This document shows, one piece after another, positions 1-64,000 of a DNA stretch of 64,000 nt. The number at the start of each line of letters is the position of its first letter. Position 1 is the stretch's first letter. Below the pieces are notes generated by a model. The model did no database searches and was not told where the DNA came from. It worked only from the letters and a program-made list of their open reading frames with translations. The translations under genes were made by a program, and so were the position numbers. The DNA is from Bacteroidetes bacterium UKL13-3 (lineage in GTDB: Bacteria; Bacteroidota; Bacteroidia; UKL13-3). The stretch covers positions 1,718,718 to 1,782,717 of the forward strand of contig CP012155.1 in NCBI GenBank assembly GCA_001602415.1. Reading direction: 5' to 3'.

Positions 1-535
1 CTCCTGAACCTCCTAATCCGTTTCCTGTTCCATTTCCATCAGGACTTCCACCTTCAACACCATCTTGCCGACCTTCGTTACCGGGTATAATTCCATCTCC
101 GCTCCCGCCTTCACTTGTGGCACTTGTTTTCTTTTTAAACAGTGCTCTAGCATCGGCTATTCTAGGTTTTTCAATGGGATCTTCAATAGGTTTCTCCGGT
201 TTTTTAATCTCTATCTTTTTCTTTTCCTCTACCTTTTTTGCCGTTACGCCAACTTCTTCCATATCTTGAGTAACCACTTGCTCTATGGGAGTTACAGTTT
301 CAGGTGTGGGTTCAACCGGAGTAGGATTGGCAACGGGTTTATCGTTTGGTCCGCCCATATCAGGTTGGCCTAATGCCATTGATAATTCGATGCCTCCATA
401 TTGAATAGGTGGATCAGGTGGATGTAGCATGGCCCACCACAATAACAATAACAATATGGCATGAACAACAATGGTGGTTGCGTATCCAATCCATTTATTT
501 TTTTGTTCTTCCTTTTTGAGTTGCGCTGAATCCAT
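1..535 (-). CDS. tonB: TonB-like energy transducer, N-terminal part; the 3' end lies beyond the window start
   Basis: Minus-strand ATG at 535 gives MDSAQLKKEEQKNKWIGYATTIVVHAILLLLLWWAMLHPPDPP, an N-terminal TM anchor followed by a Pro/Glu/Lys-rich spacer typical of TonB. It lies directly downstream of the exbB-exbD pair on the same strand. The ORF runs off the window edge. Confidence 0.6.
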   Translation of the reverse strand, partial: MDSAQLKKEEQKNKWIGYATTIVVHAILLLLLWWAMLHPPDPPIQYGGIELSMALGQPDMGGPNDKPVANPTPVEPTPETVTPIEQVVTQDMEEVGVTAKKVEEKKKIEIKKPEKPIEDPIEKPRIADARALFKKKTSATSEGGSGDGIIPGNEGRQDGVEGGSPDGNGTGNGLGGSG

Positions 536-540
536 TTGAA

Positions 541-939
541 TTATTCGGGCTGTGTAGCTAAAACGACTTTGGCTTTTAAGTTATTGCATGTACGCATTAC
601 ATTAACAAGATGCTCAACCGGAACCGCTTTATCGCAGTTTACGGATACCACAACATCTGTTATAGTTAATGCGTTGATGGCGTTTGAAAGGGCTACTTCT
701 AAATCATTTTGTGTAGTTTCTGTTCCATCAACATAAAACCGTAATTCTTTGGTGATAGTAACGTTTAAACTGGTTTTGGTTGTAACCTGGCTGTTTGCTT
801 GTGGCAAGGCCACTTTAATAGCATTAGGACTCACCAACGTGGAGGTAATCATAAAGAAAATCAATAACAGAAACACTAGGTCTGTCATTGATGCCATGTT
901 AAAGTCAGGCTTTACTTTGGTTCTTCTTTTAAATGCCAT
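541..939 (-). CDS. exbD: biopolymer transport protein ExbD/TolR
   Basis: 132 aa, single N-terminal TM (MASMTDLVFLLLIFFMITSTL), ExbD/TolR fold signature; lies between exbB and tonB. Confidence 0.85.
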   Translation of the reverse strand: MAFKRRTKVKPDFNMASMTDLVFLLLIFFMITSTLVSPNAIKVALPQANSQVTTKTSLNVTITKELRFYVDGTETTQNDLEVALSNAINALTITDVVVSVNCDKAVPVEHLVNVMRTCNNLKAKVVLATQPE

Positions 940-941
940 GG

Positions 942-1610
942 TTATGCAGGTTCTTGTAATAAGTCAATAAACTCTACTGAGCTGGCTTCCATTTGGTGAA
1001 TAATTTTTTCAATCATTGAGGTAAGTTGGTTGTAAGCAACGTAGGCAAAAATTCCTATTATCAAACCTGTTACTGTTGTTACCAAAGCTTCGTAAATACC
1101 TCCAGCCAAAAGTCCTACTGTAAGGTTATTGCCGGCTTGCGACATGTTATAAAATGCAGTTACCATACCCGTTACAGTTCCTAAAAATCCTAACATAGGT
1201 GCTGCTCCCGAAATAGTTGCCAATGTTGGCATTCCTTTTTCGAGTTTATTGATTTCAAGGTTACCGGCATTTTGAATACTTACATCTATATTTTGAAGCG
1301 GTTTTCCTATTCTCGATATTCCTTTTTCCAAGATACGGGCAATAGGAGAGTTGGTACGCTCACACAATGATTTGGCTCCTTTAATATTTCCGTTTAACAC
1401 CATATCCTTTATGTTAGCCATAAAGTTAGCATCCAACTTTGATGCTTTACGAATAGTGATATAACGGTCAACCGTAAGGTAAACAGCCATTATGCTCAAT
1501 ATAAGTAATGGAATCATAACAATTCCTCCTTTAAGAGCCAATTCAAATAGGTTTTGCGATTGAGCTGCTGCCGGAGCGGCTTCTGTAATTTGCATTAGTA
1601 TATGTTTCAT
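942..1610 (-). CDS. exbB: MotA/TolQ/ExbB proton channel protein
   Basis: 222 aa, three TM segments, conserved C-terminal MotA/TolQ/ExbB core (GLLGTVTGM, GLIIGIFAY). Confidence 0.85.
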   Translation of the reverse strand: MKHILMQITEAAPAAAQSQNLFELALKGGIVMIPLLILSIMAVYLTVDRYITIRKASKLDANFMANIKDMVLNGNIKGAKSLCERTNSPIARILEKGISRIGKPLQNIDVSIQNAGNLEINKLEKGMPTLATISGAAPMLGFLGTVTGMVTAFYNMSQAGNNLTVGLLAGGIYEALVTTVTGLIIGIFAYVAYNQLTSMIEKIIHQMEASSVEFIDLLQEPA

Positions 1611-1752
1611 GTAATAACTATTTATCAGTTTTATTCTAACTGCTAAACAACGATATATATTTCACACCAACGATTACACTTAGTAACATTTGCACAGATT
1701 GCATGTTGAGGTGTTTAGATTAGTAGTCCATCATTTTTATAATGTAGACTTA

Positions 1753-2833
1753 TTCGTAACCTGAGTTCGGTTTAAGCAGCTAATGTCAATTGTTGTTCAA
1801 GTTGCTTGATAAGCTGAGGGTTTGTTTCCTCAATATCTTTTTTGATGGAAGGTTTTTTAGGAAAGAAAGAATACGCAGCAATTGCACTCATAATATTAAG
1901 AAGAAAACCGCTGATAGAGCGATGTCTTGTATGTTCAACTTGACAAATGTTTTTTAACTCATCATTTACGGTTTCAATCACGGACCGTTTCCTTAAAAGA
2001 AGTTTCTCTTCATTGCTCAATGCTTTAGATTTCATGTTTCTTCTTACAGCTGTAATGAGTTGTATACCGTTGCCAAAAAGCAGATCACTCAATGCTTTTG
2101 AGATATATCCCTTATCTCCAAATAGTTTTCCGAAAAGGTCTTTAGTCATATTGGTAATTGTTTTAGCATCTCTATCATCCACATTTCCTTTGGTTAGAAA
2201 GAAAGATAATATCTCACCTTTGTCGTTTATAATCAGGTGAAGTTTAAAGCCAAAGAACCATCCCATTGATGATTTACCAACCTCTGCAAAGCCTTTAAAT
2301 GTTTTATTACGCTTTATCCTTTTGTTGTGACAAACACGCAGTACAGTAGAATCAATAAAGCTAATGCCAGTGCACTCGCCTTTGCAACAATGATGGAGAA
2401 ACAACATGAATGCAATAGCACAACGATGACTCAATTCAATAAACCTGTTATAGGAAACCAATCCGGGAAAATCTTCTCTTAAATGAACAGACACATAGTC
2501 CACATAAAAATGCTTGAAATTCCTGAATTGACCACCATGAAACGCAATCAGGAGTGTGATAATTTCAGAGTCACACATTCCGGCTTTTCTATTTCTTGTT
2601 TTAACGTTTGATGGTGCGGGTAATTGGTGTTTTGAATACAAAATTTCAAATTCATTGCAGAAATCATCAACTTTTACAAAAGTTTCTGTAATTTTATCTT
2701 GTAGCATTGGTGTGTTTTTTATGTTTTTTTTGCACTACAAAATTAACACTTCCAATGCTACTAATTATTTGATTACCAAATAATTATAAACAAAATAATC
2801 AACACTTTCTTATCCCGAACTCAGGTTATTAAG
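1753..2833 (-). mobile_element. IS982-family insertion sequence (~1.08 kb) with imperfect terminal inverted repeats
   Basis: TTCGTAACCTGAGTTCGG at 1753-1770 and its inverse CCGAACTCAGGTTATTAA at 2815-2832 (14 consecutive matches plus extension) bracket a single transposase ORF; intergenic between exbB and the NHL-repeat gene. Confidence 0.75.
1772..2707 (-). CDS. IS982 family DDE transposase
   Basis: 311 aa; FIDSTVLRVCHNKRI, GWFFGFKLHLIINDKGEI and TKGNVDDRD blocks match IS982-type transposases. Confidence 0.8.
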   Translation of the reverse strand: MLQDKITETFVKVDDFCNEFEILYSKHQLPAPSNVKTRNRKAGMCDSEIITLLIAFHGGQFRNFKHFYVDYVSVHLREDFPGLVSYNRFIELSHRCAIAFMLFLHHCCKGECTGISFIDSTVLRVCHNKRIKRNKTFKGFAEVGKSSMGWFFGFKLHLIINDKGEILSFFLTKGNVDDRDAKTITNMTKDLFGKLFGDKGYISKALSDLLFGNGIQLITAVRRNMKSKALSNEEKLLLRKRSVIETVNDELKNICQVEHTRHRSISGFLLNIMSAIAAYSFFPKKPSIKKDIEETNPQLIKQLEQQLTLAA

Positions 2834-2932
2834 GAGTATTCTCTGTTTAGGTATATGCAAACCAGTTGTTAAATAATTCTTGAATGACTTGTTAACCAAT
2901 TATTTTTAGTTTTTTTTGAATAAAAATTAATT

Positions 2933-4537
2933 ATGAATAAAATACTTACTTCATTAGCGCTATTGGCAAGCACATTTGTTCAAGGCCAAACAGTAACAAC
3001 TTACATGGGAAAATCTGGAGTTTCTCCAACAGAAAACATACTTTCATCAGCAACCGTTGCCAATGCAACATTGGCGTTTCCCTCAAAAATGTTTAAAGAC
3101 GCATCGGGTAGAGTTTGGTTTACCGAAGGAGGGGGGAACAGGCTTCGTTTTATTGATACGTTTAATAACGTATATGTTAGGGCAGGTAGTTTAGCTGGAT
3201 CTACAGGATCTAACGATGGAGTAGGCACTGCCGCTACATTTAATAATATTTCAGGAGTTACGGCTGATAATTTGGGTAATATATATGTTGTAGATGGTTT
3301 TAACCATACTATTCGAAAAATTACCCCATTTGCTAATGTCTCAAACGCTCAAACAGTATCAACCTTTGCAGGCGATAAAACAAATTCCGGTTTTGCAGAT
3401 GGAACAGGAACAGTTGCAAGATTTAATGCTCCGTTAGATATTTTGGCTGATGCTAATAATAATTTATACGTTTCGGATCATGCTAATAATCGAATTCGAA
3501 AAATATCACCTTCGGGCGTTGTAACCACCTTGGCGGGTAGCAGTGCAGAAGGAAGCGATGATGGGATTGGTGCTGCCGCAAGTTTTCATGGACCTGGAGG
3601 AATGTGTTGGTATAATGCAACTGATTTATTGGTTACAGATATGCAATCGAGAAAAATCCGTAAAGTAAACATTTTAACAGGATCCGTTACAACTGTTGCT
3701 GGAAAAGGAGGTTTTGGAACAGCTAATGGCGATGCATTAACCGAAGCAACCTTTATTTATCCATGCGATGTTGCGGTTGATGACATGAAGAATATTTATG
3801 TAACAGATGTTAATGTTATTCGTAAAATTGCTGGTTCATGTGTAACTACATTTGCAGGATCTTCTCTGCTTGGTGGAGATACTGATGGTGTTGGAATGAA
3901 TGCTCGCTTTAATCAACCTGACGGGATATTATATAATAATAACGCATTGTATGTTTGCGATAGAGACAATCAAACAATTAGGAAAATAACCATTGATGAT
4001 ATGACACAAGCGCTACCTAAGGCAAAATTTGATGCTTCGAAAAAATCAGGAACAACAAGTGATGTAATTGCATTAAGGGATTCGTCAGCTAACGCCATTG
4101 AATGGAAGTGGACCATTACGCCAAACACTTATATGTTTAATGGAGGTACATCTTTAACATCAAAAAAACCTGAAATTATGTTTATGGCAAATGGAAAATA
4201 CACTGTATCACTCAAAGTGAAATCTTCGTGTTTTGGAAGCGATAGTATAACCAAATTAGATTACGTAACCATTGGAAGTGTAGGTTTGCCTTCATTGGTT
4301 TCTGAAGCAACAGTAGCTGTATATCCAAATCCTAGCAACGGAATCATAAACATTATGAGTTCTCTTAACGAAAAACTTGAAATTAGCATGTATGATATGC
4401 ATGGAAAACTTGTATTGGCAACAACTAAGTCAACTGCAAACCAAACAATTGATTTACAAACAGCTCCCAAAGGAATGTACTTGTTGATGATTAAAGGTGA
4501 ATCATCTTCAATGGTGAAAAAAATTATGGTTGAATAG
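2933..4537 (+). CDS. secreted NHL-repeat beta-propeller protein with PKD-like region and T9SS type-A C-terminal sorting domain
   Basis: Signal peptide MNKILTSLALLASTFVQG. Repeated NHL motifs (NIYVVDGFNHTIRKI, NLYVSDHANNRIRKI, ALYVCDRDNQTIRKI). C-terminus VAVYPNPSNGIINIMSS...KGMYLLMIKGESSSMVKKIMVE is a Por/T9SS type-A CTD. Confidence 0.75.
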   Translation: MNKILTSLALLASTFVQGQTVTTYMGKSGVSPTENILSSATVANATLAFPSKMFKDASGRVWFTEGGGNRLRFIDTFNNVYVRAGSLAGSTGSNDGVGTAATFNNISGVTADNLGNIYVVDGFNHTIRKITPFANVSNAQTVSTFAGDKTNSGFADGTGTVARFNAPLDILADANNNLYVSDHANNRIRKISPSGVVTTLAGSSAEGSDDGIGAAASFHGPGGMCWYNATDLLVTDMQSRKIRKVNILTGSVTTVAGKGGFGTANGDALTEATFIYPCDVAVDDMKNIYVTDVNVIRKIAGSCVTTFAGSSLLGGDTDGVGMNARFNQPDGILYNNNALYVCDRDNQTIRKITIDDMTQALPKAKFDASKKSGTTSDVIALRDSSANAIEWKWTITPNTYMFNGGTSLTSKKPEIMFMANGKYTVSLKVKSSCFGSDSITKLDYVTIGSVGLPSLVSEATVAVYPNPSNGIINIMSSLNEKLEISMYDMHGKLVLATTKSTANQTIDLQTAPKGMYLLMIKGESSSMVKKIMVE

Positions 4538-4622
4538 CTATTAAATTTTTAAATATAAAAAAGGCTATGTCAGGAGATGGAGGCCACTGAAAAAGTCATT
4601 TGATTAACAAATGTTAGTAAAA

Positions 4623-4659
4623 GGGGTAAAAAACGGCAATGTTTTTTGCCCCTTTTTTT
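4623..4659 (+). terminator. GC-rich hairpin plus T-run inside the left end of the IS (possible read-in insulator or terminator)
   Basis: GGGGTAAAAAAC-GGCAAT-GTTTTTTGCCCC followed by TTTTTTTG. Confidence 0.45.
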
Positions 4660-4835
4660 GTTTCTTTATTAAGAAATTTAACGGCAGCCAAATGTTATTA
4701 CAACAGCATAAAATTCAGATTAGTAACCATTCTTCGTTATAAGATTTAATTGTTCCGAAGCACAATTTTCTTAGAAAAATTAATGAATTAGTAGACTTTT
4801 CCTTTGTATCCGAGGAGCTAGTAAATAAATATTGC

Positions 4836-6143
4836 ATGAATAATGGCCGAATGGCGGAAAGTCCAGTTCGCATGTTCAAGTATTTACTTTTGAAAACAAT
4901 TTATACAATATCTGATGTTGATGTAGTTGAGCGTTCACGATACGATATGTCATTTAAATACTTTTTAGAAATGACACCAGAAGAGGAAGTAATAAATTCT
5001 AGTTCATTGACCAAGTTTAGGAAACTACGTTTAAAAGACACCGACTTGTTAGATTTATTAATAAACAAAACAGTCAGTATAGCAGTTGAAAAAGGCATCA
5101 TTCGTTCAAAGTCAATTATAGTAGATGCCACACATACGCTATCAAGATCAAATCCATTTTCAGCAATAGAAGTATTACGTGAACGCTCTAAGTTACTCAG
5201 GAAAGCGGTGTATTTGTTTGATGAGGAATGGAAAGAAAATATGCCACAAAAGAACATTGATAATGATTTGGAAAAGGAGTTAGCATATTGCAAAGAGTTA
5301 GAGCAACGAATAGAAAATGAACCAACTATTAGTTCAATACCTGGTGTAAAAGAAAAACTCAATTTACTAAAAGAAACGATAGAAGATACGCAAGAAAATT
5401 TCATCCTATCAAAAGATACTGATGCAAGAATTGGGCACAAATCAGCTGATAGCTCATTCTTTGGATACAAAACACATATAGCCATGACCGAAGAGCGCAT
5501 TATTACAGCAGCAGTAGTAACATCGGGTGAAAAAGGAGATGGGCCAGAGTTAACAAAACTTTTACAAATGAGTCAAGAAAATGGAATTGATGTGGATACC
5601 ATAATAGGCGATACCGCCTATTCAGGAAAAGAAAATCTTAAAATTACAACAGAGCAAAATATTAAAATAGTAGCAAGGCTAAATCCCTCAATCACACAAG
5701 GCACAAGAAAGGATGAAGATAAATTTGATTACAATAAAGATGCAGATATGTTTGTTTGCCCTGCTGGTCATATGGCATTAAAAAAGGCTCGTCAAGGCAC
5801 AAAAAATATTGGAAAAAACCAAGCAGTAACATACTACTTTGATACAGACAAATGTAAAACATGCCCTTTAAAAGAGGGTTGTTATAAAGAAGGAGCAAAA
5901 ACAAAAACCTATTCGTTAACAATTAAATCAGACCTACATCAAGAACAAACAGTCTTTCAAGAAACCGATTATTATAAAGAAAAATCAAAGCATCGTTATA
6001 AAATTGAAGCAAAAAATAGTGAGTTAAAAAACATACACGGATACGATAGAGCAATATCCTATGGCATTAGTAATATGCAAATGCAGGGTGCACTGGCAAT
6101 TTTTGCAGTCAACTTAAAAAGAATTATTAAATTAACAGAGTAA
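4836..6143 (+). CDS. IS1182/IS5-superfamily DDE transposase
   Basis: 435 aa. The N-terminal block FKYLLLKTIYTISDVDVVERSRYDMSFKYFLEM resembles the InsH-type N-terminal domain. C-terminal Cys cluster CPAGH...CKTCPLKEGCY and tail GALAIFAVNLKRIIKL are typical of IS1182-group transposases. Confidence 0.7.
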   Translation: MNNGRMAESPVRMFKYLLLKTIYTISDVDVVERSRYDMSFKYFLEMTPEEEVINSSSLTKFRKLRLKDTDLLDLLINKTVSIAVEKGIIRSKSIIVDATHTLSRSNPFSAIEVLRERSKLLRKAVYLFDEEWKENMPQKNIDNDLEKELAYCKELEQRIENEPTISSIPGVKEKLNLLKETIEDTQENFILSKDTDARIGHKSADSSFFGYKTHIAMTEERIITAAVVTSGEKGDGPELTKLLQMSQENGIDVDTIIGDTAYSGKENLKITTEQNIKIVARLNPSITQGTRKDEDKFDYNKDADMFVCPAGHMALKKARQGTKNIGKNQAVTYYFDTDKCKTCPLKEGCYKEGAKTKTYSLTIKSDLHQEQTVFQETDYYKEKSKHRYKIEAKNSELKNIHGYDRAISYGISNMQMQGALAIFAVNLKRIIKLTE

Positions 6144-6344
6144 ACTCTAAAGTTACGCGAAAAAAGGTCTAAAAATGCATTTTAGGGTGCAACAAGAACC
6201 ATAAAACATCCTGTAAATCTCAAAAGTAAAATTACAAAAAAGCGATTAAGTAAAATTTACATTTTACCTAATCGCTCTAAATTAAGTTTTCATCAAAATG
6301 ATGCTTTTTCAGTGGCCTCCAGGAGATGAGATAGCCTTTTTTGT

Positions 6345-7043
6345 TTAGTTGGAAGCTTTGATTTTTAACTTCTCTTTAAAAACTTTCTGAAACTTCTCCA
6401 ATTTTGGTTTTACTACAAACTGACAATAGGGTTGATCAACATTTTCGTTATAATAATTTTGGTGATAATCCTCCGCCTTAAAAAATTCAGTTAAAGGACT
6501 GATTTCAGTAACAATAGGATTCGGATATGCATGCGATGCATTCAACCCCTTTTTGTACTTTTCGGCTAATTCCTTTTGTATAGGTGTGTGATAATAAATG
6601 ACAGATCTGTATTGCGTGCCAACATCATTTCCTTGTCGATTAAGTGTTGTTGGATCGTGGCTTACCCAAAATGCTTGTAACAGTTCAGGATAGGTAATCA
6701 CTTTTGGGTCAAATACAATCTGACACACTTCTGCGTGTCCGGTAGTGCCATTGCAAACTTCTTTGTAAGTAGGATTTTTAACTGCACCTCCACTATAACC
6801 CGATGTTACAGATAGTACACCTTCTACTTGTTGGTATACGGCTTCTAGGCACCAAAAGCATCCCGCACCAAAAGTGGCAGTGTCAAAGTTGTGTGTTGTG
6901 TGTTGTTCTTCAATCATGTTGGTTGTGAGTTTAGGTACTGGGGTTACTGTACTTTCTGTGCACGAAAATATAGAAATACTCATCGTGTTAAATATGACAA
7001 ACGAAAGTATCGTATTCATTTGATTCATTGTTATTTTAAACAT
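6345..7043 (-). CDS. msrA: peptide methionine sulfoxide reductase MsrA, exported lipoprotein form
   Basis: GCFWCLEAVYQQVEGV...YHQNYYNEN core. N-terminal signal with lipobox Cys (ISIFSCTEST). Confidence 0.85.
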   Translation of the reverse strand: MFKITMNQMNTILSFVIFNTMSISIFSCTESTVTPVPKLTTNMIEEQHTTHNFDTATFGAGCFWCLEAVYQQVEGVLSVTSGYSGGAVKNPTYKEVCNGTTGHAEVCQIVFDPKVITYPELLQAFWVSHDPTTLNRQGNDVGTQYRSVIYYHTPIQKELAEKYKKGLNASHAYPNPIVTEISPLTEFFKAEDYHQNYYNENVDQPYCQFVVKPKLEKFQKVFKEKLKIKASN

Positions 7044-7113
7044 GTTAAGTATAATGATGGTTTTATAGAATTACGTATTTTTATCCTTGATAGTTTTTGA
7101 GATATTTGAACTT

Positions 7114-7662
7114 ATGAATAAACTATTGTTTTGTGCTTTGTTTTGTGCGTGTTTAAGTGCATCTGCCCAAACGTTTTCATTTAAAAGCAATGAAGGTAGC
7201 ATTTTTTTAATGAATGAAAGCCCCGGAGGTAAAGCAAGGGTGTATTATTTCCTTTCACCTGAATGTCCTTTGTGCCAGAGTTATTCACTCACTATTCGAA
7301 ATATATATGCTGAGTTTGCTAAACAAGGTATCGAAATGGTTGGTATTATTCCCGGAAATGATTTTTCTAACAAAGATATTTTAGAATACGAAATCAAATA
7401 TAAAATCCCTCTTATGTTGTTGCGTGACGAGCAATTAATGCTTGTTAAAAAATACAATGTTACCATAACACCCGAGGTGGTTCTGGTTAATACGCAAGGG
7501 AAAGTGATATACCAAGGAAGAATCGATAATTGGGCATATGAATTAGGAAAAAAGAGAAAAGTTATTACAGAATACAATCTTAAAGATGCTTTAACTTCAG
7601 TACTTTTAAACAAGCCTATTAGCGTCTCTAAAACAAAAGCGGTTGGGTGTTATATTGAGTAA
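7114..7662 (+). CDS. thioredoxin-fold redoxin (TlpA/AhpC-like), exported
   Basis: Signal peptide MNKLLFCALFCACLSASAQ. CxxC active site (SPECPLCQS). Divergent from msrA with a 43-70 bp intergenic gap. An alternative ATG lies at 7087. Confidence 0.6.
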   Translation: MNKLLFCALFCACLSASAQTFSFKSNEGSIFLMNESPGGKARVYYFLSPECPLCQSYSLTIRNIYAEFAKQGIEMVGIIPGNDFSNKDILEYEIKYKIPLMLLRDEQLMLVKKYNVTITPEVVLVNTQGKVIYQGRIDNWAYELGKKRKVITEYNLKDALTSVLLNKPISVSKTKAVGCYIE

Positions 7663-7797
7663 TGGGGAAATGTGCTGATGACAGGATGTGCAAATGTGCA
7701 GATTAGAATATTGGAAGATGTGTAAATAAATAAATGAAAGTGGATAGGATGCCTGAGCTTCTGCGCAGCAGAACGGCCGAAGGCACTCGTGCCGAGG

Positions 7798-7934
7798 CAA
7801 ACAGCAAACAGCAAACAGCAAACAGCAAACAGCAAACAGCAAACAGCAAACAGCAAACAGCAAACAGCAAACAGCAAACAGCAAACAGCAAACAGCAAAC
7901 AGCAAACAGCAAACAGCAAACAGCAAACAGCAAA
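7798..7934 (+). repeat. perfect heptanucleotide tandem repeat (CAAACAG) x ~19.6, ending 2 nt before the ATG at 7937
   Basis: Directly visible: 137 nt of uninterrupted CAAACAG units. The unit length is not a multiple of 3. All six-frame ORFs crossing it encode QTANSK/CCLLFAV repeats and are artifacts. Confidence 0.95.
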
Positions 7935-7936
7935 TA

Positions 7937-9304
7937 ATGAACAAAAAACTAATACTAATTTTCCTGATGGGCATACTAGCTGCTTGTTCTCAGAATAAGG
8001 GTAACAAGGATGTGCCTCCTGCTCAGGTTAAATTTGCCGAACATATCGCACCTATCATTCATCAGAATTGTACAAAATGTCATATTGAAGGTGAAGCAGG
8101 TCCATTTACGCTCATAACATATCACGATGTGGCCAAGCGTGGAAAGTTGATTAAGTATATGGTGAGTGAACGTATTATGCCGCCATGGCCTGCCGATGCA
8201 TCATACTCGCACTTTGCTGATGAGATGGTGTTGAGCGATGAACAAATTGAGTTGGTCAAACGATGGGTGGATGAAGGAATGTTACCCGGAGACACAGCAA
8301 ATTTGGAACAACCAACAGCTGTGTTAAATAAAGTTCATTTCGGTAAGCCTGATTTGGTGGTACCTGTTCCAAAAATTATACTTAAAGGAGATAACCAGGA
8401 TCGGTTTTTAGTTATGAAAATACCCTATGAGATTCCAAACGATACCTTCGTGAGAGCCATTGAATTTGTAGTAGGAAACAAACGATTGGTTCACCATGTT
8501 AACACACATTTGATTCAATTTGCTGATGGAAAGAAAAAAAATGTGAATGAAGGTAAAATGTATGTTGAACAAGACCAAGCCAACAGTCAAACCATTCATA
8601 AAGAGTTAGGTATTTTGCAAGACGATGGAAGCTACCCGCGCATGACACCCAGCGTGAGCAATTATTTACCTGGAGCTTTATTTAGCTTTTATCCTCAAGA
8701 AATAGGAGGGTATACCTTATCAAAAAAAGGAGCATTCTACTTGAATGATATGCATTTTGGTCCTTCACCCATTGATGCGGTTGATTCATCTTACTACAAT
8801 ATTTATTTCGGCACTGCACCACCCAAACGTCCGGTGAGTGAATTTCAAATGGGAACATTAGGGATAACACCTGTAGAGCCACAATTGATTGTTCCTCCCA
8901 ATGAAGTTAAAACGTTTCATATTAAGGCCACAATGCCAGATGATATTTCACTCATTAGTATCGTTCCTCACATGCATTTAATTGGTAAAAAATTCTGGTC
9001 CTATGCCATTAAACCAAGTGGCGACACCATTCCGCTTATCCGAATTAACAATTGGGATTTTAGGTGGCAATATTTTTATAAGTTTAAGAAGTTGTTGAAA
9101 ATACCCAAAGGAACCACCATTTATGTTGAAGGTGTTTTTGACAATACTGCAAGTAACCCCAATAATCCATTTTCTCCACCCCAAGAAATTAGGGAGCGCA
9201 ATGGCAGCATGAAAACCACAGATGAAATGTTTCAGCTCATTGTTACGTATGTTCCATATCAAAAAGGTGATGAGGCGTTTGATTTGGAGAATGCAAAGCG
9301 GTGA
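7937..9304 (+). CDS. lipoprotein with N-terminal c-type heme motif (PSCyt1-like) and C-terminal copper type-II ascorbate-dependent monooxygenase-like (PHM/DBH) domain
   Basis: Lipobox MNKKLILIFLMGILAACSQ. CTKCH heme-binding motif followed by ...IMPPWPAD...LVKRWVDEGM. His clusters HHVNTH and HMHLIGK spaced as in the CuH/CuM sites of PHM-like monooxygenases. Confidence 0.6.
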   Translation: MNKKLILIFLMGILAACSQNKGNKDVPPAQVKFAEHIAPIIHQNCTKCHIEGEAGPFTLITYHDVAKRGKLIKYMVSERIMPPWPADASYSHFADEMVLSDEQIELVKRWVDEGMLPGDTANLEQPTAVLNKVHFGKPDLVVPVPKIILKGDNQDRFLVMKIPYEIPNDTFVRAIEFVVGNKRLVHHVNTHLIQFADGKKKNVNEGKMYVEQDQANSQTIHKELGILQDDGSYPRMTPSVSNYLPGALFSFYPQEIGGYTLSKKGAFYLNDMHFGPSPIDAVDSSYYNIYFGTAPPKRPVSEFQMGTLGITPVEPQLIVPPNEVKTFHIKATMPDDISLISIVPHMHLIGKKFWSYAIKPSGDTIPLIRINNWDFRWQYFYKFKKLLKIPKGTTIYVEGVFDNTASNPNNPFSPPQEIRERNGSMKTTDEMFQLIVTYVPYQKGDEAFDLENAKR

Positions 9305-9361
9305 ACAAATTAACAGTTGAATCGGGTAACTTCAGACTAACTGATTCGACTGTTACTACTT

Positions 9362-10129
9362 TTATGCCTTCCTATGAATCACACTCGCAATGGGTTGCGC
9401 AGTTGGCATGATGGTAAGTTCGTTAATGTTTATATGCGGAGGGCGCGAAAGTGCAAACCAAATAGCTTCGGCAATATCTTGCGCTACCAAGTTTTCAAAT
9501 CCGGTATAAACAGTTTTAGCACGTTCGGCATCACCATGGAAACGTACAATGCTAAACTCAGTTTCTACGGCTCCTGGATGTATCGCTGTAACTTTTATAG
9601 GGTATTGCGCCAAATCAATTCGCATGGCTTTGTTTAATGCGTCAACTGCATGTTTGGTGGCACAGTATACATTTCCATTGGCATACACTTCTTTGCCTGC
9701 AATACTTCCAATATTAATAATATGACCTTTGCCATTTGCAATCATTAATGGCGTAACGTTTCGAGTTACATACAACAACCCTTTTACGTTGGTATCAATC
9801 ATTACATCCCAATCATCAATATCACCTTTTTCAATTGGCGCCAAACCACTTGCCAAACCCGCATTATTAATGAGTACTTCAATACCTTTCCAACCTTCAG
9901 GCAATTGCTCAATTGTTTGTGTAACATCCAATCTGTTTCTTACATCCAATATGCGTATTAAAGAGTTGCAGTTATACTGTTTATAAAGCGTATCGGCTAG
10001 CAATGCGAGTTTATCTTCCCTGCGGGCAATTAATAATAAATCAAATTCGTTGGCTGCTAAAATATGAGCAGTTGCCACGCCAATTCCGGCCGAAGCTCCT
10101 GTAATACATGCAATGCGTTTAGTTGACAT
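9362..10129 (-). CDS. SDR family NAD(P)-dependent oxidoreductase
   Basis: TGASAGIG Rossmann motif, NNAG, and a Y...K catalytic pair (YCATK). Confidence 0.85.
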   Translation of the reverse strand: MSTKRIACITGASAGIGVATAHILAANEFDLLLIARREDKLALLADTLYKQYNCNSLIRILDVRNRLDVTQTIEQLPEGWKGIEVLINNAGLASGLAPIEKGDIDDWDVMIDTNVKGLLYVTRNVTPLMIANGKGHIINIGSIAGKEVYANGNVYCATKHAVDALNKAMRIDLAQYPIKVTAIHPGAVETEFSIVRFHGDAERAKTVYTGFENLVAQDIAEAIWFALSRPPHININELTIMPTAQPIASVIHRKA

Positions 10130-10206
10130 GGTAATTTTTTTTGGTGGGTAAAAATAATAGAATATTTGAGTGGGTTGGTTATTTTTACAAGATTAAAAAT
10201 CGAATC

Positions 10207-10587
10207 ATGAATTATACTATCGAAAAAAATGATCAGTATTCGTTAATTAAAACCGACCTAACTGCTTTTAATAAAGAGACATGTGCTAAGCTTCGCGAGA
10301 AGGTATTGCACGAAGTTGCCAGTAGTAGCAAATATGTTATCGTAAATATTTCGGGTGTAAATGAATGTAATGCAGATGGCACTAGAGAGCTTATTCAATT
10401 AGGAGTTGATTTGCAAGAGAATGATGGATTGTTAATTTTAACACATGCCAATGATCAGTTTACCCGATTGTTTAACAAGGCAGATATTACTTTTATTCCG
10501 ACAGATGTTGAAGCTGTTGATTTTGTGTTTATGGATCAGTTGGAAAAACAGTTTTTAAATATGACGGACGATGATTTGAGCCTATGA
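10207..10587 (+). CDS. STAS domain protein (anti-sigma-factor antagonist-like)
   Basis: About 126 aa from MNYTIEKND. STAS-like topology (VIVNISGVNECNADGTRELIQL). Its stop overlaps the rnz start (ATGA). Confidence 0.55.
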   Translation: MNYTIEKNDQYSLIKTDLTAFNKETCAKLREKVLHEVASSSKYVIVNISGVNECNADGTRELIQLGVDLQENDGLLILTHANDQFTRLFNKADITFIPTDVEAVDFVFMDQLEKQFLNMTDDDLSL

Positions 10588-11501
10588 GTATTGAACTAAC
10601 GATTTTAGGCAACAGTTCGGCTACACCCACGCTTAATAGGTTTCCTTCGGCACAGTACCTCAATATGCTCGATCACCACATATTGATTGATTGTGGTGAG
10701 GGAACACAAATGCAGTTGCGTAAATACAAGATTAAAAAATCAAAACTGCATTATATTTTTATAAGCCATGTGCATGGCGATCACATACTCGGATTGCCGG
10801 GATTAATTTTTTCGATGAACCTAAACAGTAGGCTTGAACCCCTTCATATTTTTGGTCCGGCAAGCTTGTTTGAAATATTAGATATGTTTCTCAAACATTC
10901 AGATACACGTTTACGATTTGACATAGTTAAACACATCACAGATGATTCTAAACGGGAAGTTATTTTTGAAAACATGCTCATCAAGGTAACGTCATTCCCT
11001 TTATATCATAGAATTCCCACCACAGGTTTTATTTTTGAAGAACAATCTCGCTTACGTAAGTTAAATATTGAAGCGTGCGAACGTTACCACATACCGTTTA
11101 CTTTTTATAATGATATTAAACGAGGGAAGGATTTTATTAGTGCAGATGGGAAAACAGAAATTAGTAATGAAAAATTGACTTATGATTCAGGTCTACCCAT
11201 AAGATATGCTTATTGTTCTGATACAATCTATGATAAAAGGGTTATTAATGAGGTACGTGATGTAGATTGGTTATATCATGAATCAACTTTTTTGCATGAA
11301 AAACTTGAACGAGCCATTGAAACCAAACATACAACAGCCAAACAAGCCGGAATGGTTGCCAAAGAGGCTAATGTAAAAAACTTACTCATTGGGCACTTTT
11401 CATCCCGATACGAAGACTTAAACGAGCTATTGGAGGAGGCCAAAACAGAATTTCCACAAACAGAAATTGCCGAAGAGGGCATTACGTTTGTGTTCGAATA
11501 A
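10584..11501 (+). CDS. rnz: ribonuclease Z (tRNA 3' endonuclease)
   Basis: Metallo-beta-lactamase motif SHVHGDH; length 305 aa; ILGNSSATPT N-terminus typical of RNase Z. Confidence 0.85.
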   Translation: MSIELTILGNSSATPTLNRFPSAQYLNMLDHHILIDCGEGTQMQLRKYKIKKSKLHYIFISHVHGDHILGLPGLIFSMNLNSRLEPLHIFGPASLFEILDMFLKHSDTRLRFDIVKHITDDSKREVIFENMLIKVTSFPLYHRIPTTGFIFEEQSRLRKLNIEACERYHIPFTFYNDIKRGKDFISADGKTEISNEKLTYDSGLPIRYAYCSDTIYDKRVINEVRDVDWLYHESTFLHEKLERAIETKHTTAKQAGMVAKEANVKNLLIGHFSSRYEDLNELLEEAKTEFPQTEIAEEGITFVFE

Positions 11502-11518
11502 GAATAAAGGTTTTCCGG

Positions 11519-14407
11519 TTATGCAGTTAACTTCTCTTTTAGGTATTTTCCGGTATAGCTTTCTTTTACTTTAATTAACTCTTCGGGTGTTCCTTCAAAC
11601 ACCAAATTTCCACCTTTATCGCCCGCTTCCGGACCTAAATCTACAACCCAATCGGCACATTTGATTACATCCATATTGTGTTCAATAACAATAATGGAAT
11701 TGCCTTGGTTAATTAATGCATCAAAGGATGCAAGTAGTTTTTTGATATCGTTGAAGTGCAACCCCGTAGTAGGTTCATCAAAAATAAACAATACATGATC
11801 ACTGTTTTTTCCACGACCTAAAAATGAAGCTAATTTTACACGTTGTGCTTCACCTCCTGATAGTGTATTGGATGATTGTCCGAGTTGAACATAGCCCAAT
11901 CCAACATCTTGTAATGGTTTAATTTTATTGGTGATGGAAGTTTCTTCTGTAAAAAAAGCAATGGCCTCATCTACGCTCATGTTCAGAACATCGCTAATAT
12001 GTTTGCCGTGCACTTTTACGTCCAAAATTTCTTCTTTAAAACGGGCACCTTTGCATTCTTCACATGGCAAATGTATGTCAGCCATAAACTGCATTTCAAT
12101 AGTTACCTCGCCTTCGCCTTGACAGGTTTCACAACGTCCGCCATCTACATTAAACGAAAAATGCTGGGGTTTATAGCCTCGGCTTTTTGAGATGGCTTGT
12201 GATGCATAAAGTTCACGGATGGTATCGTAGGCTTTTATATAGGTAATTGGATTTGAGCGAGATGATTTTCCGATAGGATTTTGATCAACCATCTCAATTT
12301 GTTTAATGCTTTTTACATTTCCTTCCAAACTATCATGAGCTCCCGTTTTTTCACCATTGTATGTGCCTAATTGTTTTTGTAATGCTGGATATAAAATAGT
12401 TTTAACCAAGGATGTTTTACCCGAACCAGAAACACCTGTAACCACTGTTAATACATGTAATGGAAAACGAGCATCTACACCTTTTAAGTTATGCTGCCGA
12501 GCTCCCTTGATTGTGATGAAATCACTCGCTTTTCTGCGTTTTTCAGGAACAGGAACCTCTTCTTTTCCACTTAAATATTTTCCTGTAAGACTGTTTTTGT
12601 TCTGCAATACTTCTTTAAAAGTACCTTGTGCAATGAGCTGTCCTCCGTTTACTCCAGCCTCAGGTCCTATATCAATTAATTGGTCGGCAACTTTCATGAG
12701 GTCTTCATCATGTTCAACAACAACAACTGTATTGCCAATATCACGAAGTTTCTCCAATACGCCAATGAGTTTTTCGGTATCGCGCGAGTGCAATCCGATA
12801 CTTGGCTCATCCAAAATATACAACGAACCAACAAGGCTGCTTCCTAGTGAAGTGGCTAGGTTTATGCGTTGCGATTCACCTCCCGAAAGTGTGTTTGATA
12901 AACGATTGAGTGATAAATATCCCAGACCTACATTTTGCAAAAAACTTAACCGTGAAGAGATTTCGGTGAGAATACGTTTGGCAATGGAAGCGTGTTGTTC
13001 GCTCAAGCTTAAAGAGCTAAAGTAAATGACCGCTTCGTCAATACTCATTAACAAAATTTCGGATAAGGAACGAAAATCATTCATGCTACCTTTCTTGATG
13101 GCAGTATTTACAATGCGAACATAGTTGGCATCTTTACGCAAGCGAGTTCCTTTGCAATCTGGGCAAGTAGTTTTTCCGCGGTATCTCGCCAACATTACGC
13201 GGTACTGAATTTTGTATGTTTGACGTTCTAAGTCTTTAAAAAAGCCGTTTATTCCTTCCCATGTTGCATCGCCTTGCCACAAAAAATCTTTTTGAGCGGT
13301 GGTTAATTCGTGATACGCTTTGTGAATGGGGAATTTGTTTTTAACACTGAGTTTAATGAAATGAGCTTTCCATTCACTCATTTTTTCACCTTTCCAAGGC
13401 ACAATTGCATCGGCATAAATGGAGATACTTTTATCGGGCACAACCAAATCTTCATCAATACCAATTACCGAACCAAATCCCTCACAGGTTTTACAAGCTC
13501 CGTATGGATTGTTGAAACTAAAAAAGTTTACGTTCGGTTCCTCGAAGGTTATTCCATCCAACTCAAATTTATTGCTAAAATACTCTTGCGTGTATGAGCC
13601 ATCTTCTTGCACAATGTGTATGGAACATTCCCCGTGACCTTCAAAAAAGGCTGTTTGAACAGAGTCGGCTAATCTGTTTTGAAAATCTTCATCATTGTGA
13701 ATGATAGCAAAACGGTCAATCAATAAGAATAAATTGAGATTTGAGATTTGAGAATTAGGATTTGTGCTATCTGATTTTTTTGTTTTCGGATTTTGAATTT
13801 CCGATTTCGTATTTTCTTCTAGGTACTCTTCAATATCAACAGGTTTTTCGTCTATTAATAACCTAGAGAATCCATTCTGCAAATAAATTTCGAGTTGCTT
13901 TTTTAAGTCATTTTCGGGAGTTATGGGAACAACCAACAACACACGGGTATCTTCCACTAAGGCCAATAATTTATTCACTACACCTTCAACAGTATCACGT
14001 TTAACTTCTTTACCCGAAACAGGAGAGAAGGTAACACCTGCGCGGGCAAACAAAAGTTTTAGGTAATCATAAATTTCGGTGGTGGTAGCAACTGTTGAGC
14101 GAGGGTTGCGTGTATTTACCTTTTGCTCGATGGCAATTGCTGGCGAGATACCGTGAATATAATCAACATCGGGTTTGTTCATCTTGCCCAAAAACTGACG
14201 CGCATAAGCCGATAAACTTTCTACATATCGCCTTTGTCCTTCGGCATACAGCGTATCAAAAACCAATGATGATTTACCCGAGCCAGAAACGCCTGTTACT
14301 ACAGTGAGCTGATTGCGAGGAATGGTAACATCTATATTTTTTAGGTTGTGCACTCGTGCACCTTTGATAACGATGTCTTTGGTTTTTTGTTCGCTCTTAA
14401 ATTTCAT
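11519..14407 (-). CDS. uvrA: excinuclease ABC subunit A
   Basis: Two ABC ATPase modules (GVSGSGKSSL twice), zinc-finger Cys clusters and LSGGE signatures. Likely start MKFKSEQ (14407); an upstream ATG lies at 14431. Confidence 0.9.
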   Translation of the reverse strand: MKFKSEQKTKDIVIKGARVHNLKNIDVTIPRNQLTVVTGVSGSGKSSLVFDTLYAEGQRRYVESLSAYARQFLGKMNKPDVDYIHGISPAIAIEQKVNTRNPRSTVATTTEIYDYLKLLFARAGVTFSPVSGKEVKRDTVEGVVNKLLALVEDTRVLLVVPITPENDLKKQLEIYLQNGFSRLLIDEKPVDIEEYLEENTKSEIQNPKTKKSDSTNPNSQISNLNLFLLIDRFAIIHNDEDFQNRLADSVQTAFFEGHGECSIHIVQEDGSYTQEYFSNKFELDGITFEEPNVNFFSFNNPYGACKTCEGFGSVIGIDEDLVVPDKSISIYADAIVPWKGEKMSEWKAHFIKLSVKNKFPIHKAYHELTTAQKDFLWQGDATWEGINGFFKDLERQTYKIQYRVMLARYRGKTTCPDCKGTRLRKDANYVRIVNTAIKKGSMNDFRSLSEILLMSIDEAVIYFSSLSLSEQHASIAKRILTEISSRLSFLQNVGLGYLSLNRLSNTLSGGESQRINLATSLGSSLVGSLYILDEPSIGLHSRDTEKLIGVLEKLRDIGNTVVVVEHDEDLMKVADQLIDIGPEAGVNGGQLIAQGTFKEVLQNKNSLTGKYLSGKEEVPVPEKRRKASDFITIKGARQHNLKGVDARFPLHVLTVVTGVSGSGKTSLVKTILYPALQKQLGTYNGEKTGAHDSLEGNVKSIKQIEMVDQNPIGKSSRSNPITYIKAYDTIRELYASQAISKSRGYKPQHFSFNVDGGRCETCQGEGEVTIEMQFMADIHLPCEECKGARFKEEILDVKVHGKHISDVLNMSVDEAIAFFTEETSITNKIKPLQDVGLGYVQLGQSSNTLSGGEAQRVKLASFLGRGKNSDHVLFIFDEPTTGLHFNDIKKLLASFDALINQGNSIIVIEHNMDVIKCADWVVDLGPEAGDKGGNLVFEGTPEELIKVKESYTGKYLKEKLTA

Positions 14408-14694
14408 TCGTGCAGTAAATATACTCTTCAAAGAAAAGGTTTTGAACGCTATTTAGTTTTACTGTTTGTGCACGGTGAACAATTTTTGTTTAGAATAAAT
14501 GCTAGCAATATTTAGGCAGAGTAGGCGCTAACGATACTATTCGATAATTTAAGAAAAAATTAAGTTTTATATTTTCTGTTTTTTATCATACATTCGAATC
14601 ACCAATAAAACCATTACCCTAAACAACCACACGCTTATAGACACAATTCTACACTAATTTTTTCTCTGAGTTCAACCTTTTAATAGTACAACCT

Positions 14695-15273
14695 ATGAAT
14701 GACCAGAAGATTAGTGATCAAGAATTGATCCGTCTGTATCAACAAGGTAATGAGGCATGCCTCGAAACTTTAATTAAACGCCACCAACGCAATGTGTACA
14801 CCGCAATTTATTTGCTTGTTCGCAACCGTGCGCTTTCTGAAGATATTTTTCAGGAAGCTTTCATTAAAATCATCCACACCATTCGTTCGGATAAGTATAA
14901 TGAGGAAGGAAAATTTGCTCCTTGGGCAGCACGTATTGCCCGTAATCTCACTATTGATTACATCCGAAAAATGAAGAGAGATGTTACCATTACCGATAGC
15001 GAAGGCAATGATATTTTTAACTATATCACCATTGCAGAAGAGTCAAATGAGGATAAGATGATTCGTAGCCAGTCGGAACACAATGTGCGTCAATTGGTAA
15101 AGCGGTTACCAGAAGAGCAACGCCAGGTATTGATTATGCGCCAGTGGGGAAATATGAGTTTTCAGGAAATTGCTGATGCAACAGGAGTAAGTATTAATAC
15201 TGCTCTAGGCAGAATGCGTTATGCATTGAACAACTTACGTAAAATGATGGAACAGCAAAAGATAAGGGTTTAG
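14695..15273 (+). CDS. ECF-type RNA polymerase sigma-70 factor
   Basis: Region 2 (QEAFIKIIH, FAPWAARIARN) and region 4 (SFQEIADATGVSINTALGRM). Confidence 0.8.
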   Translation: MNDQKISDQELIRLYQQGNEACLETLIKRHQRNVYTAIYLLVRNRALSEDIFQEAFIKIIHTIRSDKYNEEGKFAPWAARIARNLTIDYIRKMKRDVTITDSEGNDIFNYITIAEESNEDKMIRSQSEHNVRQLVKRLPEEQRQVLIMRQWGNMSFQEIADATGVSINTALGRMRYALNNLRKMMEQQKIRV

Positions 15274-15384
15274 TTTTAATAATCAGTTTATTGCATGTGT
15301 TTTTAAAAAATTGTAGGGGTACACCACAATAAGTTTTAACTGTAGTCCGTTTTGGTAGTAAATAACATATTTACCATTTCGCCT

Positions 15385-15615
15385 ATGTCTGAAATTTACA
15401 TCGCAAACGATTTAATCCGTTACATTTATAAAGAAACCTCAGCCGAGGAAAACGTTCATATTCAGCACCTGCTTCAACATCATTTACAAGCTATAGAAGA
15501 ATACAAAGAACTTTCGGGAACTATTGGTTCATTAGAAAGTGTTGCATTGAACGCACATCCAACTTCTATCAGTTTGATACTGGAACATTTCCATCAGCAG
15601 GCTGAACTAATTTAA
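15385..15615 (+). CDS. small hypothetical protein downstream of the ECF sigma factor (possible anti-sigma partner)
   Basis: 76-aa ORF; position-based inference only. Confidence 0.3.
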   Translation: MSEIYIANDLIRYIYKETSAEENVHIQHLLQHHLQAIEEYKELSGTIGSLESVALNAHPTSISLILEHFHQQAELI

Positions 15616-15682
15616 AAACTTTTTAAGTTGTTTTGATTGATAACCTCTACAGTTCATTCTGTAGGGGTTTTACCATTTTGGG

Positions 15683-16327
15683 GTGTCTTATTTGTCACCG
15701 TCATGCAGCTATTTTGTTTCATTGGTTGTCGATATATCCAAACAACACAAATACAAGCGTGATGCATTGATTAAACATGTTTACCATAGAAGGCAATTGC
15801 TAACAGATGATAAAGAACTCATTCGGGCGTGTTTAGCTGAGAACAGATCAGCTCAGAGCATGCTGTACAATCGTTTTGCTCCTAAGATGTTAGGAGTCTG
15901 TTATCGTTATGCCCAAACTATAGCTGAGGCAGAGGATATTTTACAAGATGGATTTATAAAAGTTTTTAATAACCTGTCATCATTTCGTTTAGAATCGTCA
16001 CTTGAAACATGGATCACACGTATTATGGTTAATACAGCCCTTAATCACCTGCGAAGTACCAAAAAGTTTAAGTTGGAAGGCGATCTAGATGTACTTGACA
16101 CATCAACTGAAATTGTGAGTTTACAACAACATAATATGTATGTGAATGTGGTGATGCAATGCATACACGAACTTCCAACGGGGTATTGTGTGGTGTTAAA
16201 TATGTTTGCCATTAAAGGATACTCACACGCTGAAATTCCGAAAGAATTGGGCATCAAAGAAAGTTTATCACGATCTCAATACTTAAGAGCAAAAGCCTTG
16301 CTCGAAAAAAGCTTGATGGTTTATTAG
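15683..16327 (+). CDS. ECF-type RNA polymerase sigma-70 factor (second copy)
   Basis: Sigma-70 region 2 (ILQDGFIKVF, ETWITRIMVNTALNHLR) and region 4 (YSHAEIPKELGIKESLSRSQ). The true start may lie downstream of 15683. Confidence 0.75.
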   Translation: MSYLSPSCSYFVSLVVDISKQHKYKRDALIKHVYHRRQLLTDDKELIRACLAENRSAQSMLYNRFAPKMLGVCYRYAQTIAEAEDILQDGFIKVFNNLSSFRLESSLETWITRIMVNTALNHLRSTKKFKLEGDLDVLDTSTEIVSLQQHNMYVNVVMQCIHELPTGYCVVLNMFAIKGYSHAEIPKELGIKESLSRSQYLRAKALLEKSLMVY

Positions 16328-16345
16328 AAATACCTCTGTCGAAGT

Positions 16346-17200
16346 ATGGAAAAAGATAAATTACCGGAATGGCTGAAAGGGCAGGCTCAGCAGTTTGAAT
16401 TACCCCCTCAACAAGGTTTATTTGACGTGATGATGCGCAAACGCGAACAACAGCGCAAGCAGCGTTACCTTATGGTGTGGCTTACTCGCGCGGCTTTGAT
16501 TGCCATTGTTATGAGTGTTTCAATCTGGTATGCCAATCAACGCTCAGACCATGTTGATACTGCTAAACGAGCCACTCAACTCCAAAAACGTTCAAATAGC
16601 ACATTACCCTCAACAAATATTCGTAAACTTAAATCATCCGATAAAATCAAAACGAAAGAACATACTATACTCCCTGAAACAATTAATAAAAAGAGAGAAA
16701 AGGGTAATTTTAAAGTACATACAAACATTGGTGTAATGCAAGCTGAAACAGAGGTATTGGCGGTAACACCCATAAACAATGAGTTAGTTAGTGAAACCAA
16801 AATACTGCCAGTAGCGGAAACAAGAAATACAGTTACTTTGAGTGAAAGGGTAATGAACAAAAATTCTGCAGCTGTTCTTGTCGACACCTCTCAATCAATA
16901 GCTAAAACGGATACAATCTATCCAATTCTCACAGATGTTTCAATACCAACAGTATACACTGTTCCACCAAAACAACAATCTTATTTGAGCATCACGGGAA
17001 TATATACTGCTCAACTGATGCACAGTATTTATAATGCCAATAGTGATGCATCCTTAAGTTGGATGAGGAAGTATATTGAAAACGGGCCCAGTTATTCAAA
17101 TCCAAGTGTTTTAATGATGTTTTCAATTTGCCAATCCTCAACTGGGTTGTACTCGTTTTTTAAATCAGCAGAAAATACTCTTGCTAAGCCTTGCCAATAA
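16346..17200 (+). CDS. single-pass membrane protein, putative anti-sigma factor; low-complexity extracytoplasmic tail
   Basis: Cytoplasmic N-terminus, one TM (LMVWLTRAALIAIVMSVSIWYA), S/T/N-rich tail; 19 bp after the sigma gene. Its last 109 bp overlap the convergent gene at 17092-17619, so the true 3' end is uncertain. Confidence 0.45.
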   Translation: MEKDKLPEWLKGQAQQFELPPQQGLFDVMMRKREQQRKQRYLMVWLTRAALIAIVMSVSIWYANQRSDHVDTAKRATQLQKRSNSTLPSTNIRKLKSSDKIKTKEHTILPETINKKREKGNFKVHTNIGVMQAETEVLAVTPINNELVSETKILPVAETRNTVTLSERVMNKNSAAVLVDTSQSIAKTDTIYPILTDVSIPTVYTVPPKQQSYLSITGIYTAQLMHSIYNANSDASLSWMRKYIENGPSYSNPSVLMMFSICQSSTGLYSFFKSAENTLAKPCQ

Positions 17201-17619
17201 AAAGCAGTAAAACCGCCTCTATATTCTTTTAGTAAGGTATATGTATCTTTCCCTGTTTCGCGGTGAATAAGTTTAATTAAAATTTTCCCTTGGCTTACTG
17301 TGAGGTTCACCAAATCATCCATAAATTGTTCCTTTATGGCTTCTTCTGTTCGTTTGAGGTACTCTTTTCGTGCTTTTTCGGTAGGTAATAGTTGTAAGTT
17401 CTGTTCCATTAGTTGAAACCTAAAGCCCGCCATTTTTGCGTAAGGAAGAACTTTTTTTACATCTCGAATCAATTTTTGGTAACGTTTTTCGTACTCAGGA
17501 TCCTTTTGTGCTTCTACAATAAATGGAGGTAAATCATACTGTTTCATGGTATCTGGTTGCGCAAAGAGCTTGTTGGTAATTAGTAAAAACAGTATGCTGA
17601 TCCAAATATATCTTTTCAT
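17092..17619 (-). CDS. secreted hypothetical protein (Bacteroidota DUF-type, possibly DUF4294)
   Basis: Signal peptide MKRYIWISILFLLITNKLFAQ; 175 aa, charged helical protein. Confidence 0.55.
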   Translation of the reverse strand: MKRYIWISILFLLITNKLFAQPDTMKQYDLPPFIVEAQKDPEYEKRYQKLIRDVKKVLPYAKMAGFRFQLMEQNLQLLPTEKARKEYLKRTEEAIKEQFMDDLVNLTVSQGKILIKLIHRETGKDTYTLLKEYRGGFTAFYWQGLARVFSADLKNEYNPVEDWQIENIIKTLGFE

Positions 17620-17651
17620 GGTTATTGCAAATGAAATAATGATGCCAAATT

Positions 17652-18773
17652 TTATTCGAAGATAATGAATTCAACTCTACGGTTTTGTTCTCGTCCTTTA
17701 TCTGTATTGTTATTCGCAATGGGTTCTTTACTTCCGTTTCCTTCAAATTGAATACGATAGGAATCAATTCCATTTAACTCCAAATAATTAGCTATCGATT
17801 TAGCTCGCCCTGCCGATAGTTTGAGGTTATATTCATCACTTCCTTTTGCATCAGTATGTCCCGAAATTTTGATAAAATAGGTTGGATGTAGTTGGAGATA
17901 GTTAACCAATATATTAAGTTCAGTGTATGAGTTTGGCAGCAAATCTGTTTTATCAAAATCGAAGAATACATTTTTGAGTATGATAGATTTTTGCGTAAAG
18001 AAGGTGTCGATTGCATCATCCAGATGCTCGGCTGAGTCGGGTAGGAGATGCGAAATGAAATGATTGCTTCCGGTGCATTTCTTTGCCAAATAGTGCCTGC
18101 GTGTTTCACCGAAATACGCCAATTCACTCTCCGAAGTTTCATACTTGGTTGAGGAGTCGTTTGGAACCAACGAAACACTATCAATAAGATAGCTACATAC
18201 TTCCGATTTTCCTTTTATGCGCTTCCAATATAGTTCTTTATCCGATTTGAAATTGCCAACAACGATAAATTGTTCACTTCCGGTGGCCTTGTAGGATGCA
18301 CTTATTTTTGTCCATGTATTACGTTTGCCGATAAACTTTTTGTTACTTTTTAACTTAAGTTGATAGGGTATATTAAGTCTATCATCTGTAAACTTTACTG
18401 TAAACGTATCGCTAAAATAAACACCCAATTCATCGAGCAAAAATTGTTTAGGCATTACATACATTGATACTGTATATTCTTTACCTGCAATAAGTTGGCT
18501 AAGTATAGGTGCCTGCAAATATGTTCTAAAATTGTTGCCTCCAATTGCTGCGGCAACAATCTCGGCAGCAAATGAATTGTTCATTCCAGGCTTTGGGTAA
18601 TTGGTGGATGTATACTTACTAAAGTTGGTTTTAAACCAACCTTTAGGGCAACAAGGTTTATCGTTTTCACAACATATATTTACATCTTCAAATCCACAAT
18701 TTGGGAGTAAGTTTTGAGCCCAAACCGACCAGGTTAACAAGATACAAAGGAAGAGGTTAGTCCATTTGAGCAT
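17652..18773 (-). CDS. OmpA-family outer-membrane/peptidoglycan-associated protein
   Basis: C-terminal OmpA domain (FDFDKTDLLP...ISGHTDAKGSDEYNLKLSAGRA...NRRVEF); N-terminal signal peptide. Confidence 0.8.
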   Translation of the reverse strand: MLKWTNLFLCILLTWSVWAQNLLPNCGFEDVNICCENDKPCCPKGWFKTNFSKYTSTNYPKPGMNNSFAAEIVAAAIGGNNFRTYLQAPILSQLIAGKEYTVSMYVMPKQFLLDELGVYFSDTFTVKFTDDRLNIPYQLKLKSNKKFIGKRNTWTKISASYKATGSEQFIVVGNFKSDKELYWKRIKGKSEVCSYLIDSVSLVPNDSSTKYETSESELAYFGETRRHYLAKKCTGSNHFISHLLPDSAEHLDDAIDTFFTQKSIILKNVFFDFDKTDLLPNSYTELNILVNYLQLHPTYFIKISGHTDAKGSDEYNLKLSAGRAKSIANYLELNGIDSYRIQFEGNGSKEPIANNNTDKGREQNRRVEFIIFE

Positions 18774-19917
18774 GTTGTTTTTGTTTACTTAAATAGAGCG
18801 TACTGATTGCTCCAATAATAAACAAAACGGTTGAAATTATTTCGGCTTGGGTAATAAAATGGGTTCCTATATGGTAGGTTGTGTTTACTCTTATTTGTTC
18901 AATTAGAAAACGTTCAACACCATTAAACATTAGGTAAATACTAAACATTAAACCAGGTGTTTGAATACGTTTGCGAATAGCCCATAACATACCAAAAATG
19001 GAAAGCGACATCAATACTTCGTAAAATGGTGTTGGGTATACAGGTTGTGGTAATTCAAAACAGTGGCGACCTTCACAGCCCAGAATAGGTACTCCTTCAC
19101 TTACTACGTTGTGCGGGTAAGTAAAACTCCACATCCAATCAGGTAGTACCGCCATCCATTCAGGTTTGGGAGCGAGGTTTACAATACCCCAATCGCCATC
19201 ACCACTCATTTGGCAACCAATTCTACCAATTCCGTATGCAAGTATCAAAGCAGGAGCAGCTGCATCAATCATGTGTTTCCAGTTAATGCCATTTTTGCCG
19301 GTGTAACGCAAAACAGCAAAAGCAGCAACAATAAGTCCCCCATAAAAAGTTAGTCCACTAAACGATAACAACGAGCCAATTGGATCTTGTGCAAACTCAT
19401 CCAAATTTTCGAGGTTATGAAAAATTTTGGCTCCCAATAAGCCAGCAACTGCAGCAATCAACAAAATATTGCCCATTAATTGGTGAGGGGGAACCAAAAT
19501 TTGTTTTTGCTCAGGGGTATGTGCTTTTGCTTTATTATCCTCTTGTTTAAGAAAATAATAGGAAACACCAGCGCCTAAAATAGCGCCTAAAAAATTTCCT
19601 CTTCCCGAAAGAATAAATCCTTGTGTATCATTTAGTAATTCGCTGTAGTTTAAAACAATATCCAATAATTTGTATCCAATAAGTGCTCCAAATAGCAGTT
19701 GAATAATATAATCCTGAGTGGATACTCTTTTGTGTAAGGTGATTGTTTTAAGTATGGGCTTAAGCAATCCATTTTTCTCTTTACGCTGCAATTCACTTGA
19801 TGTTGCCCAGTAGGCTCCTAAAAACGAAAGCCCCATAAAAAAACCAAAAGTTTGAATAGGGAGTGGAATATAGATGCCAATAAGATCGTTGAGCAAATCA
19901 GATATGGTTGGGTACAT
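18757..19917 (-). CDS. lgt: prolipoprotein diacylglyceryl transferase
   Basis: Polytopic membrane protein with the Lgt signature YGIGRIGCQMSGDGDWG. Confidence 0.75.
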   Translation of the reverse strand: MYPTISDLLNDLIGIYIPLPIQTFGFFMGLSFLGAYWATSSELQRKEKNGLLKPILKTITLHKRVSTQDYIIQLLFGALIGYKLLDIVLNYSELLNDTQGFILSGRGNFLGAILGAGVSYYFLKQEDNKAKAHTPEQKQILVPPHQLMGNILLIAAVAGLLGAKIFHNLENLDEFAQDPIGSLLSFSGLTFYGGLIVAAFAVLRYTGKNGINWKHMIDAAAPALILAYGIGRIGCQMSGDGDWGIVNLAPKPEWMAVLPDWMWSFTYPHNVVSEGVPILGCEGRHCFELPQPVYPTPFYEVLMSLSIFGMLWAIRKRIQTPGLMFSIYLMFNGVERFLIEQIRVNTTYHIGTHFITQAEIISTVLFIIGAISTLYLSKQKQHAQMD

Positions 19918-20047
19918 TATTATTTAGGATTTAAGACTTGAGATTTACGATTTGAGAATTGAGAATGTTATACGAAGAACGCTAAAATAACTGAGAAGAA
20001 ACAGTTTGAAATAAAAGACAATCAATGCTGAATTGAGGTGTAGCCAA

Positions 20048-21352
20048 TTAAAATACCAATGCAGGCATTTTCACACTAACCAGCATTTCTGCATCAATTT
20101 CTACAAGTGTTACATTTTCAATTTCATTAACCGAAATGGGGTCGTAAGGCTTTTTTACCTTAATGTAATTATCTGTAAATCCGTGCATGATATTTCCATC
20201 ATTTTCTATTTCCCATAAAACTGGACGAGTGTTACCAATATATTGCTCGTAAAAATATCTACGTTTTTTATCGCTTAATATGTGCAGCATTTTACTGCGT
20301 TCGGCTCGCTCATGCATAGGAATTTTTTCTGCCATTTTATTGGCAGTTGTATTTGGGCGTTCGCTATATGTAAACACGTGCAGGTAAGAAATATCTAATC
20401 CATTCAAATAGTTATAAGTGTCTAAAAAGTCATCATGTGTTTCGCTCGGAAATCCTACAATCACATCTATACCAATACAACAATGAGGCATCAACGATTT
20501 GATTTTATGAACTCTTGATGTGTATAATTCAGTTAAATACCTTCTGCGCATGCTCTCCAAAATTTTATCCGAACCTGATTGGAGTGGAATATGAAAATGA
20601 GGGACAATTGTTTTTGACGATGCTACAAATTCAATAATTTCATCGGTAAGTAAATTAGGTTCAATAGATGAAATTCGCAAGCGATTTAAGCCTTCAACTT
20701 CATCTAATGCCTTTAATAAATCAAAAAAGGTTTCTCCAGTTTGCGCACCAAAATCACCAGTGTTTACGCCCGTTAATACAATTTCTTTAATGCCCGATTC
20801 AACTACTTCTTTTGCTTGTTTTACCACATTGGCAATAGTATCGCTTCTGCTTTTTCCTCTTGCAAGCGGAATGGTACAAAACGAACAAAAATAATCGCAA
20901 CCATCTTGAACTTTTAAAAACGAACGGGTACGATCGCCAATGGAATAGGAGGCATGATATTCGAGCACCTCTTTTATTTTACCATCTTTTACTTCTGCAA
21001 CATCCTTTTTACGTGTATCAGTAAGGTATTCGCTGATGTTGAATTTTTCGGCAGCACCCAACACCAAATCCACTCCGGGTATTCGAGCAATTTCTTTCGG
21101 TTTTAATTGGGCATAACAACCAATAATGGTAACAAAAGCTCGGGGGTTGTGGCGAAGGGCTTCTTTAACGATACGCTTACATTTTTTATCGGCATTATCG
21201 GTTACCGAGCAGGTATTGATTACATAAACATCTGCGCCTTGTTCAAAGTCTACTTTCTGGTAACCTTCTTCTTTTAGTTGCCTTCCGATGGTTGATGTTT
21301 CTGAAAAATTCAGTTTACATCCGAGTGTATAAAATGCTACGCTTTTGTTCAT
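20048..21352 (-). CDS. mtaB: radical-SAM tRNA methylthiotransferase (MtaB-like, MiaB/RimO family)
   Basis: N-terminal MTTase domain FYTLGCKLNFSETS. Radical SAM CxxxCxxC (CDYFCSFC). C-terminal TRAM region. 434 aa. Confidence 0.75.
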   Translation of the reverse strand: MNKSVAFYTLGCKLNFSETSTIGRQLKEEGYQKVDFEQGADVYVINTCSVTDNADKKCKRIVKEALRHNPRAFVTIIGCYAQLKPKEIARIPGVDLVLGAAEKFNISEYLTDTRKKDVAEVKDGKIKEVLEYHASYSIGDRTRSFLKVQDGCDYFCSFCTIPLARGKSRSDTIANVVKQAKEVVESGIKEIVLTGVNTGDFGAQTGETFFDLLKALDEVEGLNRLRISSIEPNLLTDEIIEFVASSKTIVPHFHIPLQSGSDKILESMRRRYLTELYTSRVHKIKSLMPHCCIGIDVIVGFPSETHDDFLDTYNYLNGLDISYLHVFTYSERPNTTANKMAEKIPMHERAERSKMLHILSDKKRRYFYEQYIGNTRPVLWEIENDGNIMHGFTDNYIKVKKPYDPISVNEIENVTLVEIDAEMLVSVKMPALVF

Positions 21353-21472
21353 TGCGCGGCAAAAATACAGAAAATTGTTATACTATCTATTTGTTGGATG
21401 CGAGTCGATCAATTCCTTCATTGTGAGTTCGTAAAATTGTTTTAAGAATTAATTATGAATTTACTCTAAGAA

Positions 21473-22573
21473 TATGTAAGTTCAAGTCATAAGTGCAATT
21501 TTTTTAGTAGCACTTGATTAGCGGTTAAATAATTAAATTTTCTTATTGGCCTGTTATTGATTTTACGCTCAACTTCAAGCACTTGTTTATTTGATACAAA
21601 TGTAAGGTCTGTTTTCTTAGGAAAAAACCGTCTTATCACCCCAATTCTATTTTCAACTGTTCCCTTGTCTTGGCTTGTATATGGTCTAGTGAAAAAAGTT
21701 TTTACATCCATTCGATTAGCAACCTTAGTGTGACAACTAAAAGCTTTATCGTTATCAAAAGTCAACGTTTTAGGCTTGTATTTATTCCTCATTAGGTTAC
21801 TTATAATGGCTTGATAAACTTGATTGCTATCCTTTGCCGTTAGTTTTTTGAGTCTGGTATGTAAAGTAGCTCTGTCTGTCATAACTAATAATGCTCCTTT
21901 ATGATTTCTTCCCATCATTAAATCCACTTCAATATCTCCTATTCGCTTTCTTTGAGCTACAATTGCTGGGCGTTTAGCTATTGGGGTTCTATTTAAAATA
22001 ACGCCTCTACTATCTTTTCTATTGCCTCGTTTTCGCCTTCTTTTACCATGCTTTAAATATTGATACAGCTTCTTATATGGCTTAGTTTCTTTCGTATTAG
22101 TATGCTTACACTCCCATATCCATTGATAGATTCGCTCGTGGCTCACCATATCGTTAATGGAGTTACTTATCAATTCAGGACTCCATCTTTCATTTTTAAT
22201 ATAGCTACTAATGGTAAGCTTCATTTCACTTGTAAATACTTCATATTTAGGTTTTTCTAAATGTCTAATATTTGTTTTACGCTGTGCATTTAGAGCCATA
22301 TACTCTCCTGCCGTTTTTCCTCGCTTTGCGATATTACGTTTTAGCTCTCTACTTATAGTTGATGCATGAACGTTTAATTGCTCTGCGATCTTTTTTTGAC
22401 TGAACCCTGCTTTTATTAAACATTCAATCTGATATCTTTGCTCTAAACTGAGCTGTTTGTAATTTTTTGACATAGACAATCCAAAGATTGCACTACTTGG
22501 TCAAAAGAAAAAAGCCCTCAAAAGCTTTTTTCTTTTGTTTCAAAAATTGCACTTATTTGTTGAACTCAGCATA
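21473..22573 (-). mobile_element. IS30-family insertion sequence (~1.1 kb)
   Basis: Terminal inverted repeats: TAAGTTCAAGTCATAAGTGCAATTTTT (about 21478-21504) and its inverse AAAAATTGCACTTATTTGTTGAACTCA (22542-22568), with 22/27 matches. A single IS30 transposase ORF lies inside. Confidence 0.75.
21487..22479 (-). CDS. IS30 family transposase
   Basis: 330 aa; N-terminal HTH (LSLEQRYQIECLIKAGFSQKKIAEQLNVHASTISRELKRN); DDE core typical of IS30. Confidence 0.85.
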   Translation of the reverse strand: MSMSKNYKQLSLEQRYQIECLIKAGFSQKKIAEQLNVHASTISRELKRNIAKRGKTAGEYMALNAQRKTNIRHLEKPKYEVFTSEMKLTISSYIKNERWSPELISNSINDMVSHERIYQWIWECKHTNTKETKPYKKLYQYLKHGKRRRKRGNRKDSRGVILNRTPIAKRPAIVAQRKRIGDIEVDLMMGRNHKGALLVMTDRATLHTRLKKLTAKDSNQVYQAIISNLMRNKYKPKTLTFDNDKAFSCHTKVANRMDVKTFFTRPYTSQDKGTVENRIGVIRRFFPKKTDLTFVSNKQVLEVERKINNRPIRKFNYLTANQVLLKKLHL

Positions 22574-22752
22574 TAAAGTATGATCATTTGTTGTAAAACA
22601 AGAACGAACAGACAAAACAGTTTATGGAACAATAACATTAATCCGATAAACTATAGGTGGTGGTTATTCAAACATATTCTGCGGTATCATAAAAATTTTA
22701 CATGATGCCACTTTATTTTCAATTATCTTGTCTTCTTAAATATTGTTGGTAA

Positions 22753-25700
22753 ATGCGCATACCCCGTTTTTTAGTATTCATTGGATTTGTTTTGTTGGGC
22801 GCTTTACGAAGTGTTGGACAATCGTGTACCATCATTATCAGTGATAGTGTTTTGTGCGAAGGAGCCACAATGCCTTTTACGGTGAATGTATCGGGAGGCA
22901 CACCAACAGCCTACTCCTGGAATTTTGGTGATGCTTTTACGGCTTCAACTTCAGCCCCAAGACACACTTATACAGTTGCCGGAACGTATTTTCCTACTGT
23001 AACTGTTACCTTTTCGGGTGGTGCAAGTTGTTTGGCAACTGCTCCAAGGGTAAGGGTGTTTGCCAATCCAAAATCGAAGTTTACCATCACCACCAATGAT
23101 TCAATGTGCTTTAAAGGAAACAACTTATGTGTCCTCGATCAATCAACTCCCGGAAGTTCCAATGCACCCATCAAAAAAAGAATTTTTCAGTTAAGCAATG
23201 GATACATTCAGCGCGATTCTGTGCCATATTCTCCCAATATTTGTTATCAAAATACCACTGACGTTTTAGGGCATCTTTACACACTTGTGTTAGAGGTGTC
23301 CGATACGAACAATTGTGTAAGTCGTCTGCAAAAAGCTGATTCGGTAAGATTGTTTCCTAAAAATCCTGATATTGTTTTTCAAACCAATTATACCCCAACG
23401 TGTGGTGATGTGTTAGCCAATTTTATCAATAGCTCTGGCATGCCAATCAATAATGTAAGTAAGTTTTATTGGGATTTTGGTGATGGCAGCAGAGATAGTG
23501 TTTTTTTTAATGCCGTAGCCCATATTTTTGCCAAGCCTGGTCCGTATTTACCCAAATTATATGTGTTAGATAAAAACAACTGTGCAGATACTGGAGTTTC
23601 AAGTTATTTGGTGCAAACTATCGTGCCTGATTCAATCATTCGAAGTACCACGCCATTGAAACAATGTTTTAATCAGCATGAATTTACATTGTTCTCAAAA
23701 AATCCTACAGGCAATTCATTTTGGTCGGTTTACGATGGGAATACTCGCATTGATACAACATTGTCACCCAAGGATACCCTAAAATTAAAATTTATAAAAT
23801 GTGGTATCTTTAAAGTAAGGCTGACCGTATTTTTTACAGATTGTAAGTTTACCAAAGATACCGTTGTTGTTGTGTGGGGACCACAAGCCAAAATACAAGA
23901 TATTTCAGATGTAAATACACGGATCAAACATGGTTCACAGTGCGAAATATTCGATACCATTCGCTACAAAACACCTGTTCCATATTTGAATTGTACTTAT
24001 GGGAATGGAAGTATTTATCATTTATGGGATTTTGGAGACGCTTTTGCTCCGCCATGCACAACCGATACGAAAAATGGTTTAAACGTGGGTGTGAACTGCA
24101 ATTTTTCGCTTGATTCGATGAATGTGCAACACATGTATACTCCCGGAAAGGAGGCATGTTACTTAACCAAATTGTATATCAAGGATTCGGTTACAGGTTG
24201 CGTACATTATGATTCGGTTTCATTGTCGCTCACACAACCCAATGCTCACCCTGATACAAATGCAGTTCAAAGGCGAAGAGGTATTTATGTTGAAGGTGAT
24301 CAATGCTTGCCAACAACCATTAAAATAAGAATGGAAGAAACGCTGCCTTCTTGCTTTTATGAACGAGCATGGATTAATCCAGACTCGGCATGCAATAAAA
24401 ATAATTGGATTTTAGCCGATACATTTAACCTTCGTTTCTATAATTATAATTACAATTCAACATGCAGCAGTAATGGATACGTAACCATTGGAATCATTAT
24501 TAAAAATGGTCAGGATAAGAATGGAAATGATTGTTACGATACCGCTTGGTACCACAATATTTTGCGATTGGTTCCAATTAATGCTAACGTAAACTTCACC
24601 ATACAACGTGGATGTGAAAATTCGCCAACACTGTTTAAAGCAGAAGATAGCATTCAATATGAAATTAAGCGTGTAACTTGGGATTATACATCTCGATTAG
24701 TGTATGGTGAAACTGGCAATGGGTATAGTATTAATAACGAAAAAACGCCAACCGATACCCTTAGCCAACTATTATCTGAAACAGATTCTGTCATCAATGC
24801 CCAATCATTCAACTTCAGAAAAAATGGTGTGTACACAATGCTTACCAAATTTGTCTCCAAACAAGGATGTTCGCGCACCAGCGCAAGACTTATAGCCGTT
24901 GGTTATTTTGCAGGCTTTAAAGCTAGTAATGTAAACTGTTTAGGGGATAGTATCACGCTTACCGAAAAAATACAATATTACAGCAGTGCAAATGCAAACT
25001 ATTTACATCCTACAGAATATTGGAAAATGCCAAGCAGAGAGGCCGCGAACAAAGAAAAAATTTGGTGGGATATTGGTGATGGAAAAGGTTTTGCATATAC
25101 AGGTTCTCTTCCTAAAATAAAATATGACAAGCCCGGAACGTATACCATTAAAATGCTTACACGTGATAGTTTGGGTTGTTTAGATACGCTTGTAAAAGTA
25201 GATTATATAAAAGTTGTTCAGTTAAAACCTAAGATTGGCTTGTTGCAGAATACCTATTTTTGTGCGCCTCAAATAGTCCAGTTTACCGATGCTTCTATGG
25301 TTATTGATAGTTTAGGTGCAACGGTTAAATCAACAACCGATTCGGTTAAAATTCGTTTTTGGGATTTTGGAGATGCAACACCAACAAGCTTGTTTATCGA
25401 TCCTGCGCACAACTTTGTTTCTAACGGTACCTACACCATCACTTTAAAAGCAACCACTCAAAATGGTTGTGAGGATACGGCACAAGCTGAAATAGAATTA
25501 AAAGGCCCTAAACCATCGTTTGATATCATTGATACAATTGGTTGCGAGCCTTTTCAAACATTGTTTATAAATACTACAGGGAAGCAGCTTAAAACATGGA
25601 CATGGTATTTTGGTGATCCGGCCAATCAAACCTTCACTACTTCAAGCGATACTGCTGTTCCTTTTAAATACCTCAATGCCGGTGTATATGATGTTAAGCT

Positions 25701-26619
25701 GTTGGGCACAGAAAATATATTTAATCCAAGTACGGGAAACACAGTAATTTGCAACGCATTTTTCCCGGATCCCTTAACTCGCTTGCCCGAACGTAGGGTT
25801 TATGTGTTGCCAACACCTCCGCTTGATGTTGTTTCAAAAGATAGTATTTGTCCCAATGAAGAACTCAAACTTACTGCCATTGGTGATTCGGTTTATAAAA
25901 ACTTAACATGGATATATGGTGATGGTGATTCTCTGAAAACCCAACGACCCGATACGGTTGTAACCCATGCGTTCAAAAAATCGGGAACGTATGCTTTTAT
26001 GCTTATCCCAATTAATAGTAGTGGATATGAATGTGCGGATACAGTTAGGAAAAACATTGTTGTTTCGGATGTAACTGCCAACTTTAGTATCGACTCGAGT
26101 GATGCACCTCGATATACTTTTGTAAATGAAAGTTCAGTCAGTGCGGTTCGTTATGTGTGGTCGTTTGGAAAGCTATTCGCTGGTTCAAACAATCAATCAA
26201 CCGCAACAAATGGTGTGTTTAACTTCGGTTCTGATACCGGAACATTCAATGTATGCTTGATGGCATTTAACAAAGAGGATTGTTTGGATTCGCTGTGCAA
26301 ATTTATTCATGTTGATTTTGCCAGAGTGATAATTCCCAATGTGTTTACACCCGACAATAACGACAATAGGAATGATGCCTTTGATATTGATATTGTTGGT
26401 TTTACTAAATATGAATTACAGATTTTCAATAGGTGGGGTAGAGAGGTTTTTATGGCAGATAAAGATGGTGTTGGAAATGACGGAATCAACTGGAATGGGA
26501 AAGATCACAACGAAGGTGAAATATGCGCAGCCGGAGTATATTATTTTATTTTCAGTTACAAACTCATCACAGAACAATCACCCAAAACGGTTCATGGAAC
26601 AATTACACTTATCCGCTAA
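22753..26619 (+). CDS. 1288-aa multi-PKD-domain surface protein with T9SS type-B (gliding-motility) C-terminal sorting domain
   Basis: Signal peptide. At least 7 PKD-like W(D/N)FGDG repeats. C-terminus IIPNVFTPDNNDNRNDAFDI...IFNRWGREVF matches the CHU_C / T9SS type-B domain. Confidence 0.8.
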   Translation: MRIPRFLVFIGFVLLGALRSVGQSCTIIISDSVLCEGATMPFTVNVSGGTPTAYSWNFGDAFTASTSAPRHTYTVAGTYFPTVTVTFSGGASCLATAPRVRVFANPKSKFTITTNDSMCFKGNNLCVLDQSTPGSSNAPIKKRIFQLSNGYIQRDSVPYSPNICYQNTTDVLGHLYTLVLEVSDTNNCVSRLQKADSVRLFPKNPDIVFQTNYTPTCGDVLANFINSSGMPINNVSKFYWDFGDGSRDSVFFNAVAHIFAKPGPYLPKLYVLDKNNCADTGVSSYLVQTIVPDSIIRSTTPLKQCFNQHEFTLFSKNPTGNSFWSVYDGNTRIDTTLSPKDTLKLKFIKCGIFKVRLTVFFTDCKFTKDTVVVVWGPQAKIQDISDVNTRIKHGSQCEIFDTIRYKTPVPYLNCTYGNGSIYHLWDFGDAFAPPCTTDTKNGLNVGVNCNFSLDSMNVQHMYTPGKEACYLTKLYIKDSVTGCVHYDSVSLSLTQPNAHPDTNAVQRRRGIYVEGDQCLPTTIKIRMEETLPSCFYERAWINPDSACNKNNWILADTFNLRFYNYNYNSTCSSNGYVTIGIIIKNGQDKNGNDCYDTAWYHNILRLVPINANVNFTIQRGCENSPTLFKAEDSIQYEIKRVTWDYTSRLVYGETGNGYSINNEKTPTDTLSQLLSETDSVINAQSFNFRKNGVYTMLTKFVSKQGCSRTSARLIAVGYFAGFKASNVNCLGDSITLTEKIQYYSSANANYLHPTEYWKMPSREAANKEKIWWDIGDGKGFAYTGSLPKIKYDKPGTYTIKMLTRDSLGCLDTLVKVDYIKVVQLKPKIGLLQNTYFCAPQIVQFTDASMVIDSLGATVKSTTDSVKIRFWDFGDATPTSLFIDPAHNFVSNGTYTITLKATTQNGCEDTAQAEIELKGPKPSFDIIDTIGCEPFQTLFINTTGKQLKTWTWYFGDPANQTFTTSSDTAVPFKYLNAGVYDVKLLGTENIFNPSTGNTVICNAFFPDPLTRLPERRVYVLPTPPLDVVSKDSICPNEELKLTAIGDSVYKNLTWIYGDGDSLKTQRPDTVVTHAFKKSGTYAFMLIPINSSGYECADTVRKNIVVSDVTANFSIDSSDAPRYTFVNESSVSAVRYVWSFGKLFAGSNNQSTATNGVFNFGSDTGTFNVCLMAFNKEDCLDSLCKFIHVDFARVIIPNVFTPDNNDNRNDAFDIDIVGFTKYELQIFNRWGREVFMADKDGVGNDGINWNGKDHNEGEICAAGVYYFIFSYKLITEQSPKTVHGTITLIR

Positions 26620-26671
26620 AATGGGGTGTTTGCCGATTCGTGCGTGATTAATCACCAATAAAGTATTTCAT

Positions 26672-27883
26672 TTGCTGACTATGCTCAAAAAAGAACGAAT
26701 TCTACTCATCACTTTAGCGGCAATCAACTTTACTAATATCATGGATTTTATGATCATGATGCCATTGGGACCGCAGTTGATGCGCATTTTTGATATTACA
26801 CCGCAACAATTTGGATTGGTTATTTCTGCATACACATTAAGTGCAGGTATCTCTGGATTTTGCTCTGCATTTTTTGTTGATCGTTTTGATCGCAAAAGCT
26901 TTTTAACGTTTTTATACACCGGATTTTTGATTGGAACATTAGCATGTGGTTTGGCTCCAACTTATGCATTGCTTCTTACAGCTCGCATTTTAACTGGTTT
27001 ATTTGGAGGGGTGTTAGGCGCACTTATACTTTCTATTATTGGAGATGTGATTCCATTTGAGCGAAGAGGGCAAGCCATGGGAATGATTATGGCCGCCTTT
27101 TCGGTAGCATCAGTTTTTGGAGTTCCCTTTGGGTTGTTTATCGCTAACCAATTTGATTGGCATGCACCCTTTATTTTCCTTGCAATTATTGGTTTGCCAG
27201 TGATGTATTTTGTATTGAAATATGTGCCAAGCATTACCGATCATATTCATAACAAAGAAAATAGACCCAATCCTGTGGCTATTTTGCAAGGCATCACATT
27301 CGATCCAAACCAGCGCAAAGCCATTAGTTTAATGATGATGCTGATGTTTGGACACTTTTCGATAATCCCGTTTTTAAGTCCATTTTTGGTGAGTAATGTT
27401 GGATTTGAGGAAAGCCAGTTGGCTTATGTATATGCGGTAGGAGGAGTGCTTACTATTTTTTCTTCACCTCTTATTGGTAAGTGGGCCGATAAATTCGGTA
27501 AACTCAAAATCTTCACCATTTTTGTATTGCTGTGTACCGTTCCAATTTTTTTACTTACCAATATGCCACGTGTTGAAATCTGGATGGCACTCATTGTTAC
27601 TGGGGCATTCTTTGTATTTTCAGGCGGACGGTTTATTCCTGCTCAAGCCATGGTAACTTCTACCGTAAAACCGGAAACACGCGGAAGCTTTATGAGCATA
27701 TCCTCTTCGTTGCAACAGTTAAGTGCAGGTGTAGCATCTTATATTGCTGGGGTAATTGTGGTAAAACAACCTAGCGGTGAATTACTCAACTATAATTGGG
27801 TTGGATACATTTCTATTGTGGCAACAGTTATCTGCTTGTTTTTGGCTCGCAGAATTAGAACAGCAGACGGAGCTAAGTTTTAA
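26672..27883 (+). CDS. MFS transporter
   Basis: 12 predicted TM helices; MFS loop motif near FVDRFDRK. Confidence 0.8.
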   Translation: MLTMLKKERILLITLAAINFTNIMDFMIMMPLGPQLMRIFDITPQQFGLVISAYTLSAGISGFCSAFFVDRFDRKSFLTFLYTGFLIGTLACGLAPTYALLLTARILTGLFGGVLGALILSIIGDVIPFERRGQAMGMIMAAFSVASVFGVPFGLFIANQFDWHAPFIFLAIIGLPVMYFVLKYVPSITDHIHNKENRPNPVAILQGITFDPNQRKAISLMMMLMFGHFSIIPFLSPFLVSNVGFEESQLAYVYAVGGVLTIFSSPLIGKWADKFGKLKIFTIFVLLCTVPIFLLTNMPRVEIWMALIVTGAFFVFSGGRFIPAQAMVTSTVKPETRGSFMSISSSLQQLSAGVASYIAGVIVVKQPSGELLNYNWVGYISIVATVICLFLARRIRTADGAKF

Positions 27884-27966
27884 ACAGCCCCAAACGGGCT
27901 AATATTTCCAGCAGATTTGGCTGATAAGCGCAGATTTTTGTTATCAGCGAAATCTAGGGCTTAGGA

Positions 27967-29589
27967 CTACTTCCAAGCATTCGCATTTCGAATATCCGAT
28001 TGTTCGGTTTTAAATTCGGATGTAAAATGGAATTGAATATCGGGATAATTATCCTGCGTCATTTTTAATGCCCACATACTATCGGCTAAAAATACCGGAC
28101 GCCCTTCTTTATCTTCAGCAATATTGTGGCGTTTGATGGTATAGAATTTGTCGAGTGCGGCTTTATTATCTGAAGTAAACCAACACGCTTTTTCATATCC
28201 TAGCGGACGGAAAGCGCAGGATGCGCCATATTCTGCCAATAATCTAAACTGAATTACTTCAAACTGGAGTTCTCCAACAGTACCAATAATTTTAATATTA
28301 CCAGGTTGTTGGGTAAATAGCTGTGCAACACCTTCATCGGTTAACTGTTGGATTCCTTTTTCCAATTGTTTTGTTTTCATTGGATCCTTGTTCACTAGTT
28401 CCTTAAAAATTTCGGGCGAGAAACTTGGAATGCCTTTAAAGTGAATCATTTCACCTTCTGTTAAGGTATCGCCAATTTTAAAGTTTCCGGTATCATATAA
28501 GCCCACCACATCTCCAGGAAATGCTTCATCTACAATACTTTTTTCATTGGCCATAAAACTTGTAGGAGAGGAGAAGCGAAGTTTTTTATCGAGACGTGTG
28601 TGCTGGTAAAATTTATTACGCTCAAACTTACCTGATACGATACGGCAAAAAGCAATTCGATCGCGGTGGTTAGGATCGAGGTTGGCGTGAATTTTAAAGA
28701 TAAACCCACTGAAGTTTTTTTCCGTAGGCAATATTTCACGCTCTTCGGTAACGCGCGGACGAGGCTCTGGAGCAATCTTTACAAACGTATCCAACAGTTC
28801 CTGCACCCCAAAATTATTGATGGCACTTCCAAAAAATACGGGTGCTAAATATCCTTCTAAGTATAATTCTTCGTTGAATGGTTCGTAAACACCTTCAATC
28901 AATTCAACATCTTCACGCAATTTGTTTGCAGGTTTTTCTCCAATATTAGTATCCAACGAACCATCATTCAACTCTTTAATGGCAACAATATCGCTGCTTA
29001 TTTTACTCCTGTTGGGCGAAAATAACTGTAATGTTTTATCGTATAAATTGTATACTCCTTGGAATGTTGAGCCTACTCCAATCGGCCAAGTCATGGGCCG
29101 GGTATGAATGTTTAGTTCTTTTTCAATTTCTTCCAACAAATCATAAGGATCTTGTCCTTCACGGTCGAGTTTATTGATGAACACAATTACCGGAGTATTG
29201 CGCATGCGACACACTTCCATGAGTTTGCGTGTTTGTTCCTCAACACCTTTTACACAGTCAACCACCAAAATCACGCTATCCACTGCCGTTAACGTTCTGT
29301 AAGTGTCTTCCGCAAAATCCTTATGGCCGGGAGTATCAAGGATATTCACTTTATAACCATTGTATTCAAATCCCATTACCGAAGTTGCCACCGAGATTCC
29401 ACGCTGTTTTTCAATCTCCATAAAATCGGAGGTTGCCGACTTACGCACTTTATTGCTTTTAACAGCACCAGCCGATTGAATAGCTCCTCCAAAAAGCAAT
29501 AATTTCTCTGTGAGGGTTGTTTTTCCGGCATCGGGATGACTTATAATACCAAATGTTCTGCGCTTGCGCAATAATTCTTCTTGACTCAT
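27967..29589 (-). CDS. prfC: peptide chain release factor 3
   Basis: GTPase G1-G4 ([18 protein letters not shown]) and strong overall RF3 similarity; 540 aa. Confidence 0.9.
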
Positions 29590-29888
29590 ATCTATGTTGA
29601 AACGGCCGCAAAGATAAGGTTTAAGGCGGAGATTTTAATTAACGCAGGAGAAGGAAGTGCAAATGTGCAGATGTGGTGATTTGTTGGTTTGATGATGAGT
29701 GAACAAGAATGATGTGCAGATTTGTAAATGTACAGATTTAGGATATTTGCCTAGGGTGGCTGAAATAATATTCCCGCAGTCAACCGACCCAAATCTCCAA
29801 TTCCAAAATCTGAAATCTCAATTCTTAAATACATCTTCTGTGTGATTATGTTTTTGTTTGTGTACTTTCGGATAAAATTTAACACACT

Positions 29889-30815
29889 ATGATATCAACT
29901 TCTATTGTCGTCCTATTAATTCTTGTTGTTATTGGACTTTCCCTTGTAACTGTTCAGCAAGGAACCATTTCAGTTATCACGATGTTTGGTAAATACCGCA
30001 GGATTTTATACCCGGGTTTGAGTATGAAAATACCGTTTTTGGAAATTGTGTTTAAACGCATTTCCATTCAAAATCGATCCATTGAATTGGATTTTCAGGC
30101 CATCACACAGGATCAAGCCAATGTGTATTTTAAGGCCATGTTATTGTATTCGGTTGTTGATAATAAAGAGGAAACACTCAAAAATGTGGCATTCAAGTTT
30201 GTGAATGATCGTGATTTTATGACAGCCTTAATTCGCACCATTGAAGGATCTATTCGTGGATTTGTAGCTACCAAAAGACAATCAGAAATTTTGGCTTTGC
30301 GAAAAGAAATAGTTGAATCGGTTAAAGAAAGTATTGATCATGGACTAGAAACATGGGGTTATCATTTGCTCGATTTGCAACTTAACGACATCACTTTTGA
30401 TGAAGCCATCACCAAATCAATGGCGCAAGTGGTTGCTTCATCTAACTTAAAAGCCGCTGCTGAAAATGAAGGCCAAGCATTACTTATTACCAAAACAAAA
30501 GCGGCTGAGGCAGAAGGAAACGCCATTAAAATTTCGGCTGAGGCGGAAAAAATTGCCGCACAATTGCGCGGTCAAGGAGTTGCTTTGTTCCGTAAAGAAG
30601 TGGCTATTGGTATGAGTGAAGCTGCTAAGGAAATGCAAACAGCCGATTTAGATGCTTCGTTTTTATTGTTTAGCATGTGGACAGAAGCGGTGAAAAACTT
30701 TGCTGCCGATGGAAACGGAAATGTAATTTTCCTTGATGGGTCGCCTGATGGAATGAACAATACTCTTAAACAAATGATGGCCATGAATGCGAAAGATATG
30801 GCCGGTAAAAAATAA
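29889..30815 (+). CDS. SPFH/band-7 (stomatin/HflC-like) domain protein
   Basis: N-terminal TM, SPFH core, and a C-terminal Ala/Glu/Lys-rich coiled coil. Confidence 0.8.
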   Translation: MISTSIVVLLILVVIGLSLVTVQQGTISVITMFGKYRRILYPGLSMKIPFLEIVFKRISIQNRSIELDFQAITQDQANVYFKAMLLYSVVDNKEETLKNVAFKFVNDRDFMTALIRTIEGSIRGFVATKRQSEILALRKEIVESVKESIDHGLETWGYHLLDLQLNDITFDEAITKSMAQVVASSNLKAAAENEGQALLITKTKAAEAEGNAIKISAEAEKIAAQLRGQGVALFRKEVAIGMSEAAKEMQTADLDASFLLFSMWTEAVKNFAADGNGNVIFLDGSPDGMNNTLKQMMAMNAKDMAGKK

Positions 30816-30832
30816 TAATTACTGACATTATT

Positions 30833-31429
30833 ATGAATATGAAGGTTTTTCTTGTTTTTTTATTGTTAACAGTCCTAAATATTTTGTCGGCATGTTGGTT
30901 AAAATGCCCTACACCTAAAGAGGTATATTACAAGTGGGATAAGCTAACATGCTCTACTTTAATAATGGATTCTTCAAGTGGCATATACGTGGCTGCTCAA
31001 GCTGGTGATTCACTTACACAAGGGAGTGTTTTGTCGTTTCAATTAAACATCTTGAATTCACCTATTGCATTGAAAACAATGCCTTGTCTTTATTTTGGTA
31101 ATGTAGTGTATGCAACAAAAGATTGTGTAGGCGATAACATCAATTATACCAATATCCTTTCTGGTATTGATATAAGGACAACAAAGTCGCTATCGCCAGA
31201 ATATCCCGCAGGGGCCTATGTTAATAATTTATTTTATTTAGTTGGATATACAAATGATGGAGTGCGCAAGCAAATGCCCATTGACAGTTTGAATGAATTT
31301 GGAAATTTGATAATCGTGCATCTAAAACCACAACTAGATTTTGATTCTTTGCTACAATTTACATTTACGGCAAGATTTTCTGACAACACAAAAGTAGATG
31401 CTTTGTCAACACCAATATCCCGAAATTAA
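30833..31429 (+). CDS. hypothetical lipoprotein
   Basis: Signal peptide with lipobox (LNILSAC); no recognisable domain. Confidence 0.5.
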   Translation: MNMKVFLVFLLLTVLNILSACWLKCPTPKEVYYKWDKLTCSTLIMDSSSGIYVAAQAGDSLTQGSVLSFQLNILNSPIALKTMPCLYFGNVVYATKDCVGDNINYTNILSGIDIRTTKSLSPEYPAGAYVNNLFYLVGYTNDGVRKQMPIDSLNEFGNLIIVHLKPQLDFDSLLQFTFTARFSDNTKVDALSTPISRN

Positions 31430-31457
31430 ATAGAGAAAAATACTAGCAATGGTTCAT

Positions 31458-32546
31458 TTAAAATATGCGATAGGTAACTCGTGCATCAACAAATTCAGCT
31501 CTAAAGTCGTGTATTTTGAAGCTAAAACCAAAGCCTACTTTTGGGATTGGATAGTAACTTAATCCCCAACGGTGATACCAATCAGCAATATAAGCAGTAT
31601 GAATATTTTTGGCATACATACCAAATTGTTGGGTAAAAATAACCTTACCCAATAAAAATTCATGTCCAATAAAAACAGCCGGCAGCCAAGGTGTTACAAC
31701 CGTTTTGCCTTTGCGTTTGGCCTCAACAACATACATTTCATCGTATGCCAATTCATATCCTATAGTATAGCCATGCAACAATCCTCTGCGAATAATCTGC
31801 GCAGCAAAACCTGTATTCATAAACCAACGCGCGGTAACGGTATCTCTTTTCGACTTGGTAAAGTAAGGTGTTATGTCCAAATGGTAGGTTGATTTCCTGT
31901 TTCGTTTTGTTGGCAACCATGATGGAGCAGGTTTTTTATGAGGTAATTGATATTCCAAACCTACACCGCTACTTATCCAATTCACGCCACTATTGGGTTT
32001 AATCATGGCTCCATTCGAGAAATGATTGAGTTGAAACATGCAATTTAGTTGCATGTTTTCGGTTAGGTTAAACTTAGTGTGAAAGCCAACTGACGCATAT
32101 AAATTTACGTGAGTAGCATAAGTGAAATTGGTACGATTGGTAACTTCATCATACGGATTGCTATTAAAGGAAAGTCCAAAGGCCGGTGTGAAACACAATT
32201 TTAATTTTTTACCAATAGCCAATGTTGGTTGCAAATAATATCCAGCGGCAACCATATACCCCAAGCGCTGCATATTAAAATCGGTAATATTTAACAGGTA
32301 TCCTCTTTGCAATCGAATATGAAACAAGGAGCAAAAAGCCGAATCGCCAAGGTTTTGACTGTAACGAAGCTGCAACGTTACAGGGCGCGAACTCGCCACA
32401 TTTTGAATAGTTGGAATATGCGCAAATACTCTTCCAAATTGAGCTTCGGCACTCCAACTGTAAGTGTTTTGCGCAGTTAGTGGTTGCGCAATGATTTGCA
32501 ATGCAAATAATAAAATAGAAAAGGTAAAAGTCTTATGTAAAAACAT
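31458..32546 (-). CDS. outer-membrane beta-barrel protein, possibly an acyloxyacyl hydrolase / PagL-like lipid A deacylase
   Basis: Signal peptide; beta-strand-rich protein; HFSNG motif resembling the PagL His/Ser active-site region; C-terminal aromatic residue (F). Confidence 0.4.
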   Translation of the reverse strand: MFLHKTFTFSILLFALQIIAQPLTAQNTYSWSAEAQFGRVFAHIPTIQNVASSRPVTLQLRYSQNLGDSAFCSLFHIRLQRGYLLNITDFNMQRLGYMVAAGYYLQPTLAIGKKLKLCFTPAFGLSFNSNPYDEVTNRTNFTYATHVNLYASVGFHTKFNLTENMQLNCMFQLNHFSNGAMIKPNSGVNWISSGVGLEYQLPHKKPAPSWLPTKRNRKSTYHLDITPYFTKSKRDTVTARWFMNTGFAAQIIRRGLLHGYTIGYELAYDEMYVVEAKRKGKTVVTPWLPAVFIGHEFLLGKVIFTQQFGMYAKNIHTAYIADWYHRWGLSYYPIPKVGFGFSFKIHDFRAEFVDARVTYRIF

Positions 32547-32712
32547 CTTAGCAATAGTAATAAAGCAACTGCTTAATCCAATAATTGCTTTTACGATTAG
32601 TGTTAAAATCTCTACGTAAACAATTGTTGCAGTATGAACGCAACAATTGTAAAAAGCAGAGCAAAGTTTTATTGGCGTATATTTGCGCCCTTATTGTCTA
32701 AAACAACACTAC

Positions 32713-34026
32713 ATGAATTATTCTGATATACTTACCCATTTTAATATTGTTTCGTTAAACGAAATGCAAAAAGCTGCAATAAATGCTGTTGAACAAACAG
32801 ATGATGTAGTGCTTGTTTCGCCCACAGGATCGGGTAAAACATTGGCTTTTTTATTGCCGATACTATCGTTGTTGCGTGATGATGTGAAGGGTGTTCAAGT
32901 ATTAATATTGGTTCCTTCTAGGGAGTTGGCCATTCAAATTGAAAAGGTGTTTAAACAAATGGGAACCGCTTTTAAAGTGAATTCTTGCTATGGCGGGCAT
33001 TCAGTGCGCATTGAAGAGCAGAATTTACAACAACCTCCTGCGGTATTGGTTGGTACTCCTGGAAGAATAGCTCATCATATCGGAACCGAAATATTAAACC
33101 TTGAAGTAACACATACGCTTGTGTTAGATGAATTTGATAAATCGTTAGAGTTTGGTTTTAAAGACGATATGGAATACATCATTCAGCAATGTGTTCAACT
33201 AAAAAAACGCATACTTACATCGGCCACCGCATTAAACGAAATTCCAAGATTTGTTGGGTTGAAAAAGACTACCACCTTAAATTTTACTACTAAAAATGAG
33301 GAGTTAGCATCGTCTCTGGTACAAAAAACAGTAACTGTTGAAGGAGATGATAAGTTAGAGGCCTTGTTGTTGTTGCTTGGAAAAATAAATGCCAAACAAG
33401 CTATTGTATTTTGCAATCATAGAGAAGCAGTAAACCGAATTACGGAACAACTTAGTTTGTTAAAAGTATCGCACGGATATTACCATGGTGGTTTAGAGCA
33501 AATAGACAGGGAAAAAACATTGATTAAATTTCGAAACGGTAGTGCTACCATTTTGGTAACAACTGATTTAGCCGCCAGAGGATTGGACATTCCGGAGGTT
33601 GATGCTGTTATACATTACCAGTTGCCCGCTACCGAAGATGTGATGATTCATCGCAACGGCCGCACAGCTCGAATGAATGCGCATGGAACAGCTTATTTTT
33701 TATTGGATAAGGAAGATTATTTACCCACGTTTGTTTCGGCTAATTTAACTGCTGAAGCGTTACCTGAAAAAATGCAACCTCTAAAACCAAGTGAGTGGCA
33801 AACATTATACATATCGGCAGGTAAGAAAGACAAAGTAAACAAAATGGATATTGTGGGTATGTTATTGCAAAAAGGCCAACTTCAGAAAGAAGAATTAGGT
33901 AAGATTGAAGTTTTGGATAAATCAGCTTACGCAGCGGTTAAGTCATCAAAAATAAAACGTATCCTGCAACTTATTCAGGCCGAAAAAATAAAAAACAAAA
34001 AGGTAAAGATTGAGATTGCTTCTTAG
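32713..34026 (+). CDS. DEAD-box-family RNA helicase with DbpA-like C-terminal RNA-binding domain; degenerate motifs
   Basis: Motif I SPTGSGKT, Ia PSRELA, SAT present. Motif II is DEFD rather than DEAD, and motif VI is HRNGRTAR rather than HRIGRTGR. C-terminal DbpA-like fold. Confidence 0.75.
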   Translation: MNYSDILTHFNIVSLNEMQKAAINAVEQTDDVVLVSPTGSGKTLAFLLPILSLLRDDVKGVQVLILVPSRELAIQIEKVFKQMGTAFKVNSCYGGHSVRIEEQNLQQPPAVLVGTPGRIAHHIGTEILNLEVTHTLVLDEFDKSLEFGFKDDMEYIIQQCVQLKKRILTSATALNEIPRFVGLKKTTTLNFTTKNEELASSLVQKTVTVEGDDKLEALLLLLGKINAKQAIVFCNHREAVNRITEQLSLLKVSHGYYHGGLEQIDREKTLIKFRNGSATILVTTDLAARGLDIPEVDAVIHYQLPATEDVMIHRNGRTARMNAHGTAYFLLDKEDYLPTFVSANLTAEALPEKMQPLKPSEWQTLYISAGKKDKVNKMDIVGMLLQKGQLQKEELGKIEVLDKSAYAAVKSSKIKRILQLIQAEKIKNKKVKIEIAS

Positions 34027-34179
34027 TTTTGTTTTAGCGCTTACTGATGGCTAACTTTAATCATTAGTCAATCATCACTTTTTAGGCTACATTTGCGCCC
34101 AATTGAGGCGGTTTCGCTATACGTTTTAATTCTATAATTCTTTAACAAAACATTGCAGGAATAGCGTCTGCGCCTTTGT

Positions 34180-34635
34180 ATGAAACGTATTGCCGACTCC
34201 CGAAAAATATTTGGTATAACACAAGAAACCAACCTTTCCGATCTTAAAATTATCTATAGAAATTTAGTAAAAGAATGGCATCCAGATAAGTTTAGCGAAA
34301 CAGATGCTCTTCGCCAGGAGGCTGAAAGTAAAAGCCAAGCTATCATTAATGCGTATCACTTTTTGGTAAGTATCTCACCCGAAACACATGCTTTAAATGC
34401 TGAGCGTTATGCTCAAACCACAGCCGATTGTTTAATTGAAGATTTCGTATGGAAAGGTCATGCGCTTAAAATCACATTTCAAGATGGCAGTACTTATGAG
34501 TATTTAGGTGTACCTCATTCATTGTATACTAAACTTATTAATTCAAGTACCCTGGCTCGTTTTGTAAGAAGGCATATTGTTGGTGGATCATTTACCTACC
34601 GCAATATTAGTAAGAATTCAGCTATTAAGTTGTAA
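34180..34635 (+). CDS. J-domain (DnaJ-like, HPD motif) protein fused to a KTSC domain
   Basis: LKIIYRNLVKEWHPDKF J-domain core; C-terminal WKGHALKITFQDGSTYEYLGVPHSLYTKLINS KTSC-like block. Confidence 0.55.
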   Translation: MKRIADSRKIFGITQETNLSDLKIIYRNLVKEWHPDKFSETDALRQEAESKSQAIINAYHFLVSISPETHALNAERYAQTTADCLIEDFVWKGHALKITFQDGSTYEYLGVPHSLYTKLINSSTLARFVRRHIVGGSFTYRNISKNSAIKL

Positions 34636-34696
34636 TAAGGTAACCCTACTTTGTATAAGAAAGTTTCAGTAACTAATAAAGTTATTTATAAAAAAC

Positions 34697-35836
34697 ATGT
34701 CATTCAATTCACTCGGACTTCCAGAAGCAATAATTAGCAAACTCAATGAATATAACTATACCCAAGCCACGTTCATTCAGCAACAAGCTATTCCGGCTGT
34801 TTTAAGTAAGAGAGATGTTTTGGGTATTGATCATACGGGTTCGGGGAAAACGTTGAGTTATGTATTGCCCATATTGTTGAATATGCAGGGATGTAAAGCC
34901 CAAAACCGACATGTAATTACGTTGGTATTGGTTCCCACACGTGAATTAGCGGCTCAAGTTAACGAGGTATTTCAGCAGTTTTGCAATGTTTTGCCCCAAC
35001 GTATTAAAACGCTTGCTGTGTTTGGTGGCGTTTCCATTAATCCGCAAATGATTCAATTACAAGGCGCAGAGGTTTTAGTGGCTACACCTGGAAGGTTGCT
35101 CGAACTTGTTGAACAAAAAGCTGTTCATCTATCCGAAATAAATACCTTGGTATTAGATGAAGCAGATAAAATGCTTAACCTTGGTTTTAGAGATGAAATG
35201 GAACAACTTTTCAGGTTGGTGCCTAAAGTTCGTCAAAATCTATTGTTTTCGGCAACCATGCACGAAGGTGTGGAGGGAATTGCCAAGCAATTATTGCACA
35301 AACCTATTGTGGCCAGCATTGAAAATAGCAATCCTCCCGATACTGATTTGATTAAACAATATGCATATACAGTAACTCCCGATAAAAAAGGTCCGTTGCT
35401 CAGGTATTTAATCAAAACAGGAAATATGCAACAAGTATTGGTTTTTACTTCATCCGTTTATCAGGCAGATAATGTAGCAGATAAGTTACGTAAAAATGGA
35501 ATAGATGCAGATGCTATTCACAGTAAAAAAAGTCAAGGTGCACGTACCGATGTTTTACGTGATTTTAAGAGCGGAAAGTTGCGTGTGTTAGTTGCTACAG
35601 ATTTATTGGCGCGTGGAATTGATATTGAATTTTTGCCTTTTGTAATCAACTACGAATTACCACGTTCGCCCAAGGATTATATACACCGCATTGGCCGAAC
35701 AGGTAGAGCAGAAAACCCTGGAGAAGCCATTTCACTGATAGCTCATGATGAAGAACATCATTTTAGTATTATTCAAAAGAAGATGAAAAAGGTTGTTGAA
35801 GTGAAAGATGGAAATGCCATAAACATCAATGTTTAA
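34697..35836 (+). CDS. DEAD-box ATP-dependent RNA helicase
   Basis: Canonical motifs GSGKT, PTRELA, DEAD, SAT, HRIGRTGRAE. Confidence 0.85.
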   Translation: MSFNSLGLPEAIISKLNEYNYTQATFIQQQAIPAVLSKRDVLGIDHTGSGKTLSYVLPILLNMQGCKAQNRHVITLVLVPTRELAAQVNEVFQQFCNVLPQRIKTLAVFGGVSINPQMIQLQGAEVLVATPGRLLELVEQKAVHLSEINTLVLDEADKMLNLGFRDEMEQLFRLVPKVRQNLLFSATMHEGVEGIAKQLLHKPIVASIENSNPPDTDLIKQYAYTVTPDKKGPLLRYLIKTGNMQQVLVFTSSVYQADNVADKLRKNGIDADAIHSKKSQGARTDVLRDFKSGKLRVLVATDLLARGIDIEFLPFVINYELPRSPKDYIHRIGRTGRAENPGEAISLIAHDEEHHFSIIQKKMKKVVEVKDGNAININV

Positions 35837-35840
35837 TGAG

Positions 35841-36434
35841 TTAATCTTTTAAAATATATCCTTTTTCAAGGCTTTCATTTAAGATACTTTCTGCATATCT
35901 CCACATTGTAATTGATCCTTTTTGGATGTAATTCTTTAAGTTATGTACCTTTTGATACGGAACATTAAATTCTTTCCAAGTTCCGCCATTATTGGAGTGG
36001 TTTTGCATCATAGGAGCCAGTCTATCCATCGATTTTGCAAACTTGGCATCATCAGTTTCTCCAGCTTTAAATTCTTTCCATATCTCAATTAATTGTTGTG
36101 CCTGTTCCTCAGGAAGAAGTCCGAAAATACGATTAGCTGCCAATAACTCTTCATCTGTATTTGAGTGGTTTTTTGTGGTATCGTAGAAAAAAACGTCTCC
36201 CGAATCAATTTCAACTATGTCATGAATCAATACCATTTTAATAACCTTAAGCATATCAATGGGAGCATTTGCGTGTTCGGCCATTACCATAACCATCATA
36301 GCCAAATGCCAGCTATGTTCAGCATCGTTTTCATGCCTATTGCTGTTAAAGATTTTTGTTTTTCGTTGAATATATTTAAGCTTATCAATTTCTTTGATAA
36401 ACTCAAGCTGCTTACTCAGATTTTCGTTGTGCAT
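35841..36434 (-). CDS. HD-domain phosphohydrolase (YfbR-like 5'-deoxynucleotidase family)
   Basis: HD motif (AEHSWHLAMM...LIHDIVEIDSGD). Confidence 0.7.
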   Translation of the reverse strand: MHNENLSKQLEFIKEIDKLKYIQRKTKIFNSNRHENDAEHSWHLAMMVMVMAEHANAPIDMLKVIKMVLIHDIVEIDSGDVFFYDTTKNHSNTDEELLAANRIFGLLPEEQAQQLIEIWKEFKAGETDDAKFAKSMDRLAPMMQNHSNNGGTWKEFNVPYQKVHNLKNYIQKGSITMWRYAESILNESLEKGYILKD

Positions 36435-36545
36435 GAGGCTTCCTTTGTTAGTAAAAAGACAAAAATAACCGCAAATACGTAAATTCGAAAGGTGACTTAT
36501 TCAAAGCGCATTGCCGATAGATACCAGTCGTTCTGTAGCTAAGAA

Positions 36546-37073
36546 TTAATGTTTACGACCACCACCTTTGGGAGCATGATTCTTGTTTCCACCGGGTTGT
36601 CTGCCACTCGGGCGATGTGATGGTGAAGCATGATGCTTAGGTTCACTTTCACCACGTTTGGCATATTTGGGAGAGCGACTATCTCGAATCATATTTTGCG
36701 GATGAGCACCATGTTTGTAGCCTGCATACTGATGCCTGTGATTCTTGAATCCAAGGTAAGCACGAGGTTCATTAATGACTACTTTATAGGTTGAATAATA
36801 ATTTACAGCACCATAGCGCGAAGGTAATGATGCACCGAACATCCACCTTCCTGCATCAAAATAAACAAACTGATGACGAGGAACATCATAATAAACCTCG
36901 TATTCGGGTAAGTAATAATATTCTACATAGTCATATTCTGTTGGGCCCCAAGCCGGTTGCAGATTAATGTTTACTTGTATTTGTGCTTTAAGTGCCAGAG
37001 GTGCTAAAACTGTAGTAATTGCAAATGCAGCCGAGAGTATTTGTCTTTTCAAAAACAATCTCAATAAACCCAT
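36546..37073 (-). CDS. secreted hypothetical protein with Tyr-rich core and basic Gly/His/Pro/Lys-rich C-terminal tail
   Basis: Signal peptide MGLLRLFLKRQILSAAFAITTVLAPLALKAQ; low-complexity tail HHASPSHRPSGRQPGGNKNHAPKGGGRKH; upstream ATG at 37130. Confidence 0.5.
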   Translation of the reverse strand: MGLLRLFLKRQILSAAFAITTVLAPLALKAQIQVNINLQPAWGPTEYDYVEYYYLPEYEVYYDVPRHQFVYFDAGRWMFGASLPSRYGAVNYYSTYKVVINEPRAYLGFKNHRHQYAGYKHGAHPQNMIRDSRSPKYAKRGESEPKHHASPSHRPSGRQPGGNKNHAPKGGGRKH

Positions 37074-37457
37074 AATGTTGTTGTAGTTAAACCTCAAACA
37101 TACTTTTAAGTTGACTGTAGACTGTTGCATAAATAATTACCTTTATTACATAATTCCGATGTTCTGATCTTGTAAATAAGGATTTTATTAGTTATCTCCT
37201 TGAATGAAACTTGGAGCGGTTTTATGAATACTAACAAAGAGATTTGGGTATTTTCTTTAGAAAATCATTTTACCCAATTCGTTTTAAGTCTTAAGTTACT
37301 GCAAGAAAGCAAACCAATAACTCTTTACAGGTAATCCTTTTGTACATTTATTTAAGTACAAGCCATATCCAAGTGGGTTGTTTGGGTTGGTTATTGCAGA
37401 CCAGAAAGGGATATAATAAATCGGCTTGTGTTTGATTCTACCGAAATATACCATAAT

Positions 37458-37482
37458 AAAAAAACACCACCCGAAGGCAGTG
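37458..37482 (-). terminator. rho-independent terminator downstream of the 37579-39027 gene
   Basis: On the minus strand: CACUGCC-UUCG-GGUGGUG hairpin (with G-U pairs) followed by a U7 run. Confidence 0.5.
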
Positions 37483-37578
37483 CTCTTTTATATTTTCGTC
37501 TTTAAGAAGTTTTAATAGTCGAATGTTCGCCATTTCAGCTTATCCATACTTCTTGAATATCTGTTTGTAATTCTCAAA

Positions 37579-39027
37579 TCACTCCGTGATTCCCTTCTCA
37601 ATCATATCTTTAACCTGCTCAATGGAAAGACGTTTAGCGATAATCTTTTTATCTTTGCCCAACAGGTAAACAACAGGCGTGCTATATACATCGTACAATT
37701 TTCTGAAATTAGATTCGTGGTTAGGGTCGTGAACGTTTGTCCAAGGAATTTTTTGGCTACGGATATAATCTTTCCATGTTTTAGGATCAACTGTTAAACT
37801 CACTGCATACACATCTAACTTTTTGGCTGTTTTTACCTTCACGTTTTTATTTTGATCAGCATATAATTCCATCAATTTGGGAATTTCTTCCTTACAACGT
37901 CCGCAGGTAGCATCCCAAAATACAACAACCGTATAATCGGCTTTGATGTTGTATAGCGATTGGTAATTGCTAGCAGTATCGGGTAGGGTAAGGTTGGCGG
38001 CTTTTTTACCCAATAAGTTAAATTCGAGTGTTTTAGCACGGTCAACAATTTTATAACGCAACGTTTCATCCACCCAATAGGTAATGGCTTTGTTGTTGTA
38101 GTATTTTAATGCCATATGCACAAATACAGCATCCATTCCCATAAACTGAGATGTTTCGTAGTAGTTGGTAATCCAGTAAATGCACCATTTAGAAATCTCT
38201 TTTGATTTTAATGCTTTATTAACCACAAAGTCGGCCGCATTGTTAATAGAGTCAGGAATTTGAGGCGTTACTTTTAAAATATAGTTTTGCAATTTGGGGT
38301 GAAAGATGGGGGTGCGCACAATTCGATCGTCACTAAAATCAAAATTGTCAAAGTAATGTTCGCGGTAATAGTTGTATTGAAACATGGAGTCGATACCTCC
38401 ACCCGGCAAGGCTGGCGGATCGGGGATAACAATATCCTGCATCATTTTAAATATTTTGGAAATGAGCATATTGGGGGTTTCGGCAATGGCCTTTTTGCGG
38501 TAATCGCTCACTCTTTCTTCGATTTTACGCAACTCTGCTTTATAGCGACTAGCCGAAGTTGTGTCTTTTAACTCGGTTGCTTCCTTGATTTTTTCTTCCA
38601 GTTTGTAAGCCTCTCGGCCTGCTTTGTTGGTAAACTTTGAGTAGTTAAAGAAGGCGGTATTTTCGGGAGAGTTTTTTACCACCATGTTTCCAATCATATC
38701 TATAGTATCTGTTTCCAGGGTAAACTCCGACTCGCTCAATACAAAATCAAACAGCAACGATTTTTGCGCGTTGGCTAGTAAATAAATACCGCCCTCAATG
38801 GCATCTTTGCCTTTAAAAACAACTTTTCCAGTAGCATCAGTAATAGCACTATCTCGTACATATTGCTTATCTCCATAATAATAACCTAAAAGTACTTTTT
38901 CCTTAGAAAGTCCTGTAATTTTAATAGTAATAGAGTAGCCGTCTTTGGCTTGGGTTTGAAGGGTAAAAAGTGAAATTAAACTCAGAATAACAATGCGAAT
39001 GTTCTTCATAAATATTGATTTGTTCAA
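37579..39027 (-). CDS. exported thioredoxin-like (TlpA/redoxin-type) protein with large N-terminal domain
   Basis: Signal peptide. C-terminal thioredoxin fold with CxxC (WDATCGRCKEE) and the YSTPVVYLL motif. Confidence 0.7.
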   Translation of the reverse strand: MNKSIFMKNIRIVILSLISLFTLQTQAKDGYSITIKITGLSKEKVLLGYYYGDKQYVRDSAITDATGKVVFKGKDAIEGGIYLLANAQKSLLFDFVLSESEFTLETDTIDMIGNMVVKNSPENTAFFNYSKFTNKAGREAYKLEEKIKEATELKDTTSASRYKAELRKIEERVSDYRKKAIAETPNMLISKIFKMMQDIVIPDPPALPGGGIDSMFQYNYYREHYFDNFDFSDDRIVRTPIFHPKLQNYILKVTPQIPDSINNAADFVVNKALKSKEISKWCIYWITNYYETSQFMGMDAVFVHMALKYYNNKAITYWVDETLRYKIVDRAKTLEFNLLGKKAANLTLPDTASNYQSLYNIKADYTVVVFWDATCGRCKEEIPKLMELYADQNKNVKVKTAKKLDVYAVSLTVDPKTWKDYIRSQKIPWTNVHDPNHESNFRKLYDVYSTPVVYLLGKDKKIIAKRLSIEQVKDMIEKGITE

Positions 39028-39169
39028 GGGGTGAAATTAAGCATATTTTTCTATACACAAGTCGGGGGCAAATTCATTAACAAAATTTTAAGTTCTCTAT
39101 GATGAGCATCATGTTAATAAGGTGCTGAGCTGTGCATCTTTGTACAACAAATTAATTCAAACAAATATT

Positions 39170-39553
39170 ATGGAAACCAAAGTACATTTAACCGACTTGC
39201 ATACCGAAAGACAAACATGGCTTAAAGCAATGGCATTAAGTAAAGATGAAATTCAATCATTCGAAAATAGATTATCCGAAATTGTTAAAGCCAATAATCA
39301 AGTGGAAGTAACTTCGATGGTAGAGCATTTTCAAAATCAATTTATTCTTCAGCGCGAAGTAATGGATATTTTAATTCGTGATATTAATGCTTCTGAGGCG
39401 GCTATGGCCAAGCAAGTAGAAGCAAATCCTGTTGCAACCGAGCATAAAACAGCTCCTGATCATGTTGATTTAAGAGACCGTGCCGAAACATTTACCAATC
39501 TCTTTGCTGAATTGAAGGCAGAATTTAATAAGTTTGCAGCCAAAACGCTGTAG
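39170..39553 (+). CDS. hypothetical protein (coiled-coil)
   Basis: ORF only; no recognised domain; start codon ambiguous (39122 or 39170). Confidence 0.4.
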   Translation: METKVHLTDLHTERQTWLKAMALSKDEIQSFENRLSEIVKANNQVEVTSMVEHFQNQFILQREVMDILIRDINASEAAMAKQVEANPVATEHKTAPDHVDLRDRAETFTNLFAELKAEFNKFAAKTL

Positions 39554-40940
39554 CTTGTCAACTCTTTATCCTCAAGATTTTATACAACAAATTCGGACAC
39601 TCTTTGGTGAGGAGTCCGATTTTTTTTTGCAGGCACTCAATAATCCTGCCGCTACTTCTATTCGGCTCAATCCGTTTAAATCAAGTTCATGTTTTGAAAA
39701 CGAGCCTCCGATTGTTTGGTGTGAGCAAGGACGTTACCTCTCTCAACGTCCTGAATTTATATTCGATCCATTGTTTCATGCCGGAGCTTACTATGTTCAG
39801 GAAAGTTCATCCATGTTTTTACATCATGTATTATCACATGTTTTTTCACTGTATGAAAAACAAGTAAAAGTGCTTGATTTATGTGCCGCTCCGGGTGGAA
39901 AAAGTACACTCATCAATAGTTTGTTAAAACCAAGCGATTTGTTGGTAAGCAACGAAATTATTAAAAGTAGAGCAGGGGTTTTGGAAGAAAACTTGATGAA
40001 ATGGGGGCAATCTAACGTAGTCATTTCCAATAATGATCCGAAAGATTTTGGAACCCTGAAAGACTTTTTTGATGTTATCGTTGTTGATGCTCCCTGTTCT
40101 GGAGAGGGTTTGTTTCGAAGAGATAAACATGCCATTGAGGAGTGGAGCAACGATAATGTTGCTTTGTGTGAAGGTCGTCAGCAGCGCATTGTTGCCGATG
40201 TTATGGAGAGCCTGAAACCAGGTGGGTTTCTTATTTATTCAACGTGTACCTACAACCGTAAAGAAAATGAGGATAACGTAAAATGGATGATGGAAGAATG
40301 GAAATTACAGTCAGTTACTATCCCTACTCCACAAGAATGGCCAATAGCTGCTTCATTAGATAAAGATATTATAGCCTACCGCTTTTTGCCTCATAAAGTA
40401 ACAGGTGAAGGACTATTTATAACCTGCCTGCAAAAGCCTAAAGATACAGAGCCTCAAAAAGGAAGACCTTACAAACGCAGGGATAAAATTAGCAAGGAAC
40501 AGCTTAATTCTGTTCGTACTTGGTTAAACAACCATGACGATTATGAGTTTGTAATGGTGGGCGAAAGAGTGCATGCCATTCCTGTTCCATTAACTGAATC
40601 GTTTCAACAACTCACGCATCATTTGTACCTCAAAAATGCTGGAATATTTATGGGTACATTTGCCAAGAACGAGTTGATTCCTTCCCATCATCTAGCATTA
40701 AGCAACGTGTTGTCGCAGTCGGTTCAACGACTTGAAATATCAAGAGATGAAGCCATAAAGTACTTGCGTAAAGACAACCTGTTATTAGATACAAACTTGC
40801 TTGGTTGGACGGTGCTTACCTATAAACAATTGCCAATTGGTTGGGTTAAACTTTTGCCCAATAGGCTCAACAATTATTTACCTTCACACCTACGAATTTT
40901 AAAAGATTATACCTATGCAACGCAAACCGAAAAAATATAA
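39534..40940 (+). CDS. rsmF: NOL1/NOP2/Sun-family rRNA m5C methyltransferase (RsmF-like)
   Basis: SAM motif LDLCAAPGGKST. Catalytic DAPCSG and TCT Cys motifs. C-terminal extension typical of RsmF. Confidence 0.7.
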   Translation: MQPKRCSLSTLYPQDFIQQIRTLFGEESDFFLQALNNPAATSIRLNPFKSSSCFENEPPIVWCEQGRYLSQRPEFIFDPLFHAGAYYVQESSSMFLHHVLSHVFSLYEKQVKVLDLCAAPGGKSTLINSLLKPSDLLVSNEIIKSRAGVLEENLMKWGQSNVVISNNDPKDFGTLKDFFDVIVVDAPCSGEGLFRRDKHAIEEWSNDNVALCEGRQQRIVADVMESLKPGGFLIYSTCTYNRKENEDNVKWMMEEWKLQSVTIPTPQEWPIAASLDKDIIAYRFLPHKVTGEGLFITCLQKPKDTEPQKGRPYKRRDKISKEQLNSVRTWLNNHDDYEFVMVGERVHAIPVPLTESFQQLTHHLYLKNAGIFMGTFAKNELIPSHHLALSNVLSQSVQRLEISRDEAIKYLRKDNLLLDTNLLGWTVLTYKQLPIGWVKLLPNRLNNYLPSHLRILKDYTYATQTEKI

Positions 40941-42201
40941 AGAAAAAGAAGAAAAGCCTGAGAGGGACTACAGTAAAGTGAAGTTGTTTCCTAATTTAAT
41001 GAAGGCTGTTTTGGATTGTTCGCGTCAAATATTTTTTGAGAAGAAATATGCCGATAAGGTTATTGAGCGTATGTTAAAATCCAACTCGCAGTGGGGAGCC
41101 CGTGATAGGGCATTTATTGCCGAGTATACTTACGATATGGTGAGATGGTGGCGTTTATTGCAATACATGAGTGGTATTAAAGAAAATGAAACGGGTGTAA
41201 AAATGCCTTTAATGTTTGCTGCTCTCTGGGTTTGGAATGGACATGATTTACCCGAATGGGAAGAGTTTAGAGGATTCGACAAAGCAAAAATGTTTAGGTT
41301 GTTTGACGATGCGCAATCGCAACGCAAAATTCGCGAATCTATTCCGGATTGGTTGGATGCCCTAGGAGAGCGAGAACTTGGTCCAAAATGGGATGCCGAA
41401 ATAAAGGCACTAAACAATCAAGCTGATTTAGTGGTGAGAGCCAATACTCTCAAAATTACTAGAGCTGGTTTGTTAAGAAAATTGGAAGATGAACATATTG
41501 AAGCATCGCCCATAGATGATTTACCAGATGCTATTGTTTTGCATAAACGCATTAACCTTTTTGCAACAAGGTTTATCAAAGATGGTTTGTTGGAAGTGCA
41601 GGATGCAGCTTCGCAATTGGTTGCCGATTTTTTGGAAGTAGAACCCGGAATGCGCGTTATTGATGCATGTGCTGGTGCTGGTGGAAAATCTCTTCACATT
41701 GCAGCATTGATGCAAAACAAAGGCAGGTTAATTTCCATGGATATTGAAGAGTTTAAATTGGAAGAACTCAAAAAACGTGCACGCAGAGCTGGCGTAGGGA
41801 ATATTGAAACGCGAGTTATAGAGTCGAGCAAAACCATAAAGCGTTTGCAAGAAACGGCTGATAGGTTATTGTTGGATGTACCTTGCAGTGGCTTAGGAGT
41901 GTTGCGCAGAAACCCAGATGCCAAATGGAAAATGGGATTGGATTTCATCATCAATATTCGCAAAACACAGCTGGAAATTTTGCAGAATTACTCTATAATG
42001 CTAAAACCAGGAGGTAAAATGGTATATGCAACATGCAGTATTTTGCCGAGCGAAGATGAAGAACAGGTGCAAACTTTTTTAGCGGCTAATCCAAATTTTG
42101 AGTTGGAGCGTCAAGAGCGTATTTCGGTGGCCGAAACCGGTTTTGATGGATTTTACATGGCCTTGATAAGCAAGAAAGTTTCGGTTGCAGACACCGAATA
42201 A
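40915..42201 (+). CDS. rsmB: 16S rRNA m5C methyltransferase RsmB-like (NusB-like N-domain plus NOL1/NOP2/Sun core)
   Basis: VIDACAGAGGKSLH, DVPCSGLGV and ATCS motifs. Overlaps the preceding paralog by 26 bp. Confidence 0.75.
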   Translation: MQRKPKKYKEKEEKPERDYSKVKLFPNLMKAVLDCSRQIFFEKKYADKVIERMLKSNSQWGARDRAFIAEYTYDMVRWWRLLQYMSGIKENETGVKMPLMFAALWVWNGHDLPEWEEFRGFDKAKMFRLFDDAQSQRKIRESIPDWLDALGERELGPKWDAEIKALNNQADLVVRANTLKITRAGLLRKLEDEHIEASPIDDLPDAIVLHKRINLFATRFIKDGLLEVQDAASQLVADFLEVEPGMRVIDACAGAGGKSLHIAALMQNKGRLISMDIEEFKLEELKKRARRAGVGNIETRVIESSKTIKRLQETADRLLLDVPCSGLGVLRRNPDAKWKMGLDFIINIRKTQLEILQNYSIMLKPGGKMVYATCSILPSEDEEQVQTFLAANPNFELERQERISVAETGFDGFYMALISKKVSVADTE

Positions 42202-42237
42202 AACGATATTTTTGACACTTTTATAGGATACGAATAC

Positions 42238-42978
42238 ATGCTGAACAATAAAAAAGTAGTTGTTGTAATGCCGGCATACAATGCTGCACAAACGCTCGAG
42301 AAAACATATAAAGAAATTCCGTTTGAAATAGTAGATGATGTAATCGTGGTTGATGATGCAGGTAAAGATAATACGGCTGAAGTTGCCCGTAACTTAGGTA
42401 TTAAGCATGTAATCCGTCACGAAAAAAATAAAGGGTACGGAGGAAATCAAAAAACCTGTTACAATAAAGCAAAAGAAATTGGTGCCGATATTGTAATCAT
42501 GTTGCACCCCGATTACCAGTACACACCTAAACTCATTATGGCCATGACAAGCATCATTGCCAACGATTTGTATCCGGTAGTTTTTGGTTCACGTATACTC
42601 GGAATGGGAGCTTTAAAAGGTGGAATGCCCATGTATAAATTTATTTTTAACCGCTGCCTTACTTTGTTTCAAAATATTTTAATGAGTCAAAAACTCTCAG
42701 AATACCATACCGGTTACCGTGCATTTAGCAGAGAGGTGTTGGATAAGGTAAACTATGAATTGTGTTCAGACGATTTTGTGTTCGATAACCAAATGATTGC
42801 TCAAATCTTTTATGCAGGTTTTGAAATTGCCGAAGTAACCTGTCCTACAAAATATTTTCCCGAAGCTTCATCCATCAACTTTAAACGAAGCAGCATTTAT
42901 GGAATAGGTGTTTTACATACTTCCATCATTTATCGCCTGCAAAAATGGGGTTTAATGAAATTTAAAATCTTTCAGTAG
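42238..42978 (+). CDS. GT2 polyprenyl-phosphate glycosyltransferase (DPM1/ArnC/GtrB-like)
   Basis: VVMPAYNAAQTL, VVDDAGKDNT and ED motifs of GT-A fold family 2; 246 aa. Confidence 0.8.
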   Translation: MLNNKKVVVVMPAYNAAQTLEKTYKEIPFEIVDDVIVVDDAGKDNTAEVARNLGIKHVIRHEKNKGYGGNQKTCYNKAKEIGADIVIMLHPDYQYTPKLIMAMTSIIANDLYPVVFGSRILGMGALKGGMPMYKFIFNRCLTLFQNILMSQKLSEYHTGYRAFSREVLDKVNYELCSDDFVFDNQMIAQIFYAGFEIAEVTCPTKYFPEASSINFKRSSIYGIGVLHTSIIYRLQKWGLMKFKIFQ

Positions 42979-43459
42979 ACTTTTCGAACACTAAACACGA
43001 CATTGCATTTCAAATGAAACTAAAAATCGTTTCGGTGTTTTTGTTTGCATTGTTTTGAATAGTGGTTGCCTTTCAGGGTTATGGTAAAGTTCGTGCTAGT
43101 AATAATCATATTGTACAAACAATAAGAAATGAAGTACCTAATAAATCCTTGAGTATTGTATTGCTCAAATGTCTTACTAAAGGCATTAACATGGTTGAAG
43201 AGGATTTTAGCGATGAACATCCTGATGGTGACAGCTCAAATGACGAAGCGTTCATACCTTCCTTCCTTAATCACACCGCAGTTGGTTGTTGCATAAGTTT
43301 TTCTTTCAAAGCTATTAGGCACGTCTCCAAACAACATCCTCTCCTCAAAATATTTACACCTCCCGATGTACTTACTTCATAAGCTCTTGCTCAATTTTTG
43401 AGTGGGGGTATTTTTACAGATGAATATTCGTCTGTGTAAATTTAAAGCGACTATTTTTC

Positions 43460-45018
43460 ATGAGAGAAGAAATTAATTTACAGCCCTTATCGGCCAAATA
43501 TCTTAAATACGATTTACCAGCTGGACTTGCGGTGTTTTTTGTAGCTGTGCGGTATTGCACATGCATCAGGAGCTCCGCTTATTTCGGGTTTAATAACCGG
43601 AATGTTGGGTGGCGTAATTACTGGTTTAATAAGCAATTCGCAATTAAGCGTAAGTGGTCCAGCCGCTGGCTTAACAGCAATTGCTATAGCAGGTATAATC
43701 AAGTTGGGCTCGTTTGAGGCTTTTTTACTTGCCACAGTTTTTGCAGGAATTATTCAAATACTTTTGGGTGTTTTTAGAGTTGGTTTTATAGCTAATTACA
43801 TACCAAGTACCGTTATCAAAGGCATGCTATCAGCCATCGGTTTAATTCTTATTATTAAACAATTTCCACATGTAATTGGCTATGATATTGAAGAAATGGG
43901 GGTTGAGGAATTTGCAGTAACAGCTCAGGATATGAACGAGTTGTATAAAGAAAGTAAAGCAGCCGAAACCAATACGTTTACCATTTTTATGCATCCCCTC
44001 AATAATCTTAATCGAGGTGTTTTGTTTATCGGCTTGGTTAGTCTGATTTTTCTTGTTGTTTGGGACAGGTTTTTCCAAAAACGGTATAAGGCGTTACCCG
44101 GATCATTATTGGTGGTGTTAATTGGAATTGCTATCAGCTATTTGTTAGAGCATTTCTTATTTTCCTCTCCCTTGGGACAAGATCACTTTGTGAATATTCC
44201 AAAACTTGATTCTATAACAGCATTTTTGCATGTGAGTAAATTCCCCAACTGGAGTGTTGTGTCCAAATACGCGGTTTACAGCACAGCATTTACCATTGCT
44301 ATTGTTGCATCAATAGAAACATTATTATCAGTGGAGGCCGTTGATAAACTTGATCCGCAAAAGCGTAAAATACCTGCAAATAGAGAATTAATAGCACAAG
44401 GTATTGGCAATACCCTTGCCGGATTGTTGGGTGGATTATCTATGACAGCTGTAATTGTTCGTGGTTCGGTTAACGTATCGGCCGGTGCTCAAACCAAATT
44501 AGCAACCATTATACATGGTTTACTTATTGTAATTGCAGTAGTTTTTTTAGCTCCATTGATGAATCTTATTCCTTTAGCTTGTTTGGCTGCGGTACTTATT
44601 TATACCGGATATAAACTATTGGCGCCTCAATTAGTATTTGAACAATTTTAAAAAGGCTGGGGGCAGTTTATTCCTTTTGTGGTAACGGTATTAGCCATTG
44701 TGTTTTCTGATTTATTAATTGGAGTAAGCATTGGAATTGTTGTTTCACTTATTTTTATTGTGAAAGAAGATTACCAGGGTACGGTTCTTTCTGTTAAGGA
44801 TTATGGTACTCGTAAACGAATTGTGTTGGGAGAAAACATAACGTTCTTACACAAACCCAAACTAGCTCAAATATTGGATGAAATACCTAACCATTGAACG
44901 CTGGAAATTGATGGCTCCCGCAATTTTTATATTGATAAAGACATCATCGAACTCATCATCGACTTTAAAGCAAAGGCATCTCAAAAAAACATTGAACTCA
45001 TTATAGGAGGAATAAAAC
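43460..45018 (+). pseudogene. disrupted SulP-family anion transporter with STAS domain (frameshift near 43545-43560; in-frame TAA at 44649-44651; in-frame TGA at 44895-44897), reading in frame into the beta-carbonic anhydrase ORF
   Basis: N-terminus LKYDLPAGLAVFFVAV is in one frame. The conserved continuation LCGIAHASGAPLISGLITGMLGGVITGLISNSQLSVSGPAAGLTA is in another. The reading then goes FEQF*KGWGQFIPFVVTVLA and EIPNH*TLEIDGSRNFYIDKD, i.e. clear SulP TM and STAS sequence continuing through two stop codons. Confidence 0.55.
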
Positions 45019-45020
45019 AA

Positions 45021-45689
45021 ATGCAAAACGAAGACTTACAAGAAAGCATGCGTAAATCATACGACCGCTTGTTCATCAATAACGAAAAATGGATTGAGGC
45101 ACGCACCAAGGAAGATCCTGAATATTTTCATAAATTAGCTAAAGGGCAAACTCCGCAGTATCTTTTTATTGGTTGCTCGGATAGCCGCGTTCCTGCGAAT
45201 GAAATTACAGGTACCGATGCTGGTGAAATGTTTGTACATCGTAATATTGCTAATTTGGTAGTTAACACAGATGTAAATATGTTGTCGGTTGTTCAGTATT
45301 CGGTTGAGGTACTCAATGTGAAACATATTATCGTATGTGGGCATTACGGTTGTGGCGGTATTCGTGAGGCAATGCAAAACAGGTCGAACGGACTTATTGA
45401 TAAGTGGCTGCGAAATATTAAAGATGTTATTCGTTTGCATAAAGACGAACTAGATCATATACATGATGACGACTTACGCTACAGACGATTGGTTGAATTA
45501 AACGTGAAAGAGCAGGTTATGAATCTCATGAAAACATCCTTTATTCAGAAGAATATTTCAGAATACGAATTTCCTCAAATTCATGGTTGGGTGTATGATA
45601 TTAGCAACGGGAAAATTGTGGACTTGGAAGTAAATATTGAGGATGAATTTCCGGGATATGGTGATGTTTACAAAATTGATATTGATTAA
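45021..45689 (+). CDS. beta-class carbonic anhydrase (in frame with the upstream STAS-coding sequence; also has its own ATG)
   Basis: GCSDSRV and HYGCGG zinc-ligand motifs; 222 aa. Confidence 0.75.
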   Translation: MQNEDLQESMRKSYDRLFINNEKWIEARTKEDPEYFHKLAKGQTPQYLFIGCSDSRVPANEITGTDAGEMFVHRNIANLVVNTDVNMLSVVQYSVEVLNVKHIIVCGHYGCGGIREAMQNRSNGLIDKWLRNIKDVIRLHKDELDHIHDDDLRYRRLVELNVKEQVMNLMKTSFIQKNISEYEFPQIHGWVYDISNGKIVDLEVNIEDEFPGYGDVYKIDID

Positions 45690-47323
45690 TCATTAACCGG
45701 GTATCTAACCAATAAAGCAAAACCTCCTCGCTGTTCAATTAAGGTGAGATGGTTTTTGGTATAGCGATTCAAATGGTTAACTTTTACAACGAAATAGGCT
45801 GGTTTATCAATAGATCCTGTTAATAACCAATTTATATCATAATATGATGGATGGGTTTTAGGCTCACTGTTACTGTAAAAATATTGCGCATAGCTTTTAT
45901 GTCCTAAACTTTCAACGTAGACATCTTTTCCGATTAAACTTTGGTAGAATTCAATTGCCGGTCGTTGAGAATAAGCCTCAATTTTAGGAACAACCATCAT
46001 CATATAAGAGGGTATAACAATGGCAAACGAAATTAACAGCGTAAAAATACCCTTACTCAACTGTTGTTTCTGAAACATCGCAAAGGAATAAACCGAAACA
46101 ACGGCAAGAAAAAAACCAATCATCCACTCAAATCCATTCCACTCAGCGTTTATGGTTAAGGATGCAATTGCAAAATCATCTTTAATATAAGGAATAAGTT
46201 TGTGCTTAAACAATTCTATTAAGGGTAAAGCTGCTAATAATGACGAAACCAATAATCCGAAAATAAGGACAGGAATACTCATCCAGCTACTTAATTTTTG
46301 CTGGTTAAGCAAGGTTTTTTCGATACCCAATGCCGCCATAAATGTTAAAGGCATGTAGCATAAGGATGAATAATGAACAATTTTTGTTGTAACAAGTGAA
46401 AACAAGATTAGAACCACCCAAAACAATATTCCCATCCATTGTTTTAAAGTGCTTTCTTTAAGATGTTGCGACCTTGTTAGAAAACCTTTGATAGCAAAAA
46501 TAGAGGCAGGGAAGCAGCCAATAAGCAAAACAACCGGGTGATAAAACCAAGGCTGACCATGTCCCGCAACAGGATTTTTGAATAAGTCTACTTGATATTT
46601 GAGGAAATCAATAAGCACGCCTGCTCCGTTTTTACTTATTTCAACAATTACCCACAAACTCGAAATACCAATGATACACAACAAGGCTAAAGCAAGTTGT
46701 TTAACTGAAAAGTAAACACTAAACCCCGACCTAATAAAATAAACTCCAGCACACAATACTGCAACAAGAAGCGCAACCGGACCTTTTGTTAAAACGGCTA
46801 ATCCAAGCAGTATTCCTATAAATACAAATCTTTTGGTACGATGTTGTCGGTTTTGTTTTTGCGAAACCAAGCTCAATTGCCAAATAGCAGTGAAAATAAA
46901 AAGGTTAAACCATGGATCAATAATGCCACTTTTAAAATACAATGCCGGAGTAAAAGATCCCATCATAAAAAGAACCCACAACCAAGCAAAACGGGTATTA
47001 AAGGTTTGTTTACCAATATAAAACAAGAGGCTCAAGGTAATCATACCGCAAACTGCATTGGGAAAACGAGCCGCAAATTCGTTTACACCAAACACACTCA
47101 TACTTAATGCTTGTAGCCAAAAGAAAAAGGGTGGTTTCTCCCAAAAAGGCTGGAAGTTAATTTGCACCCGAAAATATTCATGGGTAATCAGCATTTCGCG
47201 AGCCGATTCCGCAAAATTGATTTCATCCCAATCGAATAAATGTACATTCCCTAAAAATGGAATAAATAAAATTGCAGCAATAAAGGCAACAGATAATGGA
47301 TTATTGATTAGTGGTGATTTCAT
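45686..47323 (-). CDS. ArnT/PMT-like (GT39/GT83) polyprenyl-phosphate-sugar-dependent glycosyltransferase
   Basis: Polytopic membrane protein; N-terminal loop FDWDEINFAESAREM...FWEKPPFFFW characteristic of the ArnT/PMT family. Likely start MKSPLINN (47323); ORF extends to 47455. Confidence 0.7.
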   Translation of the reverse strand: MKSPLINNPLSVAFIAAILFIPFLGNVHLFDWDEINFAESAREMLITHEYFRVQINFQPFWEKPPFFFWLQALSMSVFGVNEFAARFPNAVCGMITLSLLFYIGKQTFNTRFAWLWVLFMMGSFTPALYFKSGIIDPWFNLFIFTAIWQLSLVSQKQNRQHRTKRFVFIGILLGLAVLTKGPVALLVAVLCAGVYFIRSGFSVYFSVKQLALALLCIIGISSLWVIVEISKNGAGVLIDFLKYQVDLFKNPVAGHGQPWFYHPVVLLIGCFPASIFAIKGFLTRSQHLKESTLKQWMGILFWVVLILFSLVTTKIVHYSSLCYMPLTFMAALGIEKTLLNQQKLSSWMSIPVLIFGLLVSSLLAALPLIELFKHKLIPYIKDDFAIASLTINAEWNGFEWMIGFFLAVVSVYSFAMFQKQQLSKGIFTLLISFAIVIPSYMMMVVPKIEAYSQRPAIEFYQSLIGKDVYVESLGHKSYAQYFYSNSEPKTHPSYYDINWLLTGSIDKPAYFVVKVNHLNRYTKNHLTLIEQRGGFALLVRYPVND

Positions 47324-47981
47324 CGATACGCAATTTAGCAGCAAAAAAGGTATAAATAAAAGTAACCATACAAACAGCAAGAATAGATCCTGCAATAATA
47401 TCAGCCCAAAAATGCTGCAATAGGTAAACCCGAGAAATGGCGATAGAAGAAGCAATGATTACCCAAACCCAGCCTAATTTTTTATTTTTATGAAGCAGTG
47501 CTAAAAGTGTATACAATGAAAATGCTGCTGTAGTATGGCCTGAAGGAAAACTGTTATATGCGTTCATTTCGACACCCTCTACAAAATGCAAACCTTGTAT
47601 TTCACGCATAATAGTAACTGGTCGGTGGCTATCTTCAAACACAAAGTGCTTTAACAATTGGGTAATTAAAGAGGGTACCAACAAACATAATAGTGTTACC
47701 AGCCATAATTTCCTATTTATAAACACCAATATGATGCCTACCAAAACTAAAAAAAATCCATCACCAGTGTAGGTTGTATAATTCATTAATACATCACCCA
47801 AAGTGGAGTAGAGACCATTAATAAATATAGAAATTTGAAATTGTGTAAATGTGAACTGAACGGAAAGGCCTAAAAGCCAAATGAATACAAAGCTTAAGTA
47901 AAATACCTTGTTGGTTTGGATGACCTTACGTAGTTGTTGTAGATACACGATGGCAAGTTGCAAGGAAAATTCTTGATTCAC
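47301..47981 (-). CDS. PAP2-family membrane phosphatase (lipid phosphate phosphatase)
   Basis: PAP2 motifs SFPSGHT and RVYLLQHFWAD. Confidence 0.8.
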   Translation of the reverse strand: MNQEFSLQLAIVYLQQLRKVIQTNKVFYLSFVFIWLLGLSVQFTFTQFQISIFINGLYSTLGDVLMNYTTYTGDGFFLVLVGIILVFINRKLWLVTLLCLLVPSLITQLLKHFVFEDSHRPVTIMREIQGLHFVEGVEMNAYNSFPSGHTTAAFSLYTLLALLHKNKKLGWVWVIIASSIAISRVYLLQHFWADIIAGSILAVCMVTFIYTFFAAKLRIDEITTNQ

Positions 47982-48102
47982 AAGTTAAAAATAGTATATT
48001 GATTATAAGGGAATTACTAATTCTTTTAGTACTATGTATTGCAAAGTACATAATTAAGCATAGATTTGTGCCGTGATTGTTACCAAACACTATCAATAGA
48101 TT

Positions 48103-48447
48103 ATGAATGTAGAGAACTCGAAAGCGCAAATGAAAAAAGGAATACTCGAATTGTGTATTCTGAGTATTATCTCCAGAGGAGAGGTATACGCGTCCGACAT
48201 AATTGAGGAACTCAAAACCTCAAAAATGATTGTGGTAGAAGGTACTTTGTATCCGTTGCTAACACGATTAAAAAACGAAGGATTATTAAGTTATCAATGG
48301 ATTGAATCGAAGTCGGGACCACCGCGTAAATATTTTCAGTTAACTGAAGATGGAAAACAATTTTTAGAGGGATTAAAAGAAACATGGAATGAGTTGGTAT
48401 CTGCCGTATCAACAGTCACGAAAAATTTAAACACACCACAACTATGA
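48103..48447 (+). CDS. PadR-family transcriptional regulator
   Basis: Winged-helix PadR signature (ILELCILSIISRGEVYASDIIEELK...EGTLYPLLTRLKNEGLL). Confidence 0.85.
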   Translation: MNVENSKAQMKKGILELCILSIISRGEVYASDIIEELKTSKMIVVEGTLYPLLTRLKNEGLLSYQWIESKSGPPRKYFQLTEDGKQFLEGLKETWNELVSAVSTVTKNLNTPQL

Positions 48448-50312
48448 ACAAAGTAGTAAATATTAACTTAAACGGGTTGGTTTTTAGTATTGATGAAACC
48501 GCTTACGAAACACTAAAGTCATACATTGAAGGACTAAAGCAACATTTTCAAGGAACAGAGGGTGCAGCTGAAATCATTGCAGATATTGAAGCTCGAATTG
48601 CTGAACTGTTGCAAGCTAAGATTTCGGACACATACATGGTTATTCAATTATTGGATGTAAACGAAATAATATCCCTAATGGGCGATCCCCGCGAAATTGG
48701 TGGTGAAGAAGAGTCATCAACCACTAAGCAAAACAAACAACATTATTCCGCAAGTGGTGTAAAGCAATTAAGGAGAGATGCAAACCATAAAACATTGGGT
48801 GGCGTTTGTTCGGGGTTGGCAAATTATTTTGGTATTGATACTATCATTCCCCGTATGCTTTTTTTAGTGGCATTTTTCGCGTTCGGAACAGGTTTGTTAG
48901 CGTATTTTATTATGTGGATTCTAATCCCAGAGGCAACAACAACTGAATCACTCGAACAACCAGCAAACATTAAACGGTTGTTTCGCAATTCGGATGATAA
49001 AAAGGTAGGCGGAGTGTGCTCGGGTGCTGCAGAGTATTTCGGAATTGATCCCGTGTGGATTCGTTTGGCGTTTTTAATAGCTTTTTTTGTTTTTGGAACA
49101 GGCTTTTTAGCTTACATCATTCTATGGATAGCCATTCCCGAAGCCAAAACATCGGCTGAAAAATTGCAAATGAAGGGCGCTGCAATTGATGTATCTAATA
49201 TCGAAAAAATGGTGAGGGATACACTCGGAAAATCGGGTGATCAATTTAAAACAGGAGCAGCAAATGTATCGCAAAGTGTGGGACAAGCAGGTAGTGCATT
49301 AACACAAATGCTGCGAACGTTATTTAAAATGATGGGTAAATTAATAGGAGCCTTTTTATTGTTGTTAGCTGTAATTTTTATCGGTGTAATTGTATTTTTT
49401 TGGAACTATTCCTTCGCTGAAATTCTTGCGAAACTCGACATCACTGATTACTACAGCTATTTTCAATGGGGTTTGGGATTATTTGCCTTTTCCATCGCTG
49501 CCCTTATAATGTTAACAGGTATTAAAATAATGTTTCATACGCGGTTAAAAATAAAATGGGTTGCATTATTACTTATCGTTTGTATGGTTGTGGGAATATC
49601 GTTGCTGCTCAATTTTGGCGTAATGTATAAAAATGGCGTATCGGAAAAAGAGGTTATTAAAAGTCCAACATTAACTGCTGTTTGTCCTGATACAGTTTAC
49701 ATCAAAACAGCCGACACCATTGATGAAGATGTTACCGAAGAAATTGAGCTCAATAATCAGAGTAAACGAAACTCTTTTAAAATGTCATACACAAAAGATT
49801 TAATTAAGGTTTTTCACAATACTCATTTAACCCTAAAGCCATCAAAAAATGACAGTTTACAATTGAGCGTGTTTAAATCGGCAAGAGGAGGATCAGAGAA
49901 GCAAGCAAGGGAGAATGCGCAACAAATTATTTTCAAACACGAACTTGTCGGTAATACATTAACCCTTGATAAAGGAGTTGTTTTAGCTGCGAATACGCCT
50001 TTTAAATTTCAACAAGTTTTTGCCAAATTGAAAGTGCCTGTGGGAACAATCTTGATTGTAGATAAGGCCATAATGAAAATGATTAACACACACTACGAAG
50101 AAGATTTTGATATAGGAGAAACATTTAAAATGACTTCAAAAGGTTTAAAATGTTTAGATTGTATGGATACTCAAGAGGAAGATACAGAATTGGATATAGA
50201 TTGGGATAACGAAAACGGAGACATGAATATTCGGATTGGTTCAGATGACAGGGCAACATCTAGCCAAACGGAAATAATAAAGGAGGGTAACAACAAAATG
50301 AAGGTACAATAA
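48444..50312 (+). CDS. PspC-domain membrane protein (two PspC domains, long C-terminal extension)
   Basis: Two copies of the TLGGVCSGLANYFGID...RMLFLVAFF / KVGGVCSGAAEYFGIDPVWIRLAFLIAFF PspC motif. Translationally overlaps padR (ATGA). Confidence 0.8.
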   Translation: MNKVVNINLNGLVFSIDETAYETLKSYIEGLKQHFQGTEGAAEIIADIEARIAELLQAKISDTYMVIQLLDVNEIISLMGDPREIGGEEESSTTKQNKQHYSASGVKQLRRDANHKTLGGVCSGLANYFGIDTIIPRMLFLVAFFAFGTGLLAYFIMWILIPEATTTESLEQPANIKRLFRNSDDKKVGGVCSGAAEYFGIDPVWIRLAFLIAFFVFGTGFLAYIILWIAIPEAKTSAEKLQMKGAAIDVSNIEKMVRDTLGKSGDQFKTGAANVSQSVGQAGSALTQMLRTLFKMMGKLIGAFLLLLAVIFIGVIVFFWNYSFAEILAKLDITDYYSYFQWGLGLFAFSIAALIMLTGIKIMFHTRLKIKWVALLLIVCMVVGISLLLNFGVMYKNGVSEKEVIKSPTLTAVCPDTVYIKTADTIDEDVTEEIELNNQSKRNSFKMSYTKDLIKVFHNTHLTLKPSKNDSLQLSVFKSARGGSEKQARENAQQIIFKHELVGNTLTLDKGVVLAANTPFKFQQVFAKLKVPVGTILIVDKAIMKMINTHYEEDFDIGETFKMTSKGLKCLDCMDTQEEDTELDIDWDNENGDMNIRIGSDDRATSSQTEIIKEGNNKMKVQ

Positions 50313-50476
50313 AAATAGTTGGTAAGGCTTCTATTAACCAAAAGGTTGAAAAGGATGATAATGACTAGTATTAACTAGCTGATTATACACATACTTGCAA
50401 AAACATTTGATAAAACTTGTAATTCACAGTAAAAACCCATTATTTGCCATCACACAGTTGTAAGCAATTACTTGTA

Positions 50477-50857
50477 ATGACCAAGAAGAAAAAAATACGT
50501 TTAGAATTTCCCATCAAGGCGTCACCGTCTATGTTGTACAATTATATTAGCACACCTTCAGGTTTATCTCAATGGTTTTCCGATGATGTTGATATTTACA
50601 ATAACTTTTACAAGTTTAAATGGGGCAATGATGAGCAAGTTGCAGAAGTGCTCAGAAAAACCTCAAATAAGGCTATTAAATTTAAGTGGAGAGACACCCC
50701 TGACGAAGAGTTTTTTGAGTTTGAAATTGTTCAAGATGAGCTCACAGATGATGTAGCTTTGGTAATAACCGATTTTGTTGATGCAAATGATGAAAAAAAT
50801 GCATCTCAACTTTGGGACAGTCAAATACACGAATTAAAAATGAACATAGGAGCTTAA
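50477..50857 (+). CDS. SRPBCC/START-like (AHSA1-type) small protein
   Basis: 126-137 aa with a ...LSQWFSDDV... pattern typical of Bet v1-like/AHSA1 domain proteins; an earlier ATG lies at 50444. Confidence 0.5.
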   Translation: MTKKKKIRLEFPIKASPSMLYNYISTPSGLSQWFSDDVDIYNNFYKFKWGNDEQVAEVLRKTSNKAIKFKWRDTPDEEFFEFEIVQDELTDDVALVITDFVDANDEKNASQLWDSQIHELKMNIGA

Positions 50858-51453
50858 ACAGCTCCTTTTTTTATGCTTAACGTGGTTAGCCATTCGGAAT
50901 AAACCTTATCAATAATGTTAGGCAGTTTTGTATGATTACGTAAAGCAATTTTGCGCGAAAGTTTCAAATAGGTTCGAGTGCTAATAAGTTCCTTTATATC
51001 CTCAAAAGAAAGTTTTGATAGTTTACAAAATTCGGTTGAATACAAATCTTGTTCCCATAAATTTTCGCCAACCAATACGCGTGTTTTACTGAGTTGCTGG
51101 ATAGCAATTGTATTTTGCTTAGTAGTTAGATGGGTTGTTTTAATAATAAGGTTACAGCTAAAATAATGTCCCCACCAAAACATGGTACGCATAACCAAGT
51201 CAACATTACCACCTTTAATTTGAGGATAATCAAGCACCATATAGGGTAGTTTTTGATACTGTTCGCCTCTGGTAATCTTAAATTCGTTATGCTGCGTGTA
51301 TTCCTGATATAACGGGTTTTGACTTAATTTCTGACCACAATCAACAAACAATTGCTGTGTTTTTTGTATCACCGAATGTTTGGTTTCCGGATATATTGTA
51401 TCAGAAGCAAAATCCAGTTCATGTTTTGTCAGTTTAATTGTCGATTTTCGCAT
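50854..51453 (-). CDS. hypothetical protein
   Basis: 199-aa ORF, no recognised domain; convergent with the preceding gene (4-bp overlap). Confidence 0.45.
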   Translation of the reverse strand: MRKSTIKLTKHELDFASDTIYPETKHSVIQKTQQLFVDCGQKLSQNPLYQEYTQHNEFKITRGEQYQKLPYMVLDYPQIKGGNVDLVMRTMFWWGHYFSCNLIIKTTHLTTKQNTIAIQQLSKTRVLVGENLWEQDLYSTEFCKLSKLSFEDIKELISTRTYLKLSRKIALRNHTKLPNIIDKVYSEWLTTLSIKKGAV

Positions 51454-51477
51454 TTCGTAAAAAAAAGATCAATATCA

Positions 51478-52905
51478 TTGAAAAAACTCAATAAACTTAT
51501 CACGTTTCAGTTTTTCCAAACATTTCTACCCACATTTTTTGTGGTACTATTCATACTGCTTATGCAGTTTATATGGGTGTATATAGATGACATGGCAGGT
51601 AAAGGATTAACGTTGATAACCATTGCCCAGTTAATGTTTTATTTCTCGGCAAGTATCATTCCGTTGGCATTACCATTATCAATTTTATTAGCCTCCATCA
51701 TGACCTTTGGCAACTTAGGTGAAACCTATGAGTTGATTGCTGCCAAAGCTGCAGGAATTTCCATTTGGCGCATTTTTCGTCCTATGTTTTACTTAATGAT
51801 TTTGTTGAGCATTTTCGGTTTTTTTGTTTCCAATATACTTATTCCAAAGGCTACACTGAAATACAAAGCGTTACTGTATGATATCAAACAACAAAAACCT
51901 GCTTTATTAATTAAAGAGGGCGTTTTTTATAATGGTATCGAAGGTATTAGTATGCGTGTGGGTAAAAAAGATCCTGTTACCAACGAGCTTGAAGATATTG
52001 TGATTTATGATAATAGATCCTTAGGTGGTAAGGCGGTTATTATTACGGCTGAGTCGGGAAAAATGCACATGAGTGCTGATGAGCGCTACTTGTTTTTTAC
52101 CTTATATAATGGTTCTCGATACGAGGAAATGGACAAACAGAAAGGCTATGAGCGCACGCAACCACATTCAATGCTCAATTTTTCGGAAGAGGAAATAGTG
52201 TTTGATATGTTCGCTTTTAACTTAAATCGTACCGATGAAAGTCTATTTAAAGATGGCTACCAAATATTAAATGTTATACAGTTGCAACACAAAATAGACT
52301 CACTTGCCGAACTTGTGAATATTCGCAAAACAACACCCATCCATTATTATAATCTTTACTTAAAAATAAATGATTCGTTATACGGGAAATACATCCCAAA
52401 GCCAATGATTGTAGAGGAAAACGAGTTAATGAATGACGTTTTGATAAACAAGCAAATGATTATTAGCAATGCACTCAATAACGCCCGAACAGTTAAGTCA
52501 GTTTTGGATTATACCTCTACAGATGTTGCCGATACTCAAAAACTATCAGTTAGATATAATATTGAATGGCACAAAAAATACACATTATCGGTAGCTTGTT
52601 TTATTATGTTTTTTATAGGGGCACCACTTGGAAGCATTATTCGAAAAGGAGGTTTCGGAATGCCAGTGGTTATTTCCGTTCTATTGTATATTGTGTTTCA
52701 TGTTGTTTCAATTACAGGCGAAAAGATGGCCAAAACAGGCACATCAACACCTCAATCTGGAATGTGGTTAGCTATAATGTTTCTTGCTCCAGTTGGTATT
52801 TTTCTTACCTATCAAGCAGCGAATGATTCTGGTTTGTTTGATAAATCTGCTTGGGTAAAATTGGCTAATCGCATCATTCACACCTTCAAAAAGAAAACGG
52901 CCTAA
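51478..52905 (+). CDS. LptF/LptG-family permease (YjgP/YjgQ)
   Basis: Six TM segments with a large periplasmic loop; N-terminus (L)KKLNKLITFQFFQTFLPTFF matches the LptG-type start. Proposed TTG start at 51478 (alternative ATG at 51421, which would overlap the upstream gene). Confidence 0.7.
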   Translation: MKKLNKLITFQFFQTFLPTFFVVLFILLMQFIWVYIDDMAGKGLTLITIAQLMFYFSASIIPLALPLSILLASIMTFGNLGETYELIAAKAAGISIWRIFRPMFYLMILLSIFGFFVSNILIPKATLKYKALLYDIKQQKPALLIKEGVFYNGIEGISMRVGKKDPVTNELEDIVIYDNRSLGGKAVIITAESGKMHMSADERYLFFTLYNGSRYEEMDKQKGYERTQPHSMLNFSEEEIVFDMFAFNLNRTDESLFKDGYQILNVIQLQHKIDSLAELVNIRKTTPIHYYNLYLKINDSLYGKYIPKPMIVEENELMNDVLINKQMIISNALNNARTVKSVLDYTSTDVADTQKLSVRYNIEWHKKYTLSVACFIMFFIGAPLGSIIRKGGFGMPVVISVLLYIVFHVVSITGEKMAKTGTSTPQSGMWLAIMFLAPVGIFLTYQAANDSGLFDKSAWVKLANRIIHTFKKKTA

Positions 52906-52911
52906 TTCTCC

Positions 52912-54108
52912 ATGCGCATTCTTCAACTTATTAACCGCGTACCTTGGCCTTTAACAGATGGTGGAGCTATAGGTTATTACAATGCAATTAAAGGATATCA
53001 TGATGCTGGCTGTGATGTTACGGTGCTTGCTTTAAATACAACTAAACACTATGTAGAGATTATACCTAACGAATTATTATCCATTGCAACGTGGCATACT
53101 CTTGATATTGATAATAGGGTAAAGGTGCTTCCGGCATTGCTTAATCTTTTACAATCATCGTCTTACCATGTCAATCGATTTATTTCTGAAGCATGCGAGT
53201 TGAAACTAAAAGAATTATTGCAACAACAAACATTTGATGTTATAGTGTTTGAGAGTTTGTTTATGATGCCTTACCTTGGGCTTGTGCGCAGTAATAGTAA
53301 GGCCATTTGCGTATTGCGACAATACAATGTTGAGCATGTTATTTGGAATAAACTAGCCCAAAGTGAAACTAATATCTTTAAAAAATGGTATTTAAAAATA
53401 TTAGCAAAACGACTATTTCATTTCGAACAATCAGTAATCAATCAAGTAGATGTTTTAACAACCTTATCAGAAGATGACGCAAAACAATTGTTTGAAATAG
53501 GTTGCGGCAAAGCCATACATATTTCTCCTTTGGGAATAACAGTTCCAGAAATGAATAGTGCAAGCCAAACCAATGGTATTTTCCATTTAGGTTCAATGGA
53601 TTGGCAGCCTAATATTGAGGCAATGGAGTGGTTTGTGCAACAAGTATGGCCTCAACTAGAAAAAGTCCATCCTAACATCACCTTTTATATGGCCGGTAAA
53701 AATATGCCGTCTCATTTCAAACAATATGAATCGAATAGGTTAAAAGTCATTGGTAGTGTAGAGGATGCTGTTGCATTTATGCAGAGCAAACAAATAATGA
53801 TTGTTCCCTTGTTTTCAGGAAGTGGCATAAGGGTGAAGATACTGGAAGGAATGGCTTTAGGGAAAGCTATTATTTCCAGTTCACTCGGTGCTCAAGGTAT
53901 TGATTGTGAAAACGGCAAAAACATTCTAATAGCAAACACGGCAGATGAGTTTTGTCAGTGTATCGGGCAATTACTCAACAATCCCGTACTTTGCGAATCA
54001 CTTGGCAAACAGGCTCGAAAATTGGTATCTGAAAAATATTCTAACACAAAAATAACAGCTGATGTGTTAAGATTTTATAAGCAGCAACTCACTCAAAAGG
54101 GTAATTGA
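52912..54108 (+). CDS. GT4-family glycosyltransferase
   Basis: C-terminal GT-B motif (EGMALGKAIISSSLGAQGI...NILIA). Confidence 0.8.
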   Translation: MRILQLINRVPWPLTDGGAIGYYNAIKGYHDAGCDVTVLALNTTKHYVEIIPNELLSIATWHTLDIDNRVKVLPALLNLLQSSSYHVNRFISEACELKLKELLQQQTFDVIVFESLFMMPYLGLVRSNSKAICVLRQYNVEHVIWNKLAQSETNIFKKWYLKILAKRLFHFEQSVINQVDVLTTLSEDDAKQLFEIGCGKAIHISPLGITVPEMNSASQTNGIFHLGSMDWQPNIEAMEWFVQQVWPQLEKVHPNITFYMAGKNMPSHFKQYESNRLKVIGSVEDAVAFMQSKQIMIVPLFSGSGIRVKILEGMALGKAIISSSLGAQGIDCENGKNILIANTADEFCQCIGQLLNNPVLCESLGKQARKLVSEKYSNTKITADVLRFYKQQLTQKGN

Positions 54109-54127
54109 TGTTTTGTATATTTGAATA

Positions 54128-54280
54128 ATGGAAAAAGCGACTGTAACTTTATTAGAGACAGAACAACAAAAATTTCTCATGAGAATGAAAATGACTCATG
54201 AAGATAGGTTTCGTGCGTTTATGAAAGCCACTCGTTTCAAAGCGAAACTGAAACAAGCAACCATCATTAAACCCAATTAA
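54128..54280 (+). CDS. 50-aa ORF (MEKATVTLLETEQQKFLMRMKMTHEDRFRAFMKATRFKAKLKQATIIKPN), 4 bp upstream of the nucleotidyltransferase-like gene; putative partner/antitoxin
   Basis: Found by manual translation (below the ORF-track size cutoff). Basic/helical. Tight spacing suggests co-transcription. Confidence 0.3.
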   Translation: MEKATVTLLETEQQKFLMRMKMTHEDRFRAFMKATRFKAKLKQATIIKPN

Positions 54281-54283
54281 AGA

Positions 54284-54763
54284 ATGGATATTAGTGATGA
54301 AGAGATTATCGAATTTTGGAAACGATTGTATCAATCCAAAGTTGAGGATATAATGGTTGGAGCATTTGCGGTGATGCTACATGGAGGAACCCGCACTACA
54401 GAAGACATTGATATCTGGATAAAAGATTCAATTGAAAACCGAAAAAAGTTAAAAGTCGTTTTTGAAATGTATGGTTATCCTAGTTTAATCAACTTTGAAA
54501 CAATGGAGTTTGTGCCTGGTTGCACTACCCTCTGCATTTCAAGCGGTATAGAATTAGACATTACGACTAAACTTTCGGGCTTTGAGCAAGAACGTTTTAA
54601 CGAATGCCTTGCAATGAGTTACAGAGCCGTTATAGATGGAATAGAAGTCCCTTTTTTACATATCAATCATCTGATACAAGAAAAAGCCAAGGTTGCCCAT
54701 CCTAAGGATTTAATAGATTTAGAAGAGCTCGAAAGAATCAAGCAATACCAAGAAAATAAGTAA
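54284..54763 (+). CDS. small nucleotidyltransferase-fold protein (AbiEii/MNT-like)
   Basis: [23 protein letters not shown] resembles the G-x(n)-HG...R.T.D[IL]D NTase motif of AbiEii-/MNT-type proteins; 159 aa. Confidence 0.45.
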
Positions 54764-54766
54764 CAA

Positions 54767-55966
54767 ATGAGTTTCCAATTTAATACCATAGAAGAAGCCG
54801 TAGAAGATATCCGCAACGGTAAAGTAGTGATCGTTGTAGATGATGAAGACCGTGAGAATGAAGGCGATTTTTTAACAGCTGCCCGCAATGTAACACCCGA
54901 AGTGATTAACTTCATGGCCACACATGGACGGGGTTTGATTTGCACACCCATCACACCTCAACGTTGTGATGAGTTGGAATTAAATTTAATGGTAACGGAT
55001 AACAATGCCGTTCATGAAACTGCCTTTACTATATCAATAGATTTATTAGGTAGGGGCTGCACAACAGGAATTTCAGCTCACGACAGAGCTAAAACCGTTC
55101 AAGCATTAATTGATCCCAATACTAAACCTGATGAGCTAGGTAAACCAGGTCATATTTTTCCACTTAAAGCGCAAGCCGATGGTGTATTGCGCAGAGCAGG
55201 ACATACTGAAGCTGCTATTGATTTGGCGCGTTTGGCGGGCTTTGAACCAGCAGGTTGTATTGTAGAGATATTAAATGAAGATGGTTCGATGGCACGTTTG
55301 CCCGATTTAATTAAAGTGGCAGAACGTTTTCAATTAAAGCTAATTACTATTAAAGATTTAATCGTGTATCGCCTACAAAAAGAATCGTTGGTTCGCAGAA
55401 TTATTTCGGTGGAAATGCCAACCCAATATGGCGATTTTGAACTTATAGCTTTTGAGCAAAAAGATACTGGACAGGAACATTTGGCGCTAATAAAAGGATC
55501 ATGGGAACCGGGAGAACCTGTTTTGGTTAGAGTGCATTCATCGTGTGTAACAGGTGATATTTTTCACAGCATGCGTTGCGACTGTGGCGACCAGTTACAA
55601 AAGGCTATGGAAATGATTGATCAAGAAGGACGGGGCGTGATTATTTATATCAACCAAGAAGGCAGAGGTATCGGACTTATCAATAAACTTAAAGCTTATA
55701 AACTGCAGGAACAAGGTTTGGACACAGTAGATGCTAACGTAAAACTTGGCTTTAAACCTGATGAACGTGATTACGGGGTGGGAGCACAAATGCTGCGTAA
55801 TATAGGAGTGCAGAAAATGCGCTTAATGACTAATAATCCTACCAAACGTGCCGGCTTAATTGGTTACGGATTGGAGATTGTTGAAAATGTAGCGTTGCAC
55901 GTGGCTTCAAACCCACACAATAAAAAATACATTGAAACCAAGCAGAATCGCATGGGACATGACTAG
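54767..55966 (+). CDS. ribBA: bifunctional 3,4-dihydroxy-2-butanone-4-phosphate synthase / GTP cyclohydrolase II
   Basis: N-terminal DHBP synthase block ([11 protein letters not shown]) and C-terminal GCH-II Cys cluster (CVTGD...MRCDCG). Confidence 0.9.
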
Positions 55967-56194
55967 TGGATAGTTAATTGGTTACTTAGTTGATTGGTTA
56001 ATAAGTCAGTTTGAGCAGCCAGGGTGCTGATTTTGAAATATCGCTATGAACTATATTCCATCAACCATGAACTAATTACCGCAGGCCTCACTTCGGTGAA
56101 CTCAGTTTGACATCATTACTAATTAGCACTATCACTATGAACTATTATCTATCAACTCTTCAATAAATCTCAATTCCTAAATCTCAAATTTCAT

Positions 56195-56584
56195 ATGCTT
56201 TTTCCATTCCAACTCGGTTCTGTTAAAACTTACACCAAGCTTGTTGAACAAGCTGATACTGCAACTTTCGAATCGGGTGAAGTACACCCAGTGTATGCTA
56301 CGTTTTCCTTGGGAAGAGATGCCGAATGGGCGTGTCGTTTATTTGTGCTCGAGATGAAAGAAGATGACGAAGAAGGAATTGGCACTTTTTTAAAGATTGA
56401 ACACGCATCTCCGGCATTGTTAGGTTCAACGGTTGTGTTTGAAGCTACCTTGCAATCTGCCATTGGAAACTCTGTAATATGCAGTTTTACAGCTAAGGTA
56501 GGAGATAGGTTAGTGGCCTTTGGAGAAACAGGACAAAAGATTTTAAAGAAAGAAAAATTAAACGCTATTTTTGGCTCGATTTGA
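56195..56584 (+). CDS. hotdog-fold thioesterase-like protein
   Basis: 129 aa; pattern resembling FlK/4HBT-type thioesterases; translationally coupled (ATGA) to the SDR gene. Confidence 0.45.
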   Translation: MLFPFQLGSVKTYTKLVEQADTATFESGEVHPVYATFSLGRDAEWACRLFVLEMKEDDEEGIGTFLKIEHASPALLGSTVVFEATLQSAIGNSVICSFTAKVGDRLVAFGETGQKILKKEKLNAIFGSI

Positions 56585-57381
56585 TGAACAAAATGATTAT
56601 AAACTTACAAGGTAAAAACGCACTCGTTTGCGGTGCTTCACGAGGAATTGGTAATGCTATTGCCAAACAATTTGCCGCTTTGGGAGCCAATGTAACATTG
56701 GTGTCGCGCAGCGAGTCGATTTTGGAGCGTATTGTACGCGACTTGGATACCAGCCTCGGTCAAAAACATGATTTTATTGCAGCCGATTTTAACAAGCCGG
56801 ATGAATTAAGAGAAAAACTGCAGGCTAAAATTCACGAACCGAAAGTATACCATATTTTAGTAAACAATACCGGGGGACCACCTGCAGGGTTGGCCATTGA
56901 TGCCGAGTTGCATGAGTATACTACTGCATTCACTCAACATTTATTATGTAACCAAGTTTTGGTACAGGCTGTAGTTGATGGCATGCGCGCCTCGGGCTAT
57001 GGGCGTATTATCAATATCATTTCTACTTCGGTTAAAATTCCATTGAAAGGCTTAGGAGTTAGCAATAGTATTCGCGGAGCTGTTGGTAATTGGAGTAAAA
57101 CGCTTGCCAATGAATTAGGACAATACGGAATAACCGTAAACAATATTTTACCGGGTGCAACCGCTACCGATCGGTTAACTCAAATTATTGAAGGAAAAGC
57201 CAACAAACAACATCATTCCATTGAAGATGTTAGCAAAGAGATGACGGATGAAATTCCGTTGGGCCGTTTTGCAAAACCAGAGGAACCTGCTTATGCTGCC
57301 GCATTTTTGGCCAGTGAATTTGCCGCATACATAACCGGAATCAATGTTCCTGTAGATGGCGGTCGCACCGGAAATTTATAA
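56581..57381 (+). CDS. SDR-family oxidoreductase (FabG-like)
   Basis: GASRGIGNAIA, NNTG and a Y..K catalytic motif. Confidence 0.85.
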   Translation: MMNKMIINLQGKNALVCGASRGIGNAIAKQFAALGANVTLVSRSESILERIVRDLDTSLGQKHDFIAADFNKPDELREKLQAKIHEPKVYHILVNNTGGPPAGLAIDAELHEYTTAFTQHLLCNQVLVQAVVDGMRASGYGRIINIISTSVKIPLKGLGVSNSIRGAVGNWSKTLANELGQYGITVNNILPGATATDRLTQIIEGKANKQHHSIEDVSKEMTDEIPLGRFAKPEEPAYAAAFLASEFAAYITGINVPVDGGRTGNL

Positions 57382-57409
57382 TTCAACTAACCCAAAAAAC
57401 AATATACCA

Positions 57410-58294
57410 ATGAAAAGACAAACACTAAAATCAACAGTTGTAGCATTAGCTATGAGTGCTGCAATGAGTTTAAATGCTCAAACCATTCCATTTCCTCAAC
57501 CAAGTCCTTTGGCTACGTTCAGTCAAAACTTCGCAACCTCAAAAATTGACGTTTCATATTCTCGTCCAGGTGTTAAAGGACGGAAAATTTATGGAGATGT
57601 TGTTCCTTTCGGAAAACTATGGCGCACAGGTGCTAACGGTGCAACCAATATTACCTTTGGGGAAGATGTAAAACTGAACGGAAATGATGTAAAAGCTGGT
57701 AAATACGGACTGTTGGCTATTCCATCTGAGTCGGAATGGACAATCATAATCACAAAAGATTTAACCGTAACCAGCGAAGATGCCTACAAAAAAGAAAATG
57801 ATGTAGCACGTTTCCAAGTTAAACCAGCTAAGTTGAATGATGCTGTTGAGACATTTACCATTGAAGTATCAAACATTAAAAACACTGAAGCTGATGTTCA
57901 AATAAAATGGGAAAATACAGCTGTGAGTTTTAAGGTTACTACCGATTATGATGCTCGTATTTCTAAACAAATTGAAGATGTAATGGCTAAAGATACACGC
58001 CCTTACTCGGGAGCAGCGAGTTATTATTTGGAAAATGGCAAAGATTTAAATAAAGCGTTGGATTGGATTAACAAAGCCATTGCTTCAAATCCTATGGCCT
58101 ATTGGAATGTATTGACAAAAGCTAAAATTCAAGTTGCTTTAAAAGACTATAATGGCGCAATGGCAACCTCTATGGAATCATGGAATATCGCCAAAGAGAG
58201 TAATGATGTATCATACATGAAACGTAACGAAGAATTGCAGGCTCAAATTAAAGCGAACCCTGCATACAAACCGGCACCGGCTAAAAAGAAATAA
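57410..58294 (+). CDS. DUF2911-like secreted protein
   Basis: Signal peptide MKRQTLKSTVVALAMSAAMSLNAQ. YSRPGVKGRKIYGDVVPFGKLWRTGANGATNITF matches the DUF2911 core. Confidence 0.6.
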   Translation: MKRQTLKSTVVALAMSAAMSLNAQTIPFPQPSPLATFSQNFATSKIDVSYSRPGVKGRKIYGDVVPFGKLWRTGANGATNITFGEDVKLNGNDVKAGKYGLLAIPSESEWTIIITKDLTVTSEDAYKKENDVARFQVKPAKLNDAVETFTIEVSNIKNTEADVQIKWENTAVSFKVTTDYDARISKQIEDVMAKDTRPYSGAASYYLENGKDLNKALDWINKAIASNPMAYWNVLTKAKIQVALKDYNGAMATSMESWNIAKESNDVSYMKRNEELQAQIKANPAYKPAPAKKK

Positions 58295-58311
58295 TCAGTA
58301 GTTTATTCTAA

Positions 58312-58353
58312 TAAAAAAACGCATCATTCTTCATTGAGTGATGCGTTTTTTTG
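58312..58353. terminator. bidirectional rho-independent terminator between convergent genes
   Basis: A7-ACGCATCA-(12-nt loop)-TGATGCGT-T7: perfect 8-bp stem flanked by A and T runs. Confidence 0.7.
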
Positions 58354-58403
58354 ATCCCGAGAATTACGCGAATTAAATTGAATTGGCGTAATCTGCGGCT
58401 ATC

Positions 58404-60107
58404 TTATTTAGCGACTTTGGTTTTCGGGAAACACAGTGCAATAAACACAACCAATAAACAACCAATAACATTCAACCACAAGAACGAAACAATATCGGCC
58501 ACATAAACTGTAATTACACCAGCTTCGGCCATTATGGCTGCATAAAAAACGGCTTTGCTTCCTACATTCTTGAGATAAAATGCTACAACAAATATGCCCA
58601 ACATGGTTCCATAAAAAAGACTTCCCAATATGTTCACGGCCTCAATTAAACTTCCCAACTGAGAGGCAAACATGGCTGTTGCAATACAAAACAATCCCCA
58701 AAATAAGGTAATCCATTTTGATGCTATGTAATAATGAATATCAGTTCGGTTAGGAACCCACATACGTTTATACAAATCGATAACGGTTGAAGATGCCAGT
58801 GAATTCAATGCTGCAGCAATGCTTCCCCAAGCAGCTAAAAAGATTACTGCTATCAACAACCCAATTAATCCTTTGGGCAAATGATGCACCACAAAATATA
58901 AAAAAATGTAGTTGGTATCATTTACATCGGCTGTTTTATCAGCTTGTTTAATAAGTGCAATGGCTTGTTTGCGGGTTTGCTGTTTGGCTTTTTCAGTCGC
59001 CTGCAAGGATTGTTTGGCGCTTTCGGTTTGTTGTTCGTTGTGGCTGTGAATGGCATCTACCAGCAATGTTGCTTGTTGCTGCGATAGGTTATTCAATGAA
59101 TCTTGTTGTGTTTGCAGCGTGATCAAGTCGTTTTTGTATACGCTATTCTCTACTTTTTCTAATTGTTTTTGGTTAAAGAAAACAGGGGATTTATAGAATA
59201 CGTAAAACGAAAACACTAACGCTCCAATCAACAAAATCAGAAACTGCATAGGTACTTTTACGAGTCCGTTCATCAATAAGCCCATCCGATTTTCTTTAAT
59301 ATTTTTGGCTGTGAGGTAACGTCCTACCTGACTTTGGTCGGTTCCAAAATAGGAGAGTGCCAAAAAGAAACCACCAATCAATCCGCTCCAGATATTGTAT
59401 TTATCTTTCCACCAATGGCTATCGGTTATATCAATTTTGGTTTCAATGATATTGAGTTTTCCCATCTTCCCTGCCACTTGCAATGCATCTGTAAAACCAA
59501 CATTATCGGGCAACAAATGCACAACCATGTATCCGGCTAAAAACATCCCCACAAACACAATAAAGAGTTGTTGCATCTGAGTATACGCAACCGCTTTGGC
59601 ACCACCGGTAATGGTGTAAATAATAAGCAAGCCGCCCATCACAATATTGGTGAGGTAAATATTCCAACCCAACAATGAAGATAAAATAATTGATGGAGCA
59701 TAAATACTGATTCCTGTTGAGAGTCCGCGCGAAATCAAAAACAATGAGGAAGTAAGTGCACGTGTTCTTAAATCAAAACGTTGCTCTAAATATTCATAAG
59801 CTGTATATACTTTGAGTTTATGAAAAATAGGCACAAACGTAATGCACAACACAACCATAGCTATTGGTAACCCAAAATAATATTGCACGAATCGCATGCC
59901 ATCGGTATACGCTTGTCCGGGTGCCGAAAGAAAGGTGATTGCGCTGGCCTGGGTTCCCATGATAGATAACAAAATCAGAAACCAACTCATGGAGTTATTA
60001 CTTTTAAAATAACTGTCTAAGTTTTTTTCATGTGTGCTTTTATACACACCATAACAGATAACGGCAATAAGCGTTGTAACCAATACAATCCAATCGATAC
60101 TGCTCAT
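58404..60107 (-). CDS. sodium:solute symporter family (SSS) transporter
   Basis: 567 aa, polytopic; N-terminal region typical of SSS/SglT-like carriers. Confidence 0.85.
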   Translation of the reverse strand: MSSIDWIVLVTTLIAVICYGVYKSTHEKNLDSYFKSNNSMSWFLILLSIMGTQASAITFLSAPGQAYTDGMRFVQYYFGLPIAMVVLCITFVPIFHKLKVYTAYEYLEQRFDLRTRALTSSLFLISRGLSTGISIYAPSIILSSLLGWNIYLTNIVMGGLLIIYTITGGAKAVAYTQMQQLFIVFVGMFLAGYMVVHLLPDNVGFTDALQVAGKMGKLNIIETKIDITDSHWWKDKYNIWSGLIGGFFLALSYFGTDQSQVGRYLTAKNIKENRMGLLMNGLVKVPMQFLILLIGALVFSFYVFYKSPVFFNQKQLEKVENSVYKNDLITLQTQQDSLNNLSQQQATLLVDAIHSHNEQQTESAKQSLQATEKAKQQTRKQAIALIKQADKTADVNDTNYIFLYFVVHHLPKGLIGLLIAVIFLAAWGSIAAALNSLASSTVIDLYKRMWVPNRTDIHYYIASKWITLFWGLFCIATAMFASQLGSLIEAVNILGSLFYGTMLGIFVVAFYLKNVGSKAVFYAAIMAEAGVITVYVADIVSFLWLNVIGCLLVVFIALCFPKTKVAK

Positions 60108-60205
60108 GAGAAATACGTTGTAAATACATAAAACAAAATAACCTCCAGCACCAATGCACTGATAACGGCTATATACCAGTTATTGAAATTTTCGTGTTTA
60201 TCCAT
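60104..60205 (-). CDS. 33-aa single-TM peptide ORF (MDKHENFNNWYIAVISALVLEVILFYVFTTYFS) whose TGA overlaps the symporter ATG
   Basis: Manual translation. ATGA start/stop overlap with the SSS gene suggests translational coupling. Confidence 0.3.
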   Translation of the reverse strand: MDKHENFNNWYIAVISALVLEVILFYVFTTYFS

Positions 60206-60283
60206 TGTTCTAATTTTAACTGCAAAGACGGAGAAACGCAAGGGATTTACTCTTTGGGTCTTAGCGCCTTTGCGGTAGTAATT

Positions 60284-62875
60284 TTATTTTCCGAGTTCAA
60301 TCAGGTTTACCATTAACCGATAAGCTCCGGGCACGCCTGCGGGGAGTTCACGAAAAAACACCAATCCTGAGTAGATGAAGTTCCCTTTACCGTGTTTAGC
60401 TATAATCAATGCACCATTATCCGGATTGCCTTTAGGAGATACTCCGCCTATTGTCATTTCAAAAGGGTCGGTCATGCTGATAGGAGCCACATAATTGCTG
60501 TCCCATTCACCAGCATGGTAGATGCTTCGTTCCTGAATCCAACCTTCAAAATCTTTCTCCGTGATTTTGTTCGGAGAGTTTAATATGGGATGATTGGGCA
60601 ATAAGAAATCAACCTTGGCTGTTTCATCCGTTATACGGTTGCGTGTAATTTTAAACTTATACGGACCAATATCACTGCTTAGCGGACCTGCCCAGCTATT
60701 GGTATTGTATTGCACAATGAGGTTACCGCCACTGCTTACATACTCCATTAATTTTTGCTTGAAGGACGGAAGTTTTTCTTTGGTGTTGTATGCGCGCACT
60801 CCTGTGAGTATGGCATCATACTGACTTAGATTTTCGCTTGCCAGTTTATCATCGCTTAAGGTAATCACTTCATATCCCAACTGACTTAAGCATGCTTGCA
60901 CTTCATCACCTGCACCCGGAATGTACCCAATTCGTTTACTTTTTTTGGCCAAATCTAACTTCACCAGTTTTACTTCCGCTTCCGGGAATAAGGTTTGAAT
61001 CGGAATATGATCGTATTTAATTTCTTTGATGCCTTTGGTGTAGGTTTGGCCATCGACTATTGCAGATAGGTTGATGAATTGATTAGTTGATTGGGTTGGT
61101 GCATCGATGTAAAATACAAATTCTTTTTCTTGACCTTTCTTATCTAGTTGGAAATTGTAAGCCAATGGGGAAATATTGAATGAGGTTAATTTAGCCAAAG
61201 CAAATTGCGGATTGATTTTGTCTTCTTCAACGACAATCTTGGTATTTAATTGGTTGGGTGAGGTAAACTTCAATATGCCACTTACACTGTCTTTACCTGA
61301 TTTTACAGTAACCTTCAATGTTTTCTGCTTACCGCTTCCGTCAAACACTAACACATCTTCTGCCACATTAATCATCACCGGTGGGGTAATGACTACCGGG
61401 CGGTATTGTTCTCCTTTTTCGGGGTCGACCCATTTGTACTGGAATTGAAACGGTATGAGTTGATCGTGGAGTAAAAGGGTTCCAGAACTATTAAAAAACA
61501 CCTCAGGTGAACTTTTTGAAAACAATTCACTGGTCTCAAACATGCTGTTTTTAATAGGTTTTTGAAGGTAGTAAGGTTGAGATATTGTATTATCTTTTCC
61601 ATATACGGAGTTAAAAGAGCATGATATTAATTCATTTTTTTTGAGCGTGATGTTAAGGGTAGTATCAAAGGGATTAAAACTATTCACCAAATTTCCAGCA
61701 AATTGAAGGGACTTTATTTTACTTTTTTCATTTTTTCGGGAAACGATTGCCAGCGATAATTTTTGTTTACTCCCCAATGAAATGTTCGGTTCCGATACTG
61801 TTGCATCAATAACAAATCCTTTGAGGTTTGAGTAGAGATTGTTTGCCAATATCATCTTATGAATATACACAATACCATTCATTTTTTGCAACTCGGTCAT
61901 TACTTTGCTGAAACTCTCAACACTTTGGTTGGGGTTTTCAACCTTATACTCTTTGATGATTTTGGTAATCATATTACCGACTTTTGCACCTCCTACGGTC
62001 CGTTTCCAACTAAAATCAATTCCGTCAAAAATGTCTTTCAATCCGGCTGTATCGCCCTTAACCGGTTTAAAGTATTCGAAATTTTCTCCCCGTTGTTTGG
62101 CACTTCCAAATCCCTGGCTTTTGTGCATACTGCGGCTTTCTGCTGCTATTTCGCCATAACTTTTTCCTAATAATGGGTTGTATCCACCCACATCCAATTT
62201 GATGAGTTTGCTTAAATCGGCATTCGGATTAAAGTAACGTGCGGTGCTGTTGTAAAAGAGTCTGCGGGTTTTCCATACGCTAACATATTGCAATTGTTCA
62301 GGGAATCGGTTTGGATCAGCAGCTGCATCAAACGCCTCTTCCGCTAAAATAGCAGAGGTGGTGTGATGGCCATGTCCGCCACTGCCATCGGTTGCAAAAC
62401 GGGTAATGATAATATCGGGACGGAAGTTGCGGATTACCCAAACCATATCGCTCAGAATAGAATCTTTGTTCCATTTTTGTAAGGTCTCCTCAGGTGATTT
62501 GCTGAAGCCAAAATCGTAGGCACGGGTAAAAAACTGCTCACCACCATCTATTCTACGGGCAGCTAGTAACTCCTGTGTGCGAATAACACCCAATTCAATG
62601 CCTTGTTCGGGACCAATGAGGTTTTGTCCACCATCACCACGGGTAAGGCTTAAATAGCCGGTACGTAAACATTTTTCGTTGGCCAAATAAGCAATGAGTC
62701 GTGTGTTTTCATCATCGGGATGTGCTGCAATGTATAATACCGAACCAACAGTGTTTAGCTTTTTAAACTGCAATAATATCTCACTGGAAGTATAGGAGCG
62801 TGGAGGCTGCGCGTTAGTAATGAAGAATGAAGAATGAAGAATGAAGAATAGAAATAAGACAATTCGTTTGAGCAT
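60284..62875 (-). CDS. LmbE/PIG-L-family deacetylase with large C-terminal (ThuA/GATase1-like) domain, secreted
   Basis: Signal peptide; PIG-L motif AHPDDE and the HGHHT Zn-ligand region; 863 aa. Confidence 0.7.
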   Translation of the reverse strand: MLKRIVLFLFFILHSSFFITNAQPPRSYTSSEILLQFKKLNTVGSVLYIAAHPDDENTRLIAYLANEKCLRTGYLSLTRGDGGQNLIGPEQGIELGVIRTQELLAARRIDGGEQFFTRAYDFGFSKSPEETLQKWNKDSILSDMVWVIRNFRPDIIITRFATDGSGGHGHHTTSAILAEEAFDAAADPNRFPEQLQYVSVWKTRRLFYNSTARYFNPNADLSKLIKLDVGGYNPLLGKSYGEIAAESRSMHKSQGFGSAKQRGENFEYFKPVKGDTAGLKDIFDGIDFSWKRTVGGAKVGNMITKIIKEYKVENPNQSVESFSKVMTELQKMNGIVYIHKMILANNLYSNLKGFVIDATVSEPNISLGSKQKLSLAIVSRKNEKSKIKSLQFAGNLVNSFNPFDTTLNITLKKNELISCSFNSVYGKDNTISQPYYLQKPIKNSMFETSELFSKSSPEVFFNSSGTLLLHDQLIPFQFQYKWVDPEKGEQYRPVVITPPVMINVAEDVLVFDGSGKQKTLKVTVKSGKDSVSGILKFTSPNQLNTKIVVEEDKINPQFALAKLTSFNISPLAYNFQLDKKGQEKEFVFYIDAPTQSTNQFINLSAIVDGQTYTKGIKEIKYDHIPIQTLFPEAEVKLVKLDLAKKSKRIGYIPGAGDEVQACLSQLGYEVITLSDDKLASENLSQYDAILTGVRAYNTKEKLPSFKQKLMEYVSSGGNLIVQYNTNSWAGPLSSDIGPYKFKITRNRITDETAKVDFLLPNHPILNSPNKITEKDFEGWIQERSIYHAGEWDSNYVAPISMTDPFEMTIGGVSPKGNPDNGALIIAKHGKGNFIYSGLVFFRELPAGVPGAYRLMVNLIELGK
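62819..62850 (-). repeat. heptanucleotide tandem repeat (AATGAAG on plus, CTTCATT on coding strand) x 4.5 inside the signal-peptide codons
   Basis: Directly visible: aatgaagaatgaagaatgaagaatgaagaata. Encodes the hydrophobic core FILHSSFFI of the signal peptide. Confidence 0.85.
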
Positions 62876-62969
62876 ATTTTAAATAGTATTACATAAGGGA
62901 TGAGCAACGAAAATCGTTTTTTTTAATTAGCAGGCAAACGAAAACTTATTCAGAGGTTTTGAACCTATA

Positions 62970-64000
62970 TCAGCGGGCAACCAACATGTTTTTCATTACT
63001 TGTGCACTTCCTTGTAGTATTTGGTAATAGTATAAACCAATAGCAAGGTGTGAAGTATTGATGGTAACGCTAGATGTTCCATCGGTGAAGGTTGCCTCTT
63101 TAAGCACCTTCAGTAGTTTACCTGTTGAGTCGTATAAAGCCACCCTAACCAAACCACCACTGCTATTAAATTGTATGGTTGTATATTCATTACAAGGATT
63201 TGGGTAATTGCTCACACTTTCGGGATTTAACAAATCGCGTTCACTTATACCTGTTGCGCTGGTATTAATCACATTCAACGTAGGATAAGGTTTAAGCATG
63301 GTATTGTTCAATTCCACATTTGTTACACCAAACCAGTTTTTCAAAACAGTGCTGTATACCGAGCGGAAATCGTATTGCATCGGAATATTATCATTAACGG
63401 TAGCACTTCCTGGTATAATAGGGTTAGTCCCCAGCAAACCACCATTTACTTGTGTTCCAAATAAAAACAAAGGAGCCGCAGCACCATGGTCGGTTCCAAG
63501 ACTATCATTTGAAATAATTCTTCTACCAAATTCACTGAAGGTCATTCCTAGAACTCTATCGGCAATATTCAGTTTCTTTAAATCATCTTGAAATGCATTA
63601 ACAGCTACCGAAATTTGCGACAATAGTTTGGCATGGTTTCCGGTATCGGTGGCTCCAGAAACAACCTGCTGTGCATGTGTATCAAAACCGCCTAGACTAA
63701 CCATATAAACCTTTGTTTTGAGTCCACCTGCAATCAGTTGTGCAACAATTTTTAATTGATCGGATAACGAGTTTTGTCCGGCAGTAGGATACAGGGTTGA
63801 CAAATTAGCGGCTTTACCCGCAGCAGCTTTAATTACTGCTGAGTATTGTTGGGTTTGTTGGGCTACTAATCGTAAAAAAGTGAGTTCATGACCCGCAGGA
63901 GTATTAGGCGCAGGATCAACAGTGCCTGAAACAAATTGATAAAAAGAATTGGGATCAGTGATGCTCATGGCCAAAGAAGCATCAGCTCCTTGAAAAGCCG
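62970..64000 (-). CDS. DUF1501-family (sulfatase-like) protein with T9SS type-A C-terminal sorting domain; 5' end outside the window
   Basis: GGFDTH and DHG motifs of DUF1501. C-terminus LYDSTGKLLKV...GLYYYQILQGSAQVMKNMLVAR is a T9SS CTD. The reading frame stays open to the window edge (the listed M is a TTG). Confidence 0.7.
   Translation of the reverse strand, partial: AFQGADASLAMSITDPNSFYQFVSGTVDPAPNTPAGHELTFLRLVAQQTQQYSAVIKAAAGKAANLSTLYPTAGQNSLSDQLKIVAQLIAGGLKTKVYMVSLGGFDTHAQQVVSGATDTGNHAKLLSQISVAVNAFQDDLKKLNIADRVLGMTFSEFGRRIISNDSLGTDHGAAAPLFLFGTQVNGGLLGTNPIIPGSATVNDNIPMQYDFRSVYSTVLKNWFGVTNVELNNTMLKPYPTLNVINTSATGISERDLLNPESVSNYPNPCNEYTTIQFNSSGGLVRVALYDSTGKLLKVLKEATFTDGTSSVTINTSHLAIGLYYYQILQGSAQVMKNMLVAR

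Follow-up and report, generated by a model that had tools for sequence, protein, structure and literature searches.

A heptanucleotide array abutting the start codon of a lipoprotein gene in a lake bacterium: a probable slippage microsatellite

Heptamer repeats upstream of bacterial genes

Nearly all known simple-repeat contingency loci belong to host-adapted pathogens, and invertible promoters are the usual explanation given for phase variation in Bacteroidota. For cyanobacteria, heptamers of the STRR (short tandemly repeated repetitive) type were reportedly described by Mazel et al. in 1990. Like these STRR heptamers, the LSSRs, a lineage-specific excess of 5-11-nt repeats which are mostly intergenic, have heptamers as their commonest unit and are ascribed to polymerase slippage, form a descriptive class without a defined function (Mrazek et al. 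2007). For H. influenzae hmw1A and hmw2A, perfect arrays of a 7-nt unit with strain-variable copy number are located upstream of the coding sequences (Dawid et al. 1999, PMC2651432), and expression was found to be modulated by these tracts and not simply frameshifted (Dawid et al. 1999, summarised in PMC2651432). For M. catarrhalis uspA2, an AGAT repeat present in 6-23 copies, depending on the strain, is placed in the leader between promoter and start (PMC4679880). In Beggiatoaceae, Cyanobacteria and some Bacteroidetes, forward heptamer arrays a few nucleotides from start codons were described by MacGregor in 2015 (PMC4679880). According to the same study, no class of long SSR is commoner than the heptamers, published Bacteroidetes arrays reach up to 43 copies, and the relatives of array-bearing Bacteroidetes were found without arrays (PMC4679880). 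For the TAACTGA repeats that closely precede start codons in Beggiatoaceae, which include the orange Guaymas Basin 'Candidatus Maribeggiatoa' genome (BOGUAY), regulation of translation by a protein bound to the repeat RNA was proposed (PMC4679880).

The locus presented here was identified in a 64-kb stretch of DNA (the window) from Bacteroidetes bacterium UKL13-3, a free-living lake bacterium, and consists of a hypervariable (CAAACAG)n tract that abuts the start codon of a lipoprotein gene and is sampled across many public metagenomes. With the hmw tracts it shares the 7-nt unit, the perfect array upstream of a coding sequence and the strain-variable copy number. However, the hmw tracts are located about 70-100 bp upstream, within a promoter region that has been mapped and has two transcription starts, and belong to surface adhesins of a host-adapted pathogen, whereas the CAAACAG tract has no recognisable promoter. 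The uspA2 repeat, with which it shares the leader position, differs in being a tetranucleotide with an experimentally shown optimum at 18 copies, ahead of a gene for a serum-resistance surface protein (Attia and Hansen 2006, PMC4679880). The closest likeness in position is to the sets of MacGregor 2015, since the array is intergenic, forward, tandem and a few nucleotides from the start; long arrays in Bacteroidetes, shorter spacers without an array in relatives and steps of 7 nt are further points in common (PMC4679880). In contrast to those sets, whose unit recurs at many loci, CAAACAG has a different sequence and is confined to one site in the window. As far as we found, UKL13-3-like freshwater Bacteroidota are not described among the LSSR or STRR lineages. 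The tract thus offers a testable case of gene regulation by repeats in environmental Bacteroidota, as opposed to a neutral by-product of heptamer slippage.

The array and its surroundings

The features of the locus are collected in Table 1. For the array, Tandem Repeats Finder (TRF) reported period 7, 19.7 copies, 138 nt, 100% matches and 0% indels, with a score of 276. Direct reading gives 19 full CAAACAG units (7798-7930), followed by CAAA, TA and the ATG at 7937, which leaves a gap of 2 nt on the same strand; the perfect array 2 nt before a lipoprotein start codon, as given in the preliminary description, was thus confirmed by both routes. The dimer CAAACAGCAAACAG has 18 overlapping matches in the window, compared to 0.08 expected from shuffles, and all 18 are inside the array, which is therefore longer than chance, as demanded of an LSSR with a unit of 1-11 nt. 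No second site of the dimer was detected in the window, where the other arrays are built on other units. The array is stop-free in all forward frames, contains more C than G and no U, and its RNA is predicted to be essentially unpaired (z-score +1.5 versus shuffles). An uninterrupted repeat of hypermutable length is a mark of SSR contingency loci, and the 19.7 copies are perfect; the array was pure in every assembly examined.

Table 1. Features upstream of and including the lipoprotein gene, in window coordinates
Feature	Position	Strand	Basis
ResA-like thiol-disulfide oxidoreductase gene (Redoxin/AhpC-TSA fold)	7114..7662	+	domain matches
Degenerate period-8 tract with ATGTGCA motif	7667..7733	+	sequence reading, motif counts
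Putative upstream ORF (uORF), 67 codons at n=19	7734..7937	+	frame outcomes computed; gene-caller fusions
GC-rich element with two small hairpins	7752..7796	+	comparison with sister species L006
Hairpin 1, TTCTGC-GCA-GCAGAA	7759-7773		
Hairpin 2, GGCAC-TC-GTGCC	7782-7793		
Perfect array of 7-nt units, (CAAACAG)19 and partial units	7797..7934	+	TRF, sequence reading, dimer count, folding
Lipoprotein gene, 455 aa, lipobox LAAC	7937..9304	+	domain matches; start backed by orthologues

In MNKKLILIFLMGILAAC, the translation from ATG 7937, a charged n-region is followed by a hydrophobic core and the lipobox cysteine, and the N-termini of orthologues start alike (MNHKLLLILICTLAAC and others). Judged by these N-termini, ATG 7937 is a sensible start of the gene. 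The uncharacterised lipoprotein contains a Cu2_monoox_C domain and a CxxCH heme-c motif, the latter together with a weak N-terminal match to cytochrome c551, and its gene is paired with that of the ResA-like redoxin and with msrA. Since the end of the redoxin gene is only 0-30 nt from the lipoprotein gene in most relatives (L007-L018), the two genes are probably cotranscribed; no terminator-like site was detected in 7000-9500. The typical targets of contingency loci are surface antigens, adhesins, LPS or capsule modification, restriction-modification systems and receptors, and a heme/copper-type lipoprotein in a redox operon, which had been proposed as such a target, is of none of these classes. 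The class of the target gene is in general a typical, not an obligatory, feature of contingency loci.

Between the redoxin gene and the array, two further elements were identified. The period-8 tract consists of the units ATGTGCAA ATGTGCAG ATTAGAAT ATTGGAAG ATGTGTAA ATAAATAA, and a 21-nt near-copy from it is present in another intergenic region, at 29652-29672. The ATGTGCA direct repeat pointed out earlier as a distinctive motif is real, with copies at 7686 and 7694. The window has 9 occurrences of the motif compared to 14.3 expected; neither ATGTGCA nor AATGTGCAGATT showed window-wide enrichment, and close copies are confined to two intergenic regions. The sister species L006 shares the GC-rich element, whose 3' edge is adjoined by the array, and differs in hairpin 1 by one compensatory pair change; a single pair is too little to call the structure conserved. 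The fold of the element was no better than that of shuffles (z = -0.3), and no second copy, as expected of a dispersed repeat, was detected in the window or at non-orthologous positions in relatives. A search of Rfam with 7400-8200 at a permissive E-value returned noise only, all well under the gathering score. Both the ATGTGCA tract and the hairpins are retained in two haplotypes with different upstream genes, which hints that the spacer may have a function, possibly as a promoter of unrecognised type.

Orthologues at 89% identity or less are without the array, and no comparable tract was found in any orthologue. In L006 (89% identity), the GC-rich hairpin element is followed by two units only (CAAACAGCAAACAG), and in L005 a degenerate GAGGCAAAAAGCAAAACAGTAAACA is located ahead of the ATG. 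On this comparison the array is a recent, species-specific expansion from a seed of two units. In 573 kb of sequence from the window and relatives, TRF gave 104 best non-overlapping arrays, of which 39 have a period of 7, 14 or 21, so that the lineage-level excess of 5-11-nt repeats with prominent heptamers, as known for LSSRs, is present here. In the relatives, arrays of up to 17 copies with many different units were identified, and those of period 7, 14 and 21 occur at both 5' and 3' intergenic positions; the earlier view that long heptamer tracts are uncommon in Bacteroidota was too strong.

Copy number, leader and start site

Within the species, copy numbers of 4, 5, 8, 10, 11, 14, 15, 16, 17 and 19 were found on identical flanks and with an identical protein. 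The window has 19 copies; JGI contigs have 5, 8, 11, 14, 15, 16 (x4) and 17 (x4), ENA contigs 4 (x2) and 15 (x2), and a second haplotype 10 and about 14. Close strains thus differ by whole units, as is known for contingency loci, and some counts could be due to assembly collapse. The tract is very probably length-polymorphic, with short-read assembly as a possible source of some values. The slippage-prone, length-polymorphic tract anticipated earlier is in this respect borne out by 4-19 copies on otherwise identical flanks in independent assemblies, each array being pure. All three frame classes (n mod 3) are present among the assemblies. A frame constraint, as expected of a translated repeat, was considered when n = 1 mod 3 held for each of the five contigs found first, and was rejected as look-up bias, because a query with the exact 455-aa protein misses contigs in which uORF and gene form one reading frame; look-ups via the neighbouring genes, which are free of this bias, returned all three classes. 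A third upstream context (L100), with 3 copies joined to a DUF1566-like CDS, is probably a chimeric k-mer join and was excluded from the counts. A metagenome scan with the left junction (GTGCCGAGG plus two units) gave zero matches, and the scanned collection therefore does not contain this species' locus. For a second heptamer tract in the window, at 62819, the look-up by a neighbouring gene returned no matches, and the exact-protein look-up is uninformative on length variation.

The Bacteroidota -7 box (TAnnTTTG, at most one mismatch) is absent from the spacer, and TAnnTTTG was not found in 7602-7937; near-matches occur upstream of the redoxin gene. Matches to sigma-70 promoters were not above shuffle level. 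Because the array ends 2 nt from the ATG, there is no room for a promoter downstream of it. The array is located neither in the ORF nor between promoter elements. Since no promoter fits downstream of it and the spacer has no -7 box, it is almost certainly part of the transcribed leader. For the same two reasons, a switch based on promoter-to-start spacing, as had been suggested, is not credible.

In Bacteroidia, it is mRNA structure and upstream A residues, and not Shine-Dalgarno pairing, that tune translation initiation (PMC6847099). The energy predicted for opening the region from -20 to +15 falls from 11.5 kcal/mol at n=0 to 3.5 at n=3 and remains level up to n=30, where it is 3.4. The start at 7937 is in the 8th percentile of opening energy among the 36 long ORFs of the window. 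In these predictions, accessibility of the start is independent of array length once three or more units are present.

The best explanation, which we consider probable, is that the array is a hypervariable heptanucleotide slippage microsatellite in the leader of a conserved two-gene operon, where it would act as a near-neutral, structure-free spacer; slippage as the mechanism, near-neutrality and cotranscription of the two genes are inferred. The GC-rich hairpin element would have been inserted into an originally very short spacer, and a two-unit seed at its 3' edge would then have expanded to the array, in this species only. Gain and loss of whole units would still be ongoing, so that the array stays perfectly pure. 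In the mRNA, the array may form a structure-free, A/C-rich stretch that keeps the hairpins off a start site without a Shine-Dalgarno sequence. For the open, A-rich leader needed by Bacteroidia ribosomes, about three units would suffice, and beyond these, gain and loss would be nearly neutral for initiation. Copy number could then drift across 4-19 and through all frame classes, because extra units are nearly neutral. A function of the array as an on/off switch is unproven; if copy number regulates the gene at all, it probably does so quantitatively or through the uORF, not by on/off switching through promoter spacing.

Other readings of the array

The only length-sensitive logic found at the locus is that of the uORF, which runs through the hairpin element and then the entire array, encoding (ANSKQQT)n there, has a TAA stop overlapping the ATG of the gene as TAATG, and whose fate is set by the copy number mod 3. 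It is conceivable, though unlikely, that the array is a three-state translational contingency switch, in which ribosomes would start at AUG 7734 and cross the array with an outcome set by n mod 3. At n = 1 mod 3, the uORF would stop at TAATG, and coupling of termination to reinitiation might keep the gene ON. At n = 2 mod 3, an in-frame N-terminal extension of about 35-63 residues, increasing with n, could bury the signal peptide, and at n = 0 mod 3 the uORF would enter the gene in another frame, extend over 59 nt of it and might occlude the start. The predicted opening energy at the uORF start (4.0 kcal/mol, 17th percentile among the window ORFs) is consistent with its use, and the window, the second haplotype and L006 each have an ORF that begins with AUG and runs into the hairpin element in one and the same frame. 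The three frame classes among the assemblies are as expected of a switching population, and stray AUGs near starts are counter-selected in the Shine-Dalgarno-less Bacteroidia, which implies that they are usable (PMC6847099). However, translation of the uORF is putative, and its peptide is not conserved, since of the 9 codons that differ between L006 and the window, 7 carry non-synonymous changes. An ORF of this kind arises by construction wherever an AUG precedes a stop-free repeat, the ORF of L006 stops about 100 nt before the gene, and the start of the gene, being predicted to be more accessible than that of the uORF, could initiate independently in every frame class. That the tract is an undescribed kind of three-state switch, with lake populations holding all three states, is accordingly a rather improbable model; in it, Bacteroidia ribosomes, which ignore Shine-Dalgarno sequences and initiate at open AUGs, would be fed through a stop-free repeat from the upstream AUG 7734.

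It was also considered, by analogy, that leader length alters mRNA yield or stability, so that expression would vary smoothly with copy number, which again seems unlikely. Such an effect might arise from the distance to a promoter in the spacer or to a stabilising hairpin, or from loading of Rho onto RNA that is unstructured, rich in C and poor in G. In unit length and copy range the array fits the hmw1A/hmw2A tracts (13-38 copies; PMC2651432), the position in the 5' leader is that of the uspA2 AGAT tract (PMC4679880), and the base composition and lack of structure of the array would suit Rho; the retention of the spacer motifs in two haplotypes also speaks for this reading. Against it are the absence of a recognised promoter motif in the spacer, the flat predicted accessibility at three or more copies, a gene class unlike adhesins or serum-resistance proteins, and the lack of an orthologue with a comparable tract.

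It is very improbable, and suggested by analogy, that translation is regulated by an RNA-binding protein (such as ribosomal protein S1 or a cold-shock protein) for which the units of the array serve as binding sites. Position and orientation are those of the BOGUAY TAACTGA sets, forward and a few nucleotides from the start (PMC4679880), over 120 unrelated contigs from metagenomes contain four or more units of CAAACAG, and of the 80 matches examined, about 16 are forward and at most 60 nt upstream of an ORF start, but the metagenome matches span 21-71% GC and probably include eukaryotes, the unit is found at one site only in the window, and the many different units in the window and relatives show no regulon-like recurrence.

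The chance also appears very slight that the array is real but fixed, or longer than the reads, and that the copy differences are products of short-read metagenome assembly. Collapse was assumed where the array length, 7n+5, falls within k-1 to k+5, and the counts 4, 11 and 14 match the de Bruijn collapse lengths for k = 29/33, 77 and 99; because of this match, part of the polymorphism may be an artefact. Furthermore, 17 copies is the longest array that a 127-mer can span, and contigs break or carry N-gaps at the array. On the other side, collapse at the k values of one metaSPAdes pipeline does not predict its counts of 5, 8, 15 and 16, the assembler being taken from PMC10871203 and the membership of the samples in that project from their IMG id range. 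The 15 copies of the k141 MEGAHIT contigs are likewise not predicted, the 10 copies of a k87 contig have no collapse match at k=67 and k=77, the two cases checked, and each of the two haplotypes shows differing counts (10 versus about 14, and 5-19).

For genome annotation, the tract has the consequence that it breaks assemblies, as seen for an NCBI MAG with an N-gap within the array and for Logan assemblies whose contigs end within it. Gene callers fuse the uORF to the gene at n = 2 mod 3, and for a single 455-residue gene they emit false 'proteins' of 490-518 residues, and also a truncated one of 445 residues.

The heptamer array upstream of the lipoprotein gene

The array had been described as a perfect heptamer tract ending 2 nt before a lipoprotein start codon, and this description was found to be correct: direct reading gives 19 full CAAACAG units followed by CAAA, TA and the ATG at 7937. 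The dimer CAAACAGCAAACAG has 18 overlapping matches in the window, all inside the array, compared to 0.08 expected from shuffles. The ORF beginning at this ATG carries an N-terminus, MNKKLILIFLMGILAAC, that has the make-up of a standard lipoprotein signal, including the lipobox cysteine, and the same start is shared by the orthologues. The protein contains a CxxCH motif and a Cu2_monoox_C domain, and its N-terminus weakly resembles cytochrome c551; a solved relative was not found by sequence.

Features of the locus and further repeats in the window
Feature	Position	Strand	Remarks
DDE transposase gene	4836-6143		DUF772 and DDE_Tnp_1_6, IS5/IS1182-like; just upstream of msrA
msrA		minus	upstream of redoxin gene
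Redoxin gene	7114-7662	plus	ResA-like thiol-disulfide oxidoreductase
Degenerate period-8 tract	7667-7733		holds the ATGTGCA motif
GC-rich element	7752-7796		two small hairpins
CAAACAG array	7797-7934		period 7, 19.7 copies, 100% matches, 0 indels (Tandem Repeats Finder)
Lipoprotein gene	7937-9304	plus	455 codons
uvrA	11519-14431	minus
Period-7 tracts in uvrA	13734-13814		two, degenerate: TTGAGAT x4.4, TTTCGGA x4.4
Second repetitive intergenic region	29650-29830		upstream of ORF 29889-30815
Near-copy, 21 nt	29652-29672		95% match to 7683-7703
Deacetylase gene	60284-62875	minus	863 aa, PIG-L/LmbE-type
Second perfect heptamer tract	62819-62849		(AATGAAG)4.4; CTTCATT on coding strand

In nearly all loci examined from a set of 80 orthologous loci of Bacteroidota metagenome-assembled genomes, the redoxin gene ends 0-30 nt ahead of the lipoprotein gene or overlaps it. 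Judged by this gene order, the two form a conserved, tightly packed pair, most simply read as an operon. The 2 nt between array and ATG leave no room for a promoter downstream of the array. A search of the spacer for the Bacteroidota -7 box (TAnnTTTG, at most one mismatch) found none, near-matches being present upstream of the redoxin gene, and no terminator-like site was identified between the two genes. This makes transcription of the array as an intercistronic leader almost certain, and the proposed mechanism of a changing promoter-to-start spacing is not viable on the same grounds. The ATGTGCA motif noted in the preliminary description is not enriched across the window. Same-species short-read contigs begin about 190 nt past msrA, presumably as a result of breakage at the transposase repeat.

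The array RNA is predicted to be unstructured. In a series of synthetic leaders, from n = 0 to n = 30 full units, the computed opening energy of positions -20 to +15 around the start codon falls from 11.5 kcal/mol at n = 0, where the hairpins would adjoin the start, to 6.9 at n = 1, 4.0 at n = 2 and 3.5 at n = 3, and stays at 3.3-3.5 kcal/mol from n = 4 to 30. The real start requires 3.0 kcal/mol, compared to a median of 7.5, and lies at the 8th percentile among 36 long ORFs of the window, whose first ATG was taken as the start. Ribosomes of Bacteroidia work without Shine-Dalgarno pairing, and how well they initiate depends on mRNA structure and on the A residues upstream (PMC6847099). Together with these rules, the lack of structure would make the tract an excellent open leader, for which about three units would be enough. 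By predicted accessibility, the observed range of 4-19 copies should be equivalent, and a dependence of the start on array length finds no support in an opening energy that is flat from n = 3 to 30.

Copy number and reading frame

Exact-sequence look-ups of the lipoprotein and its neighbours brought together many same-species contigs whose flanks are identical. Compared to 19 full units in the window, JGI contigs contain 5, 8, 11, 14, 15, 16 (four contigs) and 17 (four contigs), and ENA contigs 4 (two) and 15 (two). In an NCBI MAG a run of N lies inside the array, and Logan contigs terminate within it. A second haplotype has 10 copies (L001/L097) or about 14 (the protein entry P0010). Here gatB lies immediately upstream of the spacer, replacing msrA and the redoxin gene, so that the conserved partner is absent at this position. 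Relative to window positions 7664-12304, this haplotype is 99.91% identical downstream of the tract and 86.7% in the spacer, while the DNA upstream is unrelated, the breakpoint being exactly the stop codon of the upstream gene. In a MEGAHIT contig (L100), a DUF1566-like coding sequence (…DWYLPSYDELALIYKNLKE) is joined to three CAAACAG units and the lipoprotein gene; at positions 1-330, what could be a third upstream context is most likely a chimera formed via the repeat.

Perfect tandem repeats that exceed k in length are collapsed by a de Bruijn graph to between k-1 and k+5, and the array has a length of 7n+5. The predicted collapse counts are n = 4, 7, 11, 14 and 18 at k = 33, 55, 77, 99 and 127, which we take to be the JGI metaSPAdes values. 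For default MEGAHIT, n = 3, 4, 5, 8, 11, 14, 17 and 20 are predicted. Since these predictions overlap the observed counts, part of the assembled copy numbers may be collapse artefacts. The assembler of the lake series, to which the JGI samples were assigned by id range and MAG names, is metaSPAdes (PMC10871203). The counts 5, 8, 15 and 16 of this series lie outside the collapse predictions, as does 15 in k141 contigs; the count of 10, from a k87 contig, is not predicted at k = 67 or k = 77, the only values checked. It is thus very probable, from these assembled sequences, that the array is length-polymorphic between assemblies of the same species, and the claim of a slippage-prone, polymorphic repeat is supported, with the caveat of short-read assembly. 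At the right junction, L113 has AAG in place of the ATG (CAAATAAAG) and L087 has one A fewer after the array (CAATAATG), either as sequencing errors or as rare variants.

An effect of copy number on the lipoprotein through the reading frame of a putative upstream ORF is the main rival explanation, although an unlikely one. An AUG at 7734 opens an ORF across the hairpin element and the entire array, itself free of stop codons in all frames. The ORF ends in a TAA that overlaps the lipoprotein AUG (TAATG) when n = 1 mod 3, continues in frame into the lipoprotein gene when n = 2 mod 3, and terminates 59 nt into that gene when n = 0 mod 3. This AUG is predicted to be accessible (4.0 kcal/mol, 17th percentile among the ORFs of the window), and an equivalent AUG-initiated frame is present in the second haplotype and in the orthologous locus L006. 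However, the peptide is unconserved, 7 of the 9 codon differences between the window and L006 being non-synonymous, and any AUG ahead of a stop-free repeat yields such an ORF automatically. An apparent frame constraint, with all counts at n = 1 mod 3, was traced to look-up bias: at n = 2 mod 3, gene callers report the upstream ORF and the gene as one protein, so that these contigs are missed by an exact 455-residue query. Among about 20 independent contigs, about 3 have n = 0, 8 have n = 1 and 9 have n = 2 mod 3, and the copy number is under no strict frame constraint. A frame-dependent effect is kept here as a putative possibility.

The array is also a cause of annotation artefacts. At n = 2 mod 3, fused proteins of 490, 497, 504, 511 or 518 residues are reported. 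In public entries for the gene (P0001-P0015), the recorded length varies with copy number and gene caller (445, 455, 464, 490, 495, 497, 504, 511, 514 and 518 residues), and the longer forms bear (ANSKQQT)n 'extensions'. GenBank AMS26910.1, from the complete 3.24-Mb PacBio/HGAP assembly of Bacteroidetes bacterium UKL13-3 (PMC5248499), is a 445-residue version with an internal Met start.

Of the proposal that the array is a slipped-strand contingency switch, the slippage-prone, polymorphic repeat abutting a start codon stands. The position of the array speaks against control by promoter spacing, and the predicted accessibility against length dependence; contingency loci, moreover, are not typically found at genes of this class. 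Existing public reads and a simple reporter series would make this locus an unusually favourable one for deciding the question.

Origin of the array and related repeats

Among the orthologous loci examined, an expanded spacer (275 nt in the window, and repetitive there beyond the array) occurs only in this species and in two relatives whose protein is 89% identical. In L006 the GC-rich element is likewise present, with exactly two CAAACAG units behind it, some 100 nt ahead of the start codon; the locus L005 has a degenerate version, GAGG CAAAAAG CAAAACAG TAAACA, immediately ahead of the ATG. In the other orthologues, tandem-repeat comparison identified no heptamer array upstream of the lipoprotein gene. 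It follows that the long array expanded recently, from a small seed and in this species only.

The array is best classified with the intergenic long simple sequence repeats of heptanucleotide units, which are a known class. Among the long simple sequence repeats of prokaryotes, heptamers are the most frequent class; sets directly upstream of start codons were identified in Beggiatoaceae, Cyanobacteria and several Bacteroidetes, and arrays reach 43 copies with close relatives lacking them (PMC4679880). In function, the nearest precedents are the 7-nt tracts lying upstream of H. influenzae hmw1A/hmw2A, with 13-38 copies and modulated expression (PMC2651432), and the AGAT tract in the leader of M. 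catarrhalis uspA2 (PMC4679880). Arrays of at least four CAAACAG units recur in over 120 unrelated metagenome contigs, whose GC content spans 21-71%; in about a fifth of those examined, the array is in the forward orientation and at most 60 nt from an ORF start.

Relatives contain many tandem arrays of period 7, 14 and 21 with differing units in 5' and 3' intergenic DNA, some reaching 17 copies, and several species have a repeat hot spot in the spacer that follows the lipoprotein gene. The intergenic DNA of the lineage seems generally prone to tandem arrays. In this 3' region, many relatives have repeats of unrelated units with period 7, 14, 18, 20, 21 or 44, for example L024 (4323-4442), L030 (4385-4465) and L038 (4370-4751), or, just past the stop codon, L027, L029, L036 and L037.

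A second intergenic region of the window is laid out like the array spacer, with a period-8 GTGCAAAT/ATGTGCAG tract, a GC-richer stretch and degenerate heptamers (CAAATCT x5.7). The second perfect heptamer tract falls within the signal-peptide region (MLKRIVLFLFFILHSSFFITNAQ) of the deacetylase gene, at about codons 8-18. Here gain or loss of one unit would cause a frameshift, which gives this tract a more suitable position for classical phase variation than that of the CAAACAG array; the exact 863-aa product was found on four contigs. The period-7 tracts of uvrA encode a low-complexity insert (about KSEIQNPKTKKSDSTNPNSQISNLN); it seems that this housekeeping gene has taken up sequence of heptamer origin without loss of frame.

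Follow-up and report, generated by a model that had tools for sequence, protein, structure and literature searches.

Genes in which a SulP-type transporter is fused to a carbonic anhydrase (CA) have been documented (Felce & Saier 2004, J Mol Microbiol Biotechnol 8:169, as cited in PMC11423575 and PMC5489568), and the role proposed for them is bicarbonate transport coupled to CA. These fusions, members of the SulP family (TC 2.A.53), carry a SulP membrane domain, a STAS domain and a C-terminal beta-CA in one frame. The locus described here, at positions 43460-45689 on the forward strand of a 64,000-nucleotide stretch of the Bacteroidetes bacterium UKL13-3 genome (hereafter the window), is a single gene of the same SulP, STAS and beta-CA composition, and an earlier sequence-only reading was right that this architecture is known elsewhere, as it belongs to the type cited from Felce & Saier. 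Unlike those fusions, the window copy is inactivated, by two stop codons and a deletion, and its STAS domain is unusually short (about 85 amino acids). No experimental study of any member of this fusion clade was found in the literature. We conclude with high confidence that the locus is a genuine and recently inactivated gene that encoded, as one unit, a SulP (SLC26-type) transporter, a short STAS domain and a cytoplasmic beta-CA.

Translation of 43461-45689 in a single frame gives SulP sequence, a TAA at 44649-44651, a TGA at 44895-44897 and the end of the STAS domain (...IELIIGGIKQ), after which the CA sequence (MQNEDL...) follows directly; codons 1-30 (MREEINL...FFVAV) are found in the neighbouring frame, that of the ATG at 43460, and with one further base they occupy 43460-43550. 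The SulP transmembrane domain (codons 35-400) extends over 43551-44648 in the same frame as the CA, the last SulP hydrophobic segment and the first half of the STAS domain lie between the two stops (44652-44894), and the second half of the STAS domain (44898-45020) continues into the CA part, an intact open reading frame of 222 codons (45021-45689) with its ATG at 45021 and its stop codon at 45687-45689, the latter overlapping the stop of a convergent PMT_2 gene. There is no stop codon in 44898-45021, as had been claimed, and hence none at the domain boundary of the SulP-CA fusion. The conceptual product scored 185.9 bits against Pfam Sulfate_transp (PF00916; cut-off 23.2), identifying a SulP/SLC26 membrane domain, a family that all 60 of 60 orthologues also matched, and 180.5 bits against Pro_CA (cut-off 25.7), identifying a beta-CA, in which the zinc and catalytic residues are present (CSDSR and HYGC, the invariant columns C576, D578, R580, H632 and C635). 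Searches within the window found no second SulP or CA gene, and no Rfam families or tRNAs.

The STAS homology proposed on both sides of the stops proved to be invisible to sequence searches here, as neither Pfam (E<=10) nor a family profile run against PDB sequences detected the domain in this copy or in P0001, and PF01740 or PF13466 was matched by 5-6 of 60 orthologues, so that Pfam misses this short domain in most clade members. It was nevertheless borne out by its fold: an AlphaFold2 model of residues 436-524 (pLDDT 86) matches the STAS folds of RsbV, SpoIIAA, MlaB and SLC26A7/A11 with TM scores of 0.73-0.76, and comparison of this predicted structure confirms a C-terminal STAS domain.

The lesions were placed by alignment to the closest intact orthologue (L001, 95.6% nucleotide identity). 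An 11-bp deletion between 43550 and 43551 loses CTTTATGTCTT (codons P31-L34) and shifts the frame; the lost residues, Pro31-Leu-Cys-Leu34 (PLCL) of the first membrane helix, are invariant in 117-118 of 119 homologues of 700-770 amino acids that have both domains in one open reading frame. The TAA arose by A>T at 44649 in the codon for Lys401 (AAA), so that the protein ends before its final hydrophobic segment and STAS, and the TGA, inside the STAS domain, by C>G at 44896 in the codon for Ser483 (TCA). The sequence-only reading had placed a frameshift near 43545-43560 and in-frame stops at 44649 and 44895; the first is the deletion, which is still polymorphic in the population, and both stop coordinates agree with the single-frame translation and with the orthologue alignment. 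As the deletion and the TAA interrupt the reading frame of the membrane domain, the locus is a pseudogene of the SulP family and not a functional member of it, and the full-length transporter cannot be made. A haplotype without the deletion could give at most a product of 400 amino acids, without the final hydrophobic segment or STAS, and from the window sequence at most an N-terminally truncated piece of 349 amino acids could be translated.

More than 100 intact orthologues encode the fusion as a single open reading frame of 735-760 amino acids. The two closest, L001 and another with 96.9% nucleotide identity, have the same gene order and are fully syntenic, and the product in intact sister lineages is one polypeptide of 746 amino acids. 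This upholds the proposal that the SulP-CA fusion is ancestral, at the level of the clade. Orthologues with separate SulP and CA genes had been named as evidence that would speak against a fusion. In the close clade the two are fused, and in more distant metagenomic relatives the genes are usually separate neighbours (SulP and then beta-CA in 41 of 80, with gaps mostly of 1-115 nt), showing that the fusion is a feature of the clade and is not universal.

Sequence comparisons show that the loss of the gene is recent. The dN/dS between the window and its intact sister is 0.065, within the range of the neighbouring genes (0.015-0.25). A three-taxon test with L012 gave, for the SulP half, an N(+stop):S of 12:17 on the window branch versus 7:41 for the intact lineages (p=0.013 by Fisher's test); polarisation with L011 alone as outgroup gave a non-significant trend (12:23 versus 5:26, p=0.16). 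For the whole gene, N:S on the window branch (15:34) was not significantly different from that of its neighbours on the same branch (48:144, p=0.47), so relaxed constraint is detectable in the SulP half only. Replacements at conserved SulP sites in the window lineage include P331S (Pro in 117 of 119 homologues) and T308I, the latter (44371) seen on the deletion haplotype only. For SNPs within the population (window versus L004, L006 and L007), N:S is high in all genes at such shallow depth. The suggestion of a recent pseudogene is thus supported by a dN/dS like that of the neighbours together with relaxed constraint confined to the window branch, and the locus has the marks of a recent unitary pseudogene, in that its disabling lesions are reproducible in independent data and its overall dN/dS is near normal.

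A further reading, which extends the pseudogene explanation and does not contradict it, is that of partial survival, or gene fission in progress, in which the transporter half is dead and the CA half (45021-45689) continues to be produced as a free enzyme by initiation at the in-frame ATG of the domain boundary, aided by a conserved AGGAGG, with intact fusions normally yielding two products. We regard this as possible but rather unlikely. The CA open reading frame is identical on seven contigs, free of lesions and with its catalytic residues in every one of these assemblies, and NCBI annotation of strain UKL13-3, which has the same alleles, gives a stand-alone CA of 213 amino acids. Its N:S on the window branch is 3:17, compared to 12:17 in the SulP half (p=0.064), and does not exceed that of the neighbours, but it has three replacements specific to the window, G707E, M603L and Q561H, the first of them where 110 of 119 homologues have Gly, and the probability that all three lesions should fall by chance in the non-CA 70% of the gene is about 0.34. 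Distant relatives usually encode the CA separately, in the gene that follows SulP directly, showing that a free CA is a workable arrangement.

The initiation site itself can be argued both ways. The Shine-Dalgarno-like AGGAGGA at 45005-45011, 9-10 nt upstream of the ATG at 45021, consists of the final base of the codon for Ile519 (ATA) and the Gly codons GGA GGA, and its synonymous positions are conserved throughout the clade. All 10 of 10 independent lineages, two Leptospira among them, have GGA as the first Gly codon of the junction, which gives GGAGG, and one of these lineages uses GGA for only 15% of its Gly codons. This is the only fixed-codon column among 38 invariant Gly columns (P about 1.3e-5). 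In two lineages without GGAGG at the junction, the Met is displaced and is preceded by AGGAG or GGAGG at a distance of 7-14 nt. Against this, Shine-Dalgarno sequences are not recognised by Bacteroidia ribosomes (PMC7797042, PMC9976891), of the 36 genes in the window that start with ATG just 2 have a motif of this kind upstream (one of the two being the junction site), Met525 is present in just 74 of 119 homologues, and the upstream stops could lower downstream transcription via polarity. That a conserved internal (A/G)GGAGG and AUG at the STAS-CA boundary lets intact members make both the fusion and a free CA, and that here the CA half survives alone, is therefore offered only tentatively. If true, it would be gene fission caught in the act and, in Bacteroidota, a rare selectively maintained Shine-Dalgarno-like element where ribosomes normally ignore such sequences; the synonymous-site conservation of GGAGG in Bacteroidota and Leptospira orthologues means that the idea of two products from each SulP-CA fusion gene can be tested directly.

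The reading of the locus as a real pseudogene stands against the suggestion, made with the original pseudogene call, of possible assembly errors, under which the cell would carry an intact gene and the three lesions would be faults of this assembly. Three lesions within 2.2 kb are suspicious at first sight, and the UKL13-3 genome, an assembly of PacBio reads alone, carries 211 annotated pseudogenes (PMC5248499). However, both stops recur in seven contigs that were assembled independently from different samples (L004-L010, in ENA, Logan and JGI assemblies) and that differ by 0.1-0.2% SNPs, with differences among themselves and, at other positions, from the window; the lesions (two transversions plus a deletion of 11 bp that lies outside any homopolymer) are atypical of long-read errors, and the surrounding 20 kb are without such defects, which makes an artefact very improbable. 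Our main outcome is thus that the pseudogene call was correct and does not reflect an assembly artefact. The deletion is carried by the window, L005 and L008 and is absent in L004 and L006; the three deletion-bearing copies are mutually identical and could stem from one culture or lake, and so the independent support for the deletion is weaker than that for the stops. As the stops are in all copies and the deletion is polymorphic, the stops predate the deletion.

Recoding, with the stops read through (TGA or TAA being reassigned or suppressed) and a programmed frameshift, so that full-length protein is still made, is the least credible explanation of all, because recency accounts for how well the sequence flanking each lesion is preserved, Lys and Ser at the two sites in orthologues correspond to no known reassignment, 42 ordinary genes of the window end in TAA (30), TAG (7) or TGA (5), as under the standard code, and the frame change, being a deletion that takes out four invariant residues and that two sister haplotypes lack, does not represent a programmed slippery site.

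The damage is not confined to the fusion gene. A small open reading frame upstream of it on the same strand (43014-43382), of 119-123 amino acids in relatives, whose product has a hydrophobic, signal-like N-terminus and belongs to no Pfam family, is broken by a fourth lesion, TGC>TGA at 43056-43058, in the codon for an invariant Cys15. This TGA is common to L004, L005, L006 and L008, and the frame is intact in L001, L012, L011 and L002; a GTG at 43062 could give a 106-amino-acid product without the N-terminus. All other compared genes over 22 kb are collinear and intact, so that the lesions cluster in one two-gene unit. The order of a GT2 gene, the small open reading frame and SulP-CA is kept in relatives down to 71% protein identity, and the downstream PMT_2/PAP2 genes are not, which leaves the proposed insertion of the locus within a lipid-modification gene set unsupported, and it was rejected on this synteny.

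These observations give a history in which the ancestral gene was a single fusion, of a type thought to couple bicarbonate transport to CO2/HCO3- interconversion, and two nonsense substitutions, Lys401>TAA and Ser483>TGA, became fixed in the lineage. The neighbouring small gene was also knocked out (Cys15>TGA), and the 11-bp deletion of the PLCL motif and Thr308>Ile followed on one haplotype and are still polymorphic. We infer that transport function was lost and that its dispensability in this niche was the selective reason; UKL13-3 is a heterotroph living with a bloom-forming cyanobacterium, and dependency-driven gene loss has already been discussed for it (PMC5248499). The locus is a real but ordinary pseudogene, a case of routine gene loss in a lake bacterium in which only the CA half is still an intact reading frame, and its modest value is as a clean and datable example of stepwise decay, with the stops fixed and the deletion and a further damaging replacement still segregating.

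Among characterised transporters, the membrane domain shares its SulP fold family with BicA, the cyanobacterial Na+-dependent bicarbonate transporter, which is without a CA domain (PDB 6KI1, E=1.6e-18), and it also matches SLC26Dg (5DA0, 2e-21). It scores far below the BicA equivalog cut-off (NCBIfam NF050096, 103.1 bits versus 880) and is thus not a BicA orthologue, nor does it reach that of the C4-dicarboxylate transporter DauA/YchM (NF008660, 166.2 bits versus 614). By analogy with BicA, and from the CA fusion and the literature, the transported substrate was probably bicarbonate. The CA part matches the beta-CAs of Porphyridium (1DDZ, E=8.5e-118) and E. coli (Can, or YadF; PDB 1I6P, 7.8e-58) and shares with them the Cys-Asp-Arg ... 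His-Cys zinc and catalytic set, but unlike E. coli Can it was ancestrally tethered to a transporter, and it scores 227 bits against a Can equivalog cut-off of 251. The beta-CA3/SulP operon of Methylococcus capsulatus (PMC11423575) has the same functional pairing and gene order in separate genes. Unlike such split SulP/beta-CA pairs, the genes of the present clade are fused, without a stop in intact members, and the window copy owes its split appearance solely to secondary lesions, located within its SulP and STAS parts and not at the domain boundary.

By comparison with its relatives, the gene at 43460-45689 (SulP-CA, a SulP transporter with STAS domain fused to a beta-carbonic anhydrase, CA) is judged to be a real, recent and population-wide pseudogene, with steps of its decay still visible as polymorphism. 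Global DNA alignment to the intact gene on contig L001, a close relative, gave 95.6% identity with 87 substitutions, mostly at third positions, and exactly three disabling differences: an 11-bp deletion (CTTTATGTCTT) at 43550/43551 by which Pro31-Leu-Cys-Leu34 is lost, an A to T change at 44649 converting Lys401 (AAA) to TAA (44649-44651), and a C to G change at 44896 converting Ser483 (TCA) to TGA (44895-44897). The deletion is the frame switch that the sequence-only reading had placed near 43545-43560; it has no flanking microhomology, lies outside homopolymers and removes a PLCL motif invariant in 117-118 of 119 homologues. In a single-frame translation (43461-45689) SulP sequence is recognisable from about 43551, and codons 1-30 (MREEINLQPLSAKYLKYDLPAGLAVFFVAV) lie in the adjacent frame, from the ATG at 43460. 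As that reading also held, both stops are in frame with SulP and STAS homology on either side (translation, with STAS seen by a fold model), and the frame stays open from the STAS end (...IELIIGGIKQ) into the CA (MQNEDL..., ATG 45021), ending at the stop at 45687-45689. Because TAA (30 genes), TAG (7) and TGA (5) all terminate ordinary genes of the window, the standard code applies. The CA stop (TAA) overlaps that of the convergent PMT_2 (ArnT-like) gene (45686-45688, minus strand), leaving no intergenic space and no terminator between them.

The conceptual product matched Sulfate_transp (PF00916, 185.9 bits) and Pro_CA (PF00484, 180.5 bits) in Pfam and the sulP subfamily in NCBIfam, where it fell somewhat short of the Can equivalog cut-off (227 vs 251 bits) and a long way short of those for BicA and DauA. 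Sequence methods did not detect STAS in the window copy, though of 60 orthologues five to six matched STAS Pfam models. When residues 436-524 were modelled with AlphaFold2 (pLDDT 86; order beta-beta-alpha-beta-alpha-beta), the fold resembled anti-sigma antagonists, MlaB and SLC26 STAS domains (TM 0.73-0.76), and by this model the linker domain bearing the TGA is a genuine STAS domain of minimal size.

At the junction (...IIGGIKQM...), the Gly codons GGA GGA and the preceding A form AGGAGGA (45005-45011), 9-10 nt upstream of the ATG at 45021, and a Shine-Dalgarno-like (SD-like) (A/G)GGAGG stands at the matching site in L001, L002, L003, L011, L012, L014, L015, L017, L094, L095 and L096. Ten independent lineages have Gly-Gly here, two of them Leptospira and another using GGA for just 15% of its Gly codons, and all ten encode the first Gly as GGA (product of GGA frequencies 1.3e-5); of 38 invariant Gly columns, no other keeps a single codon throughout. 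The second Gly codon is GGA in eight, GGG in one and GGC in one, as expected if GGAGG itself were selected. In two lineages that lack GGAGG there, the Met is displaced and is preceded at 7 and 14 nt by AGGAG or GGAGG. This conservation suggests internal initiation yielding free CA, or another nucleotide-level function, and the conserved GGAGG and AUG are also the basis for reading the CA as a surviving stand-alone gene. We treat the conservation as a lead and regard survival of the CA as rather unlikely. Counting against internal initiation, the ribosomes of Bacteroidia reportedly ignore SD sequences (PMC7797042, PMC9976891), no more than 74 of 119 homologues have Met525, and GGAGG or AGGAG lies within 25 nt upstream of only 2 of 36 ATG-start genes in the window, a scarcity typical of SD-independent initiation in Bacteroidota. 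The conserved internal GGAGG and AUG are the only element of the locus that might repay experiment.

That the whole locus is a pseudogene, and not an assembly error as had been considered, is borne out by seven contigs (L004-L010), found by exact look-up in ENA, Logan and JGI assemblies of different samples, on all of which the 222-aa CA ORF is called as a separate gene and both TAA and TGA are present. Between the window and L004, L006 or L007 there are 10-25 SNPs (99.83-99.90% identity; compared length 9.6 kb in L007, about 20.7 kb in the other two), which makes these contigs independent strains of one species-level population. The deletion is missing from L004 and L006, which have a 400-aa SulP fragment and encode Thr308 (ACA); the deletion and Ile308 (ATA in the window) occur together in the window, L005 and L008, and Gly218>Glu is private to L006. 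Both nonsense mutations would have been fixed first, with the deletion and further damaging replacements accumulating on sub-lineages. The three deletion-bearing copies are mutually identical and possibly from one culture or lake, so that independent support is weaker for the deletion than for the stops.

The proposal that inactivation was recent agrees with the dN/dS against L001 (Nei-Gojobori), which was 0.065 for the whole gene, 0.081 for SulP and STAS and 0.033 for the CA, the whole-gene value lying within the 0.015-0.25 spanned by 14 flanking genes. When the window, L001 and L012 were compared as three taxa, the SulP half had 10 nonsynonymous changes and 2 stops vs 17 synonymous changes specific to the window, compared with 7 vs 41 in the intact pair, L001 and L012 (Fisher p=0.013); window-specific counts were 3 vs 17 in the CA half and 48 vs 144 in eight neighbouring genes. 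Window-derived replacements include P331S (Pro in 117 of 119) and, in the CA, G707E (Gly in 110 of 119). By our rough inference, the unconstrained share of the window branch may be only about a tenth. Annotated UKL13-3 proteins (RsmB, AMS28119.1; CA, AMS28120.1) are identical to those of the window over their annotated lengths, AMS28120.1 carrying the window-specific His561, Leu603 and Glu707. Synonymous changes specific to the L001 lineage number 28 in the 1.56-kb SulP part (L001 10001-11560), against just 3 in the CA part and 20 in the roughly 8 kb of eight flanking genes, which hints at recombination import over its SulP segment.

Over the 22 kb shared by the window and L001, the compared genes except SulP-CA are collinear and full length, save for the small hypothetical ORF upstream (43014-43382). 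This ORF, 119-123 aa in L001, L012, L011 and L002 and missing from L003, matched no Pfam family and has a conserved hydrophobic signal-like N-terminus (MKLKIVS.FLF.LFC), a conserved GINMVEE block and a terminal FTPPD; in the window, L004, L005, L006 and L008 the codon for the invariant Cys15 has become TGA (43056-43058), a nonsense mutation common to all of the pseudogene population, and 42 contigs are recorded with the truncated 106-aa form. Damage confined to two adjacent genes in intact surroundings opposes general genome decay or poor sequence quality and argues for loss of one functional unit, in which the small-ORF product may serve as the transporter's functional partner. SulP-CA neighbours GT2, PMT_2 and PAP2 genes, but its supposed insertion into a lipid-modification set does not hold: the GT2, (small ORF), SulP-CA order is kept in L011, L002 and L003 (89%, 78% and 71% protein identity) and PMT_2/PAP2 adjoin it only in close relatives, so SulP-CA is a long-standing neighbour of GT2. 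The window has high coding density, with no other obviously split genes seen; its 64 kb hold no tRNA genes or Rfam families, and the 1288-aa protein encoded at 22753-26619, in which a C-terminal CHU_C type IX secretion sorting domain accompanies five PKD repeats, supports a Bacteroidota origin. UKL13-3 was sequenced to a complete genome (3.24 Mb, 37.3% GC, PacBio) out of a co-culture with Aphanizomenon flos-aquae; 211 pseudogenes are annotated in it, complete biosynthetic pathways are few, and the authors discuss its dependence on the cyanobacterium (PMC5248499). Bacterial CA genes are dispensable at high CO2 and irregularly lost (PMC3364446).

Among the best 120 of thousands of protein-collection matches, from Bacteroidota, Leptospira, Polyangiaceae and Eremiobacterota, almost all were 735-760 aa with both Pfam domains, the closest being the intact L001 fusion, P0001 (746 aa, 97% identical). 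Gene order on L001 matches the window (RsmF, RsmB, GT2, small ORF, SulP-CA, convergent PMT_2 and PAP2, PadR, PspC), and a second intact close relative (L012/L013) was reached via the small ORF. On these comparisons the SulP-STAS-beta-CA fusion is evidently ancestral, as first proposed. The contrary case, orthologues with separate SulP and CA, applies to many of the more distant relatives and not to the close ones, which are fused: a metagenome scan with the family alignment gave 80 more distant relatives (36-63% identity), 11 of them fused, 41 with SulP followed by a separate CA, mostly 1-115 nt 3', and 28 without a CA in the fetched stretch. The fusion thus belongs to this clade and one other, more distant, and is by this survey not a feature of all SulP/CA pairs. 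Many separate CAs (L018-L093, e.g. L030, L033, L061, L073 and L084) start MKT... with ~21-47 extra N-terminal residues ahead of the part alignable to the CA domain, which could be signal peptides of periplasmic CAs, in which case SulP/CA topology would differ from that of the fused cytoplasmic CA. Felce & Saier (2004), cited in PMC11423575 and PMC5489568, had already described the SulP-CA architecture, and the locus is a dead copy of this known SulP-STAS-beta-CA fusion type.
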